Source of the DNA: an uncultured bacterium
Lineage (GTDB): Bacteria; Patescibacteriota; Patescibacteriia; UBA1558; GWA2-36-10
Assembly: GCA_903855135.1 (NCBI GenBank)
Contig: CAINYB010000007.1
Span: forward strand, 8,402 to 72,401
Direction of reading: 5' to 3'
Length of the DNA stretch: 64,000 nt
The position numbers were made by a program, and so were the translations under genes. How positions within the stretch are numbered: the stretch's first letter is position 1; every line of letters starts with the position of its first letter. The notes under the pieces are model-generated. The model was not told where the DNA came from. It saw only the letters and a list, made by a program, of their open reading frames with translations, and searched no databases. Shown in pieces: positions 1 to 64,000 of the stretch.

Positions 1-80
1 TGGGTATGGCCTGTTACAAGTCTTCAATTTGTATTTATTCTACACCTTTAAAAAAATTTGTCAAATCTAATCTATACTAA

Positions 81-1793
81 TTATCCTAAATACTTTTCTT
101 TAATATTTCTTCTTCTTAACTTTAAGCTTGGGGTTAACAAACCATTTTCTTGACTAAATTCCTCGCTTAATAACTGAAAATTGCTTATGTTTTCTAAATG
201 CGATAAAGCACTTAATTGTTTATCTAGTTCTGCCTGGTAGAGAGCTAAAACTTTACTGTTATACAAAATATTAGGCAAAACATATACTAAATCTTGTTCT
301 TTACACCATTTTTCTAATTCTTGAAAATCTGGCACCAAAAATGCGGAAATATTTTTTTGTTTATCACCATAAACAAAACTTTGGCTAATATATTTATTTT
401 CATTTATTTTACTTTCTATCGGTTCGGGGAAAATATTTTTACCAGTAGAAAGCACGATCATATCTTTAGCGCGACCAATGATCGTCAAAAAACCGTCCTC
501 ATCGATAAAACCCAAATCCCCTGTATGAAACCAGCCTTTCTCGTCTATCGCTTCATGAGTTGCTTCGCTATTATTATAATACGCCAGCATTAAATTGTCA
601 CCTTTTATCAAAATTTCTTTGTCGTCATTAATAAAAACTTGGTTGCAATCCAAAACTTTTCCCACAGTGCCAAATTTATGATCATCTATTTGATTGACAG
701 CTACTATTGGCGAAGTCTCCGTCAGACCATAGCCCTCGATCACCAGTACTCCAAAACTAGCAAAAAACTTAGCAATCGCTTGATTCAAAGACGCGCCGCC
801 AGAAATAGCCATGCGCAAATTAGCACCTAAGATGTGACGAATTTTTTTAAAAACTAAAAAGTCTAAAAAATAAAATACTATTTTTTGCCAAAAGTTTAAA
901 TTATTTTTTTTCTTGGCTTTTGCTAAATTTAGAGCGCTAAAAAATATTTTTTTCTTTAACTCACTACTAGATCTTATTTGATCAAAAATTTTATCATAAA
1001 TTCTTTCAAAAATACGTGGCACAGCCGTCAAAATAGTGGGACGAGCAAATTTTATATCCTCTAAAATTGTTTTTTGATTACGAGCGAAATAAATACTCGC
1101 TCCAGAAAATATTGGTGCATAATAGCCAGCCGCTCGTTCAAAAGCATGAGATAAAGGCAAAAAAGAAAAAAATCTATCTGAATTTTTAATCTCAATCAAT
1201 TTTTTGGCTGACATCACGTCAGCTACTAAATTTTTATGGCTCAAAACCACACCTTTGGGGTCGCCAGTAGTGCCAGAGGTATAAATGATAGTATGCGGAC
1301 TATTGGCATCAATCTCTAAATCTAACTCTGCTAAACTATATTGATACTCTAATTTTGGCCAAGGAGAAATATTATCTTTATTTTCATGCCCATTGCCGAC
1401 GATAATGATTCGTTTAAAATCTATAGTTTGCCACAAGCTTTGATATTTATTCCAATACTCATCTTGGATAAGCAAATATTTTAGCTCGGCATGCTGAATG
1501 ATTTTTTTCATCTGCTCAGGATTATACGTAGTATGCAAAGGCACGTTTATCAAACCCAAAGTAGCACAAGCCAAATCTGTCATGATCCACTCTGGGCCAT
1601 TATTTAACAAAACACCTATTTTATCACCTGAGTTTAAAGCAAATTTTTGCAAAAAATAAGCGATTTGCAAACGAAAATTATCTAAATATTTATAATTAAT
1701 TTTTTGATACTTTTGTTTTTTTATACTCGCCAAAGCCGTGCGATTTAAATTCGCTTTCGCTATTTGACTAAATTGTTGATAAATATTAGGCAT
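81..1793 (-). CDS. Long-chain fatty acid-CoA ligase (AMP-binding superfamily)
   Basis: 570 aa; AMP-binding signature TSGTTGDPKGVVLSHKNL plus acyl-CoA synthetase-like C-terminal region. Confidence 0.75.
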   Translation of the reverse strand: MPNIYQQFSQIAKANLNRTALASIKKQKYQKINYKYLDNFRLQIAYFLQKFALNSGDKIGVLLNNGPEWIMTDLACATLGLINVPLHTTYNPEQMKKIIQHAELKYLLIQDEYWNKYQSLWQTIDFKRIIIVGNGHENKDNISPWPKLEYQYSLAELDLEIDANSPHTIIYTSGTTGDPKGVVLSHKNLVADVMSAKKLIEIKNSDRFFSFLPLSHAFERAAGYYAPIFSGASIYFARNQKTILEDIKFARPTILTAVPRIFERIYDKIFDQIRSSSELKKKIFFSALNLAKAKKKNNLNFWQKIVFYFLDFLVFKKIRHILGANLRMAISGGASLNQAIAKFFASFGVLVIEGYGLTETSPIVAVNQIDDHKFGTVGKVLDCNQVFINDDKEILIKGDNLMLAYYNNSEATHEAIDEKGWFHTGDLGFIDEDGFLTIIGRAKDMIVLSTGKNIFPEPIESKINENKYISQSFVYGDKQKNISAFLVPDFQELEKWCKEQDLVYVLPNILYNSKVLALYQAELDKQLSALSHLENISNFQLLSEEFSQENGLLTPSLKLRRRNIKEKYLG

Positions 1794-1798
1794 AAGAA

Positions 1799-2593
1799 TT
1801 AATGACTTTTAATAAACTGTAAAGTTTTAGTAAAAATAAAGTCTCTCCTGGTAGTGTCCACAGGATTATGATCATTGCGATTTAAAATAAATAAGTGTTT
1901 ATCTTTGGTCCCCGTCAAATGTTCAAATAAATATTCTGAACTCAAAGGACTAGAAATCACATCGTCACGAGAATGAATCACTAAAACTGGATGCTTGACT
2001 TTATGGGCATTTTTTTTAGTATATTCATCGATAAAATGATAAAAACTAACTAAATTTGGGATCGGAATATAATTATGTTTACCAAACTCCTCTAGACTAG
2101 ACTCCTCTTCTTCGCTTAACCAAGTTTTTTTATAAGTTTTTTTAAAAATTTTAGCTAAAGGTAAAAGTAAACGAATATTTTTTTCACTACGCATAATGAT
2201 CGGAATACCTAAAGAAACTATCGCTGTAATCTCTGGTGCCACCAAAGATACTTCTAGAGATAAATTAGCACCAAAAGAATAGCCGACTAAAAAAATCTTC
2301 TCATATTTACCAAAGTTTTCTCGAACCACTTGCAAAAGTGCTTGATGCCAATCTTTTTCATTGGCCTGCAAAAGCATAGCCATCGAGCCACCGTGTCCTG
2401 GCAATAATGGCACAACTACATCCATATCATTTTCCGCCAAAAAATCTGCCAAAATCCACAGATCATAAGGCGTGCCAGTAAAACCATGCACTAAAATAGC
2501 CAAGGTTTTATTGCCATTTTTAATCTGAAAAGGCCAAGCCTTTTTAGCTGCTCCACTCACCTCCTTAAAAATCTTTTCCTGTGCGACAATCAT
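1799..2593 (-). CDS. Alpha/beta-fold hydrolase (esterase/lipase-like)
   Basis: 264 aa; GYSFG nucleophile elbow (GxSxG); HGFTG oxyanion region; likely co-transcribed with the acyl-CoA ligase. Confidence 0.6.
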   Translation of the reverse strand: MIVAQEKIFKEVSGAAKKAWPFQIKNGNKTLAILVHGFTGTPYDLWILADFLAENDMDVVVPLLPGHGGSMAMLLQANEKDWHQALLQVVRENFGKYEKIFLVGYSFGANLSLEVSLVAPEITAIVSLGIPIIMRSEKNIRLLLPLAKIFKKTYKKTWLSEEEESSLEEFGKHNYIPIPNLVSFYHFIDEYTKKNAHKVKHPVLVIHSRDDVISSPLSSEYLFEHLTGTKDKHLFILNRNDHNPVDTTRRDFIFTKTLQFIKSH

Positions 2594-2690
2594 AAAAGTT
2601 TCTAATTATCCAATCCCCGCTATCGCGGGGACTAATAAGACTCAAGTAATTGTTTGCCCCCGGCGTATGCCGGGACAAGCAAATAAACTT

Positions 2691-3260
2691 TTAATCTTTT
2701 AATTTAAATTTCTCTTGTAAAAAATTTTGATAAACTTTGTCCTCCTCCATCATTTGTAAAATAATTTCTCTGATCATATCTGCTTTTTTCTTGTTTATAT
2801 CTTTGCTTTTCCAAATCAAATAATCAGAAATTTTGGGCGAAATACGTAAAGTATATTTGAGATGAATCATATCTCGACCGCTATCTTTATCTAAAGTTTG
2901 TAAAAAATTCGCTAAATCACCAAAACCAGTTTTTGCTTGCCAGATTTTCACAGTAATTTTTTCTTTAAAATGTGGAGAATTAAGCCAGTTTTTTAATTGA
3001 TTAACGTTATATTTTTCTTTTTCTGGTAAAAATAAAACTGCTTTATTTTGCGACAAAGCCAAGGCCATAAAATAGCTGGCTTGATCATCTAAATCGCCGA
3101 AGATCACTAAGGCTTCGATATCCGTCAAAGATTCAGTTGTTTTGGCTTTATTTAGATTACTTAAAACTTCTATTTTAGCTTTTTTAAAATAATGTAAAAT
3201 ATTTTTACTCTCTTCTGGTGAGCCGTTACTATAAAAATAAATCATCATACTGCTTGTCAT
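2691..3260 (-). CDS. Hypothetical protein
   Basis: 189 aa ORF; tight junction with the downstream gene; no recognisable motif. Confidence 0.3.
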   Translation of the reverse strand: MTSSMMIYFYSNGSPEESKNILHYFKKAKIEVLSNLNKAKTTESLTDIEALVIFGDLDDQASYFMALALSQNKAVLFLPEKEKYNVNQLKNWLNSPHFKEKITVKIWQAKTGFGDLANFLQTLDKDSGRDMIHLKYTLRISPKISDYLIWKSKDINKKKADMIREIILQMMEEDKVYQNFLQEKFKLKD

Positions 3261-4246
3261 TAAATATTTAAAAATTCACCAGCTATATCCCTCGCTATCT
3301 GGGTGGCAATATCTTCTGGCTTATGAAAATTACTTAAAACCCATAAAGTCTTGATGATAGCTGAAGACCAAGAACAGCCGACTAAGTGAATACCAAATTT
3401 GGCTGGATTTAAATACACGGGATGATAAAAAATCACTGGTATCGTCAAATCTTTAATAATTTTTACTTGCTCTTCAGTCAAACTTTCTCTTTGCATTTTC
3501 ACTAAAATCCCTTGATAATTTTTGGCAATATTTTTTATACCTTGCCAATCATCACTTAAACTATTATCTAAAATAAGTAGTTTACTATTAATTTTATTAA
3601 AAATTTTAGTGGCTTTTTTTGGATAGCTTAAATCACTTTTTAAACTAATACCAAAATCTACTTTAGCTAAATAATCATTATCTAAACTACTAAAAAAATA
3701 ATTATTTTTTTGTCTTTCTAAGTTAGCTTTAGTGCCCAGCACTAAACGACTGCCAAACATGATGCTAGGATAAGGTAAAGTTTCAGTCGCTACTTGTAAA
3801 GCATTGATTAAATTGGCTCGCAAAGAAAAACCGCCATAATTTGCTATCAGACTTTGCGCTAAATCTTTTTTGTCTCGCAAATACAAACCACTCATCTGCG
3901 CACCAGTTAAAACTATAGTTTTGTTGATATTTTGCAATAAAAAAGTCAAAGCATTAGCGGTCAAAATTAACTGCTCTACTTTAGAAACGATAATAAAGCT
4001 GTCATAATTTTTTGCCTGCAAACTAATAAATTTAGCCATTTTCTCCCATAATTCAGGTCCAACTATTTCTTCTTCACCACTTAAAAAAACTACTTTAGTA
4101 TCAGCTAAAATATTAAGCTCTGGCATAGTGTTGAGCCAAGCAGAGATATCTTCCTCTTGGTTCACCATTAAGACTTCTTTATTTTTAGCCATTGTCCAGG
4201 TGCCACCAGCTAAGATGATGCAAATTTTCTTTTTCTGTGCTGTCAT
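3260..4246 (-). CDS. Asparaginase-family protein (divergent)
   Basis: N-terminal ILAGGTWTM resembles the asparaginase TGGTIAG motif; IVLTGAQMSG resembles the second asparaginase block. Confidence 0.45.
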   Translation of the reverse strand: MTAQKKKICIILAGGTWTMAKNKEVLMVNQEEDISAWLNTMPELNILADTKVVFLSGEEEIVGPELWEKMAKFISLQAKNYDSFIIVSKVEQLILTANALTFLLQNINKTIVLTGAQMSGLYLRDKKDLAQSLIANYGGFSLRANLINALQVATETLPYPSIMFGSRLVLGTKANLERQKNNYFFSSLDNDYLAKVDFGISLKSDLSYPKKATKIFNKINSKLLILDNSLSDDWQGIKNIAKNYQGILVKMQRESLTEEQVKIIKDLTIPVIFYHPVYLNPAKFGIHLVGCSWSSAIIKTLWVLSNFHKPEDIATQIARDIAGEFLNI

Positions 4247-4254
4247 TAATTTAT

Positions 4255-5619
4255 TTACTTATTAGCTAATAAGAAACTGCCGATGGCAATGTCTAAATAA
4301 TCTTTTATTTTGGTTAAAAATTGTAACTGCTGAGCAGATAAAAACTTCTGTTTAGCATCAATCATCACTAATCCTAATAACTGTTGATTATAAAAAATCG
4401 GTAAAGCAAAATCAATTTTTTGTTTCTCCATAGACTCTGCCAGATAATGATCAGTCTGCAAATACTGAATTTCCGCTTTATTAGCACCTTCTGGATGTTG
4501 ACCTAAAAATTGTAATAATTGACTATCTTTTAAGACTAATAATCTTTCTCCTACTGGATAAACTTGATGAAAAACTTCACTGTTATTATGTTTCGCTAAA
4601 TAAACAAACAAATCTTGATAATCAATCACCTGAGCAATGACTTTGGCTAAACGAGAAAATAAAATATTTAAGTCCGCTCCAGAACGCAAAACATCAGCTA
4701 CTTGTTCGACACTTAATTCAATCTTTTGTTGTGGATTAAAGAAAAAATAATTTAAAAATTTATAAATCGCCTGATAAACTAAAGGTGAGCTAAAACCAAT
4801 CAAAAGTACAAAAGACAATTGATTAGACAAAACCATAAAGTCTATTTTGACAAAACGCAAAAGTGAGATAAATAAAAAGTAAAAAACAAACAGCGTGCTA
4901 AAAAAAGCTATTAAATCCAAAGCCGTCTTTAAAAATAGTTGTTTTAAATCCCAAAATCGATAGCGAGCTAAAGCATAAACTAACACTAGAGTAAAAAATA
5001 CCGCGCTATCTACCCCTAAATAAAATAAATTTTTTAAGCCAAATAATGGCAAAACTACACTAAATAATAAAGCGAAAGTAGCCGTCAAGGCAGTGCCAAA
5101 AAAAAGATAAGAAATTTGTTTACGGACGATCAAATTTACTCTTTTGCTCATTTTAGCCAAAAATGTCAAAGCAAAACCAATCACTAGTAAAAAATAAGCT
5201 AAAAAATAATAATACAAAACTTCTTGCTGGAAAACAAAGCCGTGTTCAGTGACCGTCACACTGCTGATGTTATAGTCAGAAAATAAGAAAGGAATCATCA
5301 GCACCGCTGGTAGCCAGACCAAAATTTTGGTATAGTGCTTCACTATTTGGCAACGATCGCATAAAGAAAAAACCAGCCACAAAAAGGCTGGAGCAATAAA
5401 TAAATTAGGTAATAAACCAAAACGAGCACCCAATAATAGATAGTCAGTAAAGCGTAAAAAAAGAACATTTATCAGCTCAATACTCTGCCACAAGGTCACC
5501 AAAACAATCAATAAAAGGACGGGTAAACGATGTTTTTGTTGTTTATTGAAGGCAACAAAAACCACTAATATCAAATTAATTACCCAGGCACAAATTAAGA
5601 TTAAATTAGCTAAAGTCAT
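4255..5619 (-). CDS. Polytopic membrane protein with C-terminal soluble (GAF-like?) domain
   Basis: 454 aa; about 8 hydrophobic helices then a soluble C-terminal third; promoter TTGACA-17-TATGAT upstream at about 5650-5690 on the minus strand. Confidence 0.35.
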   Translation of the reverse strand: MTLANLILICAWVINLILVVFVAFNKQQKHRLPVLLLIVLVTLWQSIELINVLFLRFTDYLLLGARFGLLPNLFIAPAFLWLVFSLCDRCQIVKHYTKILVWLPAVLMIPFLFSDYNISSVTVTEHGFVFQQEVLYYYFLAYFLLVIGFALTFLAKMSKRVNLIVRKQISYLFFGTALTATFALLFSVVLPLFGLKNLFYLGVDSAVFFTLVLVYALARYRFWDLKQLFLKTALDLIAFFSTLFVFYFLFISLLRFVKIDFMVLSNQLSFVLLIGFSSPLVYQAIYKFLNYFFFNPQQKIELSVEQVADVLRSGADLNILFSRLAKVIAQVIDYQDLFVYLAKHNNSEVFHQVYPVGERLLVLKDSQLLQFLGQHPEGANKAEIQYLQTDHYLAESMEKQKIDFALPIFYNQQLLGLVMIDAKQKFLSAQQLQFLTKIKDYLDIAIGSFLLANK

Positions 5620-5697
5620 ACAAAAAGGGATAAATCAGCCGTCTTAATAGACCGCCGTCATAATTATCATAGTAAAATCAAGGCTTTTTGTCAAATC

Positions 5698-7164
5698 TTA
5701 ATTTTTTGCAAAATAGGTCTCAATCGCCTGCTCTGCTTCTGTGCATTTTATAAAATCTTTATAGCCAGGAGCACTCTCATCTGGCATCATACCAGTGCTA
5801 CAGTCATTGCTCCATAATAATTTATCTTCATATGCATGTAATGGCCCTAGACCACCAGCGCTACAAAATGCCCCGTTGTCTGCACCAAAAGCTAAAAACT
5901 TTTCGTTAGACCAATTGTTATAATTTGGTGTGATTGTTAAAACAAAAGCTCCGTTATACAAAAATTGTTTAATGCTACCAAAATTTGCTTCTTTTTTAAA
6001 ATCAGCAAATTCTTTATTAAAGCCATCTACTTGCGCGCATTCATTTGGATCACCAAAAATATCATACCCTAAACTTTGTTTATTTATTTCTTTATACAAA
6101 CTCCAATTTTCTATTTGGCCGATGTTATTTTCAATAAATTTAAAATTATCCCAAATTTTTTGATGCATACTTAATTCATCGCCACGAGTATAAATAATAA
6201 ATAAATTATTATCTTTTATAAAAACTGTTAGTTTATCATATGAAAAATCTTCATCTTTACTATAGCCATAAAATACTTGGGCTGGATAATTATCAATTAA
6301 AATATTTCTTTCAAATTTTTGATAATACATATCACTCTTAGCATTTTCTGCTTCTTGCCATTGTTTAATAGTTTTAAAACTAGTGTTCTCTGAGACCAAG
6401 ATGCTCATCGCACCATAACCCTCAGTATTAATATCTTCAAAGTAAACAAAATCCGGATAACCAGAACAATATTCAGGCATTATTATGCCGTCTGGATAAT
6501 TAAAAAAATAATGATATTTATCATTGATATATAAATTATCATAGCTATAAATAGCTGAAAACTTTTTAGTAAAATTAGCTATTTTAAAACTACGCAAAAT
6601 ATTATCTTGCACAACTGGGTTACTAATAAAACGAGTATTAATTTCAAATAAAACATTATTTTTAATAAAAACTGTTTTTTTACTCTGCCCTTTTTCAATA
6701 ACCACTTGACTTTGATCTGATATCTCTGAATTAGGATAGCTACTCTCTAAATAAGTAACCAAAGCTTTATTTCCGTCTGTTTTGATTTGTTTTTCTACCA
6801 CGCGCTTTTTATTGAATTTCTGTAAATATTCATTTTCTTTTTCCAACCATTGGTCTAAAGAGGAAAAATTTTGTGGTGAAGTAACTATTGAAATTCCATC
6901 AAAATAAAAATCTTGTGGATATTCTTCAACAAAAACCGGATTATCATTACCAGAACAATGAGATTTTTGCTCTAAATACTTAGGATATTTAAAAGAATAA
7001 TTATAAGTTTGATTATGATAAGTATTTAATAACTTATTTTCTTTATTTTTTTGGTAAAACAAAAAGCTAGCCAAAATAATAATGGCTATTATGCTAATAA
7101 TTAAAATTTTATTCTTTTTAAACATAGCTATTTTATTTACTCTAATTATATAAAAATTTGACAA
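5698..7164 (-). CDS. Secreted/membrane-anchored hypothetical protein
   Basis: 488 aa; N-terminal signal-anchor (MFKKNKILIISIIAIIILASFLF); Asn/Tyr-rich. Confidence 0.35.
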   Translation of the reverse strand: MSNFYIIRVNKIAMFKKNKILIISIIAIIILASFLFYQKNKENKLLNTYHNQTYNYSFKYPKYLEQKSHCSGNDNPVFVEEYPQDFYFDGISIVTSPQNFSSLDQWLEKENEYLQKFNKKRVVEKQIKTDGNKALVTYLESSYPNSEISDQSQVVIEKGQSKKTVFIKNNVLFEINTRFISNPVVQDNILRSFKIANFTKKFSAIYSYDNLYINDKYHYFFNYPDGIIMPEYCSGYPDFVYFEDINTEGYGAMSILVSENTSFKTIKQWQEAENAKSDMYYQKFERNILIDNYPAQVFYGYSKDEDFSYDKLTVFIKDNNLFIIYTRGDELSMHQKIWDNFKFIENNIGQIENWSLYKEINKQSLGYDIFGDPNECAQVDGFNKEFADFKKEANFGSIKQFLYNGAFVLTITPNYNNWSNEKFLAFGADNGAFCSAGGLGPLHAYEDKLLWSNDCSTGMMPDESAPGYKDFIKCTEAEQAIETYFAKN

Positions 7165-7186
7165 TTATCGCCACATCTCACATAAT
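7158..7186 (+). promoter_or_regulatory. sigma70-type promoter (TTGACA-17-CATAAT), copy A of a duplicated ~72-bp promoter module
   Basis: TTGACA 7158-7163, CATAAT 7181-7186; 45 nt identical to 8527-8571. Confidence 0.55.
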
Positions 7187-7213
7187 GCATTTATATTAAC
7201 TAAATAAAAATTT

Positions 7214-7798
7214 ATGAACAAATGGGACCAAATATTTACTACTAATCCACAATACAAACCATTAAATGAAATTTTTTTGGCTGAATTATTAGAAAAAATT
7301 AAAAAAGAAACTAATCCTAATCCCAAAAAAATGATTGATCTTGGTTGTGGCACAGCAAAAACGGTTCTGCAATTCTCAAAACTTGGTTTTGAAGTGACTG
7401 GTTTAGACAATTCTATAGTGGCTTTAAAAAAATTACAAGAAGAAATTGATAATTCTAAAGAACAAAATATCACCTTAATAAACGCTGATTTAAATAATTA
7501 TAACCTTACTTTAGAAGCTGACATTTTTCTATGTAATTTTGTATATGCATTTATAGATAATAAAGAATTCTTTCTCAAAGAAGTGGCTGAATGTTTACGT
7601 GATGATTCTGTATTTATCTTAATAACACCGGTGATACATAAAGAAATAATTTACACGGAAGAAGATAAAACTAAAATTGCTGTAGATTTTGAAGAAACTT
7701 TAAAATTATTAAAAAATATTTTTTCTAGCGTTGATGTTTATCATCATGACTATATTGGTACTAGAGAAGATTATGTAACATTTCTCATTAAAAAATAA
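7214..7798 (+). CDS. Class I SAM-dependent methyltransferase
   Basis: 194 aa; motif I LGCGTAKTVLQF and acidic loop GLDNS typical of the Rossmann MTase fold. Confidence 0.65.
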   Translation: MNKWDQIFTTNPQYKPLNEIFLAELLEKIKKETNPNPKKMIDLGCGTAKTVLQFSKLGFEVTGLDNSIVALKKLQEEIDNSKEQNITLINADLNNYNLTLEADIFLCNFVYAFIDNKEFFLKEVAECLRDDSVFILITPVIHKEIIYTEEDKTKIAVDFEETLKLLKNIFSSVDVYHHDYIGTREDYVTFLIKK

Positions 7799-7811
7799 AG
7801 GCTACCATTTT

Positions 7812-8515
7812 TTATAAAAATTCTACCATACTAACAATCCAATGTTTTACATCTGGATTTTTTTTCCATAAAATTTTACCAAGATTAATCAACTTCGTAT
7901 GATTTGGATAACCCAAATTTTTTATTTTGCCATGCAACTTAACAAAATCATCAGAATCTTGAATGACAACATTAAAAACTTCTGCCAAATCCCAAAATAC
8001 CCCCTCTTCCGTATTTAAATGTTTAAAATTTTTAGGAAAAATTTTTATCGCAAAATCATAAAAAATGAAATGAAGCATTTCGTGAAAAATTGTAAAAAGT
8101 TGCATTTTTTTATTATCATAAAGAAATACTTGAAAACTACCATCCTCTAAAAAACGTGGGCAAAAATCAAATATGGAAAAAAGCCGGTGAATTTATTTTT
8201 TGGCCAAGGATAATTATTAAAAATTTTATCAACTACATAAAAAAAATCATTTTGTGATTTATCAAGATAGACAGAAGTTTTTTTACTAAGTTTCTCTAAT
8301 TCATCAAAATGAGAATTATAAAATTCAACAATATATTTATTTAAAAAAACCTTAGCATTTTTAACAGCTTTAATTTCTAAAAGTTTTGGATGATGACGCA
8401 AGGCTCTTTCTTGCCAAAAATTACAACCACCAATTTCTTGATGATTAAAAAACTCCCAAGCTAATTCTTGATCTAATTTTTGATTAAATTTTAGTTTTAT
8501 GACTGAATTAGACAT
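7812..8515 (-). pseudogene. Possible split/frameshifted gene; the downstream half carries an HExxH motif
   Basis: Two same-strand ORFs (8147..8515 and 7812..8105) separated by 41 nt; the second begins MQLFTIFHEMLHFIF (HEMLH). Confidence 0.3.
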
Positions 8516-8540
8516 AATATTATACTAATTATATAAAAAT

Positions 8541-8569
8541 TTGACAATTATCGCCACATCTCACATAAT
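8541..8569 (+). promoter_or_regulatory. sigma70-type promoter, copy B of the duplicated module
   Basis: TTGACA 8541-8546, CATAAT 8564-8569; near-identical to copy A. Confidence 0.55.
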
Positions 8570-8595
8570 GGACTTATATTAACTAAATAAAATTT

Positions 8596-9390
8596 ATGAT
8601 TATCGATAGTCACCTTCATATTTCATATTTAAAAAAACAAAAAACTTTTACAACAATTAAGCGTGATTTGTTGAATTTAATGACTAAAAATAAAGTTGAT
8701 TATGCTATTGTCATACCAGATAACGTTCCCAACCCTCAATGTGCTGACCTTGATGAACTTAGTAAATTAGTCAAAAATGAAAAAAAACTATTTATGATAG
8801 CTACCTTAGCGATCACTAAAATTAATAAAAGCAACCTAGCTCGTATTGACACCATGTTTAAGGAAAAAGAAGCTATTGGCTTTAAAATTTTTCCAGGCCA
8901 TGATCCAATCTACCCTACTGATAAACGTTGGCTACCTATTATTTTATTATGCCAAAAATATAAATTACCCTTTATAATTCATACGGGAGTAAATAGTGGT
9001 CATCCAGAAGTAGCTAAATATAATGACCCAAAATATATTCGGGACTTAGCTTTAAAATTTCCAAAATTAAAAATAATCATTGCTCATTATTTTTGGCCTA
9101 AGCTTGACTATTGTTTTGAAATGACCGAAGGTTTGCCTAATGTATACTTTGATACTTCTGCTCTAGCTGATCCAGAAGTAATAAAAGATAGTGGAGGTAT
9201 CAAAAAAATTAAAGATATTTTAGTTAAAACTATTAAACGTAGACAAGATAGTATTATTTATGGCACAGATTGGCCTATTTGTAGTTTTGAAAAGCATATT
9301 AATTTGATTAAAGCTTTACCAATCAGTAATGAATTAAAAAAAGACATCTTTTTTAGAAACTCTCTAAAACTTTTTCCAATTAAAAAATAA
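8596..9390 (+). CDS. Amidohydrolase-family (TIM-barrel metal-dependent hydrolase) protein
   Basis: 264 aa; N-terminal IIDSHLHIS metal-binding His pair; internal His and Asp positions consistent with amidohydrolase_2. Confidence 0.55.
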   Translation: MIIDSHLHISYLKKQKTFTTIKRDLLNLMTKNKVDYAIVIPDNVPNPQCADLDELSKLVKNEKKLFMIATLAITKINKSNLARIDTMFKEKEAIGFKIFPGHDPIYPTDKRWLPIILLCQKYKLPFIIHTGVNSGHPEVAKYNDPKYIRDLALKFPKLKIIIAHYFWPKLDYCFEMTEGLPNVYFDTSALADPEVIKDSGGIKKIKDILVKTIKRRQDSIIYGTDWPICSFEKHINLIKALPISNELKKDIFFRNSLKLFPIKK

Positions 9391-9439
9391 TTTAAAAAGG
9401 CTGATGGCATCGAATCGCAATGATTCAACTCCATCAGCC
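9383..9439 (-). terminator. Intrinsic terminator of the radical-SAM operon
   Basis: 9-bp stem ggctgatgg/ccatcagcc (9399-9439) followed on the minus strand by the U-run TTTTTAAATTATTTTTTAATT. Confidence 0.6.
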
Positions 9440-9455
9440 CCGAACTCTCTACCAG

Positions 9456-9587
9456 TTACTTCTTGGTGCTGGGAGAGGGTGTGGTGGTGGTTGGCTTGAC
9501 AGCCGGTGCTTCGCTGGCGTCAGATTTCTTCTTGACGCTGAGCTTTTCCACCTTTTGGCTGTCCATCACAGCCTTACATTTGCTCAT
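9456..9587 (-). CDS. Small ORF (43 aa, Lys/Thr/Pro-rich) translationally coupled to the upstream gene; candidate precursor peptide or small basic protein
   Basis: Not in the ORF track (<60 aa). Its ATG overlaps the TGA of the YkgJ-like gene (ATGA); AGGAG lies 8 nt upstream; peptide MSKCKAVMDSQKVEKLSVKKKSDASEAPAVKPTTTTPSPSTKK; lies inside the operon before its terminator. Confidence 0.35.
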   Translation of the reverse strand: MSKCKAVMDSQKVEKLSVKKKSDASEAPAVKPTTTTPSPSTKK

Positions 9588-10159
9588 GGCCGTTTCTCCT
9601 TTCTGTTTGGCCTGATGTCCTGCAGACAAGCAAGAGTCAGGTAGCGGTTAGAGCCTTCTGGAAACTTAGTAATGTCGTCAACAGATTGAAAGGTCTTGAT
9701 GACGACTGCAAAGAGCGAGTGGGTCATCCTTTGTATCAATTTAATAGCGCTTTGTTTGAAAACTTCATTATCTTGATGCTCATTAGCGAATTGACAATCC
9801 AAATGGAGCACTAAATAAACCTTACCATCTTCGCTAATGAAATTCAATGGATAGAGCCTACAGACCAATGGACGAATTTGATGTATGGTACAGAGACGAT
9901 TTAAACAAAGCGGACAAGGTGGTTTGACCTGTTCAATGTTGATCGGTTGACCACCAGAAAAGGGGTTAATGAAGTTGATACCGTCGTTGACTTCAAGCAA
10001 CGAGACACCAGCTTCGAATAGAACATCTGCTTCTGCCGGTAAAAGCCACATATACCCCTTACAATCTTCATCGTGGCAATTCTGACAGACAGTACTGATG
10101 CCCACCAACAACTCATCTAGGGCGACGTAAAGTTCGTCGATGGTTTTGATTCTTTTCAT
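9584..10159 (-). CDS. Cys-rich metal-binding protein, YkgJ/UPF0153-like (CxxCxxCC-type zinc/iron-chelating domain)
   Basis: Start revised to ATG 10159 (MKRIKT), giving 191 aa. AGGAG 6 nt upstream; the stop of the rSAM gene overlaps this start. Motifs CQNCHDEDC and CTIHQIRPLVCRLYP resemble the C.IY..RP..CR.FP block of the YkgJ family. Confidence 0.5.
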   Translation of the reverse strand: MKRIKTIDELYVALDELLVGISTVCQNCHDEDCKGYMWLLPAEADVLFEAGVSLLEVNDGINFINPFSGGQPINIEQVKPPCPLCLNRLCTIHQIRPLVCRLYPLNFISEDGKVYLVLHLDCQFANEHQDNEVFKQSAIKLIQRMTHSLFAVVIKTFQSVDDITKFPEGSNRYLTLACLQDIRPNRKEKRP

Positions 10160-11070
10160 CAGTTGCTCCTCTCCAAAAGCATTGGGCATGGGGAATTTGT
10201 ATTCAGACAAAATGAGATGTCTATACCAGTGTAGGTTTGGTAACAACAAAAAGTTGGAGAACACACCGTTGCCGGTTGTGCTAAGGTTTCTAGTTGGTGC
10301 CAGCTCTTCTGTTCAGTTATGTCAGCTAAATACAAGTCCGGCTTTGTGACGCCAGCTTCAGAACAAGCATAGACTAGGCCTTCGGCGCTTAAGTAGACCG
10401 ATGACAAATCAACTGTACACCTAATGTCAGGTTTTGATTTTTGGGTCATGCTACTAGCGAACTGACGTAGAATAGCTTGCTGATTGTGACTGAGTGCAAA
10501 CAAGTCTAATGACAACCTAGCCCGGCCAGCTAGGTTGATTTCAGAGACATGGACAAAGCTTGCTCCTAAGTGTCTAGCTAATTTAATTATCTTGTCCAGT
10601 TCGTAGTAGTTAACTGCCGAAACGGTGATATAAACCGAAACAGGAAGACTAGCGGACAACAAAGCAATTGCCTGGCAGACCTTATTAAAACTACCGAGCC
10701 CTCGAATTTTATCATGAGTTGCAGCTGAGGCGCCATCGAGACTGACGCCGATTGATTGAAGACAATTGGTTAATTTTCTGGCCTTAGAACCATCAATCAG
10801 CCAACCATTCGTGAGTAGTCCGATGTTGTCTATGCCAAATGCGTGGGCATGATTCAGGAGTTCAAATAGGTCTTGACGCATCAACGGTTCACCGCCAGTA
10901 ATCAGGAGTCTTTGCGCACCGAGTTGAATCATGTCTCCAATTGCTTGTTTGGCTTGTTTGGTAGTTAGACTGCGGCCACCGGAGTGGCCGCAGTCAGTTA
11001 TGCAATGGCGGCATAGGAGATTGCAGAGTCTTGTGATCTCCCAATGCCATTCATGGAAATGGTTTGACAC
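10159..11070 (-). CDS. Radical SAM/SPASM-domain enzyme (peptide-modifying maturase-like)
   Basis: 303 aa; CNLLCRHC = Cx3Cx2C near the N-terminus; C-terminal Cys cluster (CSPTFCCY...C...C) typical of the SPASM auxiliary Fe-S domain. Confidence 0.8.
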   Translation of the reverse strand: MSNHFHEWHWEITRLCNLLCRHCITDCGHSGGRSLTTKQAKQAIGDMIQLGAQRLLITGGEPLMRQDLFELLNHAHAFGIDNIGLLTNGWLIDGSKARKLTNCLQSIGVSLDGASAATHDKIRGLGSFNKVCQAIALLSASLPVSVYITVSAVNYYELDKIIKLARHLGASFVHVSEINLAGRARLSLDLFALSHNQQAILRQFASSMTQKSKPDIRCTVDLSSVYLSAEGLVYACSEAGVTKPDLYLADITEQKSWHQLETLAQPATVCSPTFCCYQTYTGIDISFCLNTNSPCPMLLERSN

Positions 11071-11089
11071 TGCAGTTGCCTCCTGTTCG

Positions 11090-12385
11090 TTAGACCGCTT
11101 TTAGAGCATTGACTGCAATCAACTTGCTGACCAATGATCGTATTTCTGGTTCGCTAACAAAATCCAAAAAGGCCGCTATCAACTCAGCTTCATCACATTC
11201 AGCTTGAGTGATAATGTGCTGGATGATTCTGGCTGTAAGTTCGTCAAGTTGAATGGTTTGATAACGAGTTACTAGATAGACTTCGGCGTGAAAACTATTG
11301 AGCTTGGTGAAAGTGTCAGGGACTAATCGGCGATATTCAGTAGTAAAAGTTTCCGGTAAGTCCAGCGGTTCCGGCAGTCTATTGACAATCGGCTGACGCA
11401 AATTTGGATTTTCGCGGATAGCGTAATCAATACAAAAACCCGTCGAGCAACTACAATCGACTTTGCAGCCACAAAGGCAATCGGTGACAACTGGACATGA
11501 CAAACATGGTTCAGTCACCCAAGACAGTTTTCTAAACTCATCAAGTTGGCTTTTTGCCCAGATTTTTTGGATTGGTTCATCTAGGATATTGCCGTAGATA
11601 ATCTCTGATTGATTGCAAATGCGAACATCTCCATCAGGGTTGATTGCAGCAAAAGTGATGCCCACGCCACAATTAGCAGTCATTCTTTCTGACAGCAGTC
11701 GATTGTCTAGACAGTATGGTATAGCCGTGCCAAAACCAACAGCAATACCAAAGTCATCACGAGCCCGAATCATCTGACTCAACGCGACTTTGAATTGCTC
11801 AAGAGAAGGTTTCAACTCAGTGGAACTTTGGCTACCCAAACCACCATCTTCAAATCGATCGACGAAAACAGATTCCATGCCTAACTGATGGGCCTTAGCA
11901 ATGATGTTGTAGATCTGATCGTAGTTCCAGGCGGTTAAAACCGGGATACATCGGACATCAAAACCAGCAGCTACATAACTCTCAATAGTTCTGATGGTTT
12001 GCTTGTATCCACCAAAACGTCGAGTGTGCCGCTCGTGTACACCCTCATCACCATGAAGTGGTACTCCAATACAGGCTAATTTATTTGACAAATCAATCAG
12101 ATTGCGGACTCCGTTAGTAACAATGGTAACAGAAGAACGTTGAGCTAGAAGCTCAATGTATTCGTTAAGCTGCCTCACTCCAAGTAACGATGGTTCTCCA
12201 CCAATAAGATAGACGTGAGGAACCCATGATTCGTAAATGGAATGAACAATTCTGTCCATTTTAGTCTTGTTAAAAGGTTGCTCTCGTCTTGGGTTGTAAC
12301 AAAACACACAGTTGCAGTTGCAACCGTACGTAGTTTCAATGTGGACGAGGTGAGGAACACTCGGTATCTCTAGTTTTTGCATCAT
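11090..12385 (-). CDS. Radical SAM/SPASM-domain enzyme with ~100-aa C-terminal extension
   Basis: 431 aa; TYGCNCNCVFCYN (Cx3Cx2C); SPASM Cys cluster CLSCPVVTDCLCGCKVDCSC. Confidence 0.8.
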   Translation of the reverse strand: MMQKLEIPSVPHLVHIETTYGCNCNCVFCYNPRREQPFNKTKMDRIVHSIYESWVPHVYLIGGEPSLLGVRQLNEYIELLAQRSSVTIVTNGVRNLIDLSNKLACIGVPLHGDEGVHERHTRRFGGYKQTIRTIESYVAAGFDVRCIPVLTAWNYDQIYNIIAKAHQLGMESVFVDRFEDGGLGSQSSTELKPSLEQFKVALSQMIRARDDFGIAVGFGTAIPYCLDNRLLSERMTANCGVGITFAAINPDGDVRICNQSEIIYGNILDEPIQKIWAKSQLDEFRKLSWVTEPCLSCPVVTDCLCGCKVDCSCSTGFCIDYAIRENPNLRQPIVNRLPEPLDLPETFTTEYRRLVPDTFTKLNSFHAEVYLVTRYQTIQLDELTARIIQHIITQAECDEAELIAAFLDFVSEPEIRSLVSKLIAVNALKAV

Positions 12386-12389
12386 GCAC

Positions 12390-12695
12390 CTACCTTCTTG
12401 GGTTTTGAGCTATTTGTAAAATAGCCTCAAATGAATCTTTTGCTGACGCTCGGTTACGCTTGCTTACTTTGCAACGAGTGCAATGATGTGTGATGATATA
12501 GCCATCGGATTTGTTCTCAATTGAAATCGGCTCCATCAGACCACCGCACTGGTTTTCGCGATCACCAGGATCATTGTCAACATGCTTACTGTAAAGGCAG
12601 CTTGGACAATGGTTAGTGTACCCATCGCCTGTAACTTGCGTTCCACAGTGTTCACATGTGAAGTTCTCCTGGCGACGTGTAAAACGTTTTGCCAC
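12390..12695 (-). CDS. RNHCP-type double zinc-ribbon protein
   Basis: Start revised to GTG 12695, giving 101 aa. AAGGAGG 7 nt upstream. Two CxxC...CxxC ribbons (CEHC/CPSC and C...CTRC) with an NHCP motif (YTNHCPSC) as in the RNHCP domain family. Confidence 0.55.
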   Translation of the reverse strand: MAKRFTRRQENFTCEHCGTQVTGDGYTNHCPSCLYSKHVDNDPGDRENQCGGLMEPISIENKSDGYIITHHCTRCKVSKRNRASAKDSFEAILQIAQNPRR

Positions 12696-12775
12696 TATGC
12701 TGCCTCCTTTTTTGTCAATGAACTCCACAGCCGTCTTTCTTCAAAGCCGTCTTTGAATTTCAATACGGCTGTCAT
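12695..12775 (-). CDS. Leader mini-ORF (26 aa), possibly leaderless, stop overlapping the RNHCP start (TAGTG)
   Basis: The ATG lies 7 nt after the -10 hexamer; peptide MTAVLKFKDGFEERRLWSSLTKKEAA; the region also forms an inverted repeat cagccgt...acggctg, so it may be a structured leader instead. Confidence 0.2.
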   Translation of the reverse strand: MTAVLKFKDGFEERRLWSSLTKKEAA

Positions 12776-12782
12776 TAATTTA

Positions 12783-12810
12783 ATTATACTCTTTTATAAA
12801 TTTGTGTCAA
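12783..12810 (-). promoter_or_regulatory. sigma70-type promoter of the radical-SAM operon (TTGACA-16-TATAAT)
   Basis: Minus-strand TTGACA at 12810..12805 and TATAAT at 12788..12783; it abuts the upstream terminator hairpin. Confidence 0.6.
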
Positions 12811-12842
12811 GAAAACACCTCCCGCCTATGGCGGGAGGTGTT
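12800..12842 (-). terminator. Intrinsic terminator of the ABC exporter operon (palindromic, also usable on the + strand)
   Basis: Perfect 12-bp stem acacctcccgcc/ggcgggaggtgt with a tatg loop, followed on the minus strand by GTTTTCTT. Confidence 0.6.
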
Positions 12843-12894
12843 TTGAAGATGACGTCAACGATCAATTAAACAATTGATTAAACTAAAAATTTTT

Positions 12895-13713
12895 CTAACT
12901 CCTAATATTAATCAAATTACCACTAGAATATTTTTTTAATCCCCTATTATAAATAAAGATAGTTATGATAAAAAAGATAATACTAAAAATAACAACATAA
13001 ATAAATTTGTCTAAAGCAAAAGTTTGTAATAGCTCGGCTGGTAAAAAAGTAGCAAAGCCAGCAGGAATGACAAAGAAAATAAAAAATTTTAAAAAACCCT
13101 GTACTACTGAAGATGGATTACTAGAAAAAGCAATAAAAGCATGCATGAGATTATTATGTAATACTTCATTACGACCAAGCCAAAAGCTTAATGATCCAAC
13201 TAGAATATAAAAACTTAATAAAATTAAACTAGAAAAAAACCAACCGACTATCAACCAAACACATGAATATAAGGTAAGAGGAAAAAATAAGACAAAAGCT
13301 AATAAAGCAAATATCAAGTCACCCCAAGCGGACAAATCAGTTTTACTTACCAGGGCATGCAAAAGATGATTTTTAGGAAAAGTAAAATAAAAATCTAAAC
13401 CACCATTACTAATTATTTTACCTAAATTATTAGCATTACCAAAAATAGCATTTACCCAACCAAAGCTACCAGCAGCAAAAATCCAAATAGCGATCATTTC
13501 CTGAAAACCAAAACCATTGAGCTTACCAAAGTGTTCAAAGAAAAAATACCATAACAGCAAAAACATCGTATCATTGATGATCATAAAAAATACCTGACTA
13601 AAAAAATTGAAACGAAACTCCATCGCTGAAGCGAGGTTATATTTGGTGTAAAATAAAACAAAATCAAAATTTTTAGCCACCGTTGATATTAACTTTTTTG
13701 ATTCCTTGAGCAT
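12895..13713 (-). CDS. ABC-2 family transporter permease
   Basis: 272 aa; 6 predicted transmembrane helices; overlaps the upstream permease by 41 nt. Confidence 0.55.
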   Translation of the reverse strand: MLKESKKLISTVAKNFDFVLFYTKYNLASAMEFRFNFFSQVFFMIINDTMFLLLWYFFFEHFGKLNGFGFQEMIAIWIFAAGSFGWVNAIFGNANNLGKIISNGGLDFYFTFPKNHLLHALVSKTDLSAWGDLIFALLAFVLFFPLTLYSCVWLIVGWFFSSLILLSFYILVGSLSFWLGRNEVLHNNLMHAFIAFSSNPSSVVQGFLKFFIFFVIPAGFATFLPAELLQTFALDKFIYVVIFSIIFFIITIFIYNRGLKKYSSGNLINIRS

Positions 13714-14494
13714 AAACTATTTTAATTAAAACTATAAAAATAAAAATCCAAATTGTTTGCCTGAGCACTAAAGCCTGCCAGTAAGCTAAATCAAAATTCA
13801 CAAATGTTCTCGCTGGCCCATATAAAATACCTTCAAATGGTAAATAATGGAGAATTTTTTGTAAAAATATTGGGTAAACATCTAGTGGAAATAATAAACC
13901 CCCACCAATAAAAAGTATTTTTTGGTAAATAAAACGCATCGAATCTACATCCTCTACCCAAAAAGCTAACAAGCTACACGTAGCCGAAACTAGAAAATTT
14001 AAAACTAAAGCTAAGATAATAGCTATGATCACCGCAAAAATAATAAACAAATTTAAACTTGGTAATTTAATAAAACAGATTAAAACCAAAACTCCAACAA
14101 ATAATTTAGTAATAAAATTTATAAAAGTCTTGCCTAAAATCGAGCCAAAATAATAACCCACAAAACTATAAGGCTTCGCCAAAGCATAGGCAACATTGCC
14201 ACTTTTTATTTCTTCACCAATTTCCCCGATAATACTAGGATTAGACGTCAAAATGAGCTCTGTCATAAATACATACCAAATCATTCCTGCCAGACTAAAG
14301 CCTGAGATGATTTTGTCTGGCTGATTAGCATATACCACTCGCCACACACCACTCATCACTAAGGTAATCAGTAAAATAAAAATATTGGAATACAACAATT
14401 CTAAAGGATAGGCCAATCTGTCCATCACAGAGACCTTGAAAATGCTAAAATATTTATTTAATTTTCTGTAAATTTTGTTCATAGATATTAGCAA
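13673..14494 (-). CDS. ABC-2 family transporter permease
   Basis: 273 aa; polytopic; overlaps the ATPase gene by 41 nt. Confidence 0.55.
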   Translation of the reverse strand: MLISMNKIYRKLNKYFSIFKVSVMDRLAYPLELLYSNIFILLITLVMSGVWRVVYANQPDKIISGFSLAGMIWYVFMTELILTSNPSIIGEIGEEIKSGNVAYALAKPYSFVGYYFGSILGKTFINFITKLFVGVLVLICFIKLPSLNLFIIFAVIIAIILALVLNFLVSATCSLLAFWVEDVDSMRFIYQKILFIGGGLLFPLDVYPIFLQKILHYLPFEGILYGPARTFVNFDLAYWQALVLRQTIWIFIFIVLIKIVYAQGIKKVNINGG

Positions 14495-15455
14495 TTATTT
14501 CTTCCATCGGCATTTCAGCAATAGTAATATCGGCTATTTGGTAAATATTTAATAATTTATCTATCACTTCTTTGACGCTAATTTTTTTAATATCAACTTC
14601 TAGTTTTAAACTTAGTTTATCTTGAGCTAAAATTTTCACGCCTCTTAAATTTAATTTTTCACTGGCATGATTATCAGCTAACTCTAAATCAATCAATTTA
14701 TACCAAGCATATTTATCTTTAAAATTTTTGACTGTGCCATCAAAAATGACCCTACCCCTATCAATGACAATTACTCTATCCGCAATCTTCTCTAGATCAC
14801 CAGCATCATGAGAAGTGATAAAAATTGTTGTCTCCTCTTCTTTGTTCATCAAATTTAAAACTTCTCTGAGCTGTTGTTTGGCTACCACATCCAAACCGAT
14901 AGTTGGTTCGTCTAAAAATAATATTTTTGGCTGGTGGATCAAAGATGCGATCATTTCGCAACGCATTCTTTGTCCTAAAGATAATTTTCTTACTGGTTGA
15001 TTGACAAACTCCCTAACTTGAAATTTATCGATCAAAAAATTTAAACGCTTTTGAAATTTAGCTTGATCAAGCTCATAAATCTTGCCAAATAAATAAAAAG
15101 TATCCATCGCTGGCAAGTGATACCAGAGCTGTGGCTTTTGTCCAAACACTGTGCCGATTTTAAAAGCCAACTTTTTTCTATCTTGCCAAGGCACTAAATT
15201 ATCAACTCTAATCTCACCAGAGCTAGGATACAAAATACCAGTCAACATTTTTATAGTCGTTGACTTACCAGCACCATTTGGACCAATAAAAGCAACTTTC
15301 TCACCTTTAGCCACGCTAAAGCTGATATTATCCACTGCTTTCATCTGTTGATATTCTGGCTTAAACAAAGCTTTCAAACTATTACGAAAACCACTTAACT
15401 TGATTTTGCTAGTAAACTCTTTGTTTAAATTTTTCACTTCAATAATCTTTTCCAT
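14454..15455 (-). CDS. ABC transporter ATP-binding protein with C-terminal extension
   Basis: Walker A GPNGAGKST, ABC signature LSLGQRMR, Walker B ILFLDEP, H-loop ITSHD; about 100-aa extra C-terminal domain. Confidence 0.85.
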   Translation of the reverse strand: MEKIIEVKNLNKEFTSKIKLSGFRNSLKALFKPEYQQMKAVDNISFSVAKGEKVAFIGPNGAGKSTTIKMLTGILYPSSGEIRVDNLVPWQDRKKLAFKIGTVFGQKPQLWYHLPAMDTFYLFGKIYELDQAKFQKRLNFLIDKFQVREFVNQPVRKLSLGQRMRCEMIASLIHQPKILFLDEPTIGLDVVAKQQLREVLNLMNKEEETTIFITSHDAGDLEKIADRVIVIDRGRVIFDGTVKNFKDKYAWYKLIDLELADNHASEKLNLRGVKILAQDKLSLKLEVDIKKISVKEVIDKLLNIYQIADITIAEMPMEEIIANIYEQNLQKIK

Positions 15456-15715
15456 ATATTTTGCTTTTATTCTACTCTACTCCGCCTGCGGCGGAGTAAT
15501 CACAGACTTAATTTATCTAAAAAGTCGCCCAAGATTTTGGCCGACTTTTTGTTAATTTGCTATGGTTTTTAAATATTTATGAAAAAATATCATATAACAA
15601 AAAGTCTGCTCCAAAAGTCTTCAACAATAGTTGGATAAGAGGCGTGCAAACACATTTTGTTACTTAATTTATTCATACAATTTAACCTTAGTATAATAGA
15701 ACTTTTTTGTCAAAT

Positions 15716-16069
15716 CTAATTACTTTTCCTAATAATTACTGACTTAAAAAACTTTTCCTGAAAATTAGTTAATCTTTGAATTTCTTCATCAGTAAAGTCT
15801 TTTATATTTTCTGGAATAACTATTAATTTATCATCGTCATCATCTAAACGATGAATTATTGCAATACATTTACCCCCCACTCTATCCAATGGCTGATCAA
15901 CACCTAAAAAATAAGCATCCAGCTCTTCACCATCACCACTTACAGTATTCGGTACATATCCATAATTTACTTCATAAATAAAATCATGTTTCGGGTGTTT
16001 AGCACCTAATGGCCTGTCAATAATCAAATCAACATTTTTTTCTAAATAATTTTCTGCTAAACTTGGCAT
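15716..16069 (-). CDS. Inorganic pyrophosphatase-like protein (N-terminally short)
   Basis: 117 aa; NYGYVPNTVSGDGEELDAYFL aligns with the family I PPase core NYGYI.HT.S.DGDP.DVLV. Confidence 0.45.
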   Translation of the reverse strand: MPSLAENYLEKNVDLIIDRPLGAKHPKHDFIYEVNYGYVPNTVSGDGEELDAYFLGVDQPLDRVGGKCIAIIHRLDDDDDKLIVIPENIKDFTDEEIQRLTNFQEKFFKSVIIRKSN

Positions 16070-16075
16070 AAATAA

Positions 16076-16573
16076 TTATTTAATTATCTCTCTTATTGTT
16101 GATAGCGGCAAAGATTTACCAGCTAAATAATCATTAATAGCTACAAAAGCTCTTTTATCAATAAAATCTTTTTGTTTTAATTTTTGTAATTCAGCTTTAC
16201 TAAACAATTTACAATCATTGATATTTTCCTGGTAAATTTTTTGCTTATCTTTAGAGCTAATTTTGACTGTATCTTTACCAACAACTTTACACAAAAAATT
16301 AAACTGCAAGCGAATCTTTTTATTTTCTCTTAAATAAACAAAATTTAATAATTTTTCTACTTTGACTTTAACGTTTATTTCTTCTTTACACTCTCTCACA
16401 GCCGTATCTAATAAACTTTTATCTAATTTTGGATCAAAAGTACCTTTAACAATATTCCAAAGATATTTTTCTTTAGTCCGCCTTTGGTGGGTACTTTGAC
16501 CTCTTTCTGAAATTAAAAAAAGACCATCGTCTTTTTTTACTAAAGCACCAACTTTTATCTGTATATCAAACAT
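16076..16573 (-). CDS. NUDIX hydrolase
   Basis: Nudix box GTFDPKLDKSLLDTAVRECKEEINV (Gx5Ex7REUxEExGU). Confidence 0.6.
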   Translation of the reverse strand: MFDIQIKVGALVKKDDGLFLISERGQSTHQRRTKEKYLWNIVKGTFDPKLDKSLLDTAVRECKEEINVKVKVEKLLNFVYLRENKKIRLQFNFLCKVVGKDTVKISSKDKQKIYQENINDCKLFSKAELQKLKQKDFIDKRAFVAINDYLAGKSLPLSTIREIIK

Positions 16574-16576
16574 AAA

Positions 16577-17956
16577 CTAAATCTTCATCCTCATTGCTTT
16601 TTGACCACCAGCTGTATCCTCTACCTCCACTCCCAAACTTTGCAAACGCACACGTAAAGCATCAGACAAAGCCCAATCTTTATTATTTCTTGCTTGCTCA
16701 CGCTGTGTTAATAAATCTTTTTCTTCGGCTGATAAGCTTAAAATCTGCTTTTTTAGATTTTTTAAATCCAAGCCCAAAACTTCATCCATTTTATAAATAG
16801 TCGCCAGTTTCTCTTGATCACTCAAATTACTCGCTAAAACTTCTTGTAAAACGGCTACAGCTTGTGGAGTGTTTAAATCGTCAGCTAATGAAGAATAAAA
16901 TTTTTCTAAACTCACAGCATCTGCTTTGCCGCCGTCATCAAAATTTACAATAGTCTTTACTAGATTAACTAAAGCATTTTGCGCAGCTTCTAAAGCTTCC
17001 CAAGAAAAATTCAAACCCTTGCGGTAATGCGTCAATAAAACAAAATAACGATAAGAAAGTGGCGAAATATTTTTTTCTTTTAAATTTTCTATAGTAACGA
17101 AAGTGCCAGCTGATTTTGACATCTTGCCACCGGCAAACTTCAAAAATTCATTATGTAACCAATAGTTAGCTTGCAATTTGCTAGTTGCAGCAAAACTTTG
17201 AGCCATTTCATTGGGATGGTGAATCGGTAAATGATCGATACCACCAGTATGGATATCAAAAGTATCACCCAAATACATCTGGCTCATAACCGAACACTCA
17301 AGGTGCCAGCCAGGAAAGCCTTTGCCCCAAGGTGAATCCCACTCCATGTCTCTTTGAGCATCAAGTGGTGAAAACTTCCACACGGCAAAATCAGTGATAT
17401 TTTTTTTCTCCGGATTTATTTCTACTCTTGCACCAGCTTGTAAATCAATATTTTGAATATTGGCGATTTTGCCATAATCAGAGATTTTGCTAGTATCAAA
17501 ATATAAACCATCGGAAATCTTATACAAAAAGCCTTTTGCTTCTAAAATTTTGACAAATTCAATTTGCTCTTTGATAGTATCCGTTGCTCTGACAAAATGT
17601 GTCGGTTCTAAAATATTTAGCTCTTTTAAACTATCTTTAAAATCTTGAATAAAAAATTCCGCAATCTCCCAAGCATTTTTCCCTTCCCTTTTCGCCGCTT
17701 TTTCAAGCTTATCTTCTCCATTATCTGCATCAGATACCAAGTGCCCAACGTCAGTCAAGTTCATAATATGATTAACTGCAAAATTCTGGGAAAGCAAAAA
17801 TCTTTTTAAAATATCCCAAGTAAGATAAGCACGAAAATTACCGATATGAGGATAGCCATAAACAGTTGGCCCGCAAGTGTATAGACCAACTTGATTATTT
17901 TCGATTGGTTTAAACTCCTCTTTTACTTTAGTTAAACTGTTATTGAGATAAATTTG
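16577..17956 (-). CDS. cysS: Cysteinyl-tRNA synthetase
   Basis: HIGN (HIGH) motif in CGPTVYGYPHIGNFRAY, KMSKS motif, CysRS-like N-terminus; start moved to MQIYLNN (the internal Met of the tracked ORF). Confidence 0.9.
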   Translation of the reverse strand, partial: QIYLNNSLTKVKEEFKPIENNQVGLYTCGPTVYGYPHIGNFRAYLTWDILKRFLLSQNFAVNHIMNLTDVGHLVSDADNGEDKLEKAAKREGKNAWEIAEFFIQDFKDSLKELNILEPTHFVRATDTIKEQIEFVKILEAKGFLYKISDGLYFDTSKISDYGKIANIQNIDLQAGARVEINPEKKNITDFAVWKFSPLDAQRDMEWDSPWGKGFPGWHLECSVMSQMYLGDTFDIHTGGIDHLPIHHPNEMAQSFAATSKLQANYWLHNEFLKFAGGKMSKSAGTFVTIENLKEKNISPLSYRYFVLLTHYRKGLNFSWEALEAAQNALVNLVKTIVNFDDGGKADAVSLEKFYSSLADDLNTPQAVAVLQEVLASNLSDQEKLATIYKMDEVLGLDLKNLKKQILSLSAEEKDLLTQREQARNNKDWALSDALRVRLQSLGVEVEDTAGGQKAMRMKI

Positions 17957-18047
17957 CATAAATTTTCTTGTTATCTGTATTTTAGCTAAAAAACCAAGAA
18001 AAAGCAAAAACCGCTCATTCAGAGCGGCTGCTATTTTTTAAAATATT

Positions 18048-18359
18048 CTATGCTTGTTCGGCCATAATTTCTTTGACTAAAGGTCGTAATTCAGATCTAT
18101 AAACCACTCGATCGAGTCTTAGCTCTATTCTGTCTAACCTTCCTTCTACCTTATCTAATCTCCCGTCTACTTGATTAAATCTTTCATCTACCTCGTTAAA
18201 TCTTCTATCTACGTCGCTAGCCAAGACAGAAACTGCCTCGGCGACTTCTTGAACTGAACCGGAAAGTTCTTGGACTGAGCCAGAGAGTTTTTGAACTGAA
18301 CCGGAAAGTTCTTGGACTGAGCCCAAGATCTCTTGATTTGTTATTTCACTTTTCTTCAT
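18048..18359 (-). CDS. Small repeat-containing coiled-coil protein
   Basis: Tandem SGSVQELSG repeats x4 and RF/RL-D heptad-like repeats (RFNEVDERFNQVDGRLDKVEGRLDRIELRLDRV); ~27-nt DNA tandem repeats 18240-18340. Confidence 0.4.
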   Translation of the reverse strand: MKKSEITNQEILGSVQELSGSVQKLSGSVQELSGSVQEVAEAVSVLASDVDRRFNEVDERFNQVDGRLDKVEGRLDRIELRLDRVVYRSELRPLVKEIMAEQA

Positions 18360-18410
18360 AGTGTTTTTTGTTAATTATTTATTAAATCCAGTATAAATGA
18401 ATTTAAAATT

Positions 18411-19412
18411 TTAAGCAATATTACCGGCCATATCTACCAAACGATTGGCGTAGCCCCATTCATTATCATACCAAGCAATGACTTTGACCATATTGCCATC
18501 TACTACTTGTGTCAAAGACAAGTCAACGATTGATGAACGTGCATCACCGATAAAGTCTGAAGAAACTACTGGCTTATCGGTCACACCTAAAATATTTACT
18601 AATTCTTTGCTTTTGCTAGCCTTGATCAAAGCGTTATTTACTTGTTGCACGGTAACATTTTTCTTTAATAAAAAAGTAAAGTCAGCTAAAGAAACCACTG
18701 GAGTTGGGACACGAATAGCTAAACCATCAAACAAACCATTGAGCTCTGGTATCACTTGTCCTAAAGCACTTGCTGCACCTGTAGAGGTCGGGATGATATT
18801 TTGTCCAGCTGTTCTGCCACGACGCAAATCTTTGTGTGGACCATCGACTAAAGTCTGATCAGCGGTATAGGAATGAATAGTAGTCATCATGGCTTTTTGA
18901 ATGCCAAAAGTTTTGGATAAAACATGAGCTACCGGTGCGATACAATTAGTCGTGCAAGAAGCATTAGATACTACTGTTTGATTTTTATAAGCTTTGTTAT
19001 TAACACCAATTAAAAAAGTCGGCGTGGCTGCACCTTTAGCTGGAGCAGAAATGATCACTCTTTTAGCACCAGCTTTTAGATGCAAAGCTGCCATTTCACC
19101 CTGAACAAATCTACCAGTACATTCTAGCACCACATCCACACCTAGTTTTTTCCAAGGCAATTTATTTGGCTCTGGCACCGCGGTAATCAAATACTTTTTG
19201 TTATTTACTACGAGATAATTACCAGAGGCTGAAACTTTACCGGGAAATTTACGATAAACAGTATCATATTGTAATAAATAAGCTAAAGTTTCCACTGGCG
19301 CCAAATCATTGATGGCGACTACTTCGTATTTTTTGCTTTTGAGCATGATTTTAAAAGCTGCTCGACCAATGCGACCAAAGCCATTGATACTTACTTTGAT
19401 TTTTTGTGCCAT
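18411..19412 (-). CDS. gap: Glyceraldehyde-3-phosphate dehydrogenase
   Basis: NGFGRIGR NAD-binding N-terminus; SNASCTTNCIAP active-site motif. Confidence 0.9.
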   Translation of the reverse strand: MAQKIKVSINGFGRIGRAAFKIMLKSKKYEVVAINDLAPVETLAYLLQYDTVYRKFPGKVSASGNYLVVNNKKYLITAVPEPNKLPWKKLGVDVVLECTGRFVQGEMAALHLKAGAKRVIISAPAKGAATPTFLIGVNNKAYKNQTVVSNASCTTNCIAPVAHVLSKTFGIQKAMMTTIHSYTADQTLVDGPHKDLRRGRTAGQNIIPTSTGAASALGQVIPELNGLFDGLAIRVPTPVVSLADFTFLLKKNVTVQQVNNALIKASKSKELVNILGVTDKPVVSSDFIGDARSSIVDLSLTQVVDGNMVKVIAWYDNEWGYANRLVDMAGNIA

Positions 19413-19514
19413 AAATATTTATTTAAAAATTACATAAGTATTATAACAAAAAAAGCTGTTTTTGACCAAAAATACAGATTTGCTATTTTTGAAAGATTAA
19501 ATTAAGATAAATTT

Positions 19515-19832
19515 ATGCAAAAATACATTATCCCTATTTTATTTTTCATTATCATAATCACGTTTATAGTGACTATTACACTTAATGTGCTTTCAATTAA
19601 AGATGCTAACAATTTAAGTGCTGAAGACATAGCGTGCGCGAAGCGTGATACCAATATGATTCTGAATAATCCTATTGAACGATTCTTAATTGTAAAAACT
19701 GTTATAGACAAAAAAGAAAGCGATACTCTTTTCACAAGCTCCTACACAATTGCTGGCATCAAGTATGCAACCGTAGAGCTTGTTTGCAATGAAGGTTCAA
19801 AGGTAACCTGGAGAAGATGGTTCGGAGAATAA
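19515..19832 (+). CDS. Small membrane-anchored hypothetical protein
   Basis: 105 aa; N-terminal hydrophobic helix; followed by the palindromic terminator 19866-19890; the opposite-strand ORF 19502..19735 is judged less likely. Confidence 0.3.
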   Translation: MQKYIIPILFFIIIITFIVTITLNVLSIKDANNLSAEDIACAKRDTNMILNNPIERFLIVKTVIDKKESDTLFTSSYTIAGIKYATVELVCNEGSKVTWRRWFGE

Positions 19833-19865
19833 TTTTATTTTCCTGCTAAAAGAAAACTATGCACT

Positions 19866-19895
19866 AAAACCCCGCCGAAGGCGGGGTTTTAAAAT
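19866..19895. terminator. Bidirectional intrinsic terminator
   Basis: aaaaccccgcc-gaag-ggcggggtttt, flanked by an A-run and a T-run, between convergent genes. Confidence 0.55.
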
Positions 19896-19912
19896 ATCTT
19901 TGTTTGAAAAAC

Positions 19913-20776
19913 TTATTTTATTTCTTCAAGGGTGCATTCTACATCTTGCCACTCATCAATTGACTCATCGTCTGCATAATAACTAAGAACAACATATTTA
20001 TCACCAATTTTATTAATCATCGATCTCATACTCTTGTAAATATCAGACATTTTATTGCTATCCCAAACACTAATCACCGCTCGATAAGCTTGGCCACCAT
20101 CTTTTTCAATAAAATTTACTACTGAATTTGGCCAACCATAAGTATCTACCGCGGTTTTATATTTAGCTGGATATTGAATTTGAAAACCATATTGCTTATT
20201 TGTATAAGTTTGCCAACCAGCAATTTTTGGTCTTTCACCTACTGCTGTTAAACCAGAAGCGCTCAAAGTTTCACCAATCGAAATAATTTCTTTCATTCTA
20301 GCTGCAATTTCCTTATTAGCTGGAGCAGCTGAACTACTTCCTAATACAAAAATATACTTACTATTTTTTCCTAAAGCCTTTCTAGGCATACCTGGCAAAC
20401 ATAAACTCTGAATTTCATTCCATTGTATTTCGGTAAACATTGAAATAGTAAATAATTTTTTTTGGTCAGGTAAACCAAAAGCGACTGAAGGAACCATCTT
20501 TTCTCCCGTTATTTCACCTCCTCCAGTCCAATCTCTGGTTGATTTATTAGCTACATAATCTTTCCAAGCCTGTGGAAAAGTTAAACTAAAACCATAAGTT
20601 GGGTCTGTATAAACTATTTTTTGAGTTTGTGCATCTACTTGATCATTTTGATCATTATTCTGATTTAGCTCTGGATTTAAATCTGTGTTTAAATCTCTAT
20701 CATTTTGTTTCTGGCTACAAGCAGTTAAAACAAAAACGCTTAACAAAATTGCACCTAAAGCAATAAATTTTTTCAT
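19913..20776 (-). CDS. Lipoprotein (hypothetical)
   Basis: Signal peptide with lipobox LTAC (MKKFIALGAILLSVFVLTAC). Confidence 0.5.
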   Translation of the reverse strand: MKKFIALGAILLSVFVLTACSQKQNDRDLNTDLNPELNQNNDQNDQVDAQTQKIVYTDPTYGFSLTFPQAWKDYVANKSTRDWTGGGEITGEKMVPSVAFGLPDQKKLFTISMFTEIQWNEIQSLCLPGMPRKALGKNSKYIFVLGSSSAAPANKEIAARMKEIISIGETLSASGLTAVGERPKIAGWQTYTNKQYGFQIQYPAKYKTAVDTYGWPNSVVNFIEKDGGQAYRAVISVWDSNKMSDIYKSMRSMINKIGDKYVVLSYYADDESIDEWQDVECTLEEIK

Positions 20777-20822
20777 ACTATTTTACTTAAAAAAAATTAA
20801 AACTATTTAAAATATAACACGG

Positions 20823-21668
20823 CTATTCAACTTTTGTTATTTCACAATTTTTTTCACAAATTCTACCTTGTAAATACGGATACTCCACTCGAGCACCGTC
20901 AATATCTAGCTCAACAGTTTGTTTCAAAGTATGGACTTCGGTAACACGACCCATACCTGCACCGGTTTTGATTCTGTCACCGACTTTTGGTAATTTATCT
21001 AAACCATATTTATAAGCCTCCTCTTCATATCTTAAACAACACTTCAAGCGTCCACAAGCGCCAGATAATCTTTCATTACCACGATGCATCAAATCTTGAT
21101 CTTTGATATATTCTGCATTGACGCTACCCAAAACTTTGAGCCAATTTTTGCAACAAAGTGGCAAACCACAAGGACCATAGTCCCCGTCTATTTTGGCTTC
21201 ATCGCGAACACCGATTTGTTGTAAACGAATTTTTTTATGAAAAACTTTGCCTAAATCTTTGACCAAATCTCTAAAATCCACTCGATTGTCAGCCGTAAAA
21301 TAAAAAGTCAAACGTTGGCTATCAAAACTTTCTGCGACATCGACAACTTTTAGTTTTAAACTATATTGTTTAGCTACTTCTTCGATTTGCTTTAAATAAG
21401 TACTATATTGAGAAGACTTTTTGACCATCGCTACTTCATCGTCGGCCGTGGCTGGCCTCAACATAGTTTTGAGATCGGCTGGCAAATCTTTGGACTCCAT
21501 ATCACGTATTGCGATCACTGTGCCTAAATCAAGACCTAATTCTGTTTCTATCAAAACCTTTTCTCCAGCTTTTAAATCTGAAATTTTAAAATCTGGCACT
21601 TGAGAAAACTCTGGTAAAAAGTAATATTCTCGATCGGCTATATGAAATTGAACTTTGGCTATTTTCAT
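20823..21668 (-). CDS. PSP1 C-terminal domain protein, RicT/YaaT-like
   Basis: Strong similarity pattern to B. subtilis YaaT: FYFTADNRVDFRDLVKDL, LQQIGVRDEAK, GPCGLPLCC, LSGACGRLKCCLRYE; start moved to MKIAKV. Confidence 0.65.
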   Translation of the reverse strand: MKIAKVQFHIADREYYFLPEFSQVPDFKISDLKAGEKVLIETELGLDLGTVIAIRDMESKDLPADLKTMLRPATADDEVAMVKKSSQYSTYLKQIEEVAKQYSLKLKVVDVAESFDSQRLTFYFTADNRVDFRDLVKDLGKVFHKKIRLQQIGVRDEAKIDGDYGPCGLPLCCKNWLKVLGSVNAEYIKDQDLMHRGNERLSGACGRLKCCLRYEEEAYKYGLDKLPKVGDRIKTGAGMGRVTEVHTLKQTVELDIDGARVEYPYLQGRICEKNCEITKVE

Positions 21669-21830
21669 AAAAAATTTAACAATTAGTCTGATTATGACAG
21701 TAAAAGTTAAAAAAATCAAGTTAAAAAATACTACATTTTCCTTCCCCGTAGGGGGAGGAAATTAAATATAAAACAAAAATACCCCTGCTCCCCGCTTTCG
21801 CGGGGATGACAAGGGTATTTTAAAATGTTT

Positions 21831-22607
21831 TTATAAACTATAGTAAGCGAATTTTTCTAAACTAGCATTATTTTCTTGAAGCAACTTTTCAATAGATTTT
21901 TTATCATCTTTGATAAAGGCTTGTTTGACTAAACATACTTCAGTATAAAACTTTTCTATTTTACCGATCATGATTTTTTCTAACATCGCTTCTGGTTTTC
22001 CTTCAGCCTTTAATTGCTCGGCATAAATTTCTTTTTCTTTGGCTAAAACTTCTGGCTCTACCTCTTCTGGTTTCAAGTATCTTGGCGCCATAGCGGCAAT
22101 ATGCATCGCCACATCATTAGCTAAATTTTGATCGCCGCCTTTTAATAAGGCTACACCAACTACTTTTTTATTGGAGTGCAAATAGCTACCGATGTTTTCG
22201 CCTGTAAAAATAGCATATCTGCCTAAAACTAAATTTTCACCAATTTTGACAATCAACTGATTAGTAATTTCATTGTTAGCCCAAGTAGCAAATTCTGTTT
22301 CTCCTAATTCTAATAATTTTTTAGCAAAATCATTAACAGCTTGAATAAAGTCTGGATTACGACCAACAAAATCAGTTTCACAGTTAAGCTCTACGACAGC
22401 TAATTTATCATCAGCTTTAGCAATAGCCATCACCCCTTCTTTGACGACACGATCAGCCTTTTTAGCAGCTGTCTTTGCACCAGCTTTACGTAAAATTTCA
22501 ATCGCTAAAGTTTCATCACCGTTAGCTTCAGTCAAAGCTTTATTGACATCCACCATGCCGGATCCGGTTATTTGTCTAATTTTTTTTACTAATTCTAAAT
22601 TTGACAT
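21831..22607 (-). CDS. tsf: Elongation factor Ts
   Basis: N-terminal UBA-like ELVKKIRQITGSGMVDVNKAL; dimerisation core; downstream of rpsB. Confidence 0.9.
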   Translation of the reverse strand: MSNLELVKKIRQITGSGMVDVNKALTEANGDETLAIEILRKAGAKTAAKKADRVVKEGVMAIAKADDKLAVVELNCETDFVGRNPDFIQAVNDFAKKLLELGETEFATWANNEITNQLIVKIGENLVLGRYAIFTGENIGSYLHSNKKVVGVALLKGGDQNLANDVAMHIAAMAPRYLKPEEVEPEVLAKEKEIYAEQLKAEGKPEAMLEKIMIGKIEKFYTEVCLVKQAFIKDDKKSIEKLLQENNASLEKFAYYSL

Positions 22608-22639
22608 ATTTTTGTTTGTTTAATTTCATAATTCACTTT

Positions 22640-22723
22640 GTCACTCTGTCTTCGACTCCGAGATCGCTCAGACTCGAGAAGAATTTATTTCAGGGTCTGA
22701 TTCTGAAACAAGTTCAGAATGAC
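22640..22723. repeat. R1 repeat element copy 1 (~85 nt) in the rpsB-tsf spacer
   Basis: Near-identical to 57090-57174 (about 3 differences). Confidence 0.7.
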
Positions 22724-22726
22724 TTT

Positions 22727-23410
22727 TTATTTTTTGACAGTTTTGACTGCTTCGGCTACCAAGTTGCTGATGACTTCGATAGATTTTACCGCATCATCAT
22801 TAGCTGGGATAGCATATTGGACGAGTTCTGGATTGACATTGGTATCAGTCAAAGCAATGATTGGGATATGCATCTTGTTAGCTTCAGCGACCGCTGTTTT
22901 TTCTTTTTTGATATCGACTACAAAGATAGCTTGTGGTAAACGCTTCATCATCTTGATACCGCCGACTGTGTCTTGCAATTTATCTAATTGCTTAGACATG
23001 GTCACTTGTTCTTTTTTGATGTAGCGATCCCAAGTACCATCTTCTCTACCTTTTTCTAAAGACTCTAATTTTCTGGTCAAACTAACGATGTTATCAAAAT
23101 TGGTAAAAGTACCACCTAGCCAACGTCCGATAATATATGGCATTTGGCAAGAATCAGCAGCCGCTTTCACTACTTCTTTGGCTTGTTTTTTAGAGCCAAT
23201 GAATAAAATCATACCACCCTTCTCTACTGTCTTAGTGACAAAATTTAAAGCTTCGTCTAACTTTTCCACAGTTTTCTCTAAATCAATGACATGAACGCCA
23301 TTTCTTTTAGAAAAAATAAAAGGGATCATCTTTGGATGTCTCTTAGAGGTCTTGTGACCAAAATGTACGCCTTTCTTCAAAAGCTCTTCTAAACTTGGTA
23401 AATTTGACAT
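22727..23410 (-). CDS. rpsB: 30S ribosomal protein S2
   Basis: GVHFGHKTSKRHPKM and the S2 core. Confidence 0.9.
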   Translation of the reverse strand: MSNLPSLEELLKKGVHFGHKTSKRHPKMIPFIFSKRNGVHVIDLEKTVEKLDEALNFVTKTVEKGGMILFIGSKKQAKEVVKAAADSCQMPYIIGRWLGGTFTNFDNIVSLTRKLESLEKGREDGTWDRYIKKEQVTMSKQLDKLQDTVGGIKMMKRLPQAIFVVDIKKEKTAVAEANKMHIPIIALTDTNVNPELVQYAIPANDDAVKSIEVISNLVAEAVKTVKK

Positions 23411-23672
23411 ATTGTTTCCTTTCTTTTTCCCCTCCCCGCGTAGGCGGGGATCCGGGAAATACCCGCATTTTCGCTTATTTAGCCTATCCGGCGTATGTCG
23501 GACAAGGAGGCTAAAAGACTAGAAAATGCTTGTGATTATTGATTAATTTAATAAAGTAGCCATAATTTAACATAAAATTTCAAAAAAAGCAAGACTTTGC
23601 TAAAATACAGGCTATATTGACTTCTGTGAAAAATAATGCTATTGTAGGCAAGCATTTATAAAAAATTATTCT

Positions 23673-23987
23673 ATGAAAAAAGATATCCATCCAAAGTATT
23701 ATAAAGACGCCAAGATCATTTGTGTTTGTGGCAATGTTTTAACTGTTGGTTCAACCCAAGCAGAAACGCATACAGAAATCTGTTCTGCTTGCCACCCTTT
23801 TTATACTGGTAAAGAAAAACTAGTTGACACTGCTGGCCGTGTTGATCGCTTTAAGAAAAAGCAAGAATTACAAACCAAAACTAGCGCTATCCGTAAAGGT
23901 AAGGCTGATAAGAAAAAACGTGCTGTGGTACGTAAGGTAGAAAAAGAAAAAGCCAAAATTAAAGCCGAATTAAAAGCTAATAAATAG
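23673..23987 (+). CDS. rpmE: 50S ribosomal protein L31 with Lys-rich C-terminal extension
   Basis: CVCG...[10 protein letters not shown] zinc-ribbon L31 signature. Confidence 0.85.
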
Positions 23988-24206
23988 CTATTCTTAAATA
24001 ACAAAAAATCCTAACCAAAATATATCTTCTTTTTTCTTCCCGCGTCGCGGGAAGAAATATAGACAGATTAAAAAGGTAGGATTTTTTGTTTAGCTGAAAT
24101 TTTGCTATACTTGAAGTGATTATTGAACTTCCGCTTACGCGGGAATAGTAAATAAAAATATATGACCCTCCTCCACCGCTAGGCGGAGGAAGATAAAATA
24201 AATTTT

Positions 24207-25256
24207 ATGGAAAATGAACTAGAACAATTAAAAGTCAAAGTAGCCGAGTTAGAAAACGAAATGCAAAAAAGCGAAATAGTTTCTGACTCCAAAAAAATGT
24301 CTGTTTTGGCAAAAGAATATACTACTCAAAAAAACTTATTGACCGCCAAAGAAAATATTTTGCGTTTACAAAATGAATTAGCTGAGGCCAATGACTTATT
24401 GAACAAAGAAAAAGATGTTGCTATGCTCGAAATGACAGAGCTGGAAATTTTTAGTTTAAACGAAAAGTTGAAAGAGGAAGAAGAAAAACTCGCTGACCTT
24501 TTGCATCCGCAAGATCCAAATGATCACAAAAATATTATCATCGAAATCCGCGCTGGTACTGGTGGTGATGAATCTGGTTTATTTGCCGCTGATTTATTTC
24601 GGATGTACTCAAGATTTGCAGAAAAATTAAATTTTAAAATAAAAATCCTCTCCCAAAGTCGGACTGAGCTTGGTGGACTAAAAGAAATCGTAGCCGAAAT
24701 CAATGGCGAAAATGTTTATAAAATTTTTAAATTTGAAAGTGGCGTGCACCGTGTCCAGCGTGTACCAGAGACAGAAAAAGCTGGTCGCGTCCACACTTCC
24801 GCTGCGACAGTGGCTGTCTTGCCAGAAGCTGAAGAAATCGATTTAGTGATCGAGCCAAAAGACTTACGCATCGATACTTTCATGGCTTCAGGCAATGGTG
24901 GTCAGTCAGTCAATACCACTTATTCAGCCGTACGCATCACTCATCTACCTACTAATACCGTGGTCAGTTGCCAAGATGAAAAATCCCAAACCCAAAATCG
25001 CTTAAAAGCCATGCAGATTTTACGCTCCCGTATTTTAGCTGAATTAGAAGCCAAAAAACAAGCAGCCGAATCAGCTACTAGAAAAAGTCAAATCGGCTCA
25101 GGCGATAGAAGTGAAAAAATCAGAACTTATAATTTTCCTCAAGATAGGCTGACTGATCATCGTATCAAATTGACTGTTCATAATTTGAGCCAAATCATGG
25201 AGGGTGAACTAATGCCCATCATCAAAGCTTTACAAATCGCTGAACGTCAAGCATGA
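24207..25256 (+). CDS. prfA: Peptide chain release factor 1
   Basis: GGQ motif ([10 protein letters not shown]); RF1-type tripeptide region RVPETE (PxT); no frameshift site. Confidence 0.85.
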
Positions 25257-26086
25257 CTTTAAAAGAATTACAACAAAATACTTACGCTAAAAATATTATC
25301 GACTCTACTGAAGTCGATAGTGTTTTAAGTATCGCTTTACACAAAAATTTAGAATATCTCTATAAACATCCTGATAAAAAAATCAGTTTAGGCACACAAA
25401 AAAAATTTGCTAAACTGATTAAATTACGTTTGCAAAATTGGCCCGTAGCCTATTTACGAAAAAATAAAGATTTTTTTGGTTTAAATTTTATCGTCAATAA
25501 ACACACTCTTATCCCCCGTCCAGATAGCGAGCTTTTAGTCGAAGAAGCTTTGAAATTCTTGAATAACTCCGCCCTTCGGGCGGAGTTAGAATCTACGAAA
25601 ATATTAGATATGGGTACCGGCTCTGGCTGTTTGATTATTAGCTTAGCCAAAAATAGTCAGGCTAAATTTTTTGCCAGTGATATTAAAAAGGCTGCTTTAA
25701 AAGTAGCTAGACTGAATGCCAGAAAGCACCAAGTAAAAATAACTTTTTATTTAAGTAATTTATTTAAAAAAATACCGGAGCAAAAATTTACTTTAATTTT
25801 AGCTAATTTACCTTATTTAAATAAAGACCAAATGCGCGAGCCAAGCATTAGTCGCGAACCAAAATCTGCTTTGTTTAGTCAAAACAATGGCTTAAAACAT
25901 TATGAAAAATTTTTACAACAAGTAAAAAATTATTTAGCCGAAAAATATTTAATTTTATTAGAAATTGACCCTCAACAAAGTGAAGCTATAAAAACTTTAA
26001 GCAAAAAATATCTACCTGAAAGCCAAGTAGATATTTTGCCAGATATAAATAAGCTTGACCGCGTCGTCAAAATTTCACTTGGCTAA
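25253..26086 (+). CDS. prmC: Release factor glutamine N5-methyltransferase
   Basis: 4-nt overlap with prfA; SAM motif DMGTGSGCL; NLPY (NPPY-like) motif. Confidence 0.8.
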
Positions 26087-27098
26087 TATCCTCGACAATT
26101 TCCACCCAAGTCGTACCCGCTAATAGCTCTAATGGCTTATTATTAGCGTCAAAAAACTGGGTACGGCCATCAACTAGTTTCCACTTACCCTCTTGGACGC
26201 CAATTTTATTAAACACTAAAGCTTTGCCACCGCTCTTTAAGTCAATCGCGCGACGCTCTTTGTCGATCAAGGAATGCTTAGCTACTTGGATGATGACATT
26301 GGTGGCTCGTACCGTAGCGTTTTGATCAGTCAATTTTTTTACCCCATCCTGCCAACGTTGATAAACATTGGCGTCATAATCATAGCGCCAATCCACTTGA
26401 TAATGCTCACTAGAAAAATCTACGGTGATTTGTGCCTTAGCGGTCCCGAAAATAGTGGCTTTTACAAAATTCCAGGCTTGAAAATCTGTTTTTAAATTTG
26501 CCACTTCTTTTTTCTCGGCTAGCTTCAAAATATTTTCTTCACTAGTAAAAACATTATGTGGCTCGTCATATTCTTCATCACGCCAAAAATATTTACCATT
26601 CGCACTCATTTCATCTAAAGCAAAAAAATCATAGTCTGCTATTTTAGCTAAGGCTTGTGGACTACCACCAACGTGAGCAAACACACCTCCGTACTCTTGA
26701 GCTAAATCTAAAAAATATTCTCGAGCTGAACGCACCGGTCCGATGCGCTCTACTTTGATATCACTACTAAAAACTGCTAGCAAACGAGTGATATTACTTT
26801 CGGCCAGTGCTTCATAGACTACGCTCGCTTGATTTAAACCAGACTGTGAATCTAAGTCATACCCATTATCTATCATCGCACTAAAAGCCAAAAAATTATT
26901 AGTAGCCTTTTGATCAGCTAAAAGCTGGCCATTTAAAACTTGGGGATAAAGCAGCTTCTCTACTGGCACGGGCTCTGTATTTTGTACTGTAATTTTTTGG
27001 GGCCAAAAATATTTGGCTAATAATGCAATCAATAAAATAACGACCAAAAAAAAGGCCGCTATTAAAAAAATTTCTTTATTTAATTTTTTTGTTTTCAT
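26067..27098 (-). CDS. Membrane-anchored hypothetical protein (DUF3048/YerB-like?)
   Basis: N-terminal TM anchor; GPVRSAREYF block. Confidence 0.35.
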   Translation of the reverse strand: MKTKKLNKEIFLIAAFFLVVILLIALLAKYFWPQKITVQNTEPVPVEKLLYPQVLNGQLLADQKATNNFLAFSAMIDNGYDLDSQSGLNQASVVYEALAESNITRLLAVFSSDIKVERIGPVRSAREYFLDLAQEYGGVFAHVGGSPQALAKIADYDFFALDEMSANGKYFWRDEEYDEPHNVFTSEENILKLAEKKEVANLKTDFQAWNFVKATIFGTAKAQITVDFSSEHYQVDWRYDYDANVYQRWQDGVKKLTDQNATVRATNVIIQVAKHSLIDKERRAIDLKSGGKALVFNKIGVQEGKWKLVDGRTQFFDANNKPLELLAGTTWVEIVEDISQVKF

Positions 27099-27120
27099 TT
27101 TAAAAAGCTAAAAAGCGAAC

Positions 27121-27777
27121 TTATTTTTTGGCTTTCTTTTCTGGAGCTTTCTTTTCAGCAGCAGCTGGAGTAGCAGCAGCTGGAGTAGCAGCAGTAGCTG
27201 TAGCTTCAGGACCACGCATTTTCTTTGGTAGAGCGACAGAGACTACTGGATCAGTAGCATTAGTTAAAATTTTCACATCTTTAGAAACTGGAATATCTTT
27301 GACCAAAATGGTTTTACCCATTTCATCTAATAAGGCTAAATCAATCTCTAAAACACTTGGTAAATCTTTTGGTAAACACTTGACTTTAACTTGAGTGTTT
27401 TTAGTTTCAAGTCTGCCACCTTGTTCTTTAACAGCCTTAGAAACACCAACAAAAGTCAAAGGCACGATAGTGGTGACTGGAGATTTTTCATCAATTGCCC
27501 AAAAATCAATATGAATCAAACGATCAGTGACTGGATCTTGTTGCCAGGATCTAGCTAGAACTTTAGTAGCTTTGCCATCGACATCTAAAACAATCAAATG
27601 ACTAGTACCAGCTTTAATCAAAACCTTTAAAAGTTCGTTGTAATCAATGGCAACGTTTTGGTTTTCGAAATTATTACCATAAATAACACCAGGCACTTGG
27701 GAAGCTGTTCTTAAATCAGCTAATTGACTATGGCTCTCGTTTTTACGAGTAATGGCTTTTAGTGAAAATTCGGACAT
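27121..27777 (-). CDS. rplY: 50S ribosomal protein L25 / general stress protein Ctc
   Basis: N-terminal L25 domain (RTASQVPGVIYG); Ala/Pro-rich low-complexity C-terminal tail. Confidence 0.75.
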   Translation of the reverse strand: MSEFSLKAITRKNESHSQLADLRTASQVPGVIYGNNFENQNVAIDYNELLKVLIKAGTSHLIVLDVDGKATKVLARSWQQDPVTDRLIHIDFWAIDEKSPVTTIVPLTFVGVSKAVKEQGGRLETKNTQVKVKCLPKDLPSVLEIDLALLDEMGKTILVKDIPVSKDVKILTNATDPVVSVALPKKMRGPEATATAATPAAATPAAAEKKAPEKKAKK

Positions 27778-27860
27778 ATTTTTGTTCGCTCCGGCGGATG
27801 CCGGATAAATATTTAATCTATAATGAAGTGGCTATATTTAAGCACAAATAAAAACTGTTG

Positions 27861-28952
27861 TCAACTAGACCGGACTTTGATATTCTCGGCTATTCCCAAG
27901 GCGATCATAATCGCCCATAAGCTACTACCACCAGCCGAAAGCAAGGGCAAAGGAATACCGGTCACCGGGGAAATGCCCATGTTCATGCCAATGTTGATAA
28001 ACATTTGTACCAAAATCATACCTACAAAGCCTAAAATCAAATAGGCGGCAAAATTATCTTGAGCTCTGCGCATGATCAAAATCAAACGGTAAAAAATAAA
28101 ACCAAATAAAGCCAAGACAAAAGCCACTCCCACAAAACCCAACTCTTCAGCAATGACTGCAAAAATAAAATCAGTGCCCGGCTCTGGCAAAAAGTTTAAA
28201 CTACTCTGCGAGCCAAGGGCTAATCCCCGACCAAAAAACTGACCAGAACCAACCGCTACCATGGATTGGATAACATTATAGCCCGAGCCAGATGGATCTA
28301 AGCTAGGATTAATAAAAGTCAAAATTCTATTTTTTTGATAATCTTTTAAGACAAAGAGCCAAGCACCAGCCACCGTCACTAAAAAAATACTTAATAAAAT
28401 CAAAAAATGTTTTTTAGTAATGCCAGTAAATAGCAACATCACTGCCCAGGTGCCAAGCAAAACTAGTGAAGAACCTAAGTCTGGCTGTAACATGATCAAA
28501 GCCACGAAAAATAAAGTAGCCAAGCCCGACCAGAAAATATGCCGAAACATTTTAAACTCATTGGCATAAGTCGAAAAATAGCGGGCTAAAAAAAAGACCA
28601 AAGCTATTTTAGCAAACTCCACTGGCTGTAAACTCAAAGGTCCTAGACGCAACCAACCAGTCGTACCTTTGATTTGCGAGCCTAAAAATAAAACCAGTAC
28701 TAAAACACCAGTAAAAAAAATATAAACCACTTTAGAGTAAGTGGACCAAAAACTATAATTAATATTGGCAAACAAAAAAAACAAACCCAAGCCTGATAAA
28801 GCAAAAAAGATTTGTTTTTTAAAAGTAAGAAAATCGCTATCAACGATATTTAAATTTAAACTATACAAAATACTAGCGCTGATAAACAGCAAAAATAAAA
28901 TCGCTAAAAATAAAAGCCAATCCAAACGACGTAAAGTGGCTAAATCTCTCAT
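27861..28952 (-). CDS. SEDS family peptidoglycan glycosyltransferase (FtsW/RodA)
   Basis: 10-TM profile; conserved VAVGSGQFFGRGL and PEPGTDFIFAVIAEELGFVG blocks. Confidence 0.8.
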   Translation of the reverse strand: MRDLATLRRLDWLLFLAILFLLFISASILYSLNLNIVDSDFLTFKKQIFFALSGLGLFFLFANINYSFWSTYSKVVYIFFTGVLVLVLFLGSQIKGTTGWLRLGPLSLQPVEFAKIALVFFLARYFSTYANEFKMFRHIFWSGLATLFFVALIMLQPDLGSSLVLLGTWAVMLLFTGITKKHFLILLSIFLVTVAGAWLFVLKDYQKNRILTFINPSLDPSGSGYNVIQSMVAVGSGQFFGRGLALGSQSSLNFLPEPGTDFIFAVIAEELGFVGVAFVLALFGFIFYRLILIMRRAQDNFAAYLILGFVGMILVQMFINIGMNMGISPVTGIPLPLLSAGGSSLWAIMIALGIAENIKVRSS

Positions 28953-29839
28953 AAATTTACCCTATCTTCTATGGTTTTATTATCTTGATTTTTATTTTTT
29001 ATATTATTTTTGTCTTTTATATTAAGCTGTGGCGTGACCACTACTTTGGTAATGCGTGGTAAATCATAAAGCCATACTACTTCTAAATCTTTAGTTTCTA
29101 AAGATTTAAAATCTTCAACTAATAATTCACTGACCCCCACTAGACGATCTTGATTATATACTGCTATTTGCCAAGGCACCTCCCAAAAATCAAATAAAGA
29201 GTTATTAGTCGCTTGCCAAACAACGCGGGCTGGTAAATCAATTTTTTTATCATCAACTACTTGAGTATTTGGTCCCAAATATTGTGCATCCGTTGAACTA
29301 AAAACATTAAAATCTGTCTCAGCTACTCTTTGCCAGGTGGTATCTAAAATCTCTATTTGCACCGACTGAATACTAGTTTTAGCCTGATAAGCTAGCTGCA
29401 GTAAAAATTTTTGATTTGCGGGCAAAACAAAAGTTTCTTTATTGGCTTGCGCTTGACCATTAACTACAAAGCGATAAGTTAATTTAGTGACTAACCAATC
29501 AGTATTGGAATTTTCCACCGCCGCCACTAAATTATACAAGGACCCATTGGTGGCCAATGCTTGGGCACTGCTAATTTTTAAAGCTTTAGCTACGCGAGTT
29601 TGATGATATTGCGCCCAATTAAACTGTTGACTATTTAATTGCTGAGCATAAGTCTCCCAAGGGCCACCCTGAAAATATCTCACATAAGCAAAAGTCAACC
29701 AAGTATATAGACTTAATAAACTTAAAATTAAAAAAACCAAAAAGATTTTATTAATCAATTCTTTATGCTGCAACCACCAATAGCCCCGCTCTAAATCTTG
29801 GTTGCTTAAATCGGTAAAATTTTCTTCACTTTTAGCCAT
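28949..29839 (-). CDS. Hypothetical single-pass membrane protein
   Basis: 296 aa; one TM near the N-terminus; 4-nt overlap with the SEDS gene. Confidence 0.3.
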   Translation of the reverse strand: MAKSEENFTDLSNQDLERGYWWLQHKELINKIFLVFLILSLLSLYTWLTFAYVRYFQGGPWETYAQQLNSQQFNWAQYHQTRVAKALKISSAQALATNGSLYNLVAAVENSNTDWLVTKLTYRFVVNGQAQANKETFVLPANQKFLLQLAYQAKTSIQSVQIEILDTTWQRVAETDFNVFSSTDAQYLGPNTQVVDDKKIDLPARVVWQATNNSLFDFWEVPWQIAVYNQDRLVGVSELLVEDFKSLETKDLEVVWLYDLPRITKVVVTPQLNIKDKNNIKNKNQDNKTIEDRVNL

Positions 29840-29877
29840 AGTATTTATTAGCTTTATTATAGCTTAAATTTCTTGAT

Positions 29878-29906
29878 TTGACAAAAAGCTACTTTTATGC
29901 TAATAT
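29878..29906 (+). promoter_or_regulatory. sigma70-type promoter (TTGACA-17-TAATAT with TGn extended -10)
   Basis: TTGACA 29878-29883; atGcTAATAT. Confidence 0.45.
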
Positions 29907-29950
29907 ATCAATGAATTTAAGGTACGTTTAACTAAATAAGGAGGAAGCTA

Positions 29951-30124
29951 ATGACAAAATCATTAAGCAACAATCGCAACGATCAAAGGAGAACTGATGA
30001 GCAGACATTGAAAGACTTGGTGCTTTTATATAAACAAAGCACTGACCCGACCTCGCGTTTACAATACGCAACCATCATTAAGCGCTATCGCACAGTGTTA
30101 GCCAGCTACTCTCACGGCAATTAA
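29951..30124 (+). CDS. Small ORF (57 aa) with strong SD, elevated GC and own terminator
   Basis: AAGGAGG 7 nt upstream of the ATG; peptide MTKSLSNNRNDQRRTDEQTLKDLVLLYKQSTDPTSRLQYATIIKRYRTVLASYSHGN; terminator hairpin plus T-run at 30160-30195. Confidence 0.4.
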   Translation: MTKSLSNNRNDQRRTDEQTLKDLVLLYKQSTDPTSRLQYATIIKRYRTVLASYSHGN

Positions 30125-30314
30125 TAGCCGAACGTTTCGATCATGGGGATTCGTACTTGTACGGTCCCTTTTTCTTTTGTAAAAAATCTGACTGTGCTAT
30201 AATACAAGCATCAATATTTAGAATCTCATATGCGAAGTTTAATCCCCGCGTACGCGGGGATTCTAACGGATAAGTATATTGAGTTCAAAAAAATAAATTA
30301 AAATAAAAAATAAA

Positions 30315-30620
30315 ATGTTAGAAACATCAAAAGACGTCTTAAACATTTTGCTAGGGGTATCCTTTTTTTTAATCGCTGTTTGGCTATCCTGGGTTTTGTA
30401 CCAAGTTGGCAAAACTTTGCAAAATATCAATAAAGCTATGTCTATGGTACATCAAGCAGCTGAATCTATGCACCAATTAATAGACAGATTAAAAGAAAAA
30501 GCTTCCAACATTGGCACTTACTTAGCTTTAATGGCCAAAGGTGGCGAACAAATTTTTGACTTTATCAAAGAGCGTCAAGCTAAAAAAAGCTCCAGTCGTA
30601 GTAGCAAAAAAGATTTATAA
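30315..30620 (+). CDS. Small membrane hypothetical protein
   Basis: 101 aa; one TM then a coiled-coil/basic tail. Confidence 0.3.
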   Translation: MLETSKDVLNILLGVSFFLIAVWLSWVLYQVGKTLQNINKAMSMVHQAAESMHQLIDRLKEKASNIGTYLALMAKGGEQIFDFIKERQAKKSSSRSSKKDL

Positions 30621-30690
30621 AAATAAAAATAAAAAAGCCCACAAATAAACAGGAAAATTCTTTTGCCGGGCTTTTTGTTTTCTTCAGCTT

Positions 30691-33600
30691 ATGTTTATTC
30701 ACCTTCACACTCACTCTCATTATAGTTTATTAGATGGACTGGCGACTATTGATCATCTAGTAAATGGTGCTGTAGCCAATGGTGCTACAGCTTTAGCTTT
30801 GACTGATCATGGTGTGATGTCTGGTGCGATTGAGTTTTACCAAAAATGCCACAAAGCTGGCATCAAGCCAATCATTGGCGTCGAAGCCTATATCGCTACT
30901 GCTAAGCTCACTGAAAAAAACAACAAAGAAAAGCCTTATCATCTGATACTACTAGCCGAAACTGAAGCTGGCTATAAAAATTTACTTAAACTAACATCTA
31001 TTGCTAACTTGCAAGGCTTTTATTATAAGCCACGCATTGATTGGGAAACCTTGAAACAACACAGCGAAGGCTTGATAGCGCTCACCGCTTGTTTAAACGG
31101 CCCTTTGGCCCGTCACCTCAAAGCTAAACAAAATAAACAAGCCGAAACAAATCTCCAGATTTTATTAGATATCTTTGGACCAAATAATTTATTTTTAGAA
31201 TTACAAGCTAGAAATTATCCTGAACAAGCGATTGTCAATCTTGGCTTAAAAAAATTAGCACAAGAGTATAATTTGCCTCTAGTGATTACTAATGACATTC
31301 ACTATGTCAAAGCTGAAGATGATCAAGCGCAAGACATTTTGCTTTGTATCCAAACTAAGCACAAACAAGCCGATCGTGATCGCATGACTTATCTAGGAGA
31401 AAATTTTTCCATGCTGACCGAAGCTGAAGTTTTGCGTTTATTTCCTGACGGTCAAGAAGCCATTGATAATACTGCTAAAATTGCTGAGCGTTGTACTGTA
31501 AAAATAGAATTAGGCGTCATCCAATTACCTTATTATGAATTACCTGAAGGCGTCACCACTGATGATGAATTAAAAAGACTATGTTTACTGGGTGTCAAAA
31601 CTCGTTTTGGCTATGACCCAGATGTTATCCCCGAAGAAATTAAAACTCGCTTGGATTATGAATTAGACATTATTATCAAAACTGGTTATGCTGCTTATTT
31701 TTTGATTGTGCAGGATTTTGTCAATTGGTCAAAAAATAACAAAATCGTGGTTGGCCCTGGCCGTGGCTCAGCAGCAGGCTCTTTAGTTGCTTATCTGACA
31801 GGCATTACTAATATCGATCCACTCAAATACGATTTATTGTTTGAACGTTTCTTAAATCCCGAACGTGTCTCCATGCCTGATATCGATCTTGACTTTGCTG
31901 ATACTCGACGCGAAGAAGTCATTCGTTATGTCGAAAATAAATACGGTAAAGATCATGTGGCCCAGATCATAACCTTTGGTACTATGGCTGCTCGTGCCGC
32001 TGTCCGCGATGTGGGCCGAGTTTTGGGCTATAGCTATGGCTATTGTGATCAAGTAGCCAAAATGATTCCGATGTTCACTTCTTTAAAAGAAGCACTAGAA
32101 ACTGTCGACGAATTAAAAAAACTTTATCAAGAAGATCCAGAAGCACAAAGGCTTATGGATATGGCCGCCAAAGTCGAAGGCTTGGCTCGTCACAGCTCGG
32201 TGCATGCTTGTGGTGTCTTAATCACCAAAAATGCTTTACCAGAATATACACCTTTACAATACGCCGCTGGCGATGATCAAACTATCATCTCCCAATATTC
32301 TTTACATCCCGTAGAAGATCTTGGCCTATTAAAAATGGACTTTTTGGGCTTAAAAAACTTGACGGTCATTGAGCAAAGTCTAAAAATTATTTTAAAAACT
32401 AAAAATATTAAACTTGATCTAGATACTATTCCTCTGGATGACCCAAAAACTTTTAAGCTCTTACAAGCTGGTGACACCACTGGTGTTTTTCAGCTTGAAT
32501 CTGGTGGCATGAAACGCTACTTAAAAAATCTTAAGCCAACTGTTTTGGAAGATATCATCGCTATGGTTGCTTTGTATCGCCCTGGTCCGATGGAATTCAT
32601 ACCTGATTTTATCGCTGGTAAAAATGGTGAAAAAACCGTGGAGTATCTACATCCCAGCCTAGAACCAATTTTAAGAAACACTTACGGTATCGCCATTTAT
32701 CAGGAGCAAATCATGAATATCGCGAGAGACCTTGCTGGTTTTACTTATGGCCAAGCTGATGTTTTGCGTAAAGCGGTCGGTAAAAAAATCAAAGAACTTT
32801 TGGATCAGCAAGAAGAAGCTATGGTCAAAGGTATGATTAAAAATGGTATTGAAAAAAATACTGCCCAAAAAATCTGGGAATTTATCATTCCTTTTGCGCG
32901 TTATGGTTTTAACCGCGCACACGCGGCCTGCTACGCCCTGATCGCTTACCAAACGGCTTATTTAAAAGCTAATTATCCAGCGGCTTTTATGGCCGCCTTA
33001 CTCACCTCTGATCAAAATAATATTGATCGCGTAACTATTGAAATCAACGAATGTCGAAAAATGGGATTAGTGGTGGCTCAACCAGACATCAATGAAAGCT
33101 TTCCAACTTTTGGTGTGATCAATGACGGTCAAGATAATAAAATTCGTTTTGGTCTCAATGCGATCAAAAATGTCGGCCACCATATCGCCGAAAATATTTG
33201 GGAAGAAAGAAAAGCTCATGGTAATTTTAAATCTTTAGAAGACTTTTTAAATCGCATCAAAGACAAAGATTTAAATCGCAAATCTTTAGAGAGCATGATA
33301 AAAGCTGGTGCTTTAGATTGCTTTTTGACGCGCGGCAAAGCTTTGGGCAATCTAGAAACTTTATTAGAGTACAATAAAAAATTACAAAACGAAGCAAAAT
33401 CTGGACAAAATAATTTATTTTTTGGTTTGCCATTGAGCTCACCTGTTTTTTCTTTAAAACTAGAAGAATATTCTGATGTAGCGATTGAAAAAAAATTATC
33501 TTGGGAAAAAGAATTATTAGGTCTGTATTTAAGTAATCATCCTTTCAAAGAATACTTAGCTTTACTCAAAGATCAAGTGACACCTTTGAAAAAAATCAAA

Positions 33601-34119
33601 AGTCATACTGGTGAAACTATCCAAGTAGCTGGCATCATCACTAATATCCAAAAAATTACCACCCAAGGTGGCAAGGCGATGCTTTTTGTCACCTTAGAAG
33701 ACTCTAGTGATAGCACAGAGCTACTAGTTTTCCCAAAAACATTGAGTGTAAATCCAGCCTTGTGGCAAGATGAACACATGTTAATCGTCAGTGGTAAAGT
33801 ATCAGACAAAGATGGCCAAGCAAAAATTTTAGTAGAAAGTGGCAGAATATTAGAAAAAGAAAAATTAGAAAATTTAAAAGCTAAAAATTTTGCCCAAAAT
33901 AAAGTTTGGCTCGATTTGCCGATTGGCTTTGATAAGGACAAAATGCAAAACCTAAAAGATATTTTACAAAAATATCCTGGCCAAACTCCAGTGTATTTGA
34001 TCATCAACAATGGCCATAGTCGCAAGCTAAAAACCGATATCAAAATCTTACCTGCCACTGACGTACGCACCGAAATCGAAAACTTTTTAGGCCCAAATAC
34101 TTGGACATTAGAAATTTAA
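30691..34119 (+). CDS. dnaE: DNA polymerase III alpha subunit
   Basis: PHP domain HLHTHSHYSLLDG; polymerase core; OB fold; 1142 aa. Confidence 0.95.
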   Translation: MFIHLHTHSHYSLLDGLATIDHLVNGAVANGATALALTDHGVMSGAIEFYQKCHKAGIKPIIGVEAYIATAKLTEKNNKEKPYHLILLAETEAGYKNLLKLTSIANLQGFYYKPRIDWETLKQHSEGLIALTACLNGPLARHLKAKQNKQAETNLQILLDIFGPNNLFLELQARNYPEQAIVNLGLKKLAQEYNLPLVITNDIHYVKAEDDQAQDILLCIQTKHKQADRDRMTYLGENFSMLTEAEVLRLFPDGQEAIDNTAKIAERCTVKIELGVIQLPYYELPEGVTTDDELKRLCLLGVKTRFGYDPDVIPEEIKTRLDYELDIIIKTGYAAYFLIVQDFVNWSKNNKIVVGPGRGSAAGSLVAYLTGITNIDPLKYDLLFERFLNPERVSMPDIDLDFADTRREEVIRYVENKYGKDHVAQIITFGTMAARAAVRDVGRVLGYSYGYCDQVAKMIPMFTSLKEALETVDELKKLYQEDPEAQRLMDMAAKVEGLARHSSVHACGVLITKNALPEYTPLQYAAGDDQTIISQYSLHPVEDLGLLKMDFLGLKNLTVIEQSLKIILKTKNIKLDLDTIPLDDPKTFKLLQAGDTTGVFQLESGGMKRYLKNLKPTVLEDIIAMVALYRPGPMEFIPDFIAGKNGEKTVEYLHPSLEPILRNTYGIAIYQEQIMNIARDLAGFTYGQADVLRKAVGKKIKELLDQQEEAMVKGMIKNGIEKNTAQKIWEFIIPFARYGFNRAHAACYALIAYQTAYLKANYPAAFMAALLTSDQNNIDRVTIEINECRKMGLVVAQPDINESFPTFGVINDGQDNKIRFGLNAIKNVGHHIAENIWEERKAHGNFKSLEDFLNRIKDKDLNRKSLESMIKAGALDCFLTRGKALGNLETLLEYNKKLQNEAKSGQNNLFFGLPLSSPVFSLKLEEYSDVAIEKKLSWEKELLGLYLSNHPFKEYLALLKDQVTPLKKIKSHTGETIQVAGIITNIQKITTQGGKAMLFVTLEDSSDSTELLVFPKTLSVNPALWQDEHMLIVSGKVSDKDGQAKILVESGRILEKEKLENLKAKNFAQNKVWLDLPIGFDKDKMQNLKDILQKYPGQTPVYLIINNGHSRKLKTDIKILPATDVRTEIENFLGPNTWTLEI

Positions 34120-34149
34120 TCCGCTATAATAAAGCTATAAAAATATAAT

Positions 34150-35265
34150 ATGAGTAATTATCAAACTAGAAATCGATTTTTTAGTAAAATGGTTGGTTTT
34201 TTTCTTACTTTGACTATTTTGGCTATTTTTGTGATTTTTCATTTTGCGGCTACTAAAGCCACGATCAAAATCTACGGTCAAATCCAAGAACAAGACTACA
34301 AAACTTTGATCGAAATGCTACCAGAAAATAGCCAGGCTCTCGCTGCTAACCAAATCTTTGGTAAAATTTTGACTCAAGAGATAGAAAGTGAGATTAGTGT
34401 GGACAGCGACATGACTACTTCCACCACTGCTAAAGCTGGCGGTTTTGTAAAATTAATCAATCAAAGTACTAAAGACCAGACTTTAATCGCTACTACTCGC
34501 CTCTTAAGCTCAGACAATAAACTTTATCGTCTGACCGAAAAAGTAATCGTCCCTAAAAATAGCGAAATCAAAGCCTGGGCCGAAGCCGATCAAGAAGGAG
34601 AAAGTTTTGTGGCACCAGCAGGTAAAATGATGATTCCCGGACTATTTCTTGGCTTACAAGAAAAAATCTATGGTCAAAGCGAGGGCTTTAGCTTAAACGG
34701 CACACCCGTCTACCAAGTGACGGAAAATAGTTTAAAAAATGCTCAAGACAAATTACAGACTGACATAAAAAATAAATTTTTAGAAGATATAAATAAAACT
34801 TTAGCTGATAATTTAAAAATCAGTGCTGATCATATTTTGGCTAAGTTTGAAACTGTGACTAGCTCGGCTCTAGGTGATAAAAGTCCCCAAACAACTATCA
34901 AACAAAAAGCTAATTTGACAGCTCTGATCTTTTCCCCTGAAGACTTAAAAAAAGCTAGTCATGCTAAATACCAAGCCGAACTATCTAGCAATAGTAAATT
35001 ATTAGAAATCTTGCGAGACTTTAGCTATAAAGTGACCGAAGTTGACCTAAATACTAATCAAGCCATTATCGAGACCGCTTTCAAAGCTAAGGTCAGTGTC
35101 AAACAAGATATTTTAGAAATCAATAAAGATAAATTAATTGGCTTAACCGAAAAAGAAGTCAACGATTATTTAAGCCAATTTCAAGTAGAAAAAACTGAAG
35201 TAAAATTCTTTCCTTTCTGGGTCAATAAAGTACCAAAATTTAAAGATCATATAATCATTGAATAA
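34150..35265 (+). CDS. Membrane-anchored hypothetical protein
   Basis: N-terminal TM (FFLTLTILAIFVIF); terminator hairpin at 35282-35300. Confidence 0.3.
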   Translation: MSNYQTRNRFFSKMVGFFLTLTILAIFVIFHFAATKATIKIYGQIQEQDYKTLIEMLPENSQALAANQIFGKILTQEIESEISVDSDMTTSTTAKAGGFVKLINQSTKDQTLIATTRLLSSDNKLYRLTEKVIVPKNSEIKAWAEADQEGESFVAPAGKMMIPGLFLGLQEKIYGQSEGFSLNGTPVYQVTENSLKNAQDKLQTDIKNKFLEDINKTLADNLKISADHILAKFETVTSSALGDKSPQTTIKQKANLTALIFSPEDLKKASHAKYQAELSSNSKLLEILRDFSYKVTEVDLNTNQAIIETAFKAKVSVKQDILEINKDKLIGLTEKEVNDYLSQFQVEKTEVKFFPFWVNKVPKFKDHIIIE

Positions 35266-35370
35266 CACCCCTCCCGTCCTCCCCTTACGAAGGGGGAGAT
35301 TTTCAACCTGCGAGGTCAGCTTAACTCTTTGCCTAACATTAGCTAAAAACTAAATAAGCTACCTACATTA

Positions 35371-35393
35371 ACCTCGCAGGTGACCTGCGAGGT
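35371..35393. promoter_or_regulatory. Perfect 23-bp palindrome (candidate operator) abutting a -35 element
   Basis: acctcgcaggt-g-acctgcgaggt; a third half-site is at 35306-35316; TTGACA at 35397-35402. Confidence 0.45.
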
Positions 35394-35459
35394 GATTTGA
35401 CAAAAAGCTTAATATATGATATTTTGATATAAATTCGCACAAGCCAAGGAGGACACATC

Positions 35460-35594
35460 ATGGCACGCAAAGTCGAGATCACACCCGAACTCCGCCGCCT
35501 GATTGAACTGGCTGCTAAAGAAGCTGCTAGCAACAAGGTTGTGCAGGAACTACGCAAACGCAACTCCACACCAAAATCGACCTCAACAAATTAG
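35460..35594 (+). CDS. Small ORF (44 aa), high GC, strong SD; possible small DNA-binding (RHH-like N-terminus) protein
   Basis: AAGGAGG 7 nt upstream; MARKVEITPELRRLIELAAKEAASNKVVQELRKRNSTPKSTSTN; terminator hairpin gctcccc...ggggagc plus T-run at 35621-35660. Confidence 0.4.
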   Translation: MARKVEITPELRRLIELAAKEAASNKVVQELRKRNSTPKSTSTN

Positions 35595-35679
35595 TTCTGA
35601 CGTGATTTGAAACTAACTCCACACTTCCAACCGCTCCCCACCTCAAAACCGGGGAGCTTTTCTTTTACCTTGAGCGAAG

Positions 35680-35708
35680 TCGAAAGGTTTTGACTATTTT
35701 TTCGCTTT
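35680..35708 (+). promoter_or_regulatory. sigma70-type promoter (TTGACT-17-TATACT) driving a ~180-nt leader/sRNA upstream of thrS
   Basis: TTGACT 35680-35685; TATACT 35703-35708. Confidence 0.45.
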
Positions 35709-35714
35709 TAGCTA

Positions 35715-35892
35715 TACTACATGAGCTGTATAAATGATTGGAATAGCTACCAACTATTCTACCATCGGTATCCCGAGCCCCGAGCGTAGTCGAGGGGTCG
35801 AGGGACTAAATTCAACAGCCAATAAAATAAATTAAGTATAATATTGGGTGGAACCATCCTACGAAACCTAGGGTCCCAAGGCATAGTCTGTC
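35715..35892 (+). ncRNA. Candidate thrS leader RNA (T-box-like?) or sRNA ending in an intrinsic terminator
   Basis: GGGTGGAACC (35836-35845) resembles the T-box core AGGGUGGNACC; terminator cccaag/cttggg plus TTTTT at 35865-35892; a CUACCAA loop with a Thr ACC codon at about 35750; thrS ATG lies 120 nt downstream. Confidence 0.3.
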
Positions 35893-36013
35893 TTGGGTTT
35901 TTGAATGCCAAAAATTTAAAGACAAAGCGTAGCTTTGTCTAAATTAAAATAAATTCATCCCGCGATTAGCGGGGTTTAACTAAAATTTGTAACAAACAAT
36001 TAAATTAAAAAAT

Positions 36014-37765
36014 ATGGAAGAACCAAAAATATTTAAAATCCGCCACTCACTCGCGCATATTTTAGCGATGGCAGTATTAGAAAAATTCCCTGACGCAAAA
36101 CTTGGCGTTGGTCCTGTCATTGATAATGGTTTTTATTATGACTTTTTATTGACCAAAAAATTATCCGATGAAGATTTACCAGATTTAGAAGCGCGCATGA
36201 AAAAAATCGTGCAAGAAAAAATCGCTTTCACCAAAACAATTGTGGAAAGAGCTGACGCTTTAAATGAAGTAGAAAAAAATAAGCAAATTTTTAAAACTGA
36301 ATTAATCAATGATTTACCGGGGACAGAAGAATTAAGTTTTTATCAATCTGGAAATTTTAAAGATCTCTGTCGTGGACCACATGTAGAAAATACTACTGAG
36401 ATTGACCCAGAAGCTTTTTGTTTGACCAATACAGCTGGTGCTTATTGGCGTGGAGATGAAAAAAGAGAAATGCTAGTACGTATTTATGGCTTGGCTTTTG
36501 AAACTAAAAAAGAACTTGCTGATTACCAAACTATGCTTGAGGAAGCTAAAAAAAGAGATCACAGAGTTTTAGGTAAACAATTAGACTTATTTACTTTTTC
36601 TGAATTAGTTGGCCCAGGGCTTCCACTCTGGACACCAAAAGGCACAATGTTACGTCAAGAGCTTGATGCTTTTATCTGGCAACTACGTTCTCAATATGAT
36701 TATCAAAAAGTGACTATCCCCCACATCACTAAAAAAAGCCTTTATGATGTCAGCGGCCATTCACAAAAATTTGCTGATGGTTTATTTACCATCACCACTC
36801 GCGAAGGTCATGAATTTGCTATGAAACCAATGAATTGTCCACATCATACACAAATTTATAATCATTTACCACGTAGCTATCGTGATTTACCTCAGCGCTA
36901 TGCGGAAACTACGATGGTGTATCGTGACGAACAAAGTGGCGAGTTGTCCGGCTTAACCAGAGTCTTGTCTATCACTCAAGATGATGCTCATGTTTTCTGT
37001 CGAGAAAATCAAGTCAAAGATGAAGTTTTAAAAATTGTGAATATTGTCAAAACCTTTTATAAAGCTTTTGGTTTTGAACTAAAAATTCGCCTCTCTTTAC
37101 ATGACCCAGAGCATCTAGAAAAATATCTAGGCGATGCTACTTTATGGGAAAAGACAGAAAACGATCTAAAAGACTTACTAAAACAAGCTGACTTAAAATT
37201 TACCGAAGGCATTGGTGAAGCGGCTTTATATGGACCAAAGATAGATTTTATGGCTCAAGACTCTTTGGGTCGCAAATGGCAAGTCGCTACTATCCAGCTA
37301 GATCGTAATTTACCAGAACGTTTTGATTTATATTGTATCAATGAAAAAAGTGAACAAGAACGCATCGTCATGATTCACGCTGCGATTGCTGGATCTTTAG
37401 AAAGATTTTCTGCAGTTTTGATCGAACATTTGGCTGGAGATTTCCCACTTTGGTTGTCCCCTGTGCAAATCAAAATCTTAACAGTCAGTGAAAATCATGT
37501 GGAATTTGCCAAAAAATTAGCAGCTGAATTTAAATTACAAAATTTAAGAGTAGAAATCGATGATTCTAACGAAACTTTGGGAAATAAAATTCGCAAAAAT
37601 TCTGCGGAAAAAATTCCTTACACTTTAGTCATTGGTGACAAAGAAATAGCTTCTAGTGATTTATCTATTCGTGTCCGCGGACAAAAAGATTTATTAAATA
37701 TTAGTAAAGAAGCATTTATCAAACTTGCCAAAACAAAAATAGAAAATCGGGAATTAGCTTTATAA
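36014..37765 (+). CDS. thrS: Threonyl-tRNA synthetase (short form lacking N-terminal TGS domain)
   Basis: Class II aaRS motifs; HRVLGKQLDLF; anticodon-binding C-terminus; 583 aa. Confidence 0.9.
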   Translation: MEEPKIFKIRHSLAHILAMAVLEKFPDAKLGVGPVIDNGFYYDFLLTKKLSDEDLPDLEARMKKIVQEKIAFTKTIVERADALNEVEKNKQIFKTELINDLPGTEELSFYQSGNFKDLCRGPHVENTTEIDPEAFCLTNTAGAYWRGDEKREMLVRIYGLAFETKKELADYQTMLEEAKKRDHRVLGKQLDLFTFSELVGPGLPLWTPKGTMLRQELDAFIWQLRSQYDYQKVTIPHITKKSLYDVSGHSQKFADGLFTITTREGHEFAMKPMNCPHHTQIYNHLPRSYRDLPQRYAETTMVYRDEQSGELSGLTRVLSITQDDAHVFCRENQVKDEVLKIVNIVKTFYKAFGFELKIRLSLHDPEHLEKYLGDATLWEKTENDLKDLLKQADLKFTEGIGEAALYGPKIDFMAQDSLGRKWQVATIQLDRNLPERFDLYCINEKSEQERIVMIHAAIAGSLERFSAVLIEHLAGDFPLWLSPVQIKILTVSENHVEFAKKLAAEFKLQNLRVEIDDSNETLGNKIRKNSAEKIPYTLVIGDKEIASSDLSIRVRGQKDLLNISKEAFIKLAKTKIENRELAL

Positions 37766-37783
37766 AAATTAATAATAAATCTC

Positions 37784-39205
37784 ATGCAAGAAATTAGAAC
37801 CGCCTTAACTTATGACGATGTACTTTTGGTGCCACAAAAGTCTGAATTAAAATCTCGCAAAGATACTGATGTTTCGACACAACTCACCAAAAATATCAAA
37901 ATAAATATTCCTCTCGTGCCAGCCAACATGGACACAGTCACCGAAAGCAAAATGGCGATTGCTATGGCTTATTTGGGTAGCGTCGGTATTATTCACCGTT
38001 TTTGTGATATTGATTATCAAGTCAAAGAAGTAAAAAAAGTAAAACGTAAACAAAACGTTATCATCGATAATCCTTTTACTATCAATCCTCAAGCAACTTT
38101 GAAAGAAGTGCGAGCAAAAATTTTAGAACACAACTGTCAAAGCTTTCTAGTGTCTGAAAATGGTCAAGATTTACTAGGCATTATCACTAGTCGAGATATG
38201 GATTTTGTGACTGATGAAAACACCAAAGTTCTAGACATGATGACGCCAAAAGAAAAACTAATCACTGCTCCAGTTGGTATTGATATCGAAAAAGCAAAAG
38301 AAATTTTGAGCCAAAATAAAATAGAAAAATTACCAGTTGTTGATAGTGCTTTCCGTATTCGTGGCTTAATTACTGCTACTGACATTATCCGTAATTATAA
38401 CAATGGCCATGCCAGCAAAGACGCTAAAGGCAGACTTTTGGTTGGCGCTGCTGTTGGCGCTGGTGATGACTTTATGGAACGCGTCAAAGCTCTAGTCGAA
38501 GCTGAAGTGGACATTTTAGTAGTAGATATTGCACATGGACACTCGGTTAATGCCATGGAAGCTATCAAAACAATTAAAACTCAATATCCTTCTATCGAAG
38601 TAATTGGTGGTAATGTCGCCACGGCTCAAGGAGCGAAAGATTTGATTTTAGCTGGAGCTGATGCTATCAAAGTAGGTATTGGACCAGGCTCTATCTGTAC
38701 TACTCGTATTACCACTGGCTTTGGCATACCACAATTAAGCGCTATTTTAAACTGCGCACCAGTTTGTCAGCAATATAATATTCCTCTGATCGCTGACGGT
38801 GGTGTCAAACAGCCAGGAGATTTAGTAAAAGCTTTGGCTGCTGGTGCTGACTCTGTTATGATGGGTGGCCAATTTTCAGGCACCGAAGAAACCCCGGGAG
38901 CTGTTTTATCTTATCGTGGACAACAATACAAAATCTCTCGCGGCATGGCTTCATTGACCGCTGCTTTATCTCGCCCAAATGCTAAAGAAAAAATAGAAGA
39001 TGTAACACCGGAAGGTGTCGAAGCACGTGTACCTTTTAAAGGACCCGCTAAAAATGTCGTTAATCTTTATGTCGGCGGCTTACGTTCTGGTTTAAGCTAT
39101 GCCAATGCTCACAACATCAAAGAGCTACAAGCACATGCCCAATTTATCCGCATCACCGCCGCTGGTATGACCGAATCTCACTCTCACGACAATCAAGTGC
39201 TTTAA
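37784..39205 (+). CDS. guaB: IMP dehydrogenase
   Basis: [11 protein letters not shown] catalytic Cys loop; CBS pair; TIM barrel. Confidence 0.9.
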
Positions 39206-39311
39206 AACGCTAAATATGCTATAATAAAATATATATGGCTTTCCCCTATCAGGGAAATATCATAGGCGTTATAAATAGCGTAATATTTTATTATTAAAAA
39301 AAAGAAAATTT

Positions 39312-40628
39312 ATGTTTAACAAAAAAATTATTTCTTTTAGTCTTTTTGTGCTAACTTTAGTTTTTGCTTGGCAAGTAAACACTAAGTTAATTTTTGCACA
39401 AAGCGATGATACGACTAGCAACACTACTACTATCACTGAAGTCAGTAGTGATGATCTAGATATTAGTAACGAAGAAATCAAAGCACCAGGTGATGCTGGC
39501 TATTGGTGGAGTAAATTTAAACTTAGCACCAAAATTTTACTTACTACTAATGCTGTCAAAAAAGATGAATTAAAACTAAAGCAAGCTAATTTAGAATTAT
39601 TAGCGGCTAAAAAATTAGCGGAAAATAATCCTGATACAAATTTACAGGAAAAACTAAATGAAGCTTTAAAAAAATATCAAGCTAAAATGAACAAGGTAGA
39701 AGAAAAAATCAATACTTTGCCAGCTGAAAAAAAAGCTGAATTAATAAAAAAGCTTGATGAACAAACCTTAAAACAACAAGAAATTTTACGTAATTTAGGG
39801 TCTAAATTACCAGAAGAAGCTAAGACTAAAATAGAAACTTTACGAAAAGAACGTATCAATGCTTGGTACGAAAAAAATAAAACTAATCTAGAGCAAAGAT
39901 TGACTGCGGCAGCTGATGTTACTGATCAAGCAGATAGATTAGCTGGCTTAAAAGCCATGGCTAATCTAGAAGACCTCAAAGATGCTCTACCAGCTGAAGC
40001 AAGTTCTGAAATCGAAGCTACGCAAAATAAAACTCGCGATAGATTGATTGAAAAATTAAAAAATATTTCTGAACAGGAAAAAGAAAAAGTTAGTAAATAT
40101 TTACAAGAAGTAAAATTAACTGATGTCCAAAAAATCAAATTAACCGAAACTCTATCTTCAGCCCCACAAGGATCTGTTTTAAGCACCGAAGCTATCCAGA
40201 CTAAAGCATCTTTAATGGCTAAACTCAAAGAAAAATTTAATAGTTTAGATGATAGTCAAAAAGAAAAATTTTTACAACAAAATATCAACACTGGCCAAAA
40301 TGCTGAAGCTGTCAAAATCAAAATTATCAATGAACTAAGATCAGAAGCTTCTAGCGAACTAAAAACTAAACTAGAAAAATTAAAAATAGAACAACAAGAA
40401 CAACTAAAAGAAAGAATTAAAAAAATAGATGATAGTGACGATTTGGATGAATTAGAAGATGATAGTAGAAATTTGCCAATCATCAAAAAAGAAATGGAAG
40501 CAAAAAAATTAGAACTTCTTAAAAAAGAAAGAGAAAACAACCGTGAAGCTGAAAAACAAAGATTAGAAATTTTAAAGAAAAAACAAGAGTTAGAACGTGA
40601 ACGCTTAAAACAACGAAACGAAGACTAA
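39312..40628 (+). CDS. Secreted Lys/Glu-rich coiled-coil protein
   Basis: N-terminal signal/TM; low-complexity KE-rich repeats; terminator 40634-40670. Confidence 0.4.
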   Translation: MFNKKIISFSLFVLTLVFAWQVNTKLIFAQSDDTTSNTTTITEVSSDDLDISNEEIKAPGDAGYWWSKFKLSTKILLTTNAVKKDELKLKQANLELLAAKKLAENNPDTNLQEKLNEALKKYQAKMNKVEEKINTLPAEKKAELIKKLDEQTLKQQEILRNLGSKLPEEAKTKIETLRKERINAWYEKNKTNLEQRLTAAADVTDQADRLAGLKAMANLEDLKDALPAEASSEIEATQNKTRDRLIEKLKNISEQEKEKVSKYLQEVKLTDVQKIKLTETLSSAPQGSVLSTEAIQTKASLMAKLKEKFNSLDDSQKEKFLQQNINTGQNAEAVKIKIINELRSEASSELKTKLEKLKIEQQEQLKERIKKIDDSDDLDELEDDSRNLPIIKKEMEAKKLELLKKERENNREAEKQRLEILKKKQELERERLKQRNED

Positions 40629-40633
40629 AGATA

Positions 40634-40670
40634 ATTAATCCCCCGCTACGCGGGGGATTTTTTGTGATAG
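40634..40670 (+). terminator. Intrinsic terminator
   Basis: aatcccccgc-tac-gcgggggatt followed by TTTTTTG. Confidence 0.6.
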
Positions 40671-40737
40671 TTTAAGCTGCGGAGGATTTTTTATTTATAT
40701 TGATTTTTTTGATAAACGCTGTTAAAATGCCAAAGCT

Positions 40738-42066
40738 ATGAAAGATAAAAAATTCCATTTAATAGTCTTTGGCTGCCAGATGAATATCTCTGACGCCGAA
40801 CGTCTAGCTACCACCTTAAAATCTCTGGGCTACCAAGAAACAGATAATGAGGCTGATGCTGACTTGATCGGCGTAGTGGCTTGTTCGGTCAAACAAACAG
40901 CTGTGGACAGAATATATGGCAAAGTGCACAATTGGCAACTCGTCAAAGAAAAAAGACCACTGATCACTATGCTGTCTGGCTGTGTGCTTGATTATGATCG
41001 CCAGAAATTACAAGATAAATTTGATATTTTTCTAGACATCAAAAAGCTAGATACTCTAGCTGAAGAAATAAAAAAAGCAGCCCCAGAGGAAAAATTAGCC
41101 CTGCCCAGCTTCTTTGACATCAAGCCTAGCTATTATTCTAGCTACCGCGCTTATGTACCTATTATGACTGGCTGTAACAAATTTTGCTCTTACTGCGCTG
41201 TGCCATATACTCGTGGCCGAGAAGTATCTAGACCAAGTGCTAGTATTATCTCTGAAATAAAAGAATTATTAGAAAAAGGTTACAAAGAGATAATTTTGCT
41301 AGGTCAAAATGTAAATTCTTATGGCTTGGATAAAGCTTCCGCCAGAGGCGGATCCGCCTCTGGCGGAGGCGAAGAAGAATTAAATTTTCCACAATTATTA
41401 AAACAAATTGATAACTTAGGCGATCATTTTTGGCTAAAATTTTTAACTTCTCATCCTTATGACATGTCTGATGAATTAATTGAAGTCATGAAGCATGGTG
41501 AAAATATCAATCACTATTTACATTTACCAGTCCAGTCAGGCTCTGATGAGATATTAAAAAAAATGAATCGCCACTACTCTATCGAACATTATACGGAATT
41601 AATAAAAAAAATCCGTACTGCCCTACCAGATGTCTCCATCTCTACTGACTTAATCGTCGGCTTTGCTGGTGAGACAGAAGCTGATTTCAAAGTTACAGAA
41701 AAATTAGTTCGCGATTTAAAATTTAATTTATCTTTTACTTCACAATACTCACAAAGAACTGGCACAGTAGCAGCTAAACTTTATCCTGATGATGTATCAC
41801 AAGAAACCAAAAAAGAACGTTTTAATATCGTCAATAACCAAATCGGAAAAAATGCTAAACTATATAATCAAACTTTAGTAGGAAAAACTTTTGAAGCTTT
41901 GATTGATGTCGTAAATTGTGAAGAAAAAAAATGTAAAAATATTGGTAAACTAGCCAACTATACTGCTGTGCATGTGATCACCAAAGAGCCACTCAAAGTT
42001 GGCGGGTTTTATCAAGTGAAAATAACTCAAGCTGATGCTTGGGGAGTTTTGGCAAATTTAACATAA
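40738..42066 (+). CDS. miaB: tRNA methylthiotransferase (MiaB-like radical SAM MTTase)
   Basis: MTTase N-domain; CNKFCSYC (Cx3Cx2C); TRAM-like C-terminus; adjacent to miaA; Gly/Ser-rich insert ASARGGSASGGG. Confidence 0.75.
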   Translation: MKDKKFHLIVFGCQMNISDAERLATTLKSLGYQETDNEADADLIGVVACSVKQTAVDRIYGKVHNWQLVKEKRPLITMLSGCVLDYDRQKLQDKFDIFLDIKKLDTLAEEIKKAAPEEKLALPSFFDIKPSYYSSYRAYVPIMTGCNKFCSYCAVPYTRGREVSRPSASIISEIKELLEKGYKEIILLGQNVNSYGLDKASARGGSASGGGEEELNFPQLLKQIDNLGDHFWLKFLTSHPYDMSDELIEVMKHGENINHYLHLPVQSGSDEILKKMNRHYSIEHYTELIKKIRTALPDVSISTDLIVGFAGETEADFKVTEKLVRDLKFNLSFTSQYSQRTGTVAAKLYPDDVSQETKKERFNIVNNQIGKNAKLYNQTLVGKTFEALIDVVNCEEKKCKNIGKLANYTAVHVITKEPLKVGGFYQVKITQADAWGVLANLT

Positions 42067-42103
42067 AAATAAAAGGCCCGTCCGTAGACGAGCCTTGTGG
42101 TTG

Positions 42104-42493
42104 TCATAGCAAGATCAAGTCTCGCAGTAAACTAAGCTTGACTGGCTTGGAAAGAAATTGCGCACCAAGATTGCAACACCGCAAAGAATATTCCATATGC
42201 GTGTCTATTTCGCCAGAGATCATGATTAAATGTCGCTTCGGCAAATTCGGTACTTCTTGCATTGTCCGCAAAACATCAAAACCATTAAAATTGGGCATAT
42301 TCAGATCCGTGATCACACTGTTGATGCTATAATGCTGTATGGCTGACCGCAGATCTAAAAGCCAAGTATCCCGACTTGCCAATATTGGTAAATGCCAAAT
42401 ACCCAAACTCTTCATAAGCTCAACATACACCTCAAGTTGATTGACGTCATCGTCAACCAACAAGAAGGCTGGCTTGACATTTTGTTCTGACAT
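42104..42493 (-). CDS. Stand-alone response-regulator receiver (REC) domain protein
   Basis: 129 aa; acidic pocket LLVDDD, phospho-acceptor D in ITDLNMP, conserved K in LSKP; AAGGAGG SD; elevated GC; no adjacent kinase. Confidence 0.65.
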   Translation of the reverse strand: MSEQNVKPAFLLVDDDVNQLEVYVELMKSLGIWHLPILASRDTWLLDLRSAIQHYSINSVITDLNMPNFNGFDVLRTMQEVPNLPKRHLIMISGEIDTHMEYSLRCCNLGAQFLSKPVKLSLLRDLILL

Positions 42494-42575
42494 GTGCTAC
42501 CTCCTTTGGAAAAGAGCCAAACCCCATTACTTAATGGAGTTTACATTTTCGCTATTTTAACATATACTTTTAAAT

Positions 42576-43493
42576 ATGTCAACTACTACACCTAAAAAAA
42601 TAGTAATCATTTTAGGTCCGACTGCCTCTGGTAAGTCTGATTTTGCTGTATTATTAGCCAAAAAATTCAATGCTGAGATTATTTCCGCTGATTCTAGACA
42701 AATCTATCAAGAGCTAAATATTGGCGCCAATAAAATCACTAAAGCCGAGAAAAAAGGCATTAAGCATTATTTACTAGATGTAGTCAAGCCAAATCAAGAA
42801 TTTAGTTTATATGACTGGCAACAAGCCGCTTTTAAAAATATTGAAAAAATTTTGAAGAAAAATAAAATCCCCATCATTGTCGGTGGCACTGGACTTTATC
42901 TGTCCTCTATTTTACAAAATTATCAATTACCGGCTACTAATAAAGAATTAAGAAGTGAATTAAATAAACTGAGTTTAGACAAATTAATTACTAAACTCAA
43001 AAAAATAAATCCAGAGATAATAAAAAAAATTGATTTACAAAATAAAATTCATGTCGTGCGTGCTTTGGAATACGCGATTGCCTTTCATGATGATCTCAGT
43101 GCTAATCAAAAAACCAGTCAGTGTCCTTATGATTATTTAATTTTGGGCTTAAATCCAGGTAAAGAAAAACTTTATCAAAAAATAAACCAACGTGTAGATG
43201 TCATGCTAAAAAATGGTCTACTAGAAGAAAGCCAAAGGCTCCTTACCAAATATCTCCCGACGGGCGATATTTCCCCTGCTTTGTCTGGCATTGGTTACCA
43301 AGAAATAATCAAATATTTAAATAAAGAATTAAGTTTAGAAGAAGCAATAGAATTAATTAAAAAAAATACTCGACATTATGCCAAGCGTCAAATGACTTGG
43401 TTCCGACGCATGGAAAAACAAGGTTTAAAAATAAACTGGAATAAAACTTTCACCGAAGCCGAAAACTTAATCAAAGATTTTCTCAAAAAATAA
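42576..43493 (+). CDS. miaA: tRNA dimethylallyltransferase
   Basis: P-loop GPTASGKS; DSRQIYQ motif. Confidence 0.85.
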   Translation: MSTTTPKKIVIILGPTASGKSDFAVLLAKKFNAEIISADSRQIYQELNIGANKITKAEKKGIKHYLLDVVKPNQEFSLYDWQQAAFKNIEKILKKNKIPIIVGGTGLYLSSILQNYQLPATNKELRSELNKLSLDKLITKLKKINPEIIKKIDLQNKIHVVRALEYAIAFHDDLSANQKTSQCPYDYLILGLNPGKEKLYQKINQRVDVMLKNGLLEESQRLLTKYLPTGDISPALSGIGYQEIIKYLNKELSLEEAIELIKKNTRHYAKRQMTWFRRMEKQGLKINWNKTFTEAENLIKDFLKK

Positions 43494-43525
43494 GCCCCGA
43501 GTTTATCTCGGGGATATTTTATTTT
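43494..43525. terminator. Bidirectional terminator between miaA and gatB
   Basis: ccccgag-tttat-ctcgggg followed by ATATTTTATTTTTT. Confidence 0.55.
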
Positions 43526-44987
43526 TTATAATCTCCTCTATCTTCTGCGGATTAGCCTTACCTTTACTTTCGGCCATAACTTTACCGACAAAAAACTTTA
43601 ATAATGCTTCTTTGCCATTTTTTAATTCTGCTAATTGTTCTGGATAAAGCATAAAAACTTTTACTACCAAGTCTTCTAGCGTCGCTAAATCATCTATCTG
43701 ACCTAAATCTAGTTTTTCTAACAAATGGCTTGGGTCGTCTCCGGTTTCAAACATTTGTGCCAAAATAGTTTGCCCAGCACTACTATTTATAGTATGATCA
43801 TAAATCAAGCTTAAAAACTCTGCCATATTTTCTGGCGTAATTTTTAAATCACTAAATTTAAAATCATTTGCTAATAATTTAAATACCTCTGATGTCAACC
43901 AACTACAAGTAAGTTTAGCTAATTTAGCTTTATTATTTTCCCAAGGCACTTCTGCTTTTTGCTCAAACCAAATCGCTAATTCAGAAATAACACTTTCAAA
44001 ATAATCCGCCCAATCTTTATTTTTAACTAAGACTTCTACTTCATTAAAATTTAAATCATATTCACTCATCAAACGCGCCAATTTTGCCTGTGGTAATTCT
44101 GGCATCGAAGCTTTACTATGAACTAATAATTCATCACTTATAATCAGTGGCGGTAAATCTGGCTCAGGAAAATAGCGATAATCACTCGAACCCTCTTTAG
44201 TGCGTTGCTCTACTGTCACTTGTTTATTTTCATCCCAGCCACGAGTAGAAGTAAAATTTGGCGCAGCTTTTTGCTCCCAAAGTTCAGTTTGTCTCTTTAC
44301 TTCGTATTGCAAAGCTCTTTCCACTGATCGAAAAGAGTTGAGATTTTTCACTTCTGTTTTAGGATAAAATTTTATGTCCCCCATTGGTCGTAAAGAAATA
44401 TTGGCATCGCACCTTAAATGTCCTTTTTCCATATCTGCTTCTGAGACACCTAAGTAACGTGCTAATAATCTCAAATCTTGTAAAAATATTTTAGCTTCAG
44501 CTGGATCTCTAAAATCTGGTTTAGAAACAATCTCCGCTAAGGGTGTGCCAGCTCTATTAAAATCCACTAAAGTCTGGCCGTCTTGATGAATATTTTTAGC
44601 GGCATCTTCTTCTAAATGCAATCTTTCGATACCAATTCTTTTTTGCTTACCATCATGATTGATAATCACAAAACCATTCACCGCCAAAGGTTGATCAAAC
44701 TGCGAGATCTGATAGCCCTTTGGTAAATCAGGATAAAAATAATTTTTACGATCAAACTTTGAAGTTTGGTTAATCTGACAATGCAAAGCTAAAGCAAAAT
44801 TTAAGCCAAACTTCACTGCTGACTGATTAACAGCTGGCAAAGTACCAGGATGTCCTAAACAAATCGGACAAATAGTAGTATTGACCGGCTGATTTTCACC
44901 ATCATTAGAGCAAGCACAAAACATCTTGCTTTTTGTTTTGAGCTGTAAGTGAATCTCCAAACCAATGATTGTTTCTAATTTATTCAT
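43503..44987 (-). CDS. gatB: Asp/Glu-tRNA amidotransferase subunit B
   Basis: Canonical GatB N-terminus IIGLEIHLQL; YqeY-like tail. Confidence 0.9.
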   Translation of the reverse strand: MNKLETIIGLEIHLQLKTKSKMFCACSNDGENQPVNTTICPICLGHPGTLPAVNQSAVKFGLNFALALHCQINQTSKFDRKNYFYPDLPKGYQISQFDQPLAVNGFVIINHDGKQKRIGIERLHLEEDAAKNIHQDGQTLVDFNRAGTPLAEIVSKPDFRDPAEAKIFLQDLRLLARYLGVSEADMEKGHLRCDANISLRPMGDIKFYPKTEVKNLNSFRSVERALQYEVKRQTELWEQKAAPNFTSTRGWDENKQVTVEQRTKEGSSDYRYFPEPDLPPLIISDELLVHSKASMPELPQAKLARLMSEYDLNFNEVEVLVKNKDWADYFESVISELAIWFEQKAEVPWENNKAKLAKLTCSWLTSEVFKLLANDFKFSDLKITPENMAEFLSLIYDHTINSSAGQTILAQMFETGDDPSHLLEKLDLGQIDDLATLEDLVVKVFMLYPEQLAELKNGKEALLKFFVGKVMAESKGKANPQKIEEIIKNKISPR

Positions 44988-44999
44988 AATTGAATGCTA

Positions 45000-45644
45000 T
45001 CACCCACGGGGTGACCGCCCTGTGGGCGGTAAAATAAAACTAACTATTTTTTTAATATTCTCAGCTACCTCTTCAATGCTTTCAAAAGCAGGAATAATGT
45101 GCCAATTCTTTTTAGTTTTTACTTGGGTCAAATATCCAGTCCTTACTTTTTCATGAAAATCTTTTTTTTCCACATCAAGTCTATCAACTTTATATAATCT
45201 ATCTCTAGTTTCCGCTTGCTCGGGTGTGATGTCTAAATAAATTACTAAGTCTGGTTCAAGATTATCTTTAGCCCAATTATTCATCGTCACTATTTCTGCT
45301 AAATCTAGCTGTCTGGCTGCACCCTGATAAGCAAAAGTAGAACCATCAAAACGATCGCACAAAACTATTTTCCCGGCAGCCAAAGCCGGTTTTACTACCT
45401 CTTCGATATGTTGAGCTCGCGCTGCTAAAAAAAGTAATAGCTCTGTGCGTGCGTGCATCGCTGTATGCTCTTTATCTAAAATAAGAGCGCGAATTTTTTC
45501 AGCAATTTGTGAGCCATTACCGCCTGGTTCTCTAGTTAAAATCACATCAAAATTTTTAGACAACAAATACTGATGCAATAAGTTCAGTTGAGTGCTTTTT
45601 CCTGATTTTTCCCCTCCTTCAAAGACAATAAATCTTCCTTGCAT
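45000..45644 (-). CDS. tmk: Thymidylate kinase
   Basis: P-loop FEGGEKSGKSTQ; DRF motif (LCDRF). Confidence 0.85.
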   Translation of the reverse strand: MQGRFIVFEGGEKSGKSTQLNLLHQYLLSKNFDVILTREPGGNGSQIAEKIRALILDKEHTAMHARTELLLFLAARAQHIEEVVKPALAAGKIVLCDRFDGSTFAYQGAARQLDLAEIVTMNNWAKDNLEPDLVIYLDITPEQAETRDRLYKVDRLDVEKKDFHEKVRTGYLTQVKTKKNWHIIPAFESIEEVAENIKKIVSFILPPTGRSPRG

Positions 45645-45729
45645 AGGCTAAATATAGCATAATTTTTATGATAAAAAAAGACCGCCCCGGTGTCATCCTC
45701 GCGTATGCGGGGACCGGGGCGGTATCAGA

Positions 45730-46305
45730 CTAGGCACGTTGAGCCATTGCCTTGTTGAAACAAGAGCGACAAACGGGTTTATAGTCATCTCCAACTTCAA
45801 TATCGGCAGTAGAGCTAGAAACACGTAGACTATGAGAAGCCAGATGACCACAATACGCACAAATCGCATGCAACCTTTTATCAATGTCTGCTTCCGCTAA
45901 CAAATCGCCCACTCCCTTAAAATGTGTGCCGTCCCACTTTTTATCCAAAGCAGCGATCACAACACTAATGCCATGCATAGCCAACTCTTTGGCTAAGATT
46001 AAGAGCTCGTCTGTTTCCAAAAATTGAGCTTCATCGATAGCCACCACATCAAGTGGCTCATCTTTATGCTCATCTAGATACAGTCTTATCCCAGCCACAC
46101 TGTCTACTACCACGGCCTTCATTTTGCCACCATTGTGAGTAGTCACACAGTCATCGCCGGAACGTGTATCTACCTTTGGTTTGAAAATCACTCCTATTTT
46201 TTGAGCATGTGAAAAACGACGCATCGTACGCGTCAATTCTTCTGATTTACCAGCGTACATGCCGCCAGTAATCATCATGATCCATCCGCCTTGAAAATCC
46301 TCCAT
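45730..46305 (-). CDS. tdk: Thymidine kinase
   Basis: P-loop GGMYAGKSEE; IDEAQF; C-terminal zinc ribbon CAYCG...CRSC; flanked by GC-rich hairpins. Confidence 0.85.
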   Translation of the reverse strand: MEDFQGGWIMMITGGMYAGKSEELTRTMRRFSHAQKIGVIFKPKVDTRSGDDCVTTHNGGKMKAVVVDSVAGIRLYLDEHKDEPLDVVAIDEAQFLETDELLILAKELAMHGISVVIAALDKKWDGTHFKGVGDLLAEADIDKRLHAICAYCGHLASHSLRVSSSTADIEVGDDYKPVCRSCFNKAMAQRA

Positions 46306-46367
46306 TGTTCTGTCTCCTTATGTTATGAACTTTGTTTCTAAATTTTTACCCCGTTGAATAATCGGGG

Positions 46368-46790
46368 TTAATAACCGGAAGAATTAAAACCTTTTTCTCC
46401 TCGATTAGTGTCTGATAATTCTTCTACTTCTTCAAATTCTGTAATTTCTATTTTTTGAATTAACATCTGCGCAACTCTATCACCTGTTTTAATCTGATAA
46501 TCAGTTTGTGATAAATTGGTCATCACAATGCCAATCTCACCACGATAATTACTATCTATAATTCCTGCTAAAGTATGTAGCGCGTGTTTAGCTGACATCC
46601 CAGAACGATCACGAATATTACCGACAAAACCAACGGGAATTTCTAGCGCTAAGCCAGTGGGAATTATTTTTGTTTCTCCAGGATGCAATAAAACATCTTC
46701 ACAAGTAGCTAAATCAAAAGCTGCATCACCTTGACGCATCATCTGCGGTAAAATTGCATTAGCTTTTAATTTTTTTACTTTTATTTTCAT
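46368..46790 (-). CDS. dut: dUTP diphosphatase
   Basis: dUTPase motifs: AAFDL, RSG, IIDSNYRGEIG, GDRVAQ, RGEKGFNSSG. Confidence 0.85.
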   Translation of the reverse strand: MKIKVKKLKANAILPQMMRQGDAAFDLATCEDVLLHPGETKIIPTGLALEIPVGFVGNIRDRSGMSAKHALHTLAGIIDSNYRGEIGIVMTNLSQTDYQIKTGDRVAQMLIQKIEITEFEEVEELSDTNRGEKGFNSSGY

Positions 46791-47263
46791 GATTTTATTA
46801 ATTCTAAAAATTTATATTTTAAGCCTTGAGCATTTTGTTGCTCTTCCTCTTTAATAATTTGAAAATTACTATAGTTTGGAAACCACACGTCAGCCTGGTA
46901 TTCAGCGTCGATAATAGTCAAATATATTTTATCTACTAATTTAATAGCTTGCTCATAAACACTAGCACCACCGATAAAAAATACTTCAGCTTGATCTTTG
47001 CTTTTGGCAAATTCTAAAGCTTTATCTAAATCATCAAACACAAAACAATCTGCTGCTGTAAAATTTTTGTCTTGAGACAAAACTATATTGACGCGATTTG
47101 GTAAAGCTCTGCCAATAGACAAATAAGTATTTTGCCCCATGATCACTGGATGACCAGAAGTAATTTTTTTAAAATGAGCTAAATCTTCAGGCAAATGTAC
47201 TAACAATTTATTTTGATAGCCTAAAGCTCTGTTTTTGTCTATCGCTGCAATAATGCTAATCAT
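46787..47263 (-). CDS. folA: Dihydrofolate reductase
   Basis: IAAIDKNRALG N-terminus; PVIMGQNTY; GGASVY. Confidence 0.8.
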   Translation of the reverse strand: MISIIAAIDKNRALGYQNKLLVHLPEDLAHFKKITSGHPVIMGQNTYLSIGRALPNRVNIVLSQDKNFTAADCFVFDDLDKALEFAKSKDQAEVFFIGGASVYEQAIKLVDKIYLTIIDAEYQADVWFPNYSNFQIIKEEEQQNAQGLKYKFLELIKS

Positions 47264-47268
47264 ATATT

Positions 47269-48150
47269 TTATACGGCAATTGGTGCCTTAATGCTAGAAT
47301 ATGACTCATAGCCTTCTAAAATAAAATCTTCATACTTAAAAGAAAAAATATCTTTAACTTCTTTGTTGATTTTCATAGTTGGTAATTTTTTTGGTATACG
47401 AGATAACTGTAAATCTACTTGCTCAAAATGATTTTTATAAATATGCACATCACCAAAAGTATGGACAAAATCACCTAAACCCAAATTCGTCACTTGCGCT
47501 ATCATCATCGTCAGTAAGGCATAAGAAGCAATATTAAATGGCACTCCTAAAAAAACATCCGCACTTCTTTGATACATCTGACAAGATAGTTTATTATCAC
47601 TGACATAAAACTGGAATAAAGCGTGGCAAGGTGGCAACATCATGCTATCTGCTTGTACTGGATTGTAAGTCACGACCATGATGCGACGTGAATCTGGATT
47701 TTTTTTCAGTGTGTCTACTACATTTTGTATTTGATCAATGCCTTGACTATTAAAATTGCGCCACTGATAGCCATAGACCGGCCCTAAATCTGCCCATTTG
47801 AGAGCAAAGTCATGATCATCTTTAATTTTTTGGATAAACTCTTCTTGGCTCAAAAGATAGCTATGATCTACACCCATCTTTTTTTTGTATTCAGCATATG
47901 GCCAAGCATCCCAAATATGCACATCATTATCTACTAAATATTTGATATTTGTATCCCCCGCTAAAAACCAAAGTAATTCATGAATAATGCCTTTTAAAAA
48001 AACTTTTTTAGTAGTAAGCAAGGGAAAACCCGCGTTTAAATCAAATCTTAATTGAGCACCAAAAAGACTGCGAGTTCCAGTTCCGGTTCTATCAGCTTTA
48101 TCGTGTCCTTCGTTTTTTATTTTCTGTAGCAAGTCTAAATACTGTCGCAT
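47269..48150 (-). CDS. thyA: Thymidylate synthase (ThyA type)
   Basis: DRTGTGT; active-site [11 protein letters not shown]. Confidence 0.9.
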
Positions 48151-48151
48151 C

Positions 48152-48694
48152 TTAATTTACTAGCTTATCTAATTGTTTTTGTAAATCTTCTAAACTGCCA
48201 TCATTATTAATAACTATATCAGCCGCTTTCATGGTATCTAAAATAGTAAGTTCTGTCTCTAACTGATGATCAGCTTGAAATTGTTCCCAAGTTTTATTTT
48301 GATCGTCAGAATTTTCATCTCGCTTTAACAATCTCTGATAACGAATCTTCATCTCAGATTCAATGGAAACTAATTTAAAATTCGGCAAAACTCGTAAATA
48401 TTTGACATCTTCCATACGTCTGATGCCGTCAACTACGATTAATTCTGCTTGAGAGTTTTCGACATCTTTGGCCATCACTTTGGCCATCAAATCTTGACCA
48501 AAAAATTCTCGCAACACTGTAGAAATGCCAGATAAATTTTCTCGTGAATGTTCCATGTATAGTCTGCTACAAACATCTCGCAACATCGTAGAAAAACGAA
48601 AAGTTTCCGCTTGATACTTTTCTTTGAGATATTGAGTGGCAGTGCCTTTACCGCAAGCGATTAAACCCGTAAAACCTAAAATTATTTTTGGCAT
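48152..48694 (-). CDS. P-loop (deoxy)nucleoside monophosphate kinase-like protein
   Basis: P-loop GLIACGKGT; C-terminal [12 protein letters not shown] closely resembles the phage T4 gp1 dNMP kinase C-terminus (...ITNDGSLEEL...); sits inside the thymidylate cluster. Confidence 0.45.
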
Positions 48695-49170
48695 TATGCT
48701 AAAATTAATTTTTTACTTGGTGTATACTGACGATATTTCACACCAGCTAAATCAAATAATTTTCTGGCAGCAATAAAAATATCTTCATCATGATATTTAT
48801 CACTTTGATAAATTACTTCCTTTATACCATTTTGAATAATAGTTTTAGCACATTCATTACAAGGAAAAAGTCCACAATAAATTTTTGCGCCTTCACAAGA
48901 CTCATTAGCATTATAAATAGCGTTAGCTTCACCATGCACTACGTAGGGATATTTTGTATTTAAAAAATCGCCTTCTCTATCCCAAGGTAATTCTCCTTGC
49001 TCAATATTACGTGGCCAACCATTGTAGCCTAAACCTAAAACAACGTTATTTTGATTCACTATGACTGCTCCAACTTGAGTAGACGGATCTTTTGAGCGTT
49101 GAGAAGTTAAATCAGCCATTAACATAAAAGTATCATCCCAAGATAAAAAATTTTCTCTCCCTTTTTCCAT
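48694..49170 (-). CDS. dCMP deaminase
   Basis: Zinc motifs HGEANAI and PCNECAKTI (CDA fold); size typical of ComEB/dCMP deaminase. Confidence 0.8.
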   Translation of the reverse strand: MEKGRENFLSWDDTFMLMADLTSQRSKDPSTQVGAVIVNQNNVVLGLGYNGWPRNIEQGELPWDREGDFLNTKYPYVVHGEANAIYNANESCEGAKIYCGLFPCNECAKTIIQNGIKEVIYQSDKYHDEDIFIAARKLFDLAGVKYRQYTPSKKLILA

Positions 49171-49301
49171 ATATTTTTATTTGTTTACTCGCCCAGTGGG
49201 CGATGAATTATTATCCCTATTATTTTATCAAGCTTTAGTATGATTCGTAAAGTTGACAATAATGCCATTTTGTTGCCTGCTCCGCCGAAGCAAGGCGAGC
49301 C

Positions 49302-49847
49302 CTAAATTTTCTTTAGTTTTTTCTCCAAAATCTTATAGCTGGGTATGGTTTTAGCAACTTGCACCCAAAAAGCTTTGCTATGATTCATCTCTTGCAAATG
49401 ACAAAGCTCATGCACAATCACCATATCAGCTAAATCTTGAGGTAACAAACACAAACGATAGTTAAAATTTAAATTCTTTTTACTAGAGCACGATCCCCAA
49501 CGACTACTCTGATTTCTGACTGCTATTCTATTATATTGAAAATTATAAAATTGATTAAAATATTTTAAACGTTCTTCTACTAAAACTTTAGTTTGTTTTT
49601 TATATTTAGTGATTTCTAAAGCTGTATGTTTAAGAGAAAATAAACTATTTCTAGTTTTTATTTTTACCAAGCTATCCTCCAGCCAAGCTTGTTTAGTTTG
49701 TAAAAAATTTTTAATCAAAAACAAAGGATAGACTCTACCCACTGATAAAACAATCCGTCCGTCAGCCTTGACTGACAAACGTAAAGATCGCATGCCTTTT
49801 TTTCTTTTGATTTCTATCTGATGATTAAAAATGTTTACAAAACTCAT
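49302..49847 (-). CDS. YgjP-like metal-dependent hydrolase (DUF45/SprT-like, HExxH)
   Basis: HELCHLQEMNHS near the C-terminus; size and architecture of the YgjP family. Confidence 0.55.
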   Translation of the reverse strand: MSFVNIFNHQIEIKRKKGMRSLRLSVKADGRIVLSVGRVYPLFLIKNFLQTKQAWLEDSLVKIKTRNSLFSLKHTALEITKYKKQTKVLVEERLKYFNQFYNFQYNRIAVRNQSSRWGSCSSKKNLNFNYRLCLLPQDLADMVIVHELCHLQEMNHSKAFWVQVAKTIPSYKILEKKLKKI

Positions 49848-49869
49848 ATTTTATGCTATACAAAAGTCA

Positions 49870-50085
49870 ACGAGCTCATTTCAGTCCACCTCCCTCAGCC
49901 GCAGTGGCGTCGGTCCTTCTCAGGGACAAGCGCAACGACACCACGTTGATTTTGCTGGTCGTCCCGATGACGCCTGTTGTCGGGACGACTCCTTTGCCCC
50001 TTCTGGCTGGCGGCACTTCGTGTCGCTGACTTGGCTAGCCGCTGGACTCTCCTCGAGAGTCCAGCGGCACTTTATTTTATATAGA
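49870..50085 (+). ncRNA. Candidate ~210-nt GC-rich structured RNA with a perfect intrinsic terminator
   Basis: GC far above the flanks; hairpins gtcgtcccga...tcgggacgac (49961-49992) and a 14-bp stem gccgctggactctc/gagagtccagcggc (50041-50071) followed by ACTTTATTTTAT; candidate promoter TTTACA-17-TATACA at 49834-49862 with TGn. Confidence 0.3.
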
Positions 50086-50457
50086 TTTTTCCAAAGATTG
50101 TTTTGCGCTTTCAGTATAAGCCCGAGCTAAACCACCTACTCCTAATTTTACTCCCCCAAAATATCTGACAACTACTATTAAACAATTATTTACTTCTTTC
50201 TTTTTCAATAAAAATAAAATCGCCGAGCCAGCTGAACCAGCTGGTTCTTTATCTTCGGTATATTTTTCTTTCAAAATCCCCGCTTCTTCTAAACGATAAG
50301 CCCAAACAAAATGCCGAGCATCGCTATACTCGGCTTTTATCTGACTAATAATTGCTTTAAGCTCTGTTTCTGTAGAAACAAAAAAACTAAAAGCTAAAAA
50401 TTTTGATTTTTTAACTTCGAGTTTGCTTGGCAAGAAACTTACTTTATTGTTCATCAA
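50077..50457 (-). CDS. IMPACT/YigZ family N-terminal domain protein
   Basis: RHFVWAYR...EPAGSAG block characteristic of UPF0029. Confidence 0.55.
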   Translation of the reverse strand: MMNNKVSFLPSKLEVKKSKFLAFSFFVSTETELKAIISQIKAEYSDARHFVWAYRLEEAGILKEKYTEDKEPAGSAGSAILFLLKKKEVNNCLIVVVRYFGGVKLGVGGLARAYTESAKQSLEKSI

Positions 50458-50698
50458 CTATTTCTCGCTCTTTGTTTTCTGCTTTGTGTTCGGGCTTATG
50501 TTTAAAAGCGCCGTTACACCACATGAAATTATCTAGCTCATCACGTTGTAATAAATCTAAACCAAACAAGATCAAAATCACAGGCCAGATAAAAGACCAA
50601 AAACTACTGTTAATAATGCCAATGGTATCTAAAAACCATAAAACACCGACGATGACCAAAACAAGGCCAAATGACATAAATTTTTTTCTTTTGTGCAT
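50444..50698 (-). CDS. Small two-TM membrane protein
   Basis: 84 aa; two hydrophobic helices; overlaps the upstream gene by 14 nt. Confidence 0.3.
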   Translation of the reverse strand: MHKRKKFMSFGLVLVIVGVLWFLDTIGIINSSFWSFIWPVILILFGLDLLQRDELDNFMWCNGAFKHKPEHKAENKEREIVDEQ

Positions 50699-50993
50699 AA
50701 AATTTACTTTTATTATCCCCGCTACGCGGGGATATATATTAAGAATTGATTAAAACTAGCTGACTACGTATATACGGGAATATACATGAATTAATAGTTA
50801 ACTCTTGATGCTTCTTTATTCTCCGCCGTCGGCGGAGAAAACCAGCAACTGTATATAGTCTTATCTTACTATTTTCCCCTATAAAAATCAATGTTTTTAA
50901 TTTGACAAAAAACTCTGCTTATGACATGCTAATTATATAATAATTAATGTTTTAACTAGCTAAAAATAGCTAAAACACAAGAAACAAGAGACA

Positions 50994-51218
50994 ATGTATA
51001 ACTCACACGGATCAGATCAAAGACACTCAGGTGGCGGTCAAAATCGCTTTGGTCAAAGATCACAAGCCCCAAGACAAATGATACAAGGCAATTGGCAATG
51101 TTCAGAATGCCAAGCCGAAATCACTGAGCTACCATTTGAACCAGATGGCGTTCGCCCTATTTTATGCCGTGACTGTCATCGTGCAAAAAATGCTAACAAA
51201 CCACGTCGTAATTTCTAA
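50994..51218 (+). CDS. Small zinc-ribbon protein (CxxC-x17-CxxC), basic C-terminus
   Basis: CSECQ...CRDCH; elevated GC; perfect 12-bp terminator hairpin at 51229-51255. Confidence 0.4.
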   Translation: MYNSHGSDQRHSGGGQNRFGQRSQAPRQMIQGNWQCSECQAEITELPFEPDGVRPILCRDCHRAKNANKPRRNF

Positions 51219-51383
51219 ATAAACATACAACAATACGCCACCCCGCTTCGCGGGGTGGCGTATTGAATTTATAAATAGAGAATTTTAGACTCCGCCGAAG
51301 GCGGAACGCACCTTCTCCCCCAGATCCCCGCGTAGACGGGGAATGGGGAGATCGAGAGGGGGTATTTTAGTTTATTGTTCAAA

Positions 51384-51465
51384 GGGCTAGCTGCCCATTT
51401 GCATCCAATTGTTCAATCAAGCAAGGAGGGATGCTGATAAACGTTCAGATGCGGATAGCTAGCCC
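51384..51465 (+). other. 82-nt nested stem-loop element upstream of mfd (candidate leader structure/sRNA)
   Basis: Long-range 9-bp stem gggctagct/agctagccc enclosing an inner hairpin gcatcc...ggatgc; preceded by nested GC hairpins at 51296-51375. Confidence 0.3.
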
Positions 51466-51488
51466 ACTAAACAACAATTTTGTAACTC

Positions 51489-54400
51489 GTGACAAAAGCT
51501 AGAATTTATGCTAAGATCAGACAAGTTTTCCTAAATTTTAGGTGCCAAAAAATTATCATAAGCCAATTAGTTTGTCAAATGTGGAAAACTTTTAAACTAG
51601 CTAGCGCCCTGACGCCAGTCCAACAAGTTATCACTTTATTAAACAGCCCCCTATTAGATCAAAATAAGGTGTTTTTGTGGTGTCTAGAAAATAATCAGCA
51701 AGTCAAAACCTATACTGATTTACTCAAAAATTTACAAAAACTTTACCCAAAAAACAAACAAATTATAGCTTGGCCACAACAAGCTGAAGCTAAACTGGAT
51801 ATTTTGACTGCTTTATTTAATAATCAGCCAGCTATTATTTTGACTACCGTAGATAATCTAAATACCCCAGTGCTAAATTGGGATTATCTTAAAAATAATC
51901 AATTAAATCTAAAATCTGGCCAAAACATCGACTTAAATCAGCTTGCTTTAGACTTAAATGCTTTGGGCTTAAGTCGTGAAGCGCAAGCTTGGGAAGAAAA
52001 TACTTTTAGTATCCGTGGTAGTTTAGTAGATATTTACCAAAATCATCAGCTCTATCGCTTCAATATCTGGGATAATAAACTAGAAGATTTACAAGCGATT
52101 AATCCTTGGCAAATTGATGACATAAAAAAAATAGAAAATTTTTCCATCTTTCCTTTGAGCTTACCCTATAAATATAATCTCGCCGAGCATTTACCAAATT
52201 TTTGTGGCTTGATTTTTGAACAAAATTTGAGCACAACTTTTAGTGAGTTTGCTAATCCACAAATTATTTTTGACTCACTTAGTAAAAAAGCTGACGAGAC
52301 TTTATATTTTACTAATATAAAAAATCAACTTTTAAGTACCCAAGAAAAAAATGATTTACTCTTAAACAAAACTGATTGGCAAATCATTATTTTTAGTAAA
52401 AACTTAGAGTTAAGCAAACATTTTTTTAGTGATCTATCCGGCATTCGCCGGAGTGAACAAATTAATTATGATTTAATAGATTGGCAACAAGGTCAGATTT
52501 TACCAAGTAGTTTTAGCTGGCCAGCTAAAAAAATCTTAATTTTAAATGAAAATTTATTTTTCCTCCAGGAAAGTATCACTAAACAAGCTAATGTTCAAGA
52601 ACAGTTTGCTCTAAATTTTGATCTTGGAGATCTAATAGTTCATCGTGATCATGGTGTCGGTGTTTTGAAAAAAATAGAAACTCTAAATATCGATGGACAA
52701 AATAAAGAATACTTAGTTTTGGCTTATGCCGAAAATGATACTTTGTTTGTGCCGCTAGAGCTAGCTGACAAAGTAGAAAAATATTTAGGCCCGAGCTCGC
52801 CTAAAATCCATCGCTTGTCTATCGGCAATACTTGGCCACAGACTTTGAAAAAAATCAAAGAAGACACGTTAGTTTTGGCTAACCAATTATTAACTGTCGA
52901 GGCAACTAGAAAATTACACACTAGCCCAAAAATCATCGCCTCTACTTTGACAGAACAAGTGTCCCAAGATTTTCCGTATAATTTAACTCGTTCACAAAAT
53001 GTGGCTTTACTAGATATTTGGCAAGATTTTAAATCCGGCAGCCCGAGTGATCGTTTGATTTGTGGTGATGTCGGCTTTGGTAAAACTGAAGTGGCTTTGC
53101 GTGCTGCCACCGCTGCTATCGAAAATGGCTGGCAAGTAGCGATCCTTTGCCCGACGACTATACTTGCTCAACAACATTATGATAATTTTATTAATCGCCT
53201 AGAAAAATACGGCGTCAAAATCGCTTTACTTTCTCGCTGGCAAACACCGGCTGAAATCAAAGATAATATTACTAAAATCAAAAATGGCGAGATAGACATC
53301 GTGATCGCTACACACCGTTTATTATCTAATGATATTCATCTACCAAAATTACGATTATTAATTATCGATGAAGAACAAAACTTTGGCGTCAAAGATAAAG
53401 AAAAAATCAAAAAACATCAAAGTAATATCAATCTTTTGACACTTTCTGCTACTCCCATACCACGTACTTTAAATATGGCCTTATCGATGATCAAAGATAT
53501 TTCCTTGATCAGTGATCCGATAGATAATCGACATGATATCATCACTCAAATAGCCATGACTGATGATGAAATTATTAAATCTGCCATCTCTCAAGAGCTA
53601 ACTAGATCTGGCCAAGTTTATTTTTTGCATAACAAAGTGGCGACAATTAATTTTGCTCTAGAAAAGATCAAAAAACTTTTTCCTCAAAGCAAAGTGGCTT
53701 TAGCCCACGGTCAACTCGATGATAAGACTTTAGCTGACACCATGCATGCTTTTGATACTGGACAAATAGATATTTTAATTTGCTCCACTATTATTGCCAA
53801 CGGCTTAGATATCGCTAACGCTAATACTTTAATAGTGACTGAAGCAGATAAATTTGGCCTTAGTCAGCTACATCAGTTGCGTGGCCGTATTGGTCGTTCA
53901 GAAAAACAAGCTTATGCTTATTTTTTATACTCTGTACCAAAATTAAAAACTCTAGCTTCTAGACGCTTAGGACATTTGAAACTCGCCTCCGCTTTGGGTG
54001 ATGGCTTTAAAATAGCAAATTATGATTTAGAATTGCGTGGTGTCGGACAGATTTTAGGCAAAGCCCAATCTGGTAAAGTCAAAAGTATAGGACTCGGTCT
54101 TTATCAGCAATTAATCGCCGAAACTATTGCCGAACTCAAAGGACAAATTTTGAAACCTTGGCGTGATGTAGAAATAAAATTAAATTTAGACTTAAATCTG
54201 CCAAAAAACTTTTTTAATTCTATTGCCGAAAAATTAAGTTTTTACCAAGACTTAACGAGAATAAAAGATTTAGAAATAATTTCCCAAAAAATAAAAGAAA
54301 CAGAAACTTTAGCTTTAAAAAATATTTTACATTTACAAGCCTTTAGAATCTTGTGCCAAAAAACTGACATCACAAGCATTCAAGAATATAAAAATAGAGA

Positions 54401-54578
54401 TAAAGAATTTATTAGTTTTAATTTTATTAATATTTTAGACTATAAAAAATTAGAAAAATTATTAGATTTAAATCCAGCTTGGAAATTTACTGAACAACAA
54501 ATCAAAATCGAAAAAAATCAGCTCAATAAAAATCTTATTCAAGCTATCAGTGATATTATAAAATTTTGGCAAAAGTAA
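51489..54578 (+). CDS. mfd: Transcription-repair coupling factor
   Basis: UvrB-like N-terminus; RNAP-interacting region; SF2 helicase motifs (GDVGFGKTEVALRAA; DEEQ box); TRG motif region; true start may be the internal MWKTF. Confidence 0.9.
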   Translation: MTKARIYAKIRQVFLNFRCQKIIISQLVCQMWKTFKLASALTPVQQVITLLNSPLLDQNKVFLWCLENNQQVKTYTDLLKNLQKLYPKNKQIIAWPQQAEAKLDILTALFNNQPAIILTTVDNLNTPVLNWDYLKNNQLNLKSGQNIDLNQLALDLNALGLSREAQAWEENTFSIRGSLVDIYQNHQLYRFNIWDNKLEDLQAINPWQIDDIKKIENFSIFPLSLPYKYNLAEHLPNFCGLIFEQNLSTTFSEFANPQIIFDSLSKKADETLYFTNIKNQLLSTQEKNDLLLNKTDWQIIIFSKNLELSKHFFSDLSGIRRSEQINYDLIDWQQGQILPSSFSWPAKKILILNENLFFLQESITKQANVQEQFALNFDLGDLIVHRDHGVGVLKKIETLNIDGQNKEYLVLAYAENDTLFVPLELADKVEKYLGPSSPKIHRLSIGNTWPQTLKKIKEDTLVLANQLLTVEATRKLHTSPKIIASTLTEQVSQDFPYNLTRSQNVALLDIWQDFKSGSPSDRLICGDVGFGKTEVALRAATAAIENGWQVAILCPTTILAQQHYDNFINRLEKYGVKIALLSRWQTPAEIKDNITKIKNGEIDIVIATHRLLSNDIHLPKLRLLIIDEEQNFGVKDKEKIKKHQSNINLLTLSATPIPRTLNMALSMIKDISLISDPIDNRHDIITQIAMTDDEIIKSAISQELTRSGQVYFLHNKVATINFALEKIKKLFPQSKVALAHGQLDDKTLADTMHAFDTGQIDILICSTIIANGLDIANANTLIVTEADKFGLSQLHQLRGRIGRSEKQAYAYFLYSVPKLKTLASRRLGHLKLASALGDGFKIANYDLELRGVGQILGKAQSGKVKSIGLGLYQQLIAETIAELKGQILKPWRDVEIKLNLDLNLPKNFFNSIAEKLSFYQDLTRIKDLEIISQKIKETETLALKNILHLQAFRILCQKTDITSIQEYKNRDKEFISFNFINILDYKKLEKLLDLNPAWKFTEQQIKIEKNQLNKNLIQAISDIIKFWQK

Positions 54579-54606
54579 AGAGCCCGACGCACGCGTCGAG
54601 CTCTGT

Positions 54607-54810
54607 TCAATGTTGACTACCCTGCCTTCTGTTCTGCAAAATTTGGCTAATCAACCTAGGAAATGCATTATTGTAAAATGCCCACCAAGCAGTTCGCAGA
54701 GCATCAAGACTATAACCTGACAATTCTTTTCTTGTTATCTCAATGCCCTTAATTTGACACGATGCAATAAGTTGGCTTATCGCATCTTTTTTGTTTGTTG
54801 GACCATACAT
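54607..54810 (-). CDS. Small hypothetical protein (67 aa), elevated GC
   Basis: Start placed at MYGPTN with AGGAGA 6 nt upstream; convergent with mfd, sharing hairpin 54579-54602. Confidence 0.3.
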   Translation of the reverse strand: MYGPTNKKDAISQLIASCQIKGIEITRKELSGYSLDALRTAWWAFYNNAFPRLISQILQNRRQGSQH

Positions 54811-54921
54811 TGCCCATCTCCTTATCTTGTGAGGGAACTTCTTTTGCCTGCATACTACCATAAAAATAACTTTTTGTCAATTGCTAGTAAAATCAAAACT
54901 TGCTAAAATATAGATAAATAT

Positions 54922-55374
54922 ATGCCAGTTTTAGCCGACAACAAAAAAGCCTACTATAACTATCAAATTTTGGAAGAATTTGAAGCTGGTTTGGTATTGT
55001 CTGGCCCAGAAGTCAAAGCCGCTAAACTCGGTCATATCAATCTTAAAGGCAGTTTTGTCTCTATCAGCCCTGAAGGCGCTGTTATTAAGAACATGCACAT
55101 TTCCCCCTATCTCAAAGCCAAAATAGCCCAAATAAACTATGAACCAGCTAAAACCAGACAATTGCTCTTAAATAAACAAGAAATTGACCATTTAATAGGC
55201 AAAAATCAAGAAAAAGGCTTGACAATAGTACCCCTTTCGGTGTATACTACGCGGAGACTTGTGAAAGTAAAAATTGCCTTAGTTAAGGGCAAAAAAGAAT
55301 TTGACAAGCGTCAAACGATCAAACAACGCGATACTAATCGCGAGATCGCTCGCAAATTGAAAAATCGTTTTTAA
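54922..55374 (+). CDS. smpB: SsrA-binding protein
   Basis: ADNKKAYYNYQILEEFEAGLVLSGPEVKA canonical SmpB N-terminus; basic C-terminal tail. Confidence 0.9.
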   Translation: MPVLADNKKAYYNYQILEEFEAGLVLSGPEVKAAKLGHINLKGSFVSISPEGAVIKNMHISPYLKAKIAQINYEPAKTRQLLLNKQEIDHLIGKNQEKGLTIVPLSVYTTRRLVKVKIALVKGKKEFDKRQTIKQRDTNREIARKLKNRF

Positions 55375-55757
55375 GGGGATGTTTTATATTTGACAATAAA
55401 TCAAATAATAGGCAGCAAGTTGAGCTGACTAACTCAAAAAATGGTCAAAAAGAATAAGTGCAAAAAACTTATTTGCGAAAGCCAAAGAACTTTTCCAAGT
55501 TCCTCAACTTTCACCAGTTTTAGCCTAAACTGCTAAAACCGTTCGCTATTTATTTGCTCAAAGGTAAATAAACGGACGTCATTCATTTGAGCTGTAGCAA
55601 AGATGCGCTAAGTGCTTTGCCAAATTAAATCTTAGCTTTAAGTCAAAGTGTTTTGTAATTTTTATAGCTTTGACTTGAACTTTAAAAAATTACTAAACTT
55701 GTAGAAGTTTGTTAAGCGATTTGTTAGACAGGGGTGTGATTCCCCTCATCTCCACCA
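55375..55757 (+). ncRNA. ssrA: tmRNA (transfer-messenger RNA)
   Basis: Begins right after the smpB stop with GGGGAUGUUUUAUAUUUGAC (compare the E. coli 5' end GGGGCUGAUUCUGGAUUCGAC); 3' end GGGGUGUGAUUCCCC T-arm, then CAUCUCC pairing with the 5' GGGGAUG, then ACCA; internal tag frame ending ...SPVLA-UAA at 55526-55528. Confidence 0.8.
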
Positions 55758-55856
55758 TTCGACTACGCTCTGCTGCGCAGAACTTCGCTCATGGTCTTCG
55801 ACCACTTTTGTTTGTATAATAAACAGGTCGAATGTCCCGAGCGCAGCCGAGGGGCA
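55758..55856 (+). other. Structured 3' trailer module after tmRNA (long-range IR + hairpin with conserved loop GAGCGCAGCCGA)
   Basis: IR cattcgac/gtcgaatg brackets two small hairpins; terminal hairpin ugucccGAGCGCAGCCGAggggca; the same architecture is found after tRNA-Asp. Confidence 0.5.
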
Positions 55857-55946
55857 TTGACTAATTTTTCCCATCTTTTTAATTCGCCTAAAACGAGATT
55901 AATAAGACCAAAATAATTATTAAAAATAAATTTGAGAACAAAAAAA

Positions 55947-56480
55947 ATGTATTTCAATCGGAGTCAGACTAGTTCCGAAAAAAAATTCCGTTTCAACGAA
56001 AGAATCAGAGTACCAGAGGTGATGGTCATAGATGAAAACGGAGAAAATATCGGCGTCTTAAAAATCGCCGATGCTTTGGCCCTAGCAGAAAGTAAAGAGT
56101 TAGATTTGATCGAAGTCTCACCTTTAGCTCAACCCCCTGTTTGTCGTCTGACTGATTATGGCAAATTCCAATATCAGCAAGCCCGCAGCCAACAAAAAGC
56201 TAAAAGTAAAGTAAAAAAAGTAGAAACCAAAGGCGTAAGACTTTCCTTTAAAATCGCTCAACACGATCTTGAAGTCAGACAAAAACAAGCTGACAAATTT
56301 TTAAGCCAAGGACATAAAGTTCATGTCGAATTACGCTTAAAAGGCCGCGAAAAAGCTTTTCGTGATAAAGCAAGAGAAGTTATCCAAGAGTTTTTAAACG
56401 GTTTAAGCCAAACTCATAAAGTAGAAAGCCCGATCAAACAAATGGGCGGAACATTAAGTACCCTTATTAGTAAACAATAG
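55947..56480 (+). CDS. infC: Translation initiation factor IF-3
   Basis: NERIRVPEVMVIDENGENIGV N-domain and C-domain; ATG at 55947 preferred over the tracked TTG at 55932. Confidence 0.85.
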   Translation: MYFNRSQTSSEKKFRFNERIRVPEVMVIDENGENIGVLKIADALALAESKELDLIEVSPLAQPPVCRLTDYGKFQYQQARSQQKAKSKVKKVETKGVRLSFKIAQHDLEVRQKQADKFLSQGHKVHVELRLKGREKAFRDKAREVIQEFLNGLSQTHKVESPIKQMGGTLSTLISKQ

Positions 56481-56487
56481 CAAAGTC

Positions 56488-56685
56488 ATGAAACTCAAAA
56501 CTCACAAAGCTTTAAAAAAACGTATCCGTATCACCGCTAAGAAAAAAGTGGTTATTCGTACTGCCGGCCAAGATCATTTTAACTCTCGTGAAAGCGGCAA
56601 AGTCAAACGCAACAAACGCCAAGACAAAACATTGGCCGCTGTTAATATTAAAAATGTAAAACAACTTTTACCATACAGCTTATAG
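56488..56685 (+). CDS. rpmI: 50S ribosomal protein L35
   Basis: MKLKTHKALKKRIRIT... L35 signature; 65 aa. Confidence 0.85.
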   Translation: MKLKTHKALKKRIRITAKKKVVIRTAGQDHFNSRESGKVKRNKRQDKTLAAVNIKNVKQLLPYSL

Positions 56686-56722
56686 CCTAATGGTCCTAAC
56701 TAATAGCTAGAAAACGAAAACT

Positions 56723-57070
56723 ATGCCAAGAGTAAAAAGAGGCGTCACTCACGTCAAACGTAGAAAAAATATTTTGAAAAAGACCAAAGGTTATAACTGG
56801 GGTCGCAAAAATTTAATCAAACTTGCCCACACTGCTATCAATAAAGCTGGTCAACATGCTTTAGCTGATCGTCGTAAAAAGAAACGCGTCATGCGTCGTT
56901 TGTGGCAAGTAAAATTAAATGCCGCTGTCCATACCTTAGGTTTGAACTACTCCAGATTCATTGATATGTTAAAGAAAAATAACAGTGAATTAGACCGTAA
57001 AGTTTTGAGCCAAATCGCAGAAACTAGAAGTGCAGCTTTTGCTAACTTGGTCGCTGCTTTAAAGAAATAG
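56723..57070 (+). CDS. rplT: 50S ribosomal protein L20
   Basis: MPRVKRGVTHVKRRKNILK...RRLW L20 signature. Confidence 0.9.
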   Translation: MPRVKRGVTHVKRRKNILKKTKGYNWGRKNLIKLAHTAINKAGQHALADRRKKKRVMRRLWQVKLNAAVHTLGLNYSRFIDMLKKNNSELDRKVLSQIAETRSAAFANLVAALKK

Positions 57071-57089
57071 AAATACCCCCTGAATTATC

Positions 57090-57174
57090 GTCACCCTGTC
57101 TTCGACTCCGAGATCGCTCAGACTCGAGGAGAATTTATTTCAGGGTCTAGATTCTGAAACAAGTTCAGAATGAC
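57090..57174. repeat. R1 repeat element copy 2, embedded in the loop of the rplT terminator hairpin
   Basis: Flanked by the IR aaataccccc (57071-57080) / ggggggtattt (57181-57191) followed by a T-run; near-identical to 22640-22723. Confidence 0.7.
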
Positions 57175-57261
57175 GTGTGAGGGGGGTATTTTAATTTTAC
57201 TAAAGCTCATCTGAATCAAACGTCTTCCGCCAAAGGCGGAAGCGACAGAAGGAATGTTTTT

Positions 57262-57642
57262 TTAATCAAATATACCTTTATGCGTTTGGATATAAATAAG
57301 TATGGCTAAAAATACTCCTACTGAATCAACTAAAATGTCTATCGGACTACCCTGCCGCCCTATCACACTTAATTGATGCAGCTCATCAATAAAAGCATAG
57401 AGCACAGATGCTATGACAACAAATAACAAATAATGCCGTTGAATGCTATTTAAACTATTAGCCAATAAATAGGCAAACATAAAAAACACAAAAATATGAG
57501 CTAATTTACGCAAAATTAGATCCTGCCAAGTTGGCAAACCACTCCTTAAATCAGGGATAGATGATAAATAAAAAATTAAGCCCGCCCACAAAATTGTGGC
57601 CAGTAAATAAAGTAGCCTAGTTTGCGTGTTTGTTAATTGCAT
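57262..57642 (-). CDS. VanZ-like family membrane protein
   Basis: 126 aa; 4 TM; small VanZ-like topology; weak assignment. Confidence 0.35.
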   Translation of the reverse strand: MQLTNTQTRLLYLLATILWAGLIFYLSSIPDLRSGLPTWQDLILRKLAHIFVFFMFAYLLANSLNSIQRHYLLFVVIASVLYAFIDELHQLSVIGRQGSPIDILVDSVGVFLAILIYIQTHKGIFD

Positions 57643-57731
57643 AAAAAATTATTAGTTAATCTCCTGTTCCTCCTACAGCAATAACTATATCTTTATTCCC
57701 GCCGAAGGCGGGAATACTACAGGCTCTTGTG

Positions 57732-57760
57732 TTGACAAAATAGCTAAAATAATGTAGTAT
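57732..57760 (+). promoter_or_regulatory. sigma70-type promoter of tRNA-Asp (TTGACA-17-TAGTAT)
   Basis: TTGACA 57732-57737; TAGTAT 57755-57760. Confidence 0.5.
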
Positions 57761-57794
57761 TCTGATGTTCTATTAAGTTTTATATTTACTTGCT

Positions 57795-57871
57795 GGGGTG
57801 GTAGTTCAGCTGGTTAGAACGCCTGCCTGTCACGCAGGAGGTCGAGGGTTCGAGTCCCTTCCATCCCGCCA
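57795..57871 (+). tRNA. tRNA-Asp (anticodon GUC)
   Basis: Cloverleaf: acceptor GGGGUGG/CCAUCCC, D-arm GUUC-AGCUGGUUA-GAAC, anticodon stem CCUGC/GCAGG with loop CUGUCAC, T-arm GAGGG-UUCGAGU-CCCUU, discriminator G, encoded CCA. Confidence 0.9.
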
Positions 57872-57982
57872 CTCGATTCGCCTTTTGCTTCGCAAAAAGC
57901 TCACTCGTGGTCGTCGGTGTTTTCAACACCTTTGACCATTCTATATTATAGAATCGAGTGTCCTGAGCGCAGTCGAAGGACA
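57872..57982 (+). other. Structured 3' trailer module after tRNA-Asp (long-range IR + hairpin with conserved loop GAGCGCAGUCGA)
   Basis: IR actcgattc/gaatcgagt brackets hairpins cttttgc-ttc-gcaaaag and ggtgtt-ttc-aacacc; terminal hairpin uguccuGAGCGCAGUCGAaggaca. Confidence 0.5.
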
Positions 57983-58126
57983 TTCGTTCAAACAAATTAG
58001 AAAAATCTAAAAAAGTTGAGATGAAATTTGTGACTATTCTTAGCTTTTTTTGTTTGCTAAAAAATTAAAGGCTACTTATATTTCCCCGCCTTCCCCGCGC
58101 ACGCGGGGACCAGGAAATTATGCTAA

Positions 58127-58915
58127 TTACTTAACTGGCTTAAACTTCTTGGCCATAAAAATAATTGCTACTAAAATTACTAGCAAACTTACTAACTGTG
58201 GCAAACGAAAGCCAAATAATAAAGGCGTGGGATCGATACGGACAAACTCTAAACTAAATCTAATCAAAGAATATCCTCCCAGATAAAGCCAAGTAATAGT
58301 GCCGAGAGGCAATTTTTTTTTGCTTAAAAAATATAAAACTAAAAATAAAACTAAATTTAAAATTGACTCATAAAAAAACGTCGGGTGAAAATAAGTAAAA
58401 TTTTCAAAACCTACTACTCTATTTTCTGAACTAATCTGTATAGCGTACCAAGCCTCAAGTGGCTTGCCAAATAATTCTTGATTAAAATAATTCCCCCAAC
58501 GACCAATACTTTGACCTAAAATCAAAGCCGGCGCTAACCAATCACTCAATTGATAAAAAGCTAATTTATATTTTTTAGCAAAAATTAGTAACGTAAAAAT
58601 ACTAGCTAAAATTGCCCCCTGAATCGCTAAACCACCTTGCCAAATTTGAAAAATTTCTAAGAAATGATGCTGATAATAAGCCCAGTTAAAAAACAAGACA
58701 TGGTAAAAACGAGCACCGATAATACTAAATAATACTAAATAAAAAAACAACTCATTAGCTTGTTCAATTTTCAGCTTGGTTTTATTTTTGGCAATTGCTT
58801 GGGCATAAAAAACCGCTACTAAAATAGCTGTTGCTACAATCAAGCCATAATAATAAACATGGAATGGCCCAAAGGCAAAAAACAATTTTGAAGGCAAACT
58901 ATCGTGCCACCACAT
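58127..58915 (-). CDS. lgt: Prolipoprotein diacylglyceryl transferase
   Basis: Lgt signature GQSIGRWGNYFNQELFGKP; 7-TM profile; terminator hairpin 58062-58100 downstream. Confidence 0.85.
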   Translation of the reverse strand: MWWHDSLPSKLFFAFGPFHVYYYGLIVATAILVAVFYAQAIAKNKTKLKIEQANELFFYLVLFSIIGARFYHVLFFNWAYYQHHFLEIFQIWQGGLAIQGAILASIFTLLIFAKKYKLAFYQLSDWLAPALILGQSIGRWGNYFNQELFGKPLEAWYAIQISSENRVVGFENFTYFHPTFFYESILNLVLFLVLYFLSKKKLPLGTITWLYLGGYSLIRFSLEFVRIDPTPLLFGFRLPQLVSLLVILVAIIFMAKKFKPVK

Positions 58916-59685
58916 TAAATTTCTTGCTTAAGAATGAAACCAATCACTTCCTCCCAAAGATCCATCGGTACCGCATGACCAATTAACTGACCATTTACTA
59001 CATAGCTTGGCGTGCCAGGTACACCAAGGTTCACACCCTGAGCATAATCTTGACGAATCTCTTGAGAAAATTTTTCACTATCTAAACAAGCATCAAAAGT
59101 AGTTTTGTCTAAACCAAGTTGAGCAGCATAAGCTTTGAGTTCTGGTTTAGAAAATTTACCCTGATTAGCAAACAATAAGTCATGATACTCCCAAAACTTT
59201 TTTTGTTCATTAGCACAATTCGCAGCGAGATGAGCATTAAAAACATTTTCGTGCAAACCTTCAGTCGGAAAATCTTTAAAAACAAATTTAACTAGTGGTC
59301 CAAATTTATCTAACATCGCTTTCAAGTCTTGCTGGTTATCTTTACTATAAGGACAAGCAAAACTTTGATAAGCCACTACATAAACTAATGGCTCATCAGT
59401 GCCTGTAGCAGGATCATCTTCAGTCAAAACTGCACTAGCCGCTTTTTGGTTCTGCTCATAGTCAGCCGCCGTCACCCAAGTCAAAGTAGTTTTATCAAAT
59501 ATATCACCCCGGTAAATATGTAATAAATTATTAGCTATCAAGCCAGCTACCCAAAGCACACAAACAACTATCAAACCAGCACCCAATAAGGTCCATTTCC
59601 CCCAACGGCGCTGATACCAAGCTTTAAAATAGCTTTGTGCTTTAGCCTGCTTGACTCGCTCCTCTATTTTATTTTTTATGCCCAT
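58915..59685 (-). CDS. DsbA/BdbD-like thiol:disulfide oxidoreductase, membrane-anchored
   Basis: N-terminal TM; thioredoxin-fold CPYS (CxxC) active site. Confidence 0.65.
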   Translation of the reverse strand: MGIKNKIEERVKQAKAQSYFKAWYQRRWGKWTLLGAGLIVVCVLWVAGLIANNLLHIYRGDIFDKTTLTWVTAADYEQNQKAASAVLTEDDPATGTDEPLVYVVAYQSFACPYSKDNQQDLKAMLDKFGPLVKFVFKDFPTEGLHENVFNAHLAANCANEQKKFWEYHDLLFANQGKFSKPELKAYAAQLGLDKTTFDACLDSEKFSQEIRQDYAQGVNLGVPGTPSYVVNGQLIGHAVPMDLWEEVIGFILKQEI

Positions 59686-59726
59686 ATTTTTATATTTATT
59701 TATTCTAAATTTTCTCTTAACAAATC

Positions 59727-61160
59727 TTAAATATTTTGTTCAATAAAGTTTCCTAAACTAAATAATTTTTCTTCTTGAAAACTATCAGCTAAAAGCTGGA
59801 TACCGATTGGCAAATTATTTTCATCTACTCCCATTGGTAAACTTAATCCACAGATACCAGCGATATTAGCACTAACTGTAAAAATATCTGCTAAATACAT
59901 ACTTAAAGGATCTGCTAATTTTTCTCCAAGCTTAAAAGCAGTCGTAGGAGTAGTCGGCGTCAACAAGACATCTACTTTAGCAAAAACTTTTTGAAAATCT
60001 TGTTTAATCACAGTACGTAATTTTTGCGCTTGTTTATAATAAGCATCATAATAGCCAGCCGACAAAATATAAGTGCCAAGCATAATACGACGTTTACTTT
60101 CTGCAGAAAATCCTGCCGCCCGCACTTTTTTATACCAGTCATCAAGATTTAAATCATTATTTTCGTGATGACCAAAACGTAAACCATCAAGTCGCGCTAA
60201 ATTTGAACTCACCTCTGCTGGCATCAAAATATAATAAGCAGCTAAGGCATATTCAGTATAAGGCAAAGAAACTTTTTCCACAACTATTTTTTGTTCCTGT
60301 AAAAAATCAATCGTTTTATCTAAGGCTTGTTTAATACTTGGAGCTAAGGCATCACTAAAATATTCTTTAGGCAAACCAACTTTTAATTTACGTGGCTCTT
60401 GATTTTTTAATAAGCTAAAATAATCTGGTACAACATTATAGCTCGCGCTTAAATCGTATTTATCGCGGCCGGCCATGATTTGCAATAAATAAGCCGCGTC
60501 TTTAACGCTCTTGCTAAATGGCCCAATCTGATCTAAAGACGAGGCCATAGCCATCGAGCCATAGCGAGAAACTCGTCCGTAGCTTGGCTTTAAACCTACT
60601 AAACCGCAAAAAGCAGCCGGCTGGCGGATAGATCCACCCGTGTCTGTTCCTAAGGCTATCGGCGCTAAATCAGCCGCTATAGCAGCTGCTGAGCCGCCAG
60701 AAGAGCCGCCAGGCACCCGGCTAGTATCGTGAGGATTTAAAACTGGCCCAAACGCTGAGTTTTCATTAGAAGCTCCCATGGCAAACTCATCACAATTTGT
60801 TTTACCTAAAATAATCGCTCCTTGATCCTCTAATTTTTTTATTGCTGTGGCTGTATAAGGCGCAATATAATTTTCTAGCATCTTGGAAGCGCCAGTTGCT
60901 CTTTGGCCTTTAACTAATAGAATGTCTTTGATGGCGATAGGCACACCAGTTAATTTTGCCATCTCACCTTGAGCAATTTTACTATCTGCTTTTTTTGCCT
61001 CTGCTAAAACCTGATCATTTATAGAAATAAAAGCATTAAGCTTATCATTTTTTATTTTATCCAAATAATAGCTTGTTAATTCAAAACTAGAAAAAGTTTT
61101 ATTTTTAAAACCAGCTAAAATTTGCTCAATATTTAAATTACTAAATTTATTTTCTGTCAT
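59727..61160 (-). CDS. gatA: Glutamyl-tRNA(Gln) amidotransferase subunit A
   Basis: Amidase signature GGSSGGSAAA; Ser-cisSer-Lys triad context; start placed at MTENK (the tracked ORF extends into the direct repeat). Confidence 0.9.
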   Translation of the reverse strand: MTENKFSNLNIEQILAGFKNKTFSSFELTSYYLDKIKNDKLNAFISINDQVLAEAKKADSKIAQGEMAKLTGVPIAIKDILLVKGQRATGASKMLENYIAPYTATAIKKLEDQGAIILGKTNCDEFAMGASNENSAFGPVLNPHDTSRVPGGSSGGSAAAIAADLAPIALGTDTGGSIRQPAAFCGLVGLKPSYGRVSRYGSMAMASSLDQIGPFSKSVKDAAYLLQIMAGRDKYDLSASYNVVPDYFSLLKNQEPRKLKVGLPKEYFSDALAPSIKQALDKTIDFLQEQKIVVEKVSLPYTEYALAAYYILMPAEVSSNLARLDGLRFGHHENNDLNLDDWYKKVRAAGFSAESKRRIMLGTYILSAGYYDAYYKQAQKLRTVIKQDFQKVFAKVDVLLTPTTPTTAFKLGEKLADPLSMYLADIFTVSANIAGICGLSLPMGVDENNLPIGIQLLADSFQEEKLFSLGNFIEQNI

Positions 61161-61170
61161 ACTTTTATAC

Positions 61171-61233
61171 ATTGTCATGCTGAACTTGTTTCAGCATTTC
61201 TTGTTGTCATGCTGAACTTGTTTCAGCATCTCT
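61171..61233. repeat. 61-bp direct repeat (left) flanking the GIY-YIG insertion; internally a tandem duplication of gtcatgctgaacttgtttcagcat
   Basis: Identical to 61583-61644 except one g/a change. Confidence 0.75.
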
Positions 61234-61236
61234 TAT

Positions 61237-61521
61237 TTACAAATCTATACTTAAATCTTTCCAGTTTGGATTTTGTTGATTAATCAAATTTATTTTCCAT
61301 TGTCTATGCCATCTTTTTAATTGTTTCTCTCTTTCTAGAGCATCTACAATATTATTCGTTATCTCCAAATATATTAATTTATCTACATTATATTTAGCGG
61401 TAAATCCTTTTATTATTTTTTCTTTGTGTTCTTTTATCCTTCTATAAATATTATTGGTTACACCAATATATAAAACATTATTATTTTGATTTGTCAGAAT
61501 ATAAACGTAATATTCTTTCAT
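61237..61521 (-). CDS. GIY-YIG nuclease domain protein (stand-alone, UPF0213-like)
   Basis: 94 aa; YVYILTN...LYIGVTNN...R..EH (GIY-YIG core). Confidence 0.7.
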   Translation of the reverse strand: MKEYYVYILTNQNNNVLYIGVTNNIYRRIKEHKEKIIKGFTAKYNVDKLIYLEITNNIVDALEREKQLKRWHRQWKINLINQQNPNWKDLSIDL

Positions 61522-61582
61522 ATATGCTTTTCTTCATTTATTTTTAGATCCTGAAATAAATTCAGGATGACTATTTACTTAT

Positions 61583-61644
61583 ATTGTCATACTGAACTTG
61601 TTTCAGCATTTCTTGTTGTCATGCTGAACTTGTTTCAGCATCTA
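61583..61644. repeat. 61-bp direct repeat (right) flanking the GIY-YIG insertion
   Basis: See the left repeat; overlaps the gatC stop codon. Confidence 0.75.
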
Positions 61645-61986
61645 TTTTTTTGTCCGCCTCGCGTCGAAGCGGGCTAATACTTGCGGAACTACTAAGTAGT
61701 CGTCTTCAACTTTTACAAATTGATCCTTAATACTTGCATCACTTTGACCCACCTCATCGGCTCTTAATAAATATTTCCCCCCAGATTTTTCCCCGGTCGG
61801 GGAAAAATCTGAAAATCCTAGTTCACTGATAAAAGGCTCAACATTTTTTAAATTTAAACTAGTCAATTTATCAAAATATGCCAAAACATCACTTAACTGG
61901 TTAGGAAAAGCTGCGATCTCTTCAGCACTTAATTCTAGCTTAGCTAAATTAGCAATTTTTAAAATTTCTTCTTTATTTAAACTCAT
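61642..61986 (-). CDS. gatC: Glutamyl-tRNA(Gln) amidotransferase subunit C (with C-terminal extension)
   Basis: N-terminal EEILKIANLAKLELSAEEIAAF GatC fold; immediately downstream of ligA and upstream of gatA. Confidence 0.8.
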   Translation of the reverse strand: MSLNKEEILKIANLAKLELSAEEIAAFPNQLSDVLAYFDKLTSLNLKNVEPFISELGFSDFSPTGEKSGGKYLLRADEVGQSDASIKDQFVKVEDDYLVVPQVLARFDARRTKK

Positions 61987-61987
61987 A

Positions 61988-63988
<2,001 letters not shown>

Positions 63989-64000
63989 TTAAAAACCCTT

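Follow-up and report, generated by a model that had tools for sequence, protein, structure and literature searches.

A previously undescribed radical-SAM gene cassette of Patescibacteria and DPANN archaea that probably matures a small ribosomal peptide

Several described systems combine radical-SAM/SPASM enzymes with ribosomal peptide substrates. In ranthipeptide and QhpC-type maturation, which forms Cys-to-Asp/Glu thioethers, CX3D motifs are found in PapA, the substrate of PapB, and Cys...Asp/Glu rings in QhpC, the substrate of QhpD. Mycofactocin (MftA/B/C) and PQQ (PqqA/D/E) derive from short, highly conserved precursors through an enzyme of this class with an RRE-type peptide-binding module, while in the His-Xaa-Ser (HxsB/HxsC) and SynChlorMet (ScmE/ScmF) systems two tandem radical-SAM genes lie beside a small peptide gene. 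The RRE of SuiB, CteB and SkfB is N-terminal. Outside this group, FliB is a [4Fe-4S]/SAM-dependent flagellin lysine N-methyltransferase with a Cys motif related to that of the YkgJ family (PMC8598068), and the DUF3109 protein DpdM, a YkgJ homolog, N-methylates preQ1 (PMC10516641).

In this work, we analyzed a 64,000-nucleotide stretch of DNA from an uncultured bacterium (hereafter, the window), in which an earlier note had proposed a self-contained peptide-modification operon. The proposal is supported by the recurrence of the cassette at 57 loci (genome contigs), nearly all of them from Patescibacteria (CPR) or DPANN archaea, with the gene order R-A-B-Y-p, that is, an RNHCP protein, a radical-SAM/SPASM enzyme, a radical-SAM enzyme with one predicted auxiliary cluster, a YkgJ/CxxCxxCC protein and a small peptide. 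No description of it was found in the literature searched; it is a previously undescribed cassette common to both of these groups of ultra-small prokaryotes. Taken together, the results presented below point, with a probability that we place at about 0.72, towards a maturation system whose substrate is the ribosomal peptide p, the precursor of a RiPP or of another peptide-derived product. The features of the window referred to in the text are:

12783..12810, minus strand: sigma-70-type promoter, TTGACA-16-TATAAT (12/12 consensus match)
12696..12776, minus strand: 5' UTR, holding a 26-aa ORF, a hairpin and a 16-nt tandem repeat
12390..12695, minus strand: R, RNHCP-domain protein of 101 aa, Cys/His-rich and metal-binding (GTG start at 12695 after AGGAGG)
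11090..12385, minus strand: A, radical-SAM/SPASM enzyme of 431 aa (Pfam Radical_SAM and SPASM)
10159..11070, minus strand: B, radical-SAM enzyme of 303 aa (PF04055, E 9e-21)
9584..10159, minus strand: Y, 191-aa Cys-cluster member of the YkgJ/CxxCxxCC superfamily (weak PF03692 match)
9456..9587, minus strand: p, putative precursor peptide of 43 aa, MSKCKAVMDSQKVEKLSVKKK plus a variable tail (found in 52 loci)
9383..9441, minus strand: intrinsic terminator, long hairpin followed by U5 (inverted repeat 9399-9439)
8596..9390, plus strand: Amidohydro_2 (PF04909) protein, candidate accessory gene in convergent orientation to the cassette (E 1e-24)
7214..7798, plus strand: class-I SAM methyltransferase with Pfam methyltransferase domains, perhaps an accessory gene, weakly linked to the cassette

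The minus-strand operon is genuine. In the whole-window sequence, five closely spaced minus-strand genes lie between a consensus promoter and a strong terminator, and all the elements that had been listed for a single unit from promoter to terminator are present. The ABC operon's terminator hairpin (12812-12844) is directly followed by the promoter, and the cassette terminator has a folding energy of -29.9 kcal/mol (z -4.6), with 0 of 200 shuffles folding equally well. Direct reading of the sequence also confirmed the tight or overlapping junctions (TAGTG, 4 nt, 19 nt, TGATG and ATGA along the cassette), and the genes are translationally coupled. The hairpin of the 5' UTR folds at -22.6 kcal/mol (z -2.4) and the tandem repeat occupies positions 12723-12754; an Rfam search of this region gave no matches. 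As for the 26-aa ORF in the same region, which had been put forward as a leader gene and possible substrate, we rejected it as a gene: it is not conserved, and a homolog search returned none outside the same organism. The description of the locus as a higher-GC islet holds, with a GC content of 0.445 (44.5%) in the cassette vs 0.345 (34.5%) in the remaining window and a GC3 of 0.39-0.45 in the cassette genes and 0.68 in the peptide gene vs 0.19-0.32 in host genes. This composition makes horizontal acquisition plausible, but searches for mobility genes, flanking repeats or an empty site found none for the cassette.

The 43-aa ORF is a true, unannotated gene. It was uncalled in every gene set examined and had a single match among 1.84 billion representative proteins; p is nevertheless present, adjoining Y or A, at every locus that is not interrupted by a contig end. 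The conserved first 21 residues read MSKCKAVLDSxK[VI]xx[IL]xVKxK. The 49 tabulated copies all share M1, S2, K3, C4 and D9, and four copies with a looser pattern (L030, L036, L041 and L050) retain S2, K3, C4 and D9. Translation starts at GTG in L041 and in four earlier copies and at TTG in the second copy of L030, and a Shine-Dalgarno sequence precedes most copies. Synonymous codons vary at the invariant residues (all six for Ser2, and both for each of K3, C4 and D9), and residues 1-21 are under strong purifying selection at the protein level. Since the shortest copy has 21 aa and the tails, usually Lys-rich, extend to acidic ones, the conserved N-terminus is the functional part; the TTTTPSPST tract mentioned in the earlier note falls in the hypervariable tail. 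Furthermore, p, A and Y are inseparable throughout bacteria and archaea. In DPANN loci the peptide gene is relocated directly upstream of A, yet kept, and Y was found in all loci with sufficient downstream sequence, in many of them fused to B or A (the natural fusions among cassette genes are R-A, A-B, B-Y and A-Y). In the neighbourhood search over the 57 loci, the radical-SAM genes are co-conserved with RNHCP, with the YkgJ-like gene and with the small ORF that trails them.

Regarding the two radical-SAM enzymes, A matches both PF04055 (E 1e-13) and the SPASM family PF13186 (E 5.5e-10). The residues C22, C26 and C29 of its CX3CX2C motif are invariant among 29 sequences, and it carries the full seven-Cys SPASM motif, with C239-G252-C257 and C294/C297/C303/C307 invariant. 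Its C-terminal domain (approximately residues 345-431) resembles an RRE or a winged helix; in the AlphaFold2 model, residues 350-431 have a pLDDT >90 and the strand/helix order of an RRE. It is this predicted topology that suggests an RRE: Pfam PqqD matched only 2 of 18 members of the A family (E approximately 0.09), comparing profiles with a PqqD sequence gave no significant result, and the domain had no matches among PDB sequences. B, in turn, conserves C16/C20/C23 (CX3CX2C) and, towards the C-terminus, C218-x12-G231-x4-C236, C275 and C295. No Pfam SPASM match was obtained for B, and a C-terminal region with only four conserved Cys fits a twitch-like domain holding one auxiliary cluster. Therefore, of the pair of SPASM enzymes previously described, A stands as such, whereas B does not. 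B is absent from approximately ten loci, which are interspersed among B-bearing loci in the tree. All 42 loci with B keep Ala6 of p, against only 3 of the 10 without it, an association whose significance (Fisher p = 9e-7) overstates the evidence because the B-less loci are not phylogenetically independent; replacements of Ala6 were seen only where B is missing.

These data also bear on whether the substrate of the enzymes might be something other than a peptide (for instance a tetrapyrrole, sugar, nucleotide or lipid), the small ORF encoding an unrelated basic mini-protein, for instance a regulator or nucleic-acid binder, that is simply carried along with the operon. The models nearest to B in NCBIfam are of the AhbD, NirJ and MoaA types, A and B give weak matches to prokaryotic viperins, and the mostly Lys-rich tail of p is reminiscent of nucleic-acid-binding peptides. 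However, the AhbD/NirJ/MoaA/viperin-type scores are far under the cutoffs and reflect the generic radical-SAM core only, the proteins structurally closest to A are maturases of peptides or proteins, and p, some of whose tails are acidic, is kept in all loci and co-varies with the presence of B, so that we consider this explanation very improbable. As for anti-phage defence by a prokaryotic viperin, the PADLOC pVip models gave generic radical-SAM-core matches of partial coverage to A and B (E 1e-20 to 1e-7), none of the PADLOC models matched R, Y or p, and the assignment was discarded as there was no specific match with the full architecture.

Y scored 20.5 bits on PF03692, below the cutoff of 23. 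All 20 orthologs examined match this family at E 0.1 or better (best 6.6e-7), and 4 of the 20 match DUF3109. C25, C28, C33, C82, C90, C100 and C122 are invariant, and the N-terminal motif is a literal CxxCxxCC in DPANN and Dojkabacteria orthologs and CxxCx4C in others. Y thus resembles FliB and DpdM in its N-terminal Cys motif with further conserved Cys downstream; moreover, both relatives methylate primary amines, and p is rich in conserved Lys. In contrast, Y is only a distant relative, the window protein being under the Pfam cutoff, and its fusion or coupling to radical-SAM enzymes is unreported for FliB or DpdM.

R is a clear member of PF12647 (103 bits, cutoff 24), carrying T-N-H-C-P with N28, H29 and C30 invariant and P31 almost so; no structural relatives of RNHCP were found. 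Its seven invariant Cys, together with its position directly upstream of A in 46 loci, sometimes as a fusion, could indicate that R is itself a Cys-rich substrate cross-linked or modified by A and B. Yet the Cys/His pattern fits structural metal sites, seven loci whose upstream region is sufficiently covered lack R (six belong to DPANN, most copies of which lack it), and RNHCP proteins approximately 60% identical to R stand alone in other bacteria, Alphaproteobacteria included: in 4 of 4 look-ups made outside CPR, no radical-SAM gene adjoined them. Because RNHCP stands alone in other bacteria and is missing from most DPANN copies, it is a most unlikely substrate, the least probable of the explanations weighed here. 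Among the three candidate substrates once considered, then, the trailing 43-aa peptide survives, and RNHCP and the 26-aa ORF do not.

With p as the substrate, the two radical-SAM enzymes and the iron-sulfur methyltransferase-like protein most likely modify its MSKCKAVLDS N-terminus. Residues 12-20 of p, approximately (K-[VI]-x-x-[IL]-x-V-K, a beta-strand-type pattern), would dock on the RRE-like C-terminal domain of A, which would place the core N-terminal to the recognition element, the latter acting like a follower peptide. A, with two putative SPASM auxiliary clusters, would act by radical chemistry on the invariant SKCKAVLDS core, most likely forming, by analogy with PapB and QhpD, a Cys4-to-Asp9 thioether. 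B may act at or next to Ala6, for instance by epimerisation or a second cross-link, and Y, as a relative of the [4Fe-4S]/SAM amine methyltransferases FliB and DpdM, might N-methylate K3, K5, K12 or the N-terminus; we infer every reaction assigned to A, B and Y from such analogies. R would be a recruited metal-binding partner, perhaps for electron transfer or as a scaffold, and not a substrate. Finally, optional neighbours could tailor or release the product, namely the amidohydrolase, class-I methyltransferases, a B12-dependent radical-SAM enzyme, a third radical-SAM enzyme, a PLP enzyme and a GNAT acetyltransferase.

Two of these optional neighbours have counterparts in the window. The Amidohydro_2 gene, with a GC content of 0.29, is host-like in composition and unlike the cassette, but it is a candidate accessory gene rather than the mere low-GC flank it had been taken for, given that homologs with 38-66% identity adjoin the cassette in 14 other loci. 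The methyltransferase is 24-31% identical to cassette-adjoining methyltransferases of at least eight loci. Such genes raise the question of whether p is merely a scaffold, whose invariant N-terminal residues (Ser2, Lys3, Cys4 ... Asp9) are cross-linked and tailored before the amidohydrolase or a housekeeping peptidase frees a small molecule, for example a redox cofactor of the PQQ/mycofactocin kind. The 14 Amidohydro_2 loci, and the methyltransferases and PLP enzyme apt for small-molecule tailoring, would suit this scheme, as would the extreme conservation of the p core over two domains of life, unlike antibiotic RiPPs, the lack of a conserved exporter or immunity gene across the cassette neighbourhoods, and the fact that the NCBIfam models nearest to A are the mycofactocin maturase and PqqE. 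On the other hand, the amidohydrolase occurs in only about a quarter of the loci, PF04909 enzymes are not known to be peptidases, and no protease or peptidase was found within the cassette core. Besides, no oxidoreductase that could use a cofactor is co-conserved in the neighbourhoods, and the p core contains no aromatic or other evident redox-active residue. We therefore regard release from a scaffold as unlikely, though clearly less so than a non-peptide substrate, and favour p as the precursor of the mature product. One may speculate further, at similarly low odds, that three iron-sulfur SAM-dependent enzymes build on SKCKAVLD a new peptide-derived cofactor or signalling molecule specific to the ultra-small, episymbiotic CPR and DPANN, the cassette having been exchanged between domains of life. 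If so, one of the three enzymes would represent the first known case of a FliB/DpdM-type [4Fe-4S] methyltransferase in a RiPP pathway, and RNHCP would serve radical-SAM enzymes as a new kind of dedicated metal or electron-transfer partner.

Compared with known families, the claim that the locus fits no described system was upheld: no named family (MftC, PqqE, HxsB/C, ScmE/F, PapB, AlbA, SkfB, QhpD, anSME, AhbD/NirJ) reached its NCBIfam curated cutoff, and all scores were far below, the best being 72.6 bits for A on MftC (cutoff 265) and 121.6 bits for B on AhbD (cutoff 500). The cassette shares with PapB and QhpD a radical-SAM/SPASM enzyme and a ribosomal peptide substrate (here, probable), and Cys4 and Asp9, the only invariant reactive side chains of the p core, are spaced C-x4-D, close to the spacing in PapA and QhpC. 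However, A scores 37 bits on PapB (cutoff 340) and 35 on QhpD (cutoff 453), p has one Cys instead of several and an N-terminal core, and Y, B and R are extra components. With mycofactocin and PQQ, to whose NCBIfam models A is most similar, it has in common a short, highly conserved precursor, the absence of an exporter and a radical-SAM/SPASM enzyme, which here may likewise work with an RRE-type module. However, A reaches 73 bits (cutoff 265) and 65 bits (cutoff 381), respectively, its RRE-like domain is fused at the C-terminus, the residues modified in p would be N-terminal, and homologs of MftD/E/F or PqqB/C are absent from the cassette. SkfB, SuiB, CteB and ChlB, with known structures, are 15-18% identical in sequence, and the predicted RRE-like domain of A lies at the opposite end from that of SuiB, CteB and SkfB. 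Lastly, the Hxs and Scm systems resemble the cassette in their two tandem radical-SAM genes beside a small peptide gene, but the scores are low (HxsC, 54.5 bits, cutoff 268; ScmF, 46 and 84 bits; ScmE, 74 bits, cutoff 400), the precursor motif is another, B would hold one auxiliary cluster only, and it is only in the present cassette that RNHCP and YkgJ-type genes occur.

On the minus strand of the window, from 12810 to 9383, five genes in about 3.3 kb form a compact operon with the following features:

12810-12783, minus strand: promoter, a perfect TTGACA-16-TATAAT
12696-12776, minus strand: 5' UTR, about 80 nt
GTG start at 12695, minus strand: R, the RNHCP gene, with AGGAGG ahead of the start (PF12647, 103 bits)
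11090-12385, minus strand: A, radical-SAM/SPASM gene, 431 aa
10159-11070, minus strand: B, radical-SAM gene, 303 aa
9584-10159, minus strand: Y, Cys-rich gene, 191 aa
9456-9587, minus strand: p, 43-aa ORF
cassette 3' end, minus strand: terminator hairpin (-29.9 kcal/mol, z -4.6), then U5

The promoter, five genes and terminator described in an earlier note on this DNA are all present in the window sequence, in which the cassette gene junctions read 4 nt, 19 nt, TGATG and ATGA. A 26-aa upstream ORF, put forward there as a gene and possible substrate, was rejected as either: none of the 57 loci described below contains a homolog of it, and it is part of the 5' UTR. The same leader contains a 16-nt tandem repeat at 12723-12754 (AAAGACGGCTTTGAAG / AAAGACGGCTGTGGAG, mRNA strand) enclosed by a hairpin of -22.6 kcal/mol (z -2.4); an Rfam search matched no known RNA element in it, and the repeat and hairpin might function as an operator or as a regulatory leader.

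Scanning a single genome per species gave 57 cassette loci (handles beginning with L), almost all of them in Patescibacteria (CPR; Saccharibacteria, Nealson-, Staskawicz-, Magasanik-, Dojka-, Berkel-, Gracili- and Gottesmanbacteria, Microgenomates), with several in DPANN archaea (Woesearchaeota, Nanoarchaeota), one in Firmicutes CAG:822 and a few in bins of doubtful assignment. The Saccharibacteria loci include L016, L022 and L054. Homologs of A number in the hundreds, at 53-67% identity. When the window proteins were mapped onto the loci, the order R-A-B-Y-p recurred: Y was found in every locus whose contig reaches far enough and R in 46, R being missing from seven loci, six of them DPANN, whose upstream sequence is long enough to show its absence, and B from about ten. 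Natural fusions, R-A (L002, L004 and the protein P0023), A-B (L013, L014, L024 and proteins of about 722 aa among the A homologs), B-Y (about 16 loci) and A-Y (L028 and the protein P0019), tie the cassette genes together. This comparison of 57 gene neighbourhoods bears out the expectation that the RNHCP, YkgJ-like and small trailing genes are co-conserved with the radical-SAM genes. In a neighbour-joining tree without support values, the DPANN copies of A take at least two or three positions among the CPR clades, a placement that suggests transfer of the cassette between two domains of life; the enzymes are 50-65% identical between the bacterial and archaeal lineages.

In our reading, with a probability of about 0.7, the cassette is a peptide-maturation pathway whose substrate is p, the core lying at the N-terminus of p; the proposal of a peptide-modification system is supported in this form. 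The p ORF is conserved in 52 loci, and its residues 1-21 follow the pattern MSKCKAVLDSxK[VI]xx[IL]xVKxK. In 49 tabulated copies M1, S2, K3, C4 and D9 are invariant, while K5, A6, K12, positions 13 and 16, V18 and K21 are nearly so; four copies with a looser pattern, found later, keep S2, K3, C4 and D9. Past residue 21 both length and composition are hypervariable (total peptide 21-56 aa), the tail being mostly Lys-rich but acidic in two archaeal copies, and the shortest p (L039) is exactly the 21-aa unit. Of the suggestion that the trailing 43-aa ORF is the substrate, the ORF itself therefore stands, but its T-T-T-T-P-S-P-S-T tract was rejected as the core, since it lies in this dispensable tail. 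All six Ser codons occur at Ser2, and both possible codons at each of K3, C4 and D9, so that conservation acts on the protein; a strong Shine-Dalgarno sequence stands 5-9 nt upstream of nearly all copies, and, judged on these sequence features, the ORF is very likely translated. The p gene was not called in any gene set examined, a collection of some 15 billion proteins does not contain the window p sequence, and phmmer found a single match in 1.84 billion representative proteins; the family is effectively unannotated, its precursor gene missed by current gene callers. In DPANN loci the p gene is relocated to directly upstream of A, yet retained. One locus (L030) has two tandem p genes, at 7863 and 8041 (+), MSKCKSSLDQNK... 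and LSKCLPILDAEK..., and in another (L002) the copy at 7843 (+) ends after 12 residues (MSKCKAVMDSKK), without the putative recognition strand, and may be a pseudogene or an assembly error. A precursor core this close to invariant suggests a conserved role within or between cells and not a variable antibiotic.

The RNHCP protein itself had also been considered as the substrate. R is strongly conserved (about 55% mean identity), with seven invariant Cys, H29, H38 and an SKHVDxxPGDR loop. However, RNHCP proteins as similar as the cassette R stand alone elsewhere, without a radical-SAM neighbour, and R is missing from most DPANN loci; this candidate was rejected as the main reading. R looks instead like a general small metalloprotein recruited by the cassette, as its stand-alone occurrence would indicate. 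Isolated RNHCP genes about 55-63% identical to the window copy were seen in Alphaproteobacteria (Tistlia, Fodinicurvata) and other bacteria (loci L059, L061, L062-L066), where no conserved neighbours were found, which argues for a general role of the domain, independent of the cassette.

Both radical-SAM enzymes had been described as SPASM proteins. This holds for A, in which the radical-SAM triad is joined by a complete SPASM motif, but not for B, in which only CX12GX4C plus two further Cys are found; the latter arrangement is consistent with a twitch-like domain that has a single auxiliary cluster, and not with a full SPASM. Neither reached an NCBIfam cutoff: A scored best on MftC, with 73 bits (cutoff 265), and B on AhbD, with 122 bits (cutoff 500). 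The AlphaFold2 model of A (pLDDT 80.6, pTM 0.85) includes a confidently modelled domain at residues 350-431 with the strand-strand-strand-strand-helix-helix-helix order of a RiPP recognition element (RRE). Pfam and PDB profile searches for an RRE in this domain were weak or empty, and a profile comparison with PqqD gave the expected register without being significant. Y belongs to the YkgJ/CxxCxxCC superfamily (PF03692 matched by 20 of 20 orthologs, DUF3109 by four of 20) and has seven invariant Cys, with a literal CxxCxxCC in the DPANN and Dojkabacteria copies; a PDB profile search with Y found nothing. Both characterised relatives of Y are methyltransferases with primary-amine substrates: FliB is the [4Fe-4S]- and SAM-dependent flagellin lysine N-methylase (PMC8598068), and DpdM N-methylates preQ1 (PMC10516641).

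In the pathway that we propose, residues 12-20 of p, which have a beta-strand-like pattern, would dock on the C-terminal domain of A, and A would introduce a cross-link involving Cys4. A thioether from Cys4 to Asp9 is our best, though doubtful, guess at its product; C4 and D9 are invariant reactive residues, and the Cys-to-Asp thioethers that are a feature of PapB and QhpD are taken as precedent. B would act at Ala6. In all 42 B-bearing loci position 6 of p is Ala, and in seven of the ten without B it is Pro, Ser, Gly or Thr (Fisher p = 9e-7, an optimistic value, as the loci are phylogenetically related), and loci without B are interspersed among B-bearing ones in the tree of A (neighbour-joining, no support values). 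Action of B at or beside Ala6 should give rise to such a pattern. Y might then N-methylate a Lys or the N-terminus, and R might supply electrons or metal or serve as a scaffold; the end product would be either the whole peptide in modified form or a small molecule excised from it.

Several further genes recur beside the core, none of them reaching a curated NCBIfam cutoff. An Amidohydro_2 protein is found in 14 loci at 38-66% identity, including the window gene at 8596-9390, and class-I SAM methyltransferases in nine loci, with a second type in six, mostly Woesearchaeota; the window's own methyltransferase (7214-7798) is weakly related to the cassette-associated class-I enzymes. A third radical-SAM gene (seven loci), a B12-binding radical-SAM gene (five) and a GNAT acetyltransferase (five) also occur, and a PLP aminotransferase-like gene of about 390 aa lies between B and Y in six loci (L012-L015, L019, L024) from Dojkabacteria, some Saccharibacteria and one Woesearchaeota. 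In the Dojkabacteria loci with this insert, the p gene has moved upstream of R on the opposite strand. No protease or exporter is conserved among the cassette loci, and the ABC-2 transporter upstream in the window was rejected as an exporter, its operon (12895-15455) having its own terminator and not being conserved in other loci. That terminator (12812-12844) is a perfect GC-rich hairpin of 15 bp with a T-run behind it; it abuts the -35 box of the cassette promoter and was missed by a consensus terminator scan. In eight loci (L005, L007, L012, L022, L026, L029, L036, L040) a histidine kinase of the HisKA_7TM type is encoded no more than 6 kb from the cassette, and in five there is a response regulator; the window has a kinase of this type at 4255-5619 (-); a two-component system may regulate the cassette or sense its product. 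Between the window methyltransferase and amidohydrolase lie ORFs of 97 aa (7812-8105, -) and 122 aa (8147-8515, -); neither has a homolog in the other loci, and a Pfam scan of the latter gave no match. A DUF5667 protein (39312-40628, +) and a MiaB-like radical-SAM methylthiotransferase (40738-42066, +; UPF0004 and Radical_SAM) are ordinary host genes of the window, and no link of either to the cassette was found.

The host is a Parcubacteria-group CPR bacterium whose proteins share 90%-identity clusters with those of GW2011_GWA2_36_10, and the window includes housekeeping genes for DnaE, Mfd, ThrRS, LigA, GatA/B and CysRS. The cassette forms the higher-GC islet that had been noted by eye: its GC is 0.445 against 0.345 in the remainder of the window, and GC3 is 0.39-0.45 in its genes (0.68 in p) against 0.19-0.32 in host genes. 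In 34 of 49 loci the cassette has a higher GC than its flanks (median +4 points, up to 15), and in all 14 loci with a co-located amidohydrolase it has a higher GC than this gene; the excess may come from repeated transfers out of GC-richer donors or from a constraint on composition. Horizontal spread of the cassette is plausible for this window. Composition fits the acquisition suggested in the earlier note, but flanking direct repeats and integrase or mobility genes were looked for at the window cassette without success, and no empty site was found, since every contig with the same amidohydrolase also has the cassette. A phage origin was rejected, a scan of viral contigs having given only unrelated radical-SAM proteins (about 24% identity), as was a defence system, for which only generic radical-SAM matches to pVip models were obtained.

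In CPR bacteria and DPANN archaea biosynthetic capacity is minimal and, to our knowledge, very little is known of the specialised molecules that they make. The cassette places RNHCP, an orphan domain, and YkgJ, a poorly understood superfamily, in a first testable functional context, within a system small enough that it could be reconstituted directly. Radical-SAM peptide maturation as such is already known; the curated family libraries searched do not describe this cassette, and no description of it was found in the literature searched on RNHCP, on YkgJ with radical SAM or on CPR/Patescibacteria RiPPs. What is new is (i) the precursor family, (ii) the gene composition, with RNHCP, a FliB-like protein and a twitch-type radical-SAM enzyme, (iii) the predicted N-terminal core with a C-terminal recognition segment, and (iv) the restriction to CPR and DPANN organisms. 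We know of no earlier system in which a SPASM enzyme bearing a C-terminal RRE-like domain occurs together with RNHCP, a radical-SAM enzyme of the twitch type and a FliB-like homolog of iron-sulfur methyltransferases.

Follow-up and report, generated by a model that had tools for sequence, protein, structure and literature searches.

The window, by which we mean the whole 64,000-nucleotide stretch of DNA analysed here, carries a minus-strand operon of genes tightly packed between promoter and terminator in the order RNHCP, radical SAM (rSAM)/SPASM, second rSAM, CxxCxxCC and small ORF. A promoter-like TTGACA-16-TATAAT element (12783..12810; a 12/12 consensus match only) lies upstream of the first gene, which encodes a 101-aa RNHCP-domain zinc-ribbon protein (12390..12695). 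This gene is followed by those for a 431-aa rSAM/SPASM enzyme (11090..12385), which reaches no NCBIfam equivalog at cut-off and has at least 433 homologous clusters (E ≤ 1e-30), for a second rSAM enzyme of 303 aa (10159..11070) and for a 191-aa Cys-rich CxxCxxCC (YkgJ-like) protein with seven invariant Cys (9584..10159), whose ATG overlaps the preceding rSAM stop by 1 nt. GC content is about 44% in the operon versus about 29% in its flanks. The CxxCxxCC protein matched Pfam PF03692 weakly (E = 7.8e-4, 20.5 bits; cut-off, 23) and gave no fold match in the PDB and no NCBIfam family match; weak PF03692 matches were also recorded for its homologues. Convergent to the operon, on the plus strand, lies a gene for a 264-aa Amidohydro_2 protein (8596..9390), possibly an accessory enzyme; a large share of loci have such a gene with the cassette, its place and direction varying among them. 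The cassette showed neither a conserved protease nor a conserved exporter.

The last gene of the operon (9456..9587, minus strand) consists of 43 codons and a stop (ATG, 9587-9585; TAA, 9458-9456) and encodes MSKCKAVMDSQKVEKLSVKKKSDASEAPAVKPTTTTPSPSTKK. Its ATG shares bases with the TGA of the CxxCxxCC gene (9586-9584) in an ATGA overlap, and a Shine-Dalgarno (SD) motif, AGGAG (9596..9600, minus strand), stands 8 nt 5′ of the ATG, inside the end of the CxxCxxCC gene; the original prediction had described both signals, and both were confirmed. Among the distinct loci listed, a perfect AGGAGG precedes the gene in 72/113 and a 4-mer core in 89/113. The intrinsic terminator of the operon (9390..9441, minus strand) consists of a two-tier hairpin (9441-9397) and then a U run (−28.9 kcal/mol; z = −5.8; 0/200 shuffles fold as well), and analogous hairpins lie 3′ of the peptide gene at seven other loci (L002, L008, L009, L015, L144, L153 and L159). 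The terminator hairpin starts about 14-16 nt past the peptide stop, which agrees with the earlier placing of the ORF inside the transcript and amends the spacing of 17 nt given there. A start at TTG 9629, which would lengthen the ORF to 57 aa, was rejected, because the relatives all start at the SD-preceded ATG and called homologues begin MSKC.

The small ORF was skipped by the gene caller in an identical contig from a public metagenome (L001), and no exact match to the 43-aa product was on record among public gene calls. None of the Pfam, NCBIfam (release 20) or PADLOC models matched the peptide. Nothing relevant was found in full-text literature searches on the motif MSKCKAV, on RNHCP, on rSAM RiPPs or RREs in CPR/Patescibacteria, or on YkgJ combined with radical SAM and precursor peptide.

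Occurrence and linkage of the peptide gene

By way of CxxCxxCC homologues, equivalent loci were located in other CPR bacteria (closest named, Candidatus Magasanikbacteria), and an ORF starting MSKCKAV stood at the equivalent place in every homologous locus first examined. In a genome scan seeded with the CxxCxxCC protein (true homologue, tblastn E ≤ 1e-28), the peptide gene lay directly downstream in 18/18 loci with a true homologue. These came from Staskawicz-, Nealson-, Moranii- and Berkelbacteria, Saccharimonas and Parcubacteria, with a few bins labelled otherwise. Some of the bin taxonomy is doubtful, and the labels Woesearchaeota and Methanoregula may be binning errors.

Metagenomes were scanned in a second search with the back-translated peptide N-terminus as a DNA pattern, from which 5 of the 18 genome copies diverge (MSKCRAVMDS..., MSKCKATLDPDR..., VSKCKPLLDS..., MSKCKTVLDA... 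and MSKCKPILDM...). The N-terminal coding pattern was matched by at least 120 metagenome contigs, and among the matches listed, 89 unique loci with at least 700 nt upstream formed the testable set. The CxxCxxCC gene was immediately upstream on the same strand in 73/89 of these listed loci, other cassette genes were present in 15 more, and the one remaining locus has a B12-binding rSAM gene. Linkage of a short ORF to a maturase across taxa, one mark of a RiPP precursor, was thus seen at all 18 genome loci and at 88 of the 89 metagenome loci listed. An independent profile search, run over 1.84 billion protein-cluster representatives, gave only 31 called peptide clusters, all starting MSKC.

The peptide gene shifts place within the cluster and, among the loci listed, always adjoins an rSAM enzyme. 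It is divergent from RNHCP, on its upstream side, at five loci (L026, L049, L083, L129 and L136), and at another (L040) it comes before the rSAM/SPASM gene; second copies lie directly behind a B12-binding rSAM gene in L094, L095 and L102 and are similarly placed in L082 and L025. Linkage of the peptide gene to rSAM genes is obligate. The second rSAM is absent from some cassettes (L043, L073, L118, L143 and L066), and the minimal set is therefore RNHCP, rSAM/SPASM-RRE, CxxCxxCC and peptide. Gene fusions join RNHCP to rSAM/SPASM (P0037) and rSAM/SPASM to the second rSAM (P0060 and others).

The gene neighbourhood bears on whether the peptide is a substrate at all. It might instead belong to the CxxCxxCC protein, as a small subunit or as a C-terminal tail that has become detached, and provide, for example, Cys4 as a metal or cluster ligand or a docking element for the enzyme complex. 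The peptide gene is almost always directly downstream of the CxxCxxCC gene, which it overlaps by 4, 8, 14 or 32 nt. In-frame CxxCxxCC-peptide fusions occur in L019/P0007, L143 and L144 and could point to such a role, and an AlphaFold2 model of the fused P0007 gave the tail, which lies outside the alignment, a pLDDT of 74-81 with a short C-K-A strand and a helix. However, two of the three fusions are in contigs with frameshifts, several architectures place the peptide gene 3.8 kb from the CxxCxxCC gene on the opposite strand, and others put it ahead of the rSAM/SPASM gene, or have a second copy behind a B12-rSAM where no CxxCxxCC gene is close by. In addition, the RRE predicted for the rSAM enzyme (see below) calls for a peptide ligand. 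We consider a subunit or tail role unlikely.

Protein-level conservation and anatomy of the peptide

In loci L023-L142, the positions fixed by the DNA pattern are invariant by construction, which makes their conservation partly circular; weight was therefore put on features that the pattern leaves free, and the neighbour-found and profile-found sets served as control. Codon 2, where the pattern (WSN) also permits Thr, Cys, Trp, Arg and stop, encodes Ser in 113/113 distinct sequences listed, and it does so through all six Ser codons, switching between AGY and TCN. Positions 13, 16 and 18 are always V/I/L(F) in these listed sequences and K/R occupies positions 19 and 21 in about 94% of them, in each case through many synonymous codons. 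The check on conservation of the frame that accompanied the original prediction was run, and gave pairwise pS of 0.77-0.92 (saturated) versus pN of 0.11-0.34 (pN/pS, 0.12-0.44). Mean entropy was 1.3-1.6 bits at third codon positions versus 0.15-0.9 bits at first and second positions. The peptide frame is open in all loci, whereas the +1 and +2 frames have stops in 67/113 and 99/113 of the loci listed. In the 49 neighbour- or profile-found peptides, K3 and C4 are invariant, S2 is present in 48/49, and D/E9, K/R12, V/I13, I/L16 and V/I18 are kept in 49/49; T14 (32/49) is common but not conserved.

These substitution patterns indicate that purifying selection acts on the peptide at the protein level. 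Chance could explain a 43-codon ORF by itself but not its conservation, which, on comparative sequence evidence, identifies the ORF as a genuine, strongly conserved and previously unannotated small gene. It had been proposed as a gene of the rSAM operon from the window only, and the same ORF at every homologous locus examined upholds that proposal.

The stretch could in principle act as an untranslated RNA element at the 3′ end of the operon, either as the hairpin at 9557-9573 or as a 3′UTR-derived sRNA. A 6-bp hairpin (GGCUGU-GAUGG-ACAGCC) does lie within codons 5-11, with an apparent compensatory change in L008. All 6 of its pairs, however, are kept in just 7/113 loci listed, and variation at third codon positions, the AGY/TCN switches at Ser2, the open frame and the strong SD are those of a coding sequence. 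An RNA element is extremely improbable, being ruled out by the codon pattern together with the pairing counts.

Members of the peptide family are 21-56 aa long (median, 37), and conservation is limited to the first 21 residues. This head (codons 1-21; 9525..9587, minus strand) has the consensus M-S-K-C-K-A-V-[LM]-D-[SG]-x-K-[VI]-x-x-[IL]-x-[VI]-[KR]-x-K. An aromatic residue (W/Y/F) occurs in the head in only 3/115 peptides listed, and exactly one Cys is present in 107/115 of them. The remainder of the window peptide (codons 22-43; 9459..9524, minus strand) is a hydrophilic tail that includes the Thr/Pro tract and is hypervariable, neither its sequence nor its length being conserved. Across the family, tails are 0-35 aa long, of low complexity and mostly K/S/E/A/P/Q, with net charges of −5 to +7 and no conserved position. 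Complete members of 21-25 aa are almost tail-less (0-4 residues; shortest, MSKCKAVLDSKKIKEIKVKKK), and tails with at least 40% T/S/P occur in only 16/115 peptides listed.

Since the tail is hypervariable or absent in the family, the Thr/Pro tract seen in the window peptide belongs to a lineage-specific tail, confined to close relatives, and is no conserved core. The original prediction had proposed the Thr/Ser/Pro tract as the core of an rSAM/SPASM substrate, crosslinked through Thr-O as in rotapeptides. The tract is missing from most members, which leaves the rotapeptide-type rationale without support, and there is no conserved Thr donor or motif in its place (T14 included).

A second possibility raised there, a small basic nucleic-acid-binding protein, would make the peptide a disordered nucleic-acid or ribosome binder unrelated to enzyme chemistry. 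Net charge is +6 in the window peptide and +7 at the family median, and every head is basic (+2 to +8). Total charge nevertheless ranges from −2 to +13, 34/115 listed tails are neutral or acidic, the peptide matches no known small-protein family in Pfam or NCBIfam, and among the loci listed its gene is never found away from rSAM genes. We regard a basic binder as very unlikely.

An RRE-like domain and relation to known systems

Conservation is strong over the final ~80 residues of the 431-aa enzyme (motif, ...YLVTRYQT[IV]xLD...). An AlphaFold2 model of the C-terminal 107 residues of the window enzyme, built with 62 homologues, had a mean pLDDT of 81 (folded part, 85-90) and showed strands followed by three helices. 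The top ~35 Foldseek matches of this model in the PDB were almost only RREs (best E, a modest 6e-3; probability, 1.0) and included the heterocyclases TruD and LynD, TigE, TbiB1 with its leader peptide, McbB, the PbtF RRE, MccB, MadB, the thioether-forming rSAM CteB and PqqD. At the sequence level, Pfam returned noise only for the C-terminal domain of the window enzyme, a profile search of the domain against PDB sequences gave no hits, and Pfam PqqD was weakly matched in 4/20 homologues of the enzyme (best E, 0.005). The AlphaFold2 fold and the Foldseek matches thus predict that the 431-aa enzyme carries a peptide-binding RRE (11093..11329, minus strand), a PqqD-like winged helix of 3-4 strands and 3 helices, which in the model sits after the SPASM domain, an unusual placement. 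A maturase or partner that carries an RRE, another mark of a RiPP precursor, is in this way found through the model and Foldseek, with a weak PqqD match in sequence. The small ORF is the only conserved small ORF of the cassette. A cassette variant lacking the peptide (L020/L021) was dismissed as a decayed locus, in which a truncated rSAM/SPASM gene leaves a stand-alone RRE ORF.

Among known systems, the ranthipeptides (PapA/PapB, freyrasin; SCIFF/CteB, thermocellin) likewise pair a short Cys peptide with an RRE-bearing rSAM/SPASM enzyme, and CteB is among the RRE fold matches. PapB joins Cys to Asp/Glu where the two are spaced C-X3-D/E, and it tolerates C-Xn-D motifs with n = 0-6 (PMC9413430), which compares with an invariant C4-X4-[D/E]9 here. 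The NCBIfam PapB model (NF047865), however, scores 37.4 bits against a cut-off of 340, placing the enzyme outside that family; ranthipeptides and SCIFF have a C-terminal multi-Cys core rather than a single Cys at residue 4, and the present system differs further in the RRE at the enzyme C-terminus and in its extra partners (RNHCP, CxxCxxCC and a second rSAM).

The best NCBIfam and PDB sequence matches of the 431-aa enzyme are MftC and PqqE, from the mycofactocin (MftA/B/C) and PQQ (PqqA/D/E) pathways. These resemble the cassette in combining a short peptide, an rSAM/SPASM enzyme and a PqqD-type RRE, with no dedicated exporter and often a hydrolase alongside, and in a modified motif that is more conserved than the enzymes. 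The scores (TIGR03962 for MftC, 72.6 bits versus 265; TIGR02109 for PqqE, 65.2 bits versus 381) lie below the cut-offs of both families, and the peptide has neither the C-terminal Val-Tyr of MftA (...GVY) nor, in the window, a Glu-X3-Tyr or any Tyr; the conserved motif here is N-terminal, and the head is without aromatics. In bottromycin-type follower RiPPs, modification takes place at the very N-terminus and recognition downstream of it, and the enzymes are YcaO and others. The layout proposed below is alike, but the enzymology is unrelated.

Two-rSAM cassettes (HxsABCD, SynChlorMet ScmE/F and GeoRSP; NCBIfam/TIGRFAMs) share an rSAM pair and a very short, often uncalled peptide gene. The rSAM enzymes of the cassette matched the HxsC, ScmE/F and GeoRSP models weakly, all under the cut-offs, and those systems differ in peptide motif and do not include RNHCP or CxxCxxCC partners. 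Both rSAM enzymes score far under every NCBIfam equivalog cut-off. By analogy, the cassette is best described as working like an RRE-dependent rSAM/SPASM RiPP pathway, of the ranthipeptide or peptide-cofactor type, outside any defined family.

An anti-phage (viperin-like) defence role was discarded, as the only PADLOC matches were to pVip, over residues 10-163, which form the generic rSAM core, with none in the other proteins. R-M and Abi neighbours were seen in a few loci only, and a scan of viral contigs gave no hits.

Proposed role of the peptide

On this evidence, the peptide is probably the substrate or precursor of a new rSAM RiPP-like family in which the N-terminal part is modified. Substrate of the rSAM/SPASM enzyme is the best-supported function, owing to the RRE-like domain on the 431-aa enzyme; that much of the original prediction holds, its choice of core having been set aside above.

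A precursor could also be built in the classical way, with the 21-residue head as the RRE-bound leader and the variable tail as the core for promiscuous rSAMs (epimerisation, C-methylation or Thr-O ether formation). A leader at the N-terminus and a core at the C-terminus is the common RiPP layout, and hypervariable cores occur in other RiPP families; an RRE is predicted here, and a B12-rSAM, of a class that includes peptide C-methyltransferases, adjoins the second peptide copies. Against this layout stand the complete members with tails of 0-4 residues, such as MSKCKAVLDSKKIKEIKVKKK, the lack of any conserved tail position and the small share of T/S/P-rich tails (16/115 listed), and a mere leader hardly accounts for an invariant K3, C4 and D9. 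A classical precursor is thus improbable. The polarity of the family remains unusual, since most RiPPs have an N-terminal leader and here the N-terminal "core" is conserved and the tail hypervariable, which counts against a substrate reading, as does the want of a conserved protease or exporter.

For a substrate modified at its N-terminus, we infer the binding of the peptide by the RRE, the segment modified and the chemistry as follows. The peptide would be translated by coupling to the CxxCxxCC gene. Its amphipathic segment K12-[VI]-x-x-[IL]-x-[VI]-[KR]-x-K21 would then dock as a strand on the C-terminal RRE of the 431-aa enzyme; residues 12-21 alternate between hydrophobic and basic and are therefore suited to join the RRE sheet, like the leaders in the TbiB1, LynD and CteB complexes. 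Docking would present the invariant S2-K3-C4-K5-A-V-[LM]-D9 to the active site, where the enzymes would install one or more modifications, with the second rSAM, the Fe-S/Zn CxxCxxCC protein and RNHCP as helpers in most lineages. The modified residues would thus be sought in the head (S2, K3, C4 and D9), with recognition through the β-strand-like residues 12-21, and the C-terminal tail, disordered and hypervariable, would not be the target, nor would the Thr/Pro tract that it contains in the window peptide.

Given that the head has no aromatics and that its one invariant Cys is followed, five residues on, by an acidic residue that is also invariant, a thioether from Cys4 to Asp/Glu9 (C-X4-D/E) would be the simplest SPASM-type chemistry. 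By analogy with PapB it is the most plausible single reaction, although we put it forward only tentatively and think it doubtful in itself.

Again by analogy, the peptide may be acted on by the CxxCxxCC protein as a third Fe-S enzyme. A similar, PF03692-like Cys motif occurs in FliB, which N-methylates lysines of a protein substrate in a [4Fe-4S]/SAM-dependent manner (PMC8598068), and the present system combines a weak PF03692 match with conserved Lys residues in the peptide (K3, K5, K12, K19 and K21). The CxxCxxCC protein has no detectable sequence match to a FliB model, and the likeness is a lead only.

Taken as a whole, the system may have an inverted topology, with a modified N-terminus, a recognition strand behind it, a disposable tail, an RRE at the enzyme C-terminus and a four-protein Fe-S/Zn machinery (RNHCP, rSAM/SPASM, rSAM and CxxCxxCC), and what it makes could be, instead of an antibiotic, a cofactor derived from the peptide or a modified small protein that stays inside the cell. 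We hold this to be a real possibility, though with considerable reserve. An intracellular product of either kind could fit the many minimal-genome CPR lineages, the absence of an exporter and a motif more conserved than the enzymes.

The peptide gene most likely marks an undescribed peptide-modification system that is widespread in CPR (Patescibacteria). These bacteria have tiny genomes and few recognised biosynthetic pathways, and still the five-gene cassette has been retained or exchanged across many lineages. Its central element is missing from the annotation examined, having been skipped in the identical contig and called in just 31 of 1.84 billion clusters. Once the peptide is recognised, a "radical SAM / hypothetical" operon becomes a system that can be tested, with 21 defined residues as its substrate. 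The peptide likewise offers first functional handles on the RNHCP and YkgJ-like CxxCxxCC domains, the two non-rSAM members, for which we know of no function. If the N-terminal-core reading is true, the family would add an unusual substrate-recognition geometry to RiPP enzymology.

Promoter-like site and flanking genes

A perfect sigma-70 consensus (TTGACA-16-TATAAT; window 12783–12810, minus strand) lies upstream of the RNHCP gene, and within the 4.2-kb region scanned this was the only site matching at 12 of 12 positions. Two ABC-2-type permease genes (12895–14494, minus strand) stand directly upstream of the operon in the window genome; their adjacency to the cassette is not conserved elsewhere, and they are therefore probably unrelated to peptide export. 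At the other end, an Amidohydro_2 gene (8596–9390, plus strand), with GC as low as is typical of the host, converges on the operon. Many homologous loci also pair the cassette with Amidohydro_2, at identities down to ~38 to 66% and with variable place and orientation.

Fusions and the CxxCxxCC gene

Several homologues were natural fusions of cassette proteins. RNHCP was joined to rSAM/SPASM in a Nealsonbacteria protein (P0037, 534 aa), and rSAM/SPASM was joined to the second rSAM in six proteins of ~722 to 731 aa (P0060, P0066, P0074, P0077, P0082, and P0114), which suggests that the cassette proteins act as a single complex.

For the CxxCxxCC gene, the mechanical list of open reading frames held a 226-aa, GTG-start frame (9584–10264, minus strand) that shares 105 nt with the rSAM gene; homologue gene calls and the alignment favor 191 aa, with ATG at 10159. 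The predicted fold of the protein had no match in the PDB. At three homologous loci, the CxxCxxCC gene ran in frame into the peptide with no stop between them (L144, ~7000–7660; L019, 2892–3566; L143, ~7535). The rSAM genes of L019 were frameshifted. A 1-nt deletion following codon 12 of the L143 peptide may reflect misassembly or mark a pseudogene.

Duplicated and decayed copies

The peptide gene was duplicated in a subfamily of loci (L094, L095, L102, L082, and L025), the extra copy lying immediately after a B12-binding radical-SAM gene (L094 3867–5285, plus strand; Pfam B12-binding and Radical_SAM) that is divergent from the RNHCP operon. Peptides here were ~50 aa (pattern ...KAQE...ATQQSE), and no Amidohydro_2 gene was found nearby in these loci. 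Decayed cassettes adjoined Abi_C and HsdS genes in L020 (~3200–3800) and L021, where a stand-alone 96-aa frame encoding the RiPP recognition element-like domain was the remnant of a truncated rSAM/SPASM gene and the peptide gene was absent.

Base composition and transfer

The operon forms a GC-rich island (~44% across 9400–12800, against ~29% in its flanks). Among 30 homologous loci with long flanks, 17 had a cassette whose GC content exceeded that of the adjoining sequence by more than 5 points (maximum, +17). Upstream neighbors also differed: the cassette copy in L002, 97% identical to that of the window, follows PHP and thymidylate kinase genes in place of the ABC-2 permeases. Raised GC content and changed neighbors together suggest either horizontal transfer of the cassette among CPR bacteria or a constraint on its composition.

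Follow-up and report, generated by a model that had tools for sequence, protein, structure and literature searches.

The small RNA RsaE/RoxS (RF01820) of the Firmicutes has its own promoter, ends in an intrinsic terminator and exposes unpaired C-rich motifs, which read CCCC/UCCC. In Rhodobacter, the C-rich and anti-Shine-Dalgarno-like motif of CcsR1-4 (RF02791), CCUCCUCCC, lies in the hairpin loops of tandem repeats that are processed from the 3' end of an mRNA. The C-rich motifs of RsaE pair with G-rich and Shine-Dalgarno sites, and its targets include folate metabolism (PMC6158497); the string 'UCCC' was not found in that paper. Other described systems to which the locus analysed here can be compared are the cis-encoded antisense or 'excludon' units, whose antisense transcripts are typically long and run against co-directional genes, and 6S RNA (RF00013), with a size of about 200 nt. 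6S RNA folds into a rod closed by its paired 5' and 3' ends, with a wide central bubble and a terminal stem-loop; it binds the RNA polymerase holoenzyme and serves as template for pRNA.

Patescibacteria, or CPR bacteria, have tiny genomes and few regulators, and we know of no cultures for most of their lineages. In a full-text search of one collection of papers, no report of sRNAs from this group was found. We hereby analyse a GC-rich island in a 64-kb stretch of DNA (the window, meaning the whole stretch that was analysed) from an uncultivated groundwater bacterium. The island is very probably the gene, about 210 nt long, of a structured small RNA outside the described families, equipped with a promoter and a terminator of its own. 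The anatomy, conservation, structure and strand of the gene are read directly from the window and from related loci. The best explanation for its function, to which we give a probability of roughly 45%, is that of a plus-strand sRNA acting by base pairing through exposed C-rich segments.

The spacer, its promoter and its terminator

Two minus-strand genes flank the island, one for a YgjP-like metallopeptidase (49302-49847; PF01863, E = 4e-41) and one of the UPF0029/Impact_N (YigZ-like) type (50077-50457; PF01205, E = 2e-34). Both are part of a co-directional minus-strand array encoding LiaF-TM, UPF0029, YgjP, dCMP deaminase, a kinase, thymidylate synthase, DHFR, dUTPase and thymidine kinase, and the sRNA gene appears to sit backwards inside this nucleotide-metabolism operon. 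The spacer (49848-50076) has the highest GC content of all intergenic regions in the window (0.56), in agreement with the sequence-only reading, which had singled out a GC-rich island between two minus-strand genes; the 120-nt stretch of highest GC (0.63, the window mean being 0.35) also falls here, at 49841-50117. A consensus promoter scan found no minus-strand promoter-like site and no separate ygjP promoter in the spacer. A second hairpin RNA, better conserved than the island RNA, was observed on the minus strand at 51372-51477, with the invariant loop CCCUCCUUG.

On the plus strand, a -35 hexamer TTTACA (49834-49839), overlapping codons 3-4 of the YgjP-like gene, is followed by an extended -10 element, TGc-TATACA (49854-49862; TG at 49854-55 and TATACA at 49857-62). 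Together they form a predicted sigma-70-type promoter with an extended -10, TTTACA-17-TGcTATACA, exactly where it had been placed before (49834-49862, over the start of the YgjP-like gene). In fact, the start codon of that gene (49847-45, minus strand) falls between the two hexamers. The consensus promoter scan missed this promoter because its rule requires T as the last base of the -10 box. Promoters of similar style are present in the same organism upstream of mfd (GTGACA-17-TGcTAAGAT) and upstream of a tRNA.

The promoter is kept throughout the ten variants of the element recovered from related loci: the -35 hexamer is TTTACA or TTGATA in all of them, the spacing is always exactly 17 nt, and the -10 region consists of TGy followed by TATACA, TATATA, TATAAA or TATGAA (e.g. 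TGyTATAMA and TGtTATGAA). In the L007 and L017 lineages the true ygjP start lies 55-70 nt further off; the old start is a remnant, in L007 ATGAGTTTTGTAAACC with a stop codon after it and in L017 with ATT for ATG. The hexamers are still kept there, where the DNA is no longer a ygjP start, and promoter conservation is therefore not a by-product of the coding sequence.

The other end of the island is closed by an intrinsic terminator on the plus strand (50038-50080), with a 14-bp stem including 10 G-C pairs and a 3-nt loop (50038-50068), directly followed by a U-tract (50069-80) reading ACTTTATTTTAT, a tail also given as ACUUUAUUUUAU and ACTTTATTTT. The perfect stem, the loop and the strand had been recognized correctly, and only the position then given, 50041-50071, was 3 nt too high. 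At 50077-79 the tail runs into the UPF0029 stop codon, which is read on the minus strand. A GC-rich stem-loop directly before a U-run, on the strand corresponding to the window's plus strand, closes each of the ten variants, and the stems covary. On this geometry, with the start put some 7 nt downstream of the -10 box and the end in the U-tract, a transcript of about 210 nt is predicted, starting near 49869 and ending near 50080.

Modules, variants and covariation

The plus strand of the island folds with -96.6 kcal/mol (z = -5.9), an energy that none of 200 shuffled sequences equalled or bettered. The minus strand reaches z = -5.5, and since the two values are about equal, folding energy alone cannot pick the strand. 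What goes beyond chance is the fold z-score together with the recurrence of the whole unit in ten diverged variants with compensatory changes.

The RNA is predicted to consist of a free C-rich 5' tail, four hairpins split by conserved single-stranded linkers, and the terminator hairpin. The unpaired tail (49869-49903) carries the C-rich box GUCCACCUCCCUCAGCC at 49884-49900, whose unpaired probability has a mean of 0.72 in the window and ranges from 0.55 to 0.99 in nine of the ten variants. A CACCCRCC-like box is present in all ten and is doubled in three short forms; in the window it reads CCACCUCCC / CCACCUCCCUC and not CACCCRCC, so that the box is not strictly conserved. The long forms combine a single C-rich box (CACCCACC or CACCCGCC; CCACCUCCCUC in the window) with a C-rich linker, named D below.

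The first helix, H1 (49904-49944, with 49904-12 paired to 49936-44), encloses an insert that varies and holds a small hairpin at 49913-27, and six of its nine pairs show compensatory double changes, e.g. GUGGUGC/GCACCAC versus ACGGCGC/GCGCCGU. Linker B (GUUGAUUUUGCU, 49945-49956) follows, conserved as G(A/G)UUUUGC in all seven long forms. Hairpin C (49957-49990) has 15 pairs, three of them G.U, and the loop GCCU; the 10 contiguous Watson-Crick pairs already noticed in the sequence are present at 49958-67/49980-89, about 3 nt below the position previously assigned to that hairpin (49961-49992), and form only part of the full one. Compensatory changes are found in hairpin C of L120, L010 and L019, and a shorter hairpin substitutes for it in L007 and L013. 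Linker D (CCUUUGCCCCUUCUGGCU, 49991-50008) is the second C-rich stretch; its core, UUUGCCCCUUC, is kept in the window, L120, L010 and L011, with a similar sequence in L019 and L121. Hairpin E (GGCGGCAC-UUC-GUGUCGCU, 50009-50027) shows double compensatory changes in seven of eight pairs and keeps a G.U pair on the plus strand. Linker F (GACUUGGCUA, also given as GACUUGGCUAG; 50028-50037) contains GUCGCUGACUUGGCUAGCCGC, which is the same in the window and in the otherwise diverged L013. Linkers B, D and F are of like form (GAUUUUGCU, CAUUUGCCCC and GACUUGGCU); each comes after a hairpin and all are kept in the long forms.

All relatives with a YgjP identity of 74-86% carry the element at this position, in the spacer that separates the UPF0029/YigZ-like from the YgjP-like gene. 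In relatives with 62-65% identity (L014 and L020) it is absent, and UPF0029 and ygjP overlap by 11 nt. By its setting the gene would be antisense to any operon transcript: genes of the opposite strand flank the spacer and overlap where the element is missing, and its promoter covers the ygjP start codon. The ten distinct variants measure 110-270 nt. Seven are long forms: the window type (identical in L001-L006), the L007 type, L010, L011, L013, L019 and L120. The remaining three are short forms (L121, about 110 nt; L126, about 140 nt; L017a, about 146 nt), in which hairpins C and E and the linkers B, D and F are missing; they retain the promoter, one hairpin, the terminator and a 5' tail where the C-rich box occurs twice (e.g. 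CACCCGCCC...CCACCCGCC). Whole modules are gained or lost between variants, and RNA identity is 41-78%, versus 72-86% for the flanking genes. The RNA seems to turn over fast in sequence while its helices are retained; this fast evolution, with module gain and loss, would be compatible with weak constraint.

Covariation in relatives, which had been proposed as a check on the sequence-only reading, was assessed after the seven long forms had been aligned module by module, by hand and with the helices as guide. In this small, hand-fitted set (n = 7), the 46 pairs, counted over 268 cells, are canonical to 98.1%, and 29 of them show compensatory double changes, beyond what the controls give: column shuffles yield a mean of 12 double-change pairs (0 of 1000 reach 29), and sliding the 3' partner columns by 1-3 positions leaves just 2-6. 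RNAalifold returns exactly the four helices from the module-wise alignment (-63.3 kcal/mol); given a MAFFT alignment without any editing, it still finds C, E and the terminator hairpin T, with 8 compensatory pairs. Folding the variants one by one leads independently to the same layout (5' tail, H1, C, E, T). The helices contain 22 G.U against 2 A.C combinations on the plus strand, and the minus-strand reading is just 89.9% canonical; this excess of G.U over A.C indicates a selected structure on the plus strand. The earlier proposal of an independently transcribed, unclassified plus-strand ncRNA is in this way backed by the conservation of promoter and terminator, by helix covariation and by the 22:2 ratio.

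In a search with nhmmer over the window and all related loci (0.86 Mb), one copy was found per locus, always at the same site and always antisense, and no paralogue or repeat family elsewhere. A scan of GTDB genomes with CACCAC..GATTTTGCT gave 94 matches; the 80 listed, from unrelated taxa or MAGs without a name, are chance-like. These 80 of 94 do not include the sequence of the window itself, and its species may therefore lack a place among the species representatives. A scan of JGI metagenomes with GYCGCTGACTTRGCTAGCCSC returned only four identical L007-type copies and one chance match. The element thus appears narrowly distributed and lineage-restricted. Homologues of the neighbouring YgjP-like protein carry the names Patescibacteria, Parcubacteria or Nomurabacteria, with at least one source labelled as groundwater metagenome.

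Proposed base pairing and competing explanations

Transcription, target pairing and any regulatory outcome of the island RNA are predictions made from the gene anatomy described above. As with the C-rich sRNAs of Firmicutes, the exposed C-rich segments would pair with G-rich sites of mRNAs. RsaE/RoxS works on the principle of an sRNA that ends in a terminator and leaves a C-rich segment free, and for this reason base pairing is rated the most likely mode of action. Moreover, if the operon is read through the spacer, the resulting transcript would be fully complementary to the sRNA; this complementarity puts the liaF-TM / UPF0029 / ygjP / dCMP-deaminase / thyA operon first among the candidate targets.

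Start regions were scanned for duplexes, 67 in the 64-kb window and 27 in L126 (20 kb), and no outlier emerged except the antisense ygjP region, all other values lying within the background tail. Complements of linkers B, D and F were searched and nothing convincing was found; the motif complementary to B shows, with up to 3 mismatches allowed, an enrichment of about 2.5-fold but is AT-rich and was not counted as evidence. Two further ideas were considered and rejected. Mimicry of rRNA, suggested by 16S-like motifs (GCUGGCGGCA, CACCUCC, GUUGAU), fails for the window RNA, whose longest exact match to E. coli 16S/23S is 10 nt, typical of shuffled sequences; a 13-mer of L011 and L019 that matches rRNA, GGAUUAGAUACCC, is borderline, about 3% of shuffles reaching it. 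Pairing of linker F with a GCUAGC hairpin upstream of mfd shows no covariation, and L010 alters F with the hairpin unchanged.

A Shine-Dalgarno 5-mer is present in just 6 of the 67 window genes, and this scarcity means that pairing at Shine-Dalgarno sequences cannot be the general route. It is conceivable, although improbable in our estimate, that the sRNA and the hairpin RNA at 51372-51477 together constitute an anti-Shine-Dalgarno-like system, serving a few G-rich or Shine-Dalgarno-led mRNAs or switching the thymidylate operon through the inserted antisense unit. If so, CPR bacteria would have a layer of regulation so far undescribed in them, here in a largely Shine-Dalgarno-less lineage.

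A serious rival, which as a complete account we regard as possible and on balance unlikely, is an action in cis only, where the strong convergent promoter and the full complementarity to a read-through operon transcript insulate or down-regulate ygjP and the downstream dTMP-synthesis genes with no trans targets, by transcriptional interference, by promoter occlusion at the ygjP start or by RNase III cleavage of the duplex. The gene is invariably at one position and invariably antisense, with no paralogues in the window or the related loci; the ygjP start codon lies between the -35 and the -10; where relatives have no element, the flanking genes overlap; the scan of the spacer gave no minus-strand promoter; and the sole strong duplex partner is the region upstream of ygjP. 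Interference alone, however, has no need of the selected plus-strand helices and conserved single-stranded linkers, nor does it account for a C-rich box that is conserved and accessible, and the RNA is retained in the L007 and L017 types even though the ygjP start has moved off the promoter. A cis role may also coexist with the trans pairing that we favour.

The remaining readings are less likely. Three similar linkers after hairpins, conserved in the long forms, would suit a protein-binding RNA, 6S-like or a sponge, in which the units of a hairpin and an AUUUGC-type linker (B, D and F) are protein sites, and a stable, GC-rich RNA with a strong predicted promoter would fit as well. We consider this very doubtful: L121, L126 and L017a are without these linkers yet retain promoter, C-rich tail and terminator, Rfam gives no match to 6S or another protein-binding RNA at E<=10, and the fold is no closed rod with a central bubble.

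To a similar degree we doubt that the island is without function at the RNA level, being either a small protein gene or the neutral remnant of a GC-rich insertion. A 99-aa ORF spans it (49831-50130), a 76-aa gene has been called in the spacer of one relative, and the fast sequence turnover with modules gained and lost could be read in this sense. Pfam gave no match for the 99-, 58- and 46-aa ORFs of the island, and no homologue of the 76-aa product was found among 5.8 billion proteins. The ORFs vary in frame, strand and extent among the variants, whose lengths differ by non-multiples of three. Protein coding was rejected on these grounds, and the suspicion that the ORF called across the island is an artefact was borne out. 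Against a neutral remnant stand the compensatory substitutions in the stems, and blastn against phage and plasmid records gave no match.

Least of all do we credit an element of the minus strand, either the 3'UTR of the UPF0029/YigZ-like gene, an option left by the sequence-only reading, or a ygjP element, intercistronic or in the form of a structured 5' leader: that strand folds nearly as well (z = -5.5), is probably transcribed through the spacer within the operon and has, opposite the C-rich box and upstream of ygjP, a G-rich tract that resembles a Shine-Dalgarno sequence, but this tract lies 25-45 nt from the AUG, too distant for a Shine-Dalgarno sequence, the 22 G.U pairs would turn into A.C mismatches, the U-run follows the terminator hairpin on the plus strand only and the plus-strand promoter is kept even away from coding sequence.

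The sRNA gene of the island overturns nothing known and was previously unclassified. Well delimited and available in ten natural variants, from a minimal form of 110 nt to an extended one of 270 nt, it offers a concrete case for metatranscriptome mapping, and the series is suited to the study of sRNA growth by module addition. Its placement against a dTMP-synthesis operon leads to a testable regulatory hypothesis.

Comparison with described RNA families

Covariance models of Rfam 15 were run at gathering thresholds and at E<=0.05 over the window, at E<=10 on a 551-nt segment containing the island, and at E<=0.1 on eight related loci. No known family matched the island or its homologues, as expected from the proposal of an unclassified RNA. 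The models of SRP RNA, RNase P RNA and tmRNA, which had been set aside beforehand, gave no match in the island, and the tmRNA of the window lies elsewhere (55375-55757, 111.8 bits). The best overlap is with CcsR1 (RF02791; 49878-49951), which at 10.9 bits (E = 9.6) is far below the gathering threshold of 65.3.

The suggestion of a 6S-like RNA did not hold. 6S RNA and the island RNA are similar in size and in having an abundance-type promoter, but no 6S match was obtained at gathering in the window, at E<=10 on the 551-nt segment or at E<=0.1 on the eight loci. In addition, the ends of the island RNA are unpaired with each other, and a free 5' tail with four separate hairpins takes the place of a closed rod with a central bubble; 6S RNA was rejected accordingly.

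Compared with cis-encoded antisense and excludon units, the island gene likewise runs against co-directional genes, overlaps the ygjP start region and is predicted to yield an RNA fully complementary to any read-through transcript. It differs in being short, highly structured and terminator-bounded, with helices under selection. With CcsR1-4 it shares a C-rich, anti-Shine-Dalgarno-like motif (CCACCUCCCUC), which is placed in a free 5' tail rather than in hairpin loops.

The closest likeness is with RsaE/RoxS. Own promoter, intrinsic terminator and C-rich motifs exposed in unpaired form are all found in the island RNA, a resemblance that concerns the way of working only; RsaE has two motifs, as the short forms of the island have two C-rich boxes, and the folate link of its targets has a counterpart in the position of the island RNA within a thyA/DHFR operon. 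The differences are equally clear: the box is CACCCRCC-like and not CCCC/UCCC, the RNA has double the length and four hairpins, belongs to another phylum and, unlike RsaE/RoxS, is embedded antisense in an operon. There is no similarity in sequence or to the covariance model (RF01820), which gave no match on the island at E<=10, and because this test failed the island RNA is not a member of the family. On our analysis it is best viewed as an RNA that works like RsaE/RoxS without belonging to it.

A hairpin RNA candidate beside mfd

A candidate second non-coding RNA lies on the minus strand at 51372-51477, where a long hairpin of ~105 nt has the zf_Tbcl_2 gene on one side and the mfd promoter on the other. 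Its identity between the window and the corresponding loci of two relatives, L010 or L007, is 88-93%, above that of the flanking genes. A hairpin of this type also adjoins mfd in loci L014, L020, L126, L017 and L120, and it is kept even in distant relatives that do not carry the main RNA, the predicted plus-strand sRNA of the spacer between the UPF0029/YigZ-like and YgjP-like genes. The consensus fold comprises 38 pairs, 11 of which are compensatory, and the pair tally on the minus strand amounts to 251 Watson-Crick, 46 G.U and 2 A.C. The apical loop is UCCCUCCU, within which CCCUCCUUG is unchanged across 8 variants; this invariant part is anti-Shine-Dalgarno-like. In several relatives a U-run is found 3' of the hairpin. 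A search of Rfam gave no family match, the top matches being junk (E>1).

Three more GC-rich hairpins (51219-51360) occupy the interval from the zf_Tbcl_2 stop to the candidate RNA, with the sequences ACGCCACCCCGCTTCGCGGGGTGGCGT, CTCCGCCGAAGGCGGAAC and CTTCTCCCCC...GGGGAGA...GGGGGTATTTT; L007 and L010 do not have them and carry a single terminator in that place. Elsewhere in the window, an intergenic region of 748 nt between two plus-strand genes (35266-36013) has a GC-rich core, reaching 0.59 over 80 nt at ~35436, and was without a match when scanned against Rfam.

Start sites of mfd, ygjP and other genes

The longest mfd ORF in the window encodes 1029 aa from a GTG at 51489 (region 51489-51580), whereas in relatives the gene starts ~30 codons further downstream and the proteins have 992-999 aa. 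Because the extra 5' stretch of the long ORF contains a conserved promoter, GTGACA-17-TGcTAAGAT, translation probably begins close to MWKTFK. The 5' end of ygjP is rearranged in loci of the L007 type (for example L123, 1995-2080), where a 14-nt inverted repeat, ACCACGTTAGATAA / TTATCTAACGTGGT, stands on both sides of ~100 nt; as a result the YgjP N-terminus is 18 aa longer, and what is left of the old start lies beneath the sRNA promoter.

Among the 67 window ORFs of at least 70 aa, a 5-mer Shine-Dalgarno sequence is present in only 6 and a 4-mer in 11. The sequence ahead of most gene starts is rich in A and T and in many cases TATAAT-like immediately before the start, which suggests that initiation is leaderless or Shine-Dalgarno-independent in these genes.

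Additional elements in variants of the main RNA

In the L017/L018 lineage the spacer measures ~590 nt (1409-2001, on the strand opposite to ygjP) and holds, together with a short-form main RNA, another RNA-like unit of ~330 nt that has a separate TTGACA promoter and a separate terminator. This unit, which has no match in Rfam, begins with CUUUUGCUGG, resembling linker B, and contains CAGGCUAGC, resembling linker F; both linkers are conserved single-stranded segments between hairpins of the long form.

At the 3' ends of two other variants, a ~90-nt extension takes the place of the simple terminator (L011, ~2712-2800; L019, ~552-640). The loop of its internal hairpin bears GGAUUAGAUACCC, an exact copy of 16S rRNA 785-797 (the '790 loop' of helix 24), an identity that may be due to chance, since ~3% of shuffles also share an identical 13-mer with E. 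coli rRNA; the closing pairs of the loop are likewise the same as in 16S helix 24.

Follow-up and report, generated by a model that had tools for sequence, protein, structure and literature searches.

Few features of bacterial intergenic DNA are as common, and yet unexplained, as the short GC-rich hairpin repeats known as REPs, dRS3/NTS and RPE. For repeats of the CGTC type no mobilising enzyme was known before 2025, when they were linked to the Ssn nucleases, proteins of about 94 aa whose genes are flanked by CGTC-headed repeats (Chenal et al., Nat Commun 2025, PMC11893778). Ssn proteins bind these hairpin repeats only as single-stranded DNA (ssDNA), on one strand, and cut a few nucleotides upstream of the repeat, tolerating loop changes and extensions (PMC11893778).

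In the 64-kb stretch of DNA from an uncultured bacterium analysed here (the window), the genes for tmRNA and tRNA-Asp encode their own terminal CCA, and each is followed, from the first post-CCA base, by one of two homologous modules of about 100 nt, termed A and B (Table 1). A sequence-only reading had described a common architecture of arms, internal hairpins and a conserved-core terminal hairpin, and this was found as described in both modules; they align with 76% column identity and share the core GAGCGNAGYCGA as part of the terminal hairpin. By sequence comparison, the module is an inverted doublet of one motif of about 14 nt. The 5′ copy reads YTCGAYT...CGCTCR and is often split by a hairpin, and the 3′ copy is the hairpin TG-YCYY-GAGCG-N-AGYCGA-RRGR-CA; the 5′ YTCGACT..CGCTCR block is the reverse complement of the 3′ YGAGCG.AGTCGAR core, as in the inverted doublets of REPs, and positions 55759-55770, directly after the tmRNA CCA, are the reverse complement of the hairpin core motif. 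Inverse and forward hairpin copies were adjacent in 22 of 123 metagenome hits. We favour, with moderate confidence, the reading that modules A and B stem from a selfish cassette directed at tRNA and tmRNA 3′ ends, and that they are copies of its non-coding arm lacking the GIY-YIG nuclease gene, and the terminal hairpin is best read as a new variant of the REP/Ssn-type hairpin repeats. No GIY-YIG ORF or remnant was detectable 3′ of either module in the window, so that their designation as ORF-less copies derives solely from module homology.

Table 1. Positions of stable-RNA genes, modules, hairpin repeats and nuclease gene in the window.
Feature	Position	Strand	Evidence or remark
R1, second copy	22640..22723	+	97% identical; between rpsB and tsf
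Solo hairpin ACCTT / GAGCGAAGTCGA / AAGGT	35667..35688	+	
Nested double hairpin TCCC-GAG-CCCC-GAGCGTAGTCGA-GGGG-TCGA-GGGA	35765..35800	+	thrS leader; sequence and DNA fold
smpB	54922-55374		Upstream of tmRNA gene
tmRNA gene	55375..55757	+	Rfam RF00023, 111.8 bits; terminal CCA 55755-55757, left junction of module A
Module A, ORF-less copy	55758..55856	+	Homologous post-CCA modules, 16 distinct cases; arm covariation
Module A 5′ arm TTCGACT	55758-55764		
Module A hairpin 1	55769-55781		
Module A conserved block TTCGCTCA	55784-91		
Module A hairpin 2, TGGTC/GACCA	55792-55804		
Module A hairpin 3, AT-rich	55809-55825		
Module A 3′ arm GTCGAA	55827-55832		
Module A terminal hairpin TG-TCCC / GAGCGCAGCCGA / GGGG-CA	55833..55856	+	
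R1, doublet of CGTC-headed hairpins with split core motif	57081..57180	+	
tRNA-Asp(GTC)	57795..57871	+	ARAGORN; Rfam tRNA, 70.3 bits; CCA 57869-57871, left junction of module B
Module B, ORF-less copy	57872..57982	+	Sequence comparison, covariation
Module B 5′ arm CTCGATTC	57872-57879		
Module B hairpin 1	about 57881-57900		
Module B block GCTCACTCG	57899-57907		
Module B hairpin 2, TGGTC...GACCA	57908-57938		Nested CGTC-headed hairpin at 57912-57930
Module B 3′ arm GAATCGAG	57951-57958		
Module B terminal hairpin TG-TCCT / GAGCGCAGTCGA / AGGA-CA	57959..57982	+	
TGTC-headed hairpin pair, TGTC-ATGCTGAA-CTTGT-TTCAGCAT-C	61168..61238	+	One side of GIY-YIG gene
Small single-domain GIY-YIG nuclease gene, 94 aa, Ssn-like	61240..61521	-	Pfam PF01541, E=1.3e-20
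Second pair, same TGTC-headed hairpins	61580..61650	+	Other side of GIY-YIG gene

The structure of the modules is conserved. Arm pairing and the terminal hairpin were compared across 11 distinct modules from 8 contigs, with 500 shuffles; arms and terminal hairpin together were 95.8% paired (93.6% in the arm helix, 100% in the terminal hairpin stem), six pairs were changed on both sides, and none of the shuffles reached these values. The earlier observation that stems differ yet still pair was thereby extended. In 121 independent copies of the hairpin, stem pair 3-22 is T.G in 49 cases and C.A in one. This asymmetry and the covariation of arms and stems support selection on structure, acting on the folded single strand in tRNA sense. 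The +1 base was paired in all 16 modules counted by eye (T-A in nine, C-G in seven, no mismatch). The hairpin is oriented, because its unpaired 5′ flank RGCY is conserved (G at -3 in 78/117 and C at -2 in 67/117 copies); no such conservation is seen on the 3′ side. Both the asymmetry of the G.T wobble and the covarying arms are compatible with RNA as much as with ssDNA.

By nearest-neighbour energies, the terminal hairpin is weak (-1.5 to -3.3 kcal/mol as DNA). Its core resembles, as a lead only, the d(GCGNAGC) mini-hairpins reportedly described by Hirao and colleagues: G-C-G-N-A-G-Y-C would allow two canonical pairs, G-C and C-G, followed by a sheared G.A pair and a loop of the single base N, and larger inserts occur at the variable N in three loci (L006, L001, L253). 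However, the extra Y of the core must bulge, and the nearest-neighbour model did not reproduce the stability. The long-range helix enclosing the hairpins, the conserved unpaired nucleotides and the start exactly at +1 would also suit a self-cleaving ribozyme, HDV-like or hatchet-like, that cuts its own 5′ end and frees the tRNA at its CCA. We consider this very improbable: no Rfam ribozyme family, with HDV-like, hatchet, hammerhead, twister and pistol as the classes considered, matched at E up to 10 in 55300-58200 or at E up to 1 in five related loci, there is no invariant core, blocks being optional or replaced among copies, a candidate pseudoknot (CGCTC/GAGCG) is uncompensated in the tRNA-Ile variant of L165, and an HDV-type P2 is impossible because the module ends at the hairpin.

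The junction with the CCA is precise, and the occupancy of the site changes rapidly among relatives. Full modules start at the base after the CCA in 16/16 distinct cases, behind genes mostly identified as tRNA-Asp, Gly, Ile, Asn or Tyr or tmRNA (the upstream RNA gene being without identification in L093, L160, L250 and L253). The loci retrieved, a biased sample, contain 34 distinct RNA genes with a CCA end; YTCGR comes next in 11 of them, against about 0.13 expected. In L001 and L211-L214, with IF3 96% identical, module types are swapped relative to the window within orthologous flanks, type A standing after tRNA-Asp in L001 and type B after tmRNA in L001 and L211-L213; the swap occurs between genomes about 9% diverged over the compared locus. 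A third module type precedes the same infC promoter in L202 (IF3 88%). L203 carries a short module of 69 nt where the site in L205 is empty, and the flanks align with an insertion ambiguity of at most 1 nt. Flanking direct repeats around insertions showed little excess, in small counts. No module was found after the orthologous tmRNA or tRNA-Asp in L002, L003, L005 and L007-L011, the module-free relatives having IF3 56-76% identical, and in L165 only 2/4 tRNAs carry a full module. Its build varies as well: hairpin 1 is optional, short forms occur, and Acidobacteriota have the left half only. The module is dispensable and turns over fast.

These comparisons bear on the possibility that the module is a functional RNA trailer, directing tRNA and tmRNA 3′-end formation (CCA cleavage, termination or exonuclease protection) or binding a maturation protein. 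Its position strictly after the CCA, an arm helix that reaches over the CA of the CCA (C-G and A-U invariant, 11/11), folding z-scores of -2.3 to -5.1, and the L165 modules, which lie within a 16S-tRNA cluster and are therefore transcribed, would all agree with such a role. Module A hairpin 2 followed by CTTTTGTTTG also looked terminator-like in a simple scan, but this match is not conserved in other modules, and the intrinsic terminator scan did not call the terminal hairpins, which have no U-tract; a 3′ hairpin would moreover impede rather than aid exonucleolytic trimming. Given also the many orthologous genes that lack the module, the exchange of types in the nearest relative, the half-occupied tRNAs of L165 and the modular composition, we regard an RNA trailer as unlikely. 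The proposal in the sequence-only reading of a required processing or termination module is not supported, given the missing and exchanged modules, the alignment of empty and filled alleles, and the role of the module as leader of a GIY-YIG gene in related genomes. A protein-binding site, which had also been suggested, is plausible, but the partner would be a DNA-acting nuclease and not a tRNA-maturation factor.

Linkage of the module to GIY-YIG genes was seen from both directions. Hairpin-selected DNA (731 kb) contained five GIY-YIG genes by tblastn, and 5/5 start 3-75 nt past a hairpin on the same strand; L064 fits this pattern as well, and L029 has a truncated GIY-YIG ORF after tmRNA with the canonical module absent. 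Among homologues selected by protein, a CCA|module lies ahead of 5/5 (P0243, P0333, P0351, P0326, P0307), with the hairpin end about 11-90 nt before the ATG and a tRNA or tmRNA gene identified in 4/5. The module-linked proteins are 87-96 aa long, comprise the PF01541 domain only, and are 33-45% identical to the Ssn-like protein of the window; their genes have hairpins upstream only, not on both sides. An NCBIfam search of the GIY-YIG proteins gave a weak sub-threshold hit to a group I intron endonuclease model, and no relative of solved structure was found by sequence.

In most module-linked cases the hairpin ends 3-21 nt before the ATG, and inspection of the sequence by eye shows no evident separate promoter. 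Together with the sense-strand structure conservation, this could mean that the module is an expression leader only, coupling the GIY-YIG mRNA to tRNA/tmRNA transcription through junction processing or start-codon presentation, with no role at the DNA level and with ordinary recombination moving the cassette. We hold this to be quite improbable, as ORF-free solo modules and hairpins persist, in the window among others, copies of the hairpin are present within genes in antisense orientation (dapF) as well as in loops that belong to other hairpins, and homologous recombination would hardly explain exchange at a 3-nt junction.

Copies of the hairpin motif are not confined to the two modules. The 12-mer GAGCGYAGYCGA, with at most one mismatch, occurs six times in the window against 0.26 expected, a count reached by 0/100 shuffles. 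A third hairpin, which the sequence-only reading had placed near thrS, is present, but at 35777-35798 and nested in a second motif copy, the two forming the double hairpin of the thrS leader. A minihelix ending in ACCA (about 35739-35762) precedes this nested hairpin, and the solo hairpin further upstream lies between a terminator-like hairpin, recognised by eye, and the promoter-like TTGACT-17-TATACT at 35690-35718. The split variant of the motif reported in R1 is real (57106-57131). R1 interrupts the rplT terminator, separating its stem halves (57072-57080 and 57181-57190) as an insertion in the loop; at this position the terminator of L001 and of L202 is bare, reading AATACCCGCC-TTTC-GGCGGGTATT. 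CGTC/TGTC hairpins in terminator loops show presence/absence polymorphism. Restriction of the hairpin to this lineage, as had been supposed, is not supported, given its occurrence in Alphaproteobacteria, Geobacterales and other contigs, including Sphingomonas, Sinorhizobium, Trichlorobacter, cyanobacterial plasmids and metagenome contigs of GC about 0.3-0.8, and even in frame and antisense inside dapF. For most of the 121 hairpins from other phyla, a nuclease gene nearby is missing.

The window itself carries a GIY-YIG gene, inserted between gatC and gatA, whose product has >3500 homologues at about 70% identity across phyla and is a candidate trans-acting partner of the hairpin repeats of this genome. 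As in the Ssn/NTS system, TGTC-headed hairpins stand on either side of this gene. Unrelated contigs (L230-L238) have a GIY-YIG gene of 73% identity that is bordered by the same hairpin sequence; in L230, the core motif forms the loop of an SRM-type hairpin, TGTC-ATACT-GAGCGTTAGCGA-AGTAT-C. Further likenesses to that system are single-domain GIY-YIG proteins of about 90 aa encoded beside short GC-rich hairpin repeats, a fixed repeat orientation with a conserved unpaired 5′ flank, found also in the module hairpin, many copies that cluster around variable genes and are spread across phyla, and a loop of free content in which insertions are possible. However, the module hairpin combines an interior of 12 conserved nt with a stem of 4-6 bp that varies, and it fails the SRM pattern HGTCWYN(0-2)YYVSBRHN(0-5)WNVSBRGN(0-2)RNCYNB because C, not A/T, follows GTC; the sole match to the published pattern in the window, 45691-45717, is an NTS-like hairpin of another family. 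The module also differs in its form, an inverted doublet about 100 nt long, in its place immediately next to the CCA of tRNA and tmRNA genes, and in lying only upstream of another GIY-YIG subfamily (HN.K.GA.FT type), known here from sequence; the term tRNA has 0 occurrences in PMC11893778.

REP/BIME/REPIN elements, CGTC-tagged REPs, dRS3 and RPE (Di Nocera et al., 2013, PMC3733652; Bertels and Rainey, 2011) resemble these repeats in their short imperfect palindromes with G.T pairs and their inverted doublets foldable into a larger hairpin. They likewise form mosaics and arrays, occur in frame within genes, and are present in some strains but absent from others. Close to CGTC-REPs come R1 and the hairpins at 61.2 and 61.6 kb, with CGTC/TGTC heads, 8-bp stems starting in AT and 5-nt loops. 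With IS200/IS605 elements and their miniature derivatives (PATEs), the module shares insertion 3′ of a short fixed sequence with no target duplication, subterminal hairpins and strand specificity, and the target CCA may possibly pair with an internal TGG or TG of the module. Such features, together with a W'-W miniature element in L089 that adjoins the start of an IS200-like TnpA (its first 20 or so codons), might indicate that a Y1 HUH transposase (RAYT or TnpA) moves the module and that the adjacency to GIY-YIG is secondary. This is an unpromising reading, with little chance of being correct. No RAYT or other Y1 transposase was found among about 65 ORFs of the 64-kb window, and tblastn with an IS200 TnpA query gave one remnant only in 1.4 Mb, that of L089, where the inverted repeat of the miniature element overlaps the TnpA remnant; the other two copies of the element have unrelated right flanks. 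In the module hairpin TGYC is paired with GRCA, leaving no GTAG and no unpaired CGTC head, the core is 12 nt against a REP loop of 2-5 nt, the preferred location is the 3′ end of tRNA and tmRNA, and the linked gene is GIY-YIG and not Y1. A 3-nt target is also insufficient alone to explain the restriction to these ends, and CGTC repeats were reported without a dedicated transposase (PMC3733652).

Free-standing GIY-YIG homing endonuclease genes, e.g., the seg genes of phage T4, encode enzymes that have a separate DNA-binding domain and cleave double-stranded DNA. The module-linked genes are similar in lying beside a highly conserved gene without disrupting it, and in presence/absence between close relatives, as in L253 and L254, one of which has an extra GIY-YIG ORF between smpB and tmRNA. 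However, their proteins consist of the catalytic domain alone, and homing endonuclease genes are not known to carry anything like the conserved structured module.

Under the favoured reading, that of a selfish nuclease cassette, a full cassette would comprise, in order, a tRNA or tmRNA gene with its CCA end, the structured module and a small single-domain GIY-YIG gene. It would insert exactly 3′ of the CCA, where the CCA of the tRNA could pair with the conserved TGG and so complete the stem of the left motif. It is gained, lost and exchanged among tRNA and tmRNA sites within short evolutionary time, and would leave behind modules and hairpins that stand alone. The comparisons show the architecture, the CCA junction, this turnover, the link to GIY-YIG genes and a structure conserved in strand-specific fashion; the part of the nuclease is inferred. 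In analogy to Ssn/NTS, the hairpins would be the cognate sites of the GIY-YIG nucleases, read as folded ssDNA on one strand only, and their recognition or cleavage in this form could drive insertion. With strong stable-RNA promoters upstream of the cassette, the module is also transcribed, and it probably has a second use as a spacer or leader that sets the nuclease mRNA apart from the tRNA. More speculatively, and with doubt prevailing, Patescibacteria may harbour an undescribed class of selfish cassettes, in which the cognate hairpin, as an inverted doublet, precedes a single-domain Ssn-like GIY-YIG gene and the whole is inserted precisely at tRNA/tmRNA CCA ends, the CCA completing the left hairpin so that the target is read by pairing in folded ssDNA.

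The locus and its relatives offer a repeatedly used, defined insertion site (the base after the CCA), alleles that are naturally empty or filled, and a hairpin module tightly linked, one to one, with a nuclease gene; together with the exchange of modules, these open the mechanism of propagation to direct tests that need only oligonucleotides and the purified proteins of 90 aa. For annotation, covarying post-tRNA 'trailers' in genomes of candidate phyla should not count as processing signals, and small GIY-YIG ORFs beside stable-RNA genes are to be seen as parts of mobile cassettes. If these enzymes are site-specific ssDNA nucleases with new specificities, they would add to a tool family of biotechnological interest. 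If the cassette at the CCA is real, it would show how Ssn-type nucleases and CGTC/NTS-type repeats propagate and why such repeats mark recombination breakpoints, and the 20-24-nt hairpin of Alphaproteobacteria and other phyla would be a footprint of the same enzyme family.

The window comes from a genome of the Parcubacteria (candidate phyla radiation) with a GC content of about 35%, and its best match is Parcubacteria GW2011_GWA2_36_10, whose IF3 is 96% identical. A look-up of identical L20 proteins gave no strain besides the same one. The genes run in the order smpB, tmRNA, module A, infC-rpmI-rplT, a VanZ-like gene on the other strand, tRNA-Asp, module B and lgt, also on the other strand, with rpmI placed from the gene call on an identical locus (L201). 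Both the tmRNA and tRNA-Asp have an encoded CCA at their 3′ ends, and the module architecture starts at the next base in each case. The two trailers share 76% column identity when aligned, and the 12-mer GAGCGYAGYCGA occurs six times in the window at no more than one mismatch, compared with 0.26 expected; the trailer architecture that the sequence-only reading had described after both RNA genes is therefore confirmed, with small coordinate corrections. The reverse complement of the 12-mer motif lies directly 3′ of the tmRNA CCA.

Positions of the modules, related repeats and other features (window coordinates unless a fetched locus, L-number, is named)
Feature	Position	Strand	Remarks
tmRNA	55375-55757
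Module A	55758-55856		after tmRNA
tRNA-Asp	57795-57871
Module B	57872-57982		after tRNA-Asp
Solo hairpin	35667-35688
Solo hairpin	35777-35798		enclosed by another copy of the motif
GIY-YIG gene	61240-61521	minus	94 aa, single-domain (Pfam), Ssn-like; between gatC and gatA
Repeats beside the GIY-YIG gene	61168-61650		on each side a 71-nt repeat of two TGTC-ATGCTGAA-CTTGT-TTCAGCAT-C hairpins
R1 copy	57081-57180		rplT terminator loop
R1 copy	22640-22723		rpsB/tsf gap
TCCCCGCG-NNN-CGGGGA copies	23433, 30243, 45696, 51325, 58092		five, intergenic, resembling the Neisseria NTS/dRS3 repeat; the 58092 copy differs in structure from its L001 orthologue
ORF between mfd and smpB	54607-54861; compared with L001:213-465		84 aa, no Pfam match; replaced by unrelated DNA in the relative with 96% identical IF3
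Extra AT-rich DNA, tRNA-Asp module to lgt	L001:3507-4367; compared with window 58066-58113		about 860 nt, missing in the window; putative membrane-protein ORF on the other strand
Hairpin in IS91-family (Y2) transposase gene	L215:3001-3027		Trichlorobacter lovleyi plasmid pIAE1; in frame near the 3′ end; second copy in the gene on the opposite strand
120-nt miniature element	L089:3640-3760; also L121, L173		terminal inverted repeats AAGGAGATTTCT; three occurrences, flanks differ
Promoter-like TTGACA-17-TATTTT and strong Shine-Dalgarno	35397-35600		before a GC-rich, unannotated 44-codon ORF (35461-35595); terminator next, upstream of thrS
Minihelix GGAATAG-CTACCAA-CTATTCT, then ACCA	35739-35762		tRNA-acceptor-like end; loop includes the Thr codon ACC; directly precedes the nested thrS-leader hairpin, downstream of a good promoter-like site (35690-35718)
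Four to five tandem 21-nt repeats	18232-18336		inside a 103-aa ORF (18048-18359) with weak sub-threshold Pfam matches only, suggesting coiled coil
76-nt repeat, 93% identical	7137-7212, 8520-8595		TTGACA and TATAAT-like box; resembles a duplicated promoter region before two divergent small genes

Homologous modules gathered from relatives and metagenomes (16 distinct) share a consensus that opens with CCA and YTCGAYTCG and continues with an optional hairpin 1, a conserved block CTCGCTCR, a hairpin 2 of the form TGG...CCA (usually TGGCAAGCCA), a variable AT-rich linker leading to ...GAGTCGAR, and a terminal hairpin, TG-YCYY-GAGCG-N-AGYCGA-RRGR-CA, at whose variable N larger inserts are located (L001, L006, L253). 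When 11 modules are aligned, pairing reaches 93.6% in the long-range arm helix, to which the CA of the CCA belongs, and 100% in the terminal stem, with six pairs changed on both sides; no shuffle reached the observed values, and slid controls fell to 23-55% paired. The covariation first claimed from two copies thus extends to further ones. The hairpin core recurs in reverse complement as the 5′ block YTCGACT..CGCTCR, which makes the module an inverted doublet of a single motif. The left copy can be closed by pairing of the tRNA's CCA with the conserved TGG, a stem that is uninformative on covariation because it is invariant. Searches of the window against Rfam at the gathering threshold returned tmRNA, tRNA and rRNA only, and relaxing the E value to as much as 10 for both regions and for five related loci brought no other family. 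Nearest-neighbour folding failed to reproduce the comparative structure, and most predictions either lacked the terminal hairpin or had a different structure at minimum energy.

Several other structural readings were considered. A pseudoknot between the CGCTC block and the GAGCG core is possible in all modules (4-8 bp), a potential that arises because block and core are inverse copies of one motif, and a tRNA-Ile variant (L165) leaves it uncompensated. A tRNA-like cloverleaf or RNase P decoy was likewise rejected, as the three internal hairpins are wrong-sized, hairpin 1 is optional, the 3′ NCCA is absent and ARAGORN made no call. The same tRNA-Ile variant, GACCGTAGCGGA, may carry a compensated change of G3-C10 to C3-G10 within the "loop", the single compensatory example for a kink-turn or hammerhead-like tandem G.A reading of the core; the core sequence fits neither consensus, and the example can be refolded in another register. 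A ribozyme was judged less probable than a mobile element.

Comparison among relatives bears on the proposal that the module acts in 3′-end processing, termination or protection. Compared with the window, the nearest relative, L001, has the two module types exchanged (as do L211-L214, identically): a B-type module comes after tmRNA and an A-type one after tRNA-Asp. Outside the modules, the flanking DNA is orthologous, with about 80-91% identity. Ahead of the same infC promoter, L202, whose IF3 is 88% identical, carries a third type. Of two lineages with 75-76% identical IF3 and alignable flanks, one has a 69-nt short module inserted immediately 3′ of the tmRNA CCA and the other has none, and both sites are empty in more distant relatives. 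The module is thus dispensable and turns over quickly, which is unlike a required maturation signal. A functional processing trailer would account for conserved structure placed at the CCA; given the swapped types, the short form and the empty sites, it was rated below a mobile element, and the required maturation role is not borne out. Other repeats vary similarly: R1, an 85-100-nt doublet of CGTC-headed hairpins, occupies the rplT terminator loop in the window, where L001 and L202 have a bare terminator, and in L202 an NTS-like hairpin (NTS being a hairpin repeat of the Ssn nucleases) is nested within the loop of another hairpin and is absent there in the window. The two R1 copies share chromosomal orientation although rpsB and tsf lie on the other strand. 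The small ORF between mfd and smpB is a variable cassette adjoining the tmRNA locus.

The hairpin had also been proposed to be specific to this lineage, a view that its distribution overturns. A scan of metagenomes with the 24-mer hairpin pattern gave at least 120 loci; among the matches listed, the contigs range in GC from about 0.3 to 0.8 and most hairpins are distant from tRNAs. Labelled records with the hairpin include Sinorhizobium, Trichlorobacter lovleyi, cyanobacteria and Sphingomonas parapaucimobilis, whose replicons each hold it at as many as 32 places. Across 121 independent contexts among the matches listed, stem pair 3-22 is T-A in 23, C-G in 48, T.G in 49 and C.A in one, and pair 6-19 is T-A in 89 and C-G in 28. 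The excess of T.G over C.A indicates that the hairpin folds as a single strand, and from one strand only. Its 5′ flank is conserved (RGCY) and its 3′ flank is not. In two diverged dapF genes, 24 nt of hairpin are inserted in frame as eight extra codons; both metagenome orthologues (L095, L101) read ...DGLILI-CPSTxLRAG-PS... at an equal position, antisense to the folding strand. Phage-borne spread was rejected, as 2.9 million viral contigs held only six matches. In Acidobacteriota, the left half of the module, CCA directly followed by TTCGACTCG...CTCGCTCATGG, occurs after tRNA-Val and upstream of thrS; in three MAGs (L039, L040, L042, at about 1960-2050), this spacer opens with CCA, TTCGACTCG...hairpin...CTCGCTCAYGG.

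Pfam annotation of about 65 ORFs in the window found no transposase. It did find a GIY-YIG gene with pairs of TGTC-headed hairpins on both sides; across several samples, 14 contigs carry the protein at this locus. Unrelated contigs with different left neighbours encode a 73% identical protein, again flanked by nearly the same hairpin. A tblastn search with GIY-YIG proteins of 731 kb of metagenome loci, selected for the hairpin alone, recovered five genes, all starting 3-75 nt downstream of a hairpin on the same strand. The arrangement recurs after tmRNA in L064, and L029 has a truncated GIY-YIG ORF after tmRNA without a canonical module. Conversely, five homologues of the module-linked subfamily, chosen only on protein similarity and contig size, were all preceded by a CCA abutting a module, with about 11-90 nt from hairpin end to start codon. 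The CCA belonged to tRNA-Tyr (L239), to tmRNA (L243, L261), to a tmRNA-like 3′ end adjoining smpB without an ARAGORN call (L253/L254), or to an unrecognised CCA-ended sequence (L250). The module-linked proteins are all PF01541-only, of 87-96 aa. Linkage in both directions thus defines the complete element as tRNA/tmRNA-CCA, module and GIY-YIG gene, and modules A and B, to judge from their sequence, are this element without its nuclease gene. Both L253 and L254 carry CCA, module and GIY-YIG cassette after tmRNA; in just one of the two strains, a further GIY-YIG ORF of 89 aa, from another subfamily, is inserted together with a hairpin between smpB and the tmRNA 5′ end.

Related systems are known from the repetitive extragenic palindromes (REPs), which are divided into GTAG- and CGTC-tagged superfamilies, the latter without a dedicated transposase, and among which TGTC variants, G.T pairs, inverted dimers and intragenic copies have been noted (Di Nocera et al., PMC3733652). 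The Ssn proteins (cd10448) are single-domain GIY-YIG nucleases of about 94 aa that bind CGTC-headed NTS/SRM repeats exclusively as ssDNA and on one strand alone, and that cleave a few nucleotides upstream of the repeat. Altered or extended loops are tolerated, copies of the cognate repeat lie on either side of the nuclease gene, and the proteins modulate natural transformation (Chenal et al., PMC11893778). The window's own GIY-YIG gene (61.2 kb) and the TGTC hairpins around it are consistent with this system, and a hairpin at 45691-45717, a TCCCCGCG copy, is the only one in the window that matches the published SRM pattern. In contrast, the module's terminal hairpin misses that pattern, and its partner proteins form a different subfamily. 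A TGTC-headed, AT-stemmed hairpin with the module-hairpin core as its loop (L230) bridges the two types. No paper was found on the CCA-abutting module or its GIY-YIG link, and searches with motif strings gave none of relevance. A RAYT/IS200-type element was considered a poorer explanation: the window has no Y1 transposase, and the sole IS200-like remnant beside a hairpin element (L089) lies in an element junkyard. There, a 120-nt miniature element abuts the first 20 or so codons of the transposase remnant; its core consists of two neighbouring hairpins whose 14-nt loops, one the inverse and one the forward motif, are complementary to each other.

By analogy with Ssn, the module hairpins would be cognate sites of the module-linked nucleases on folded ssDNA, and recognition of these sites may underlie insertion beside the single-stranded CCA tail of the folded tRNA gene strand. 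With strong stable-RNA promoters upstream and none evident in the cassette itself, the module is probably co-transcribed with the RNA gene; in the transcript it may keep tRNA folding insulated and act as the leader of the nuclease mRNA. An expression leader only would suit the position ahead of the nuclease gene; with modules A and B lacking that gene, it too ranks below a nuclease-linked mobile element. Overall, the element is real, structured and conserved, and it is most likely a selfish element of the REP/Ssn kind rather than a tRNA-maturation device. Its insertion target is unusually precise and testable.
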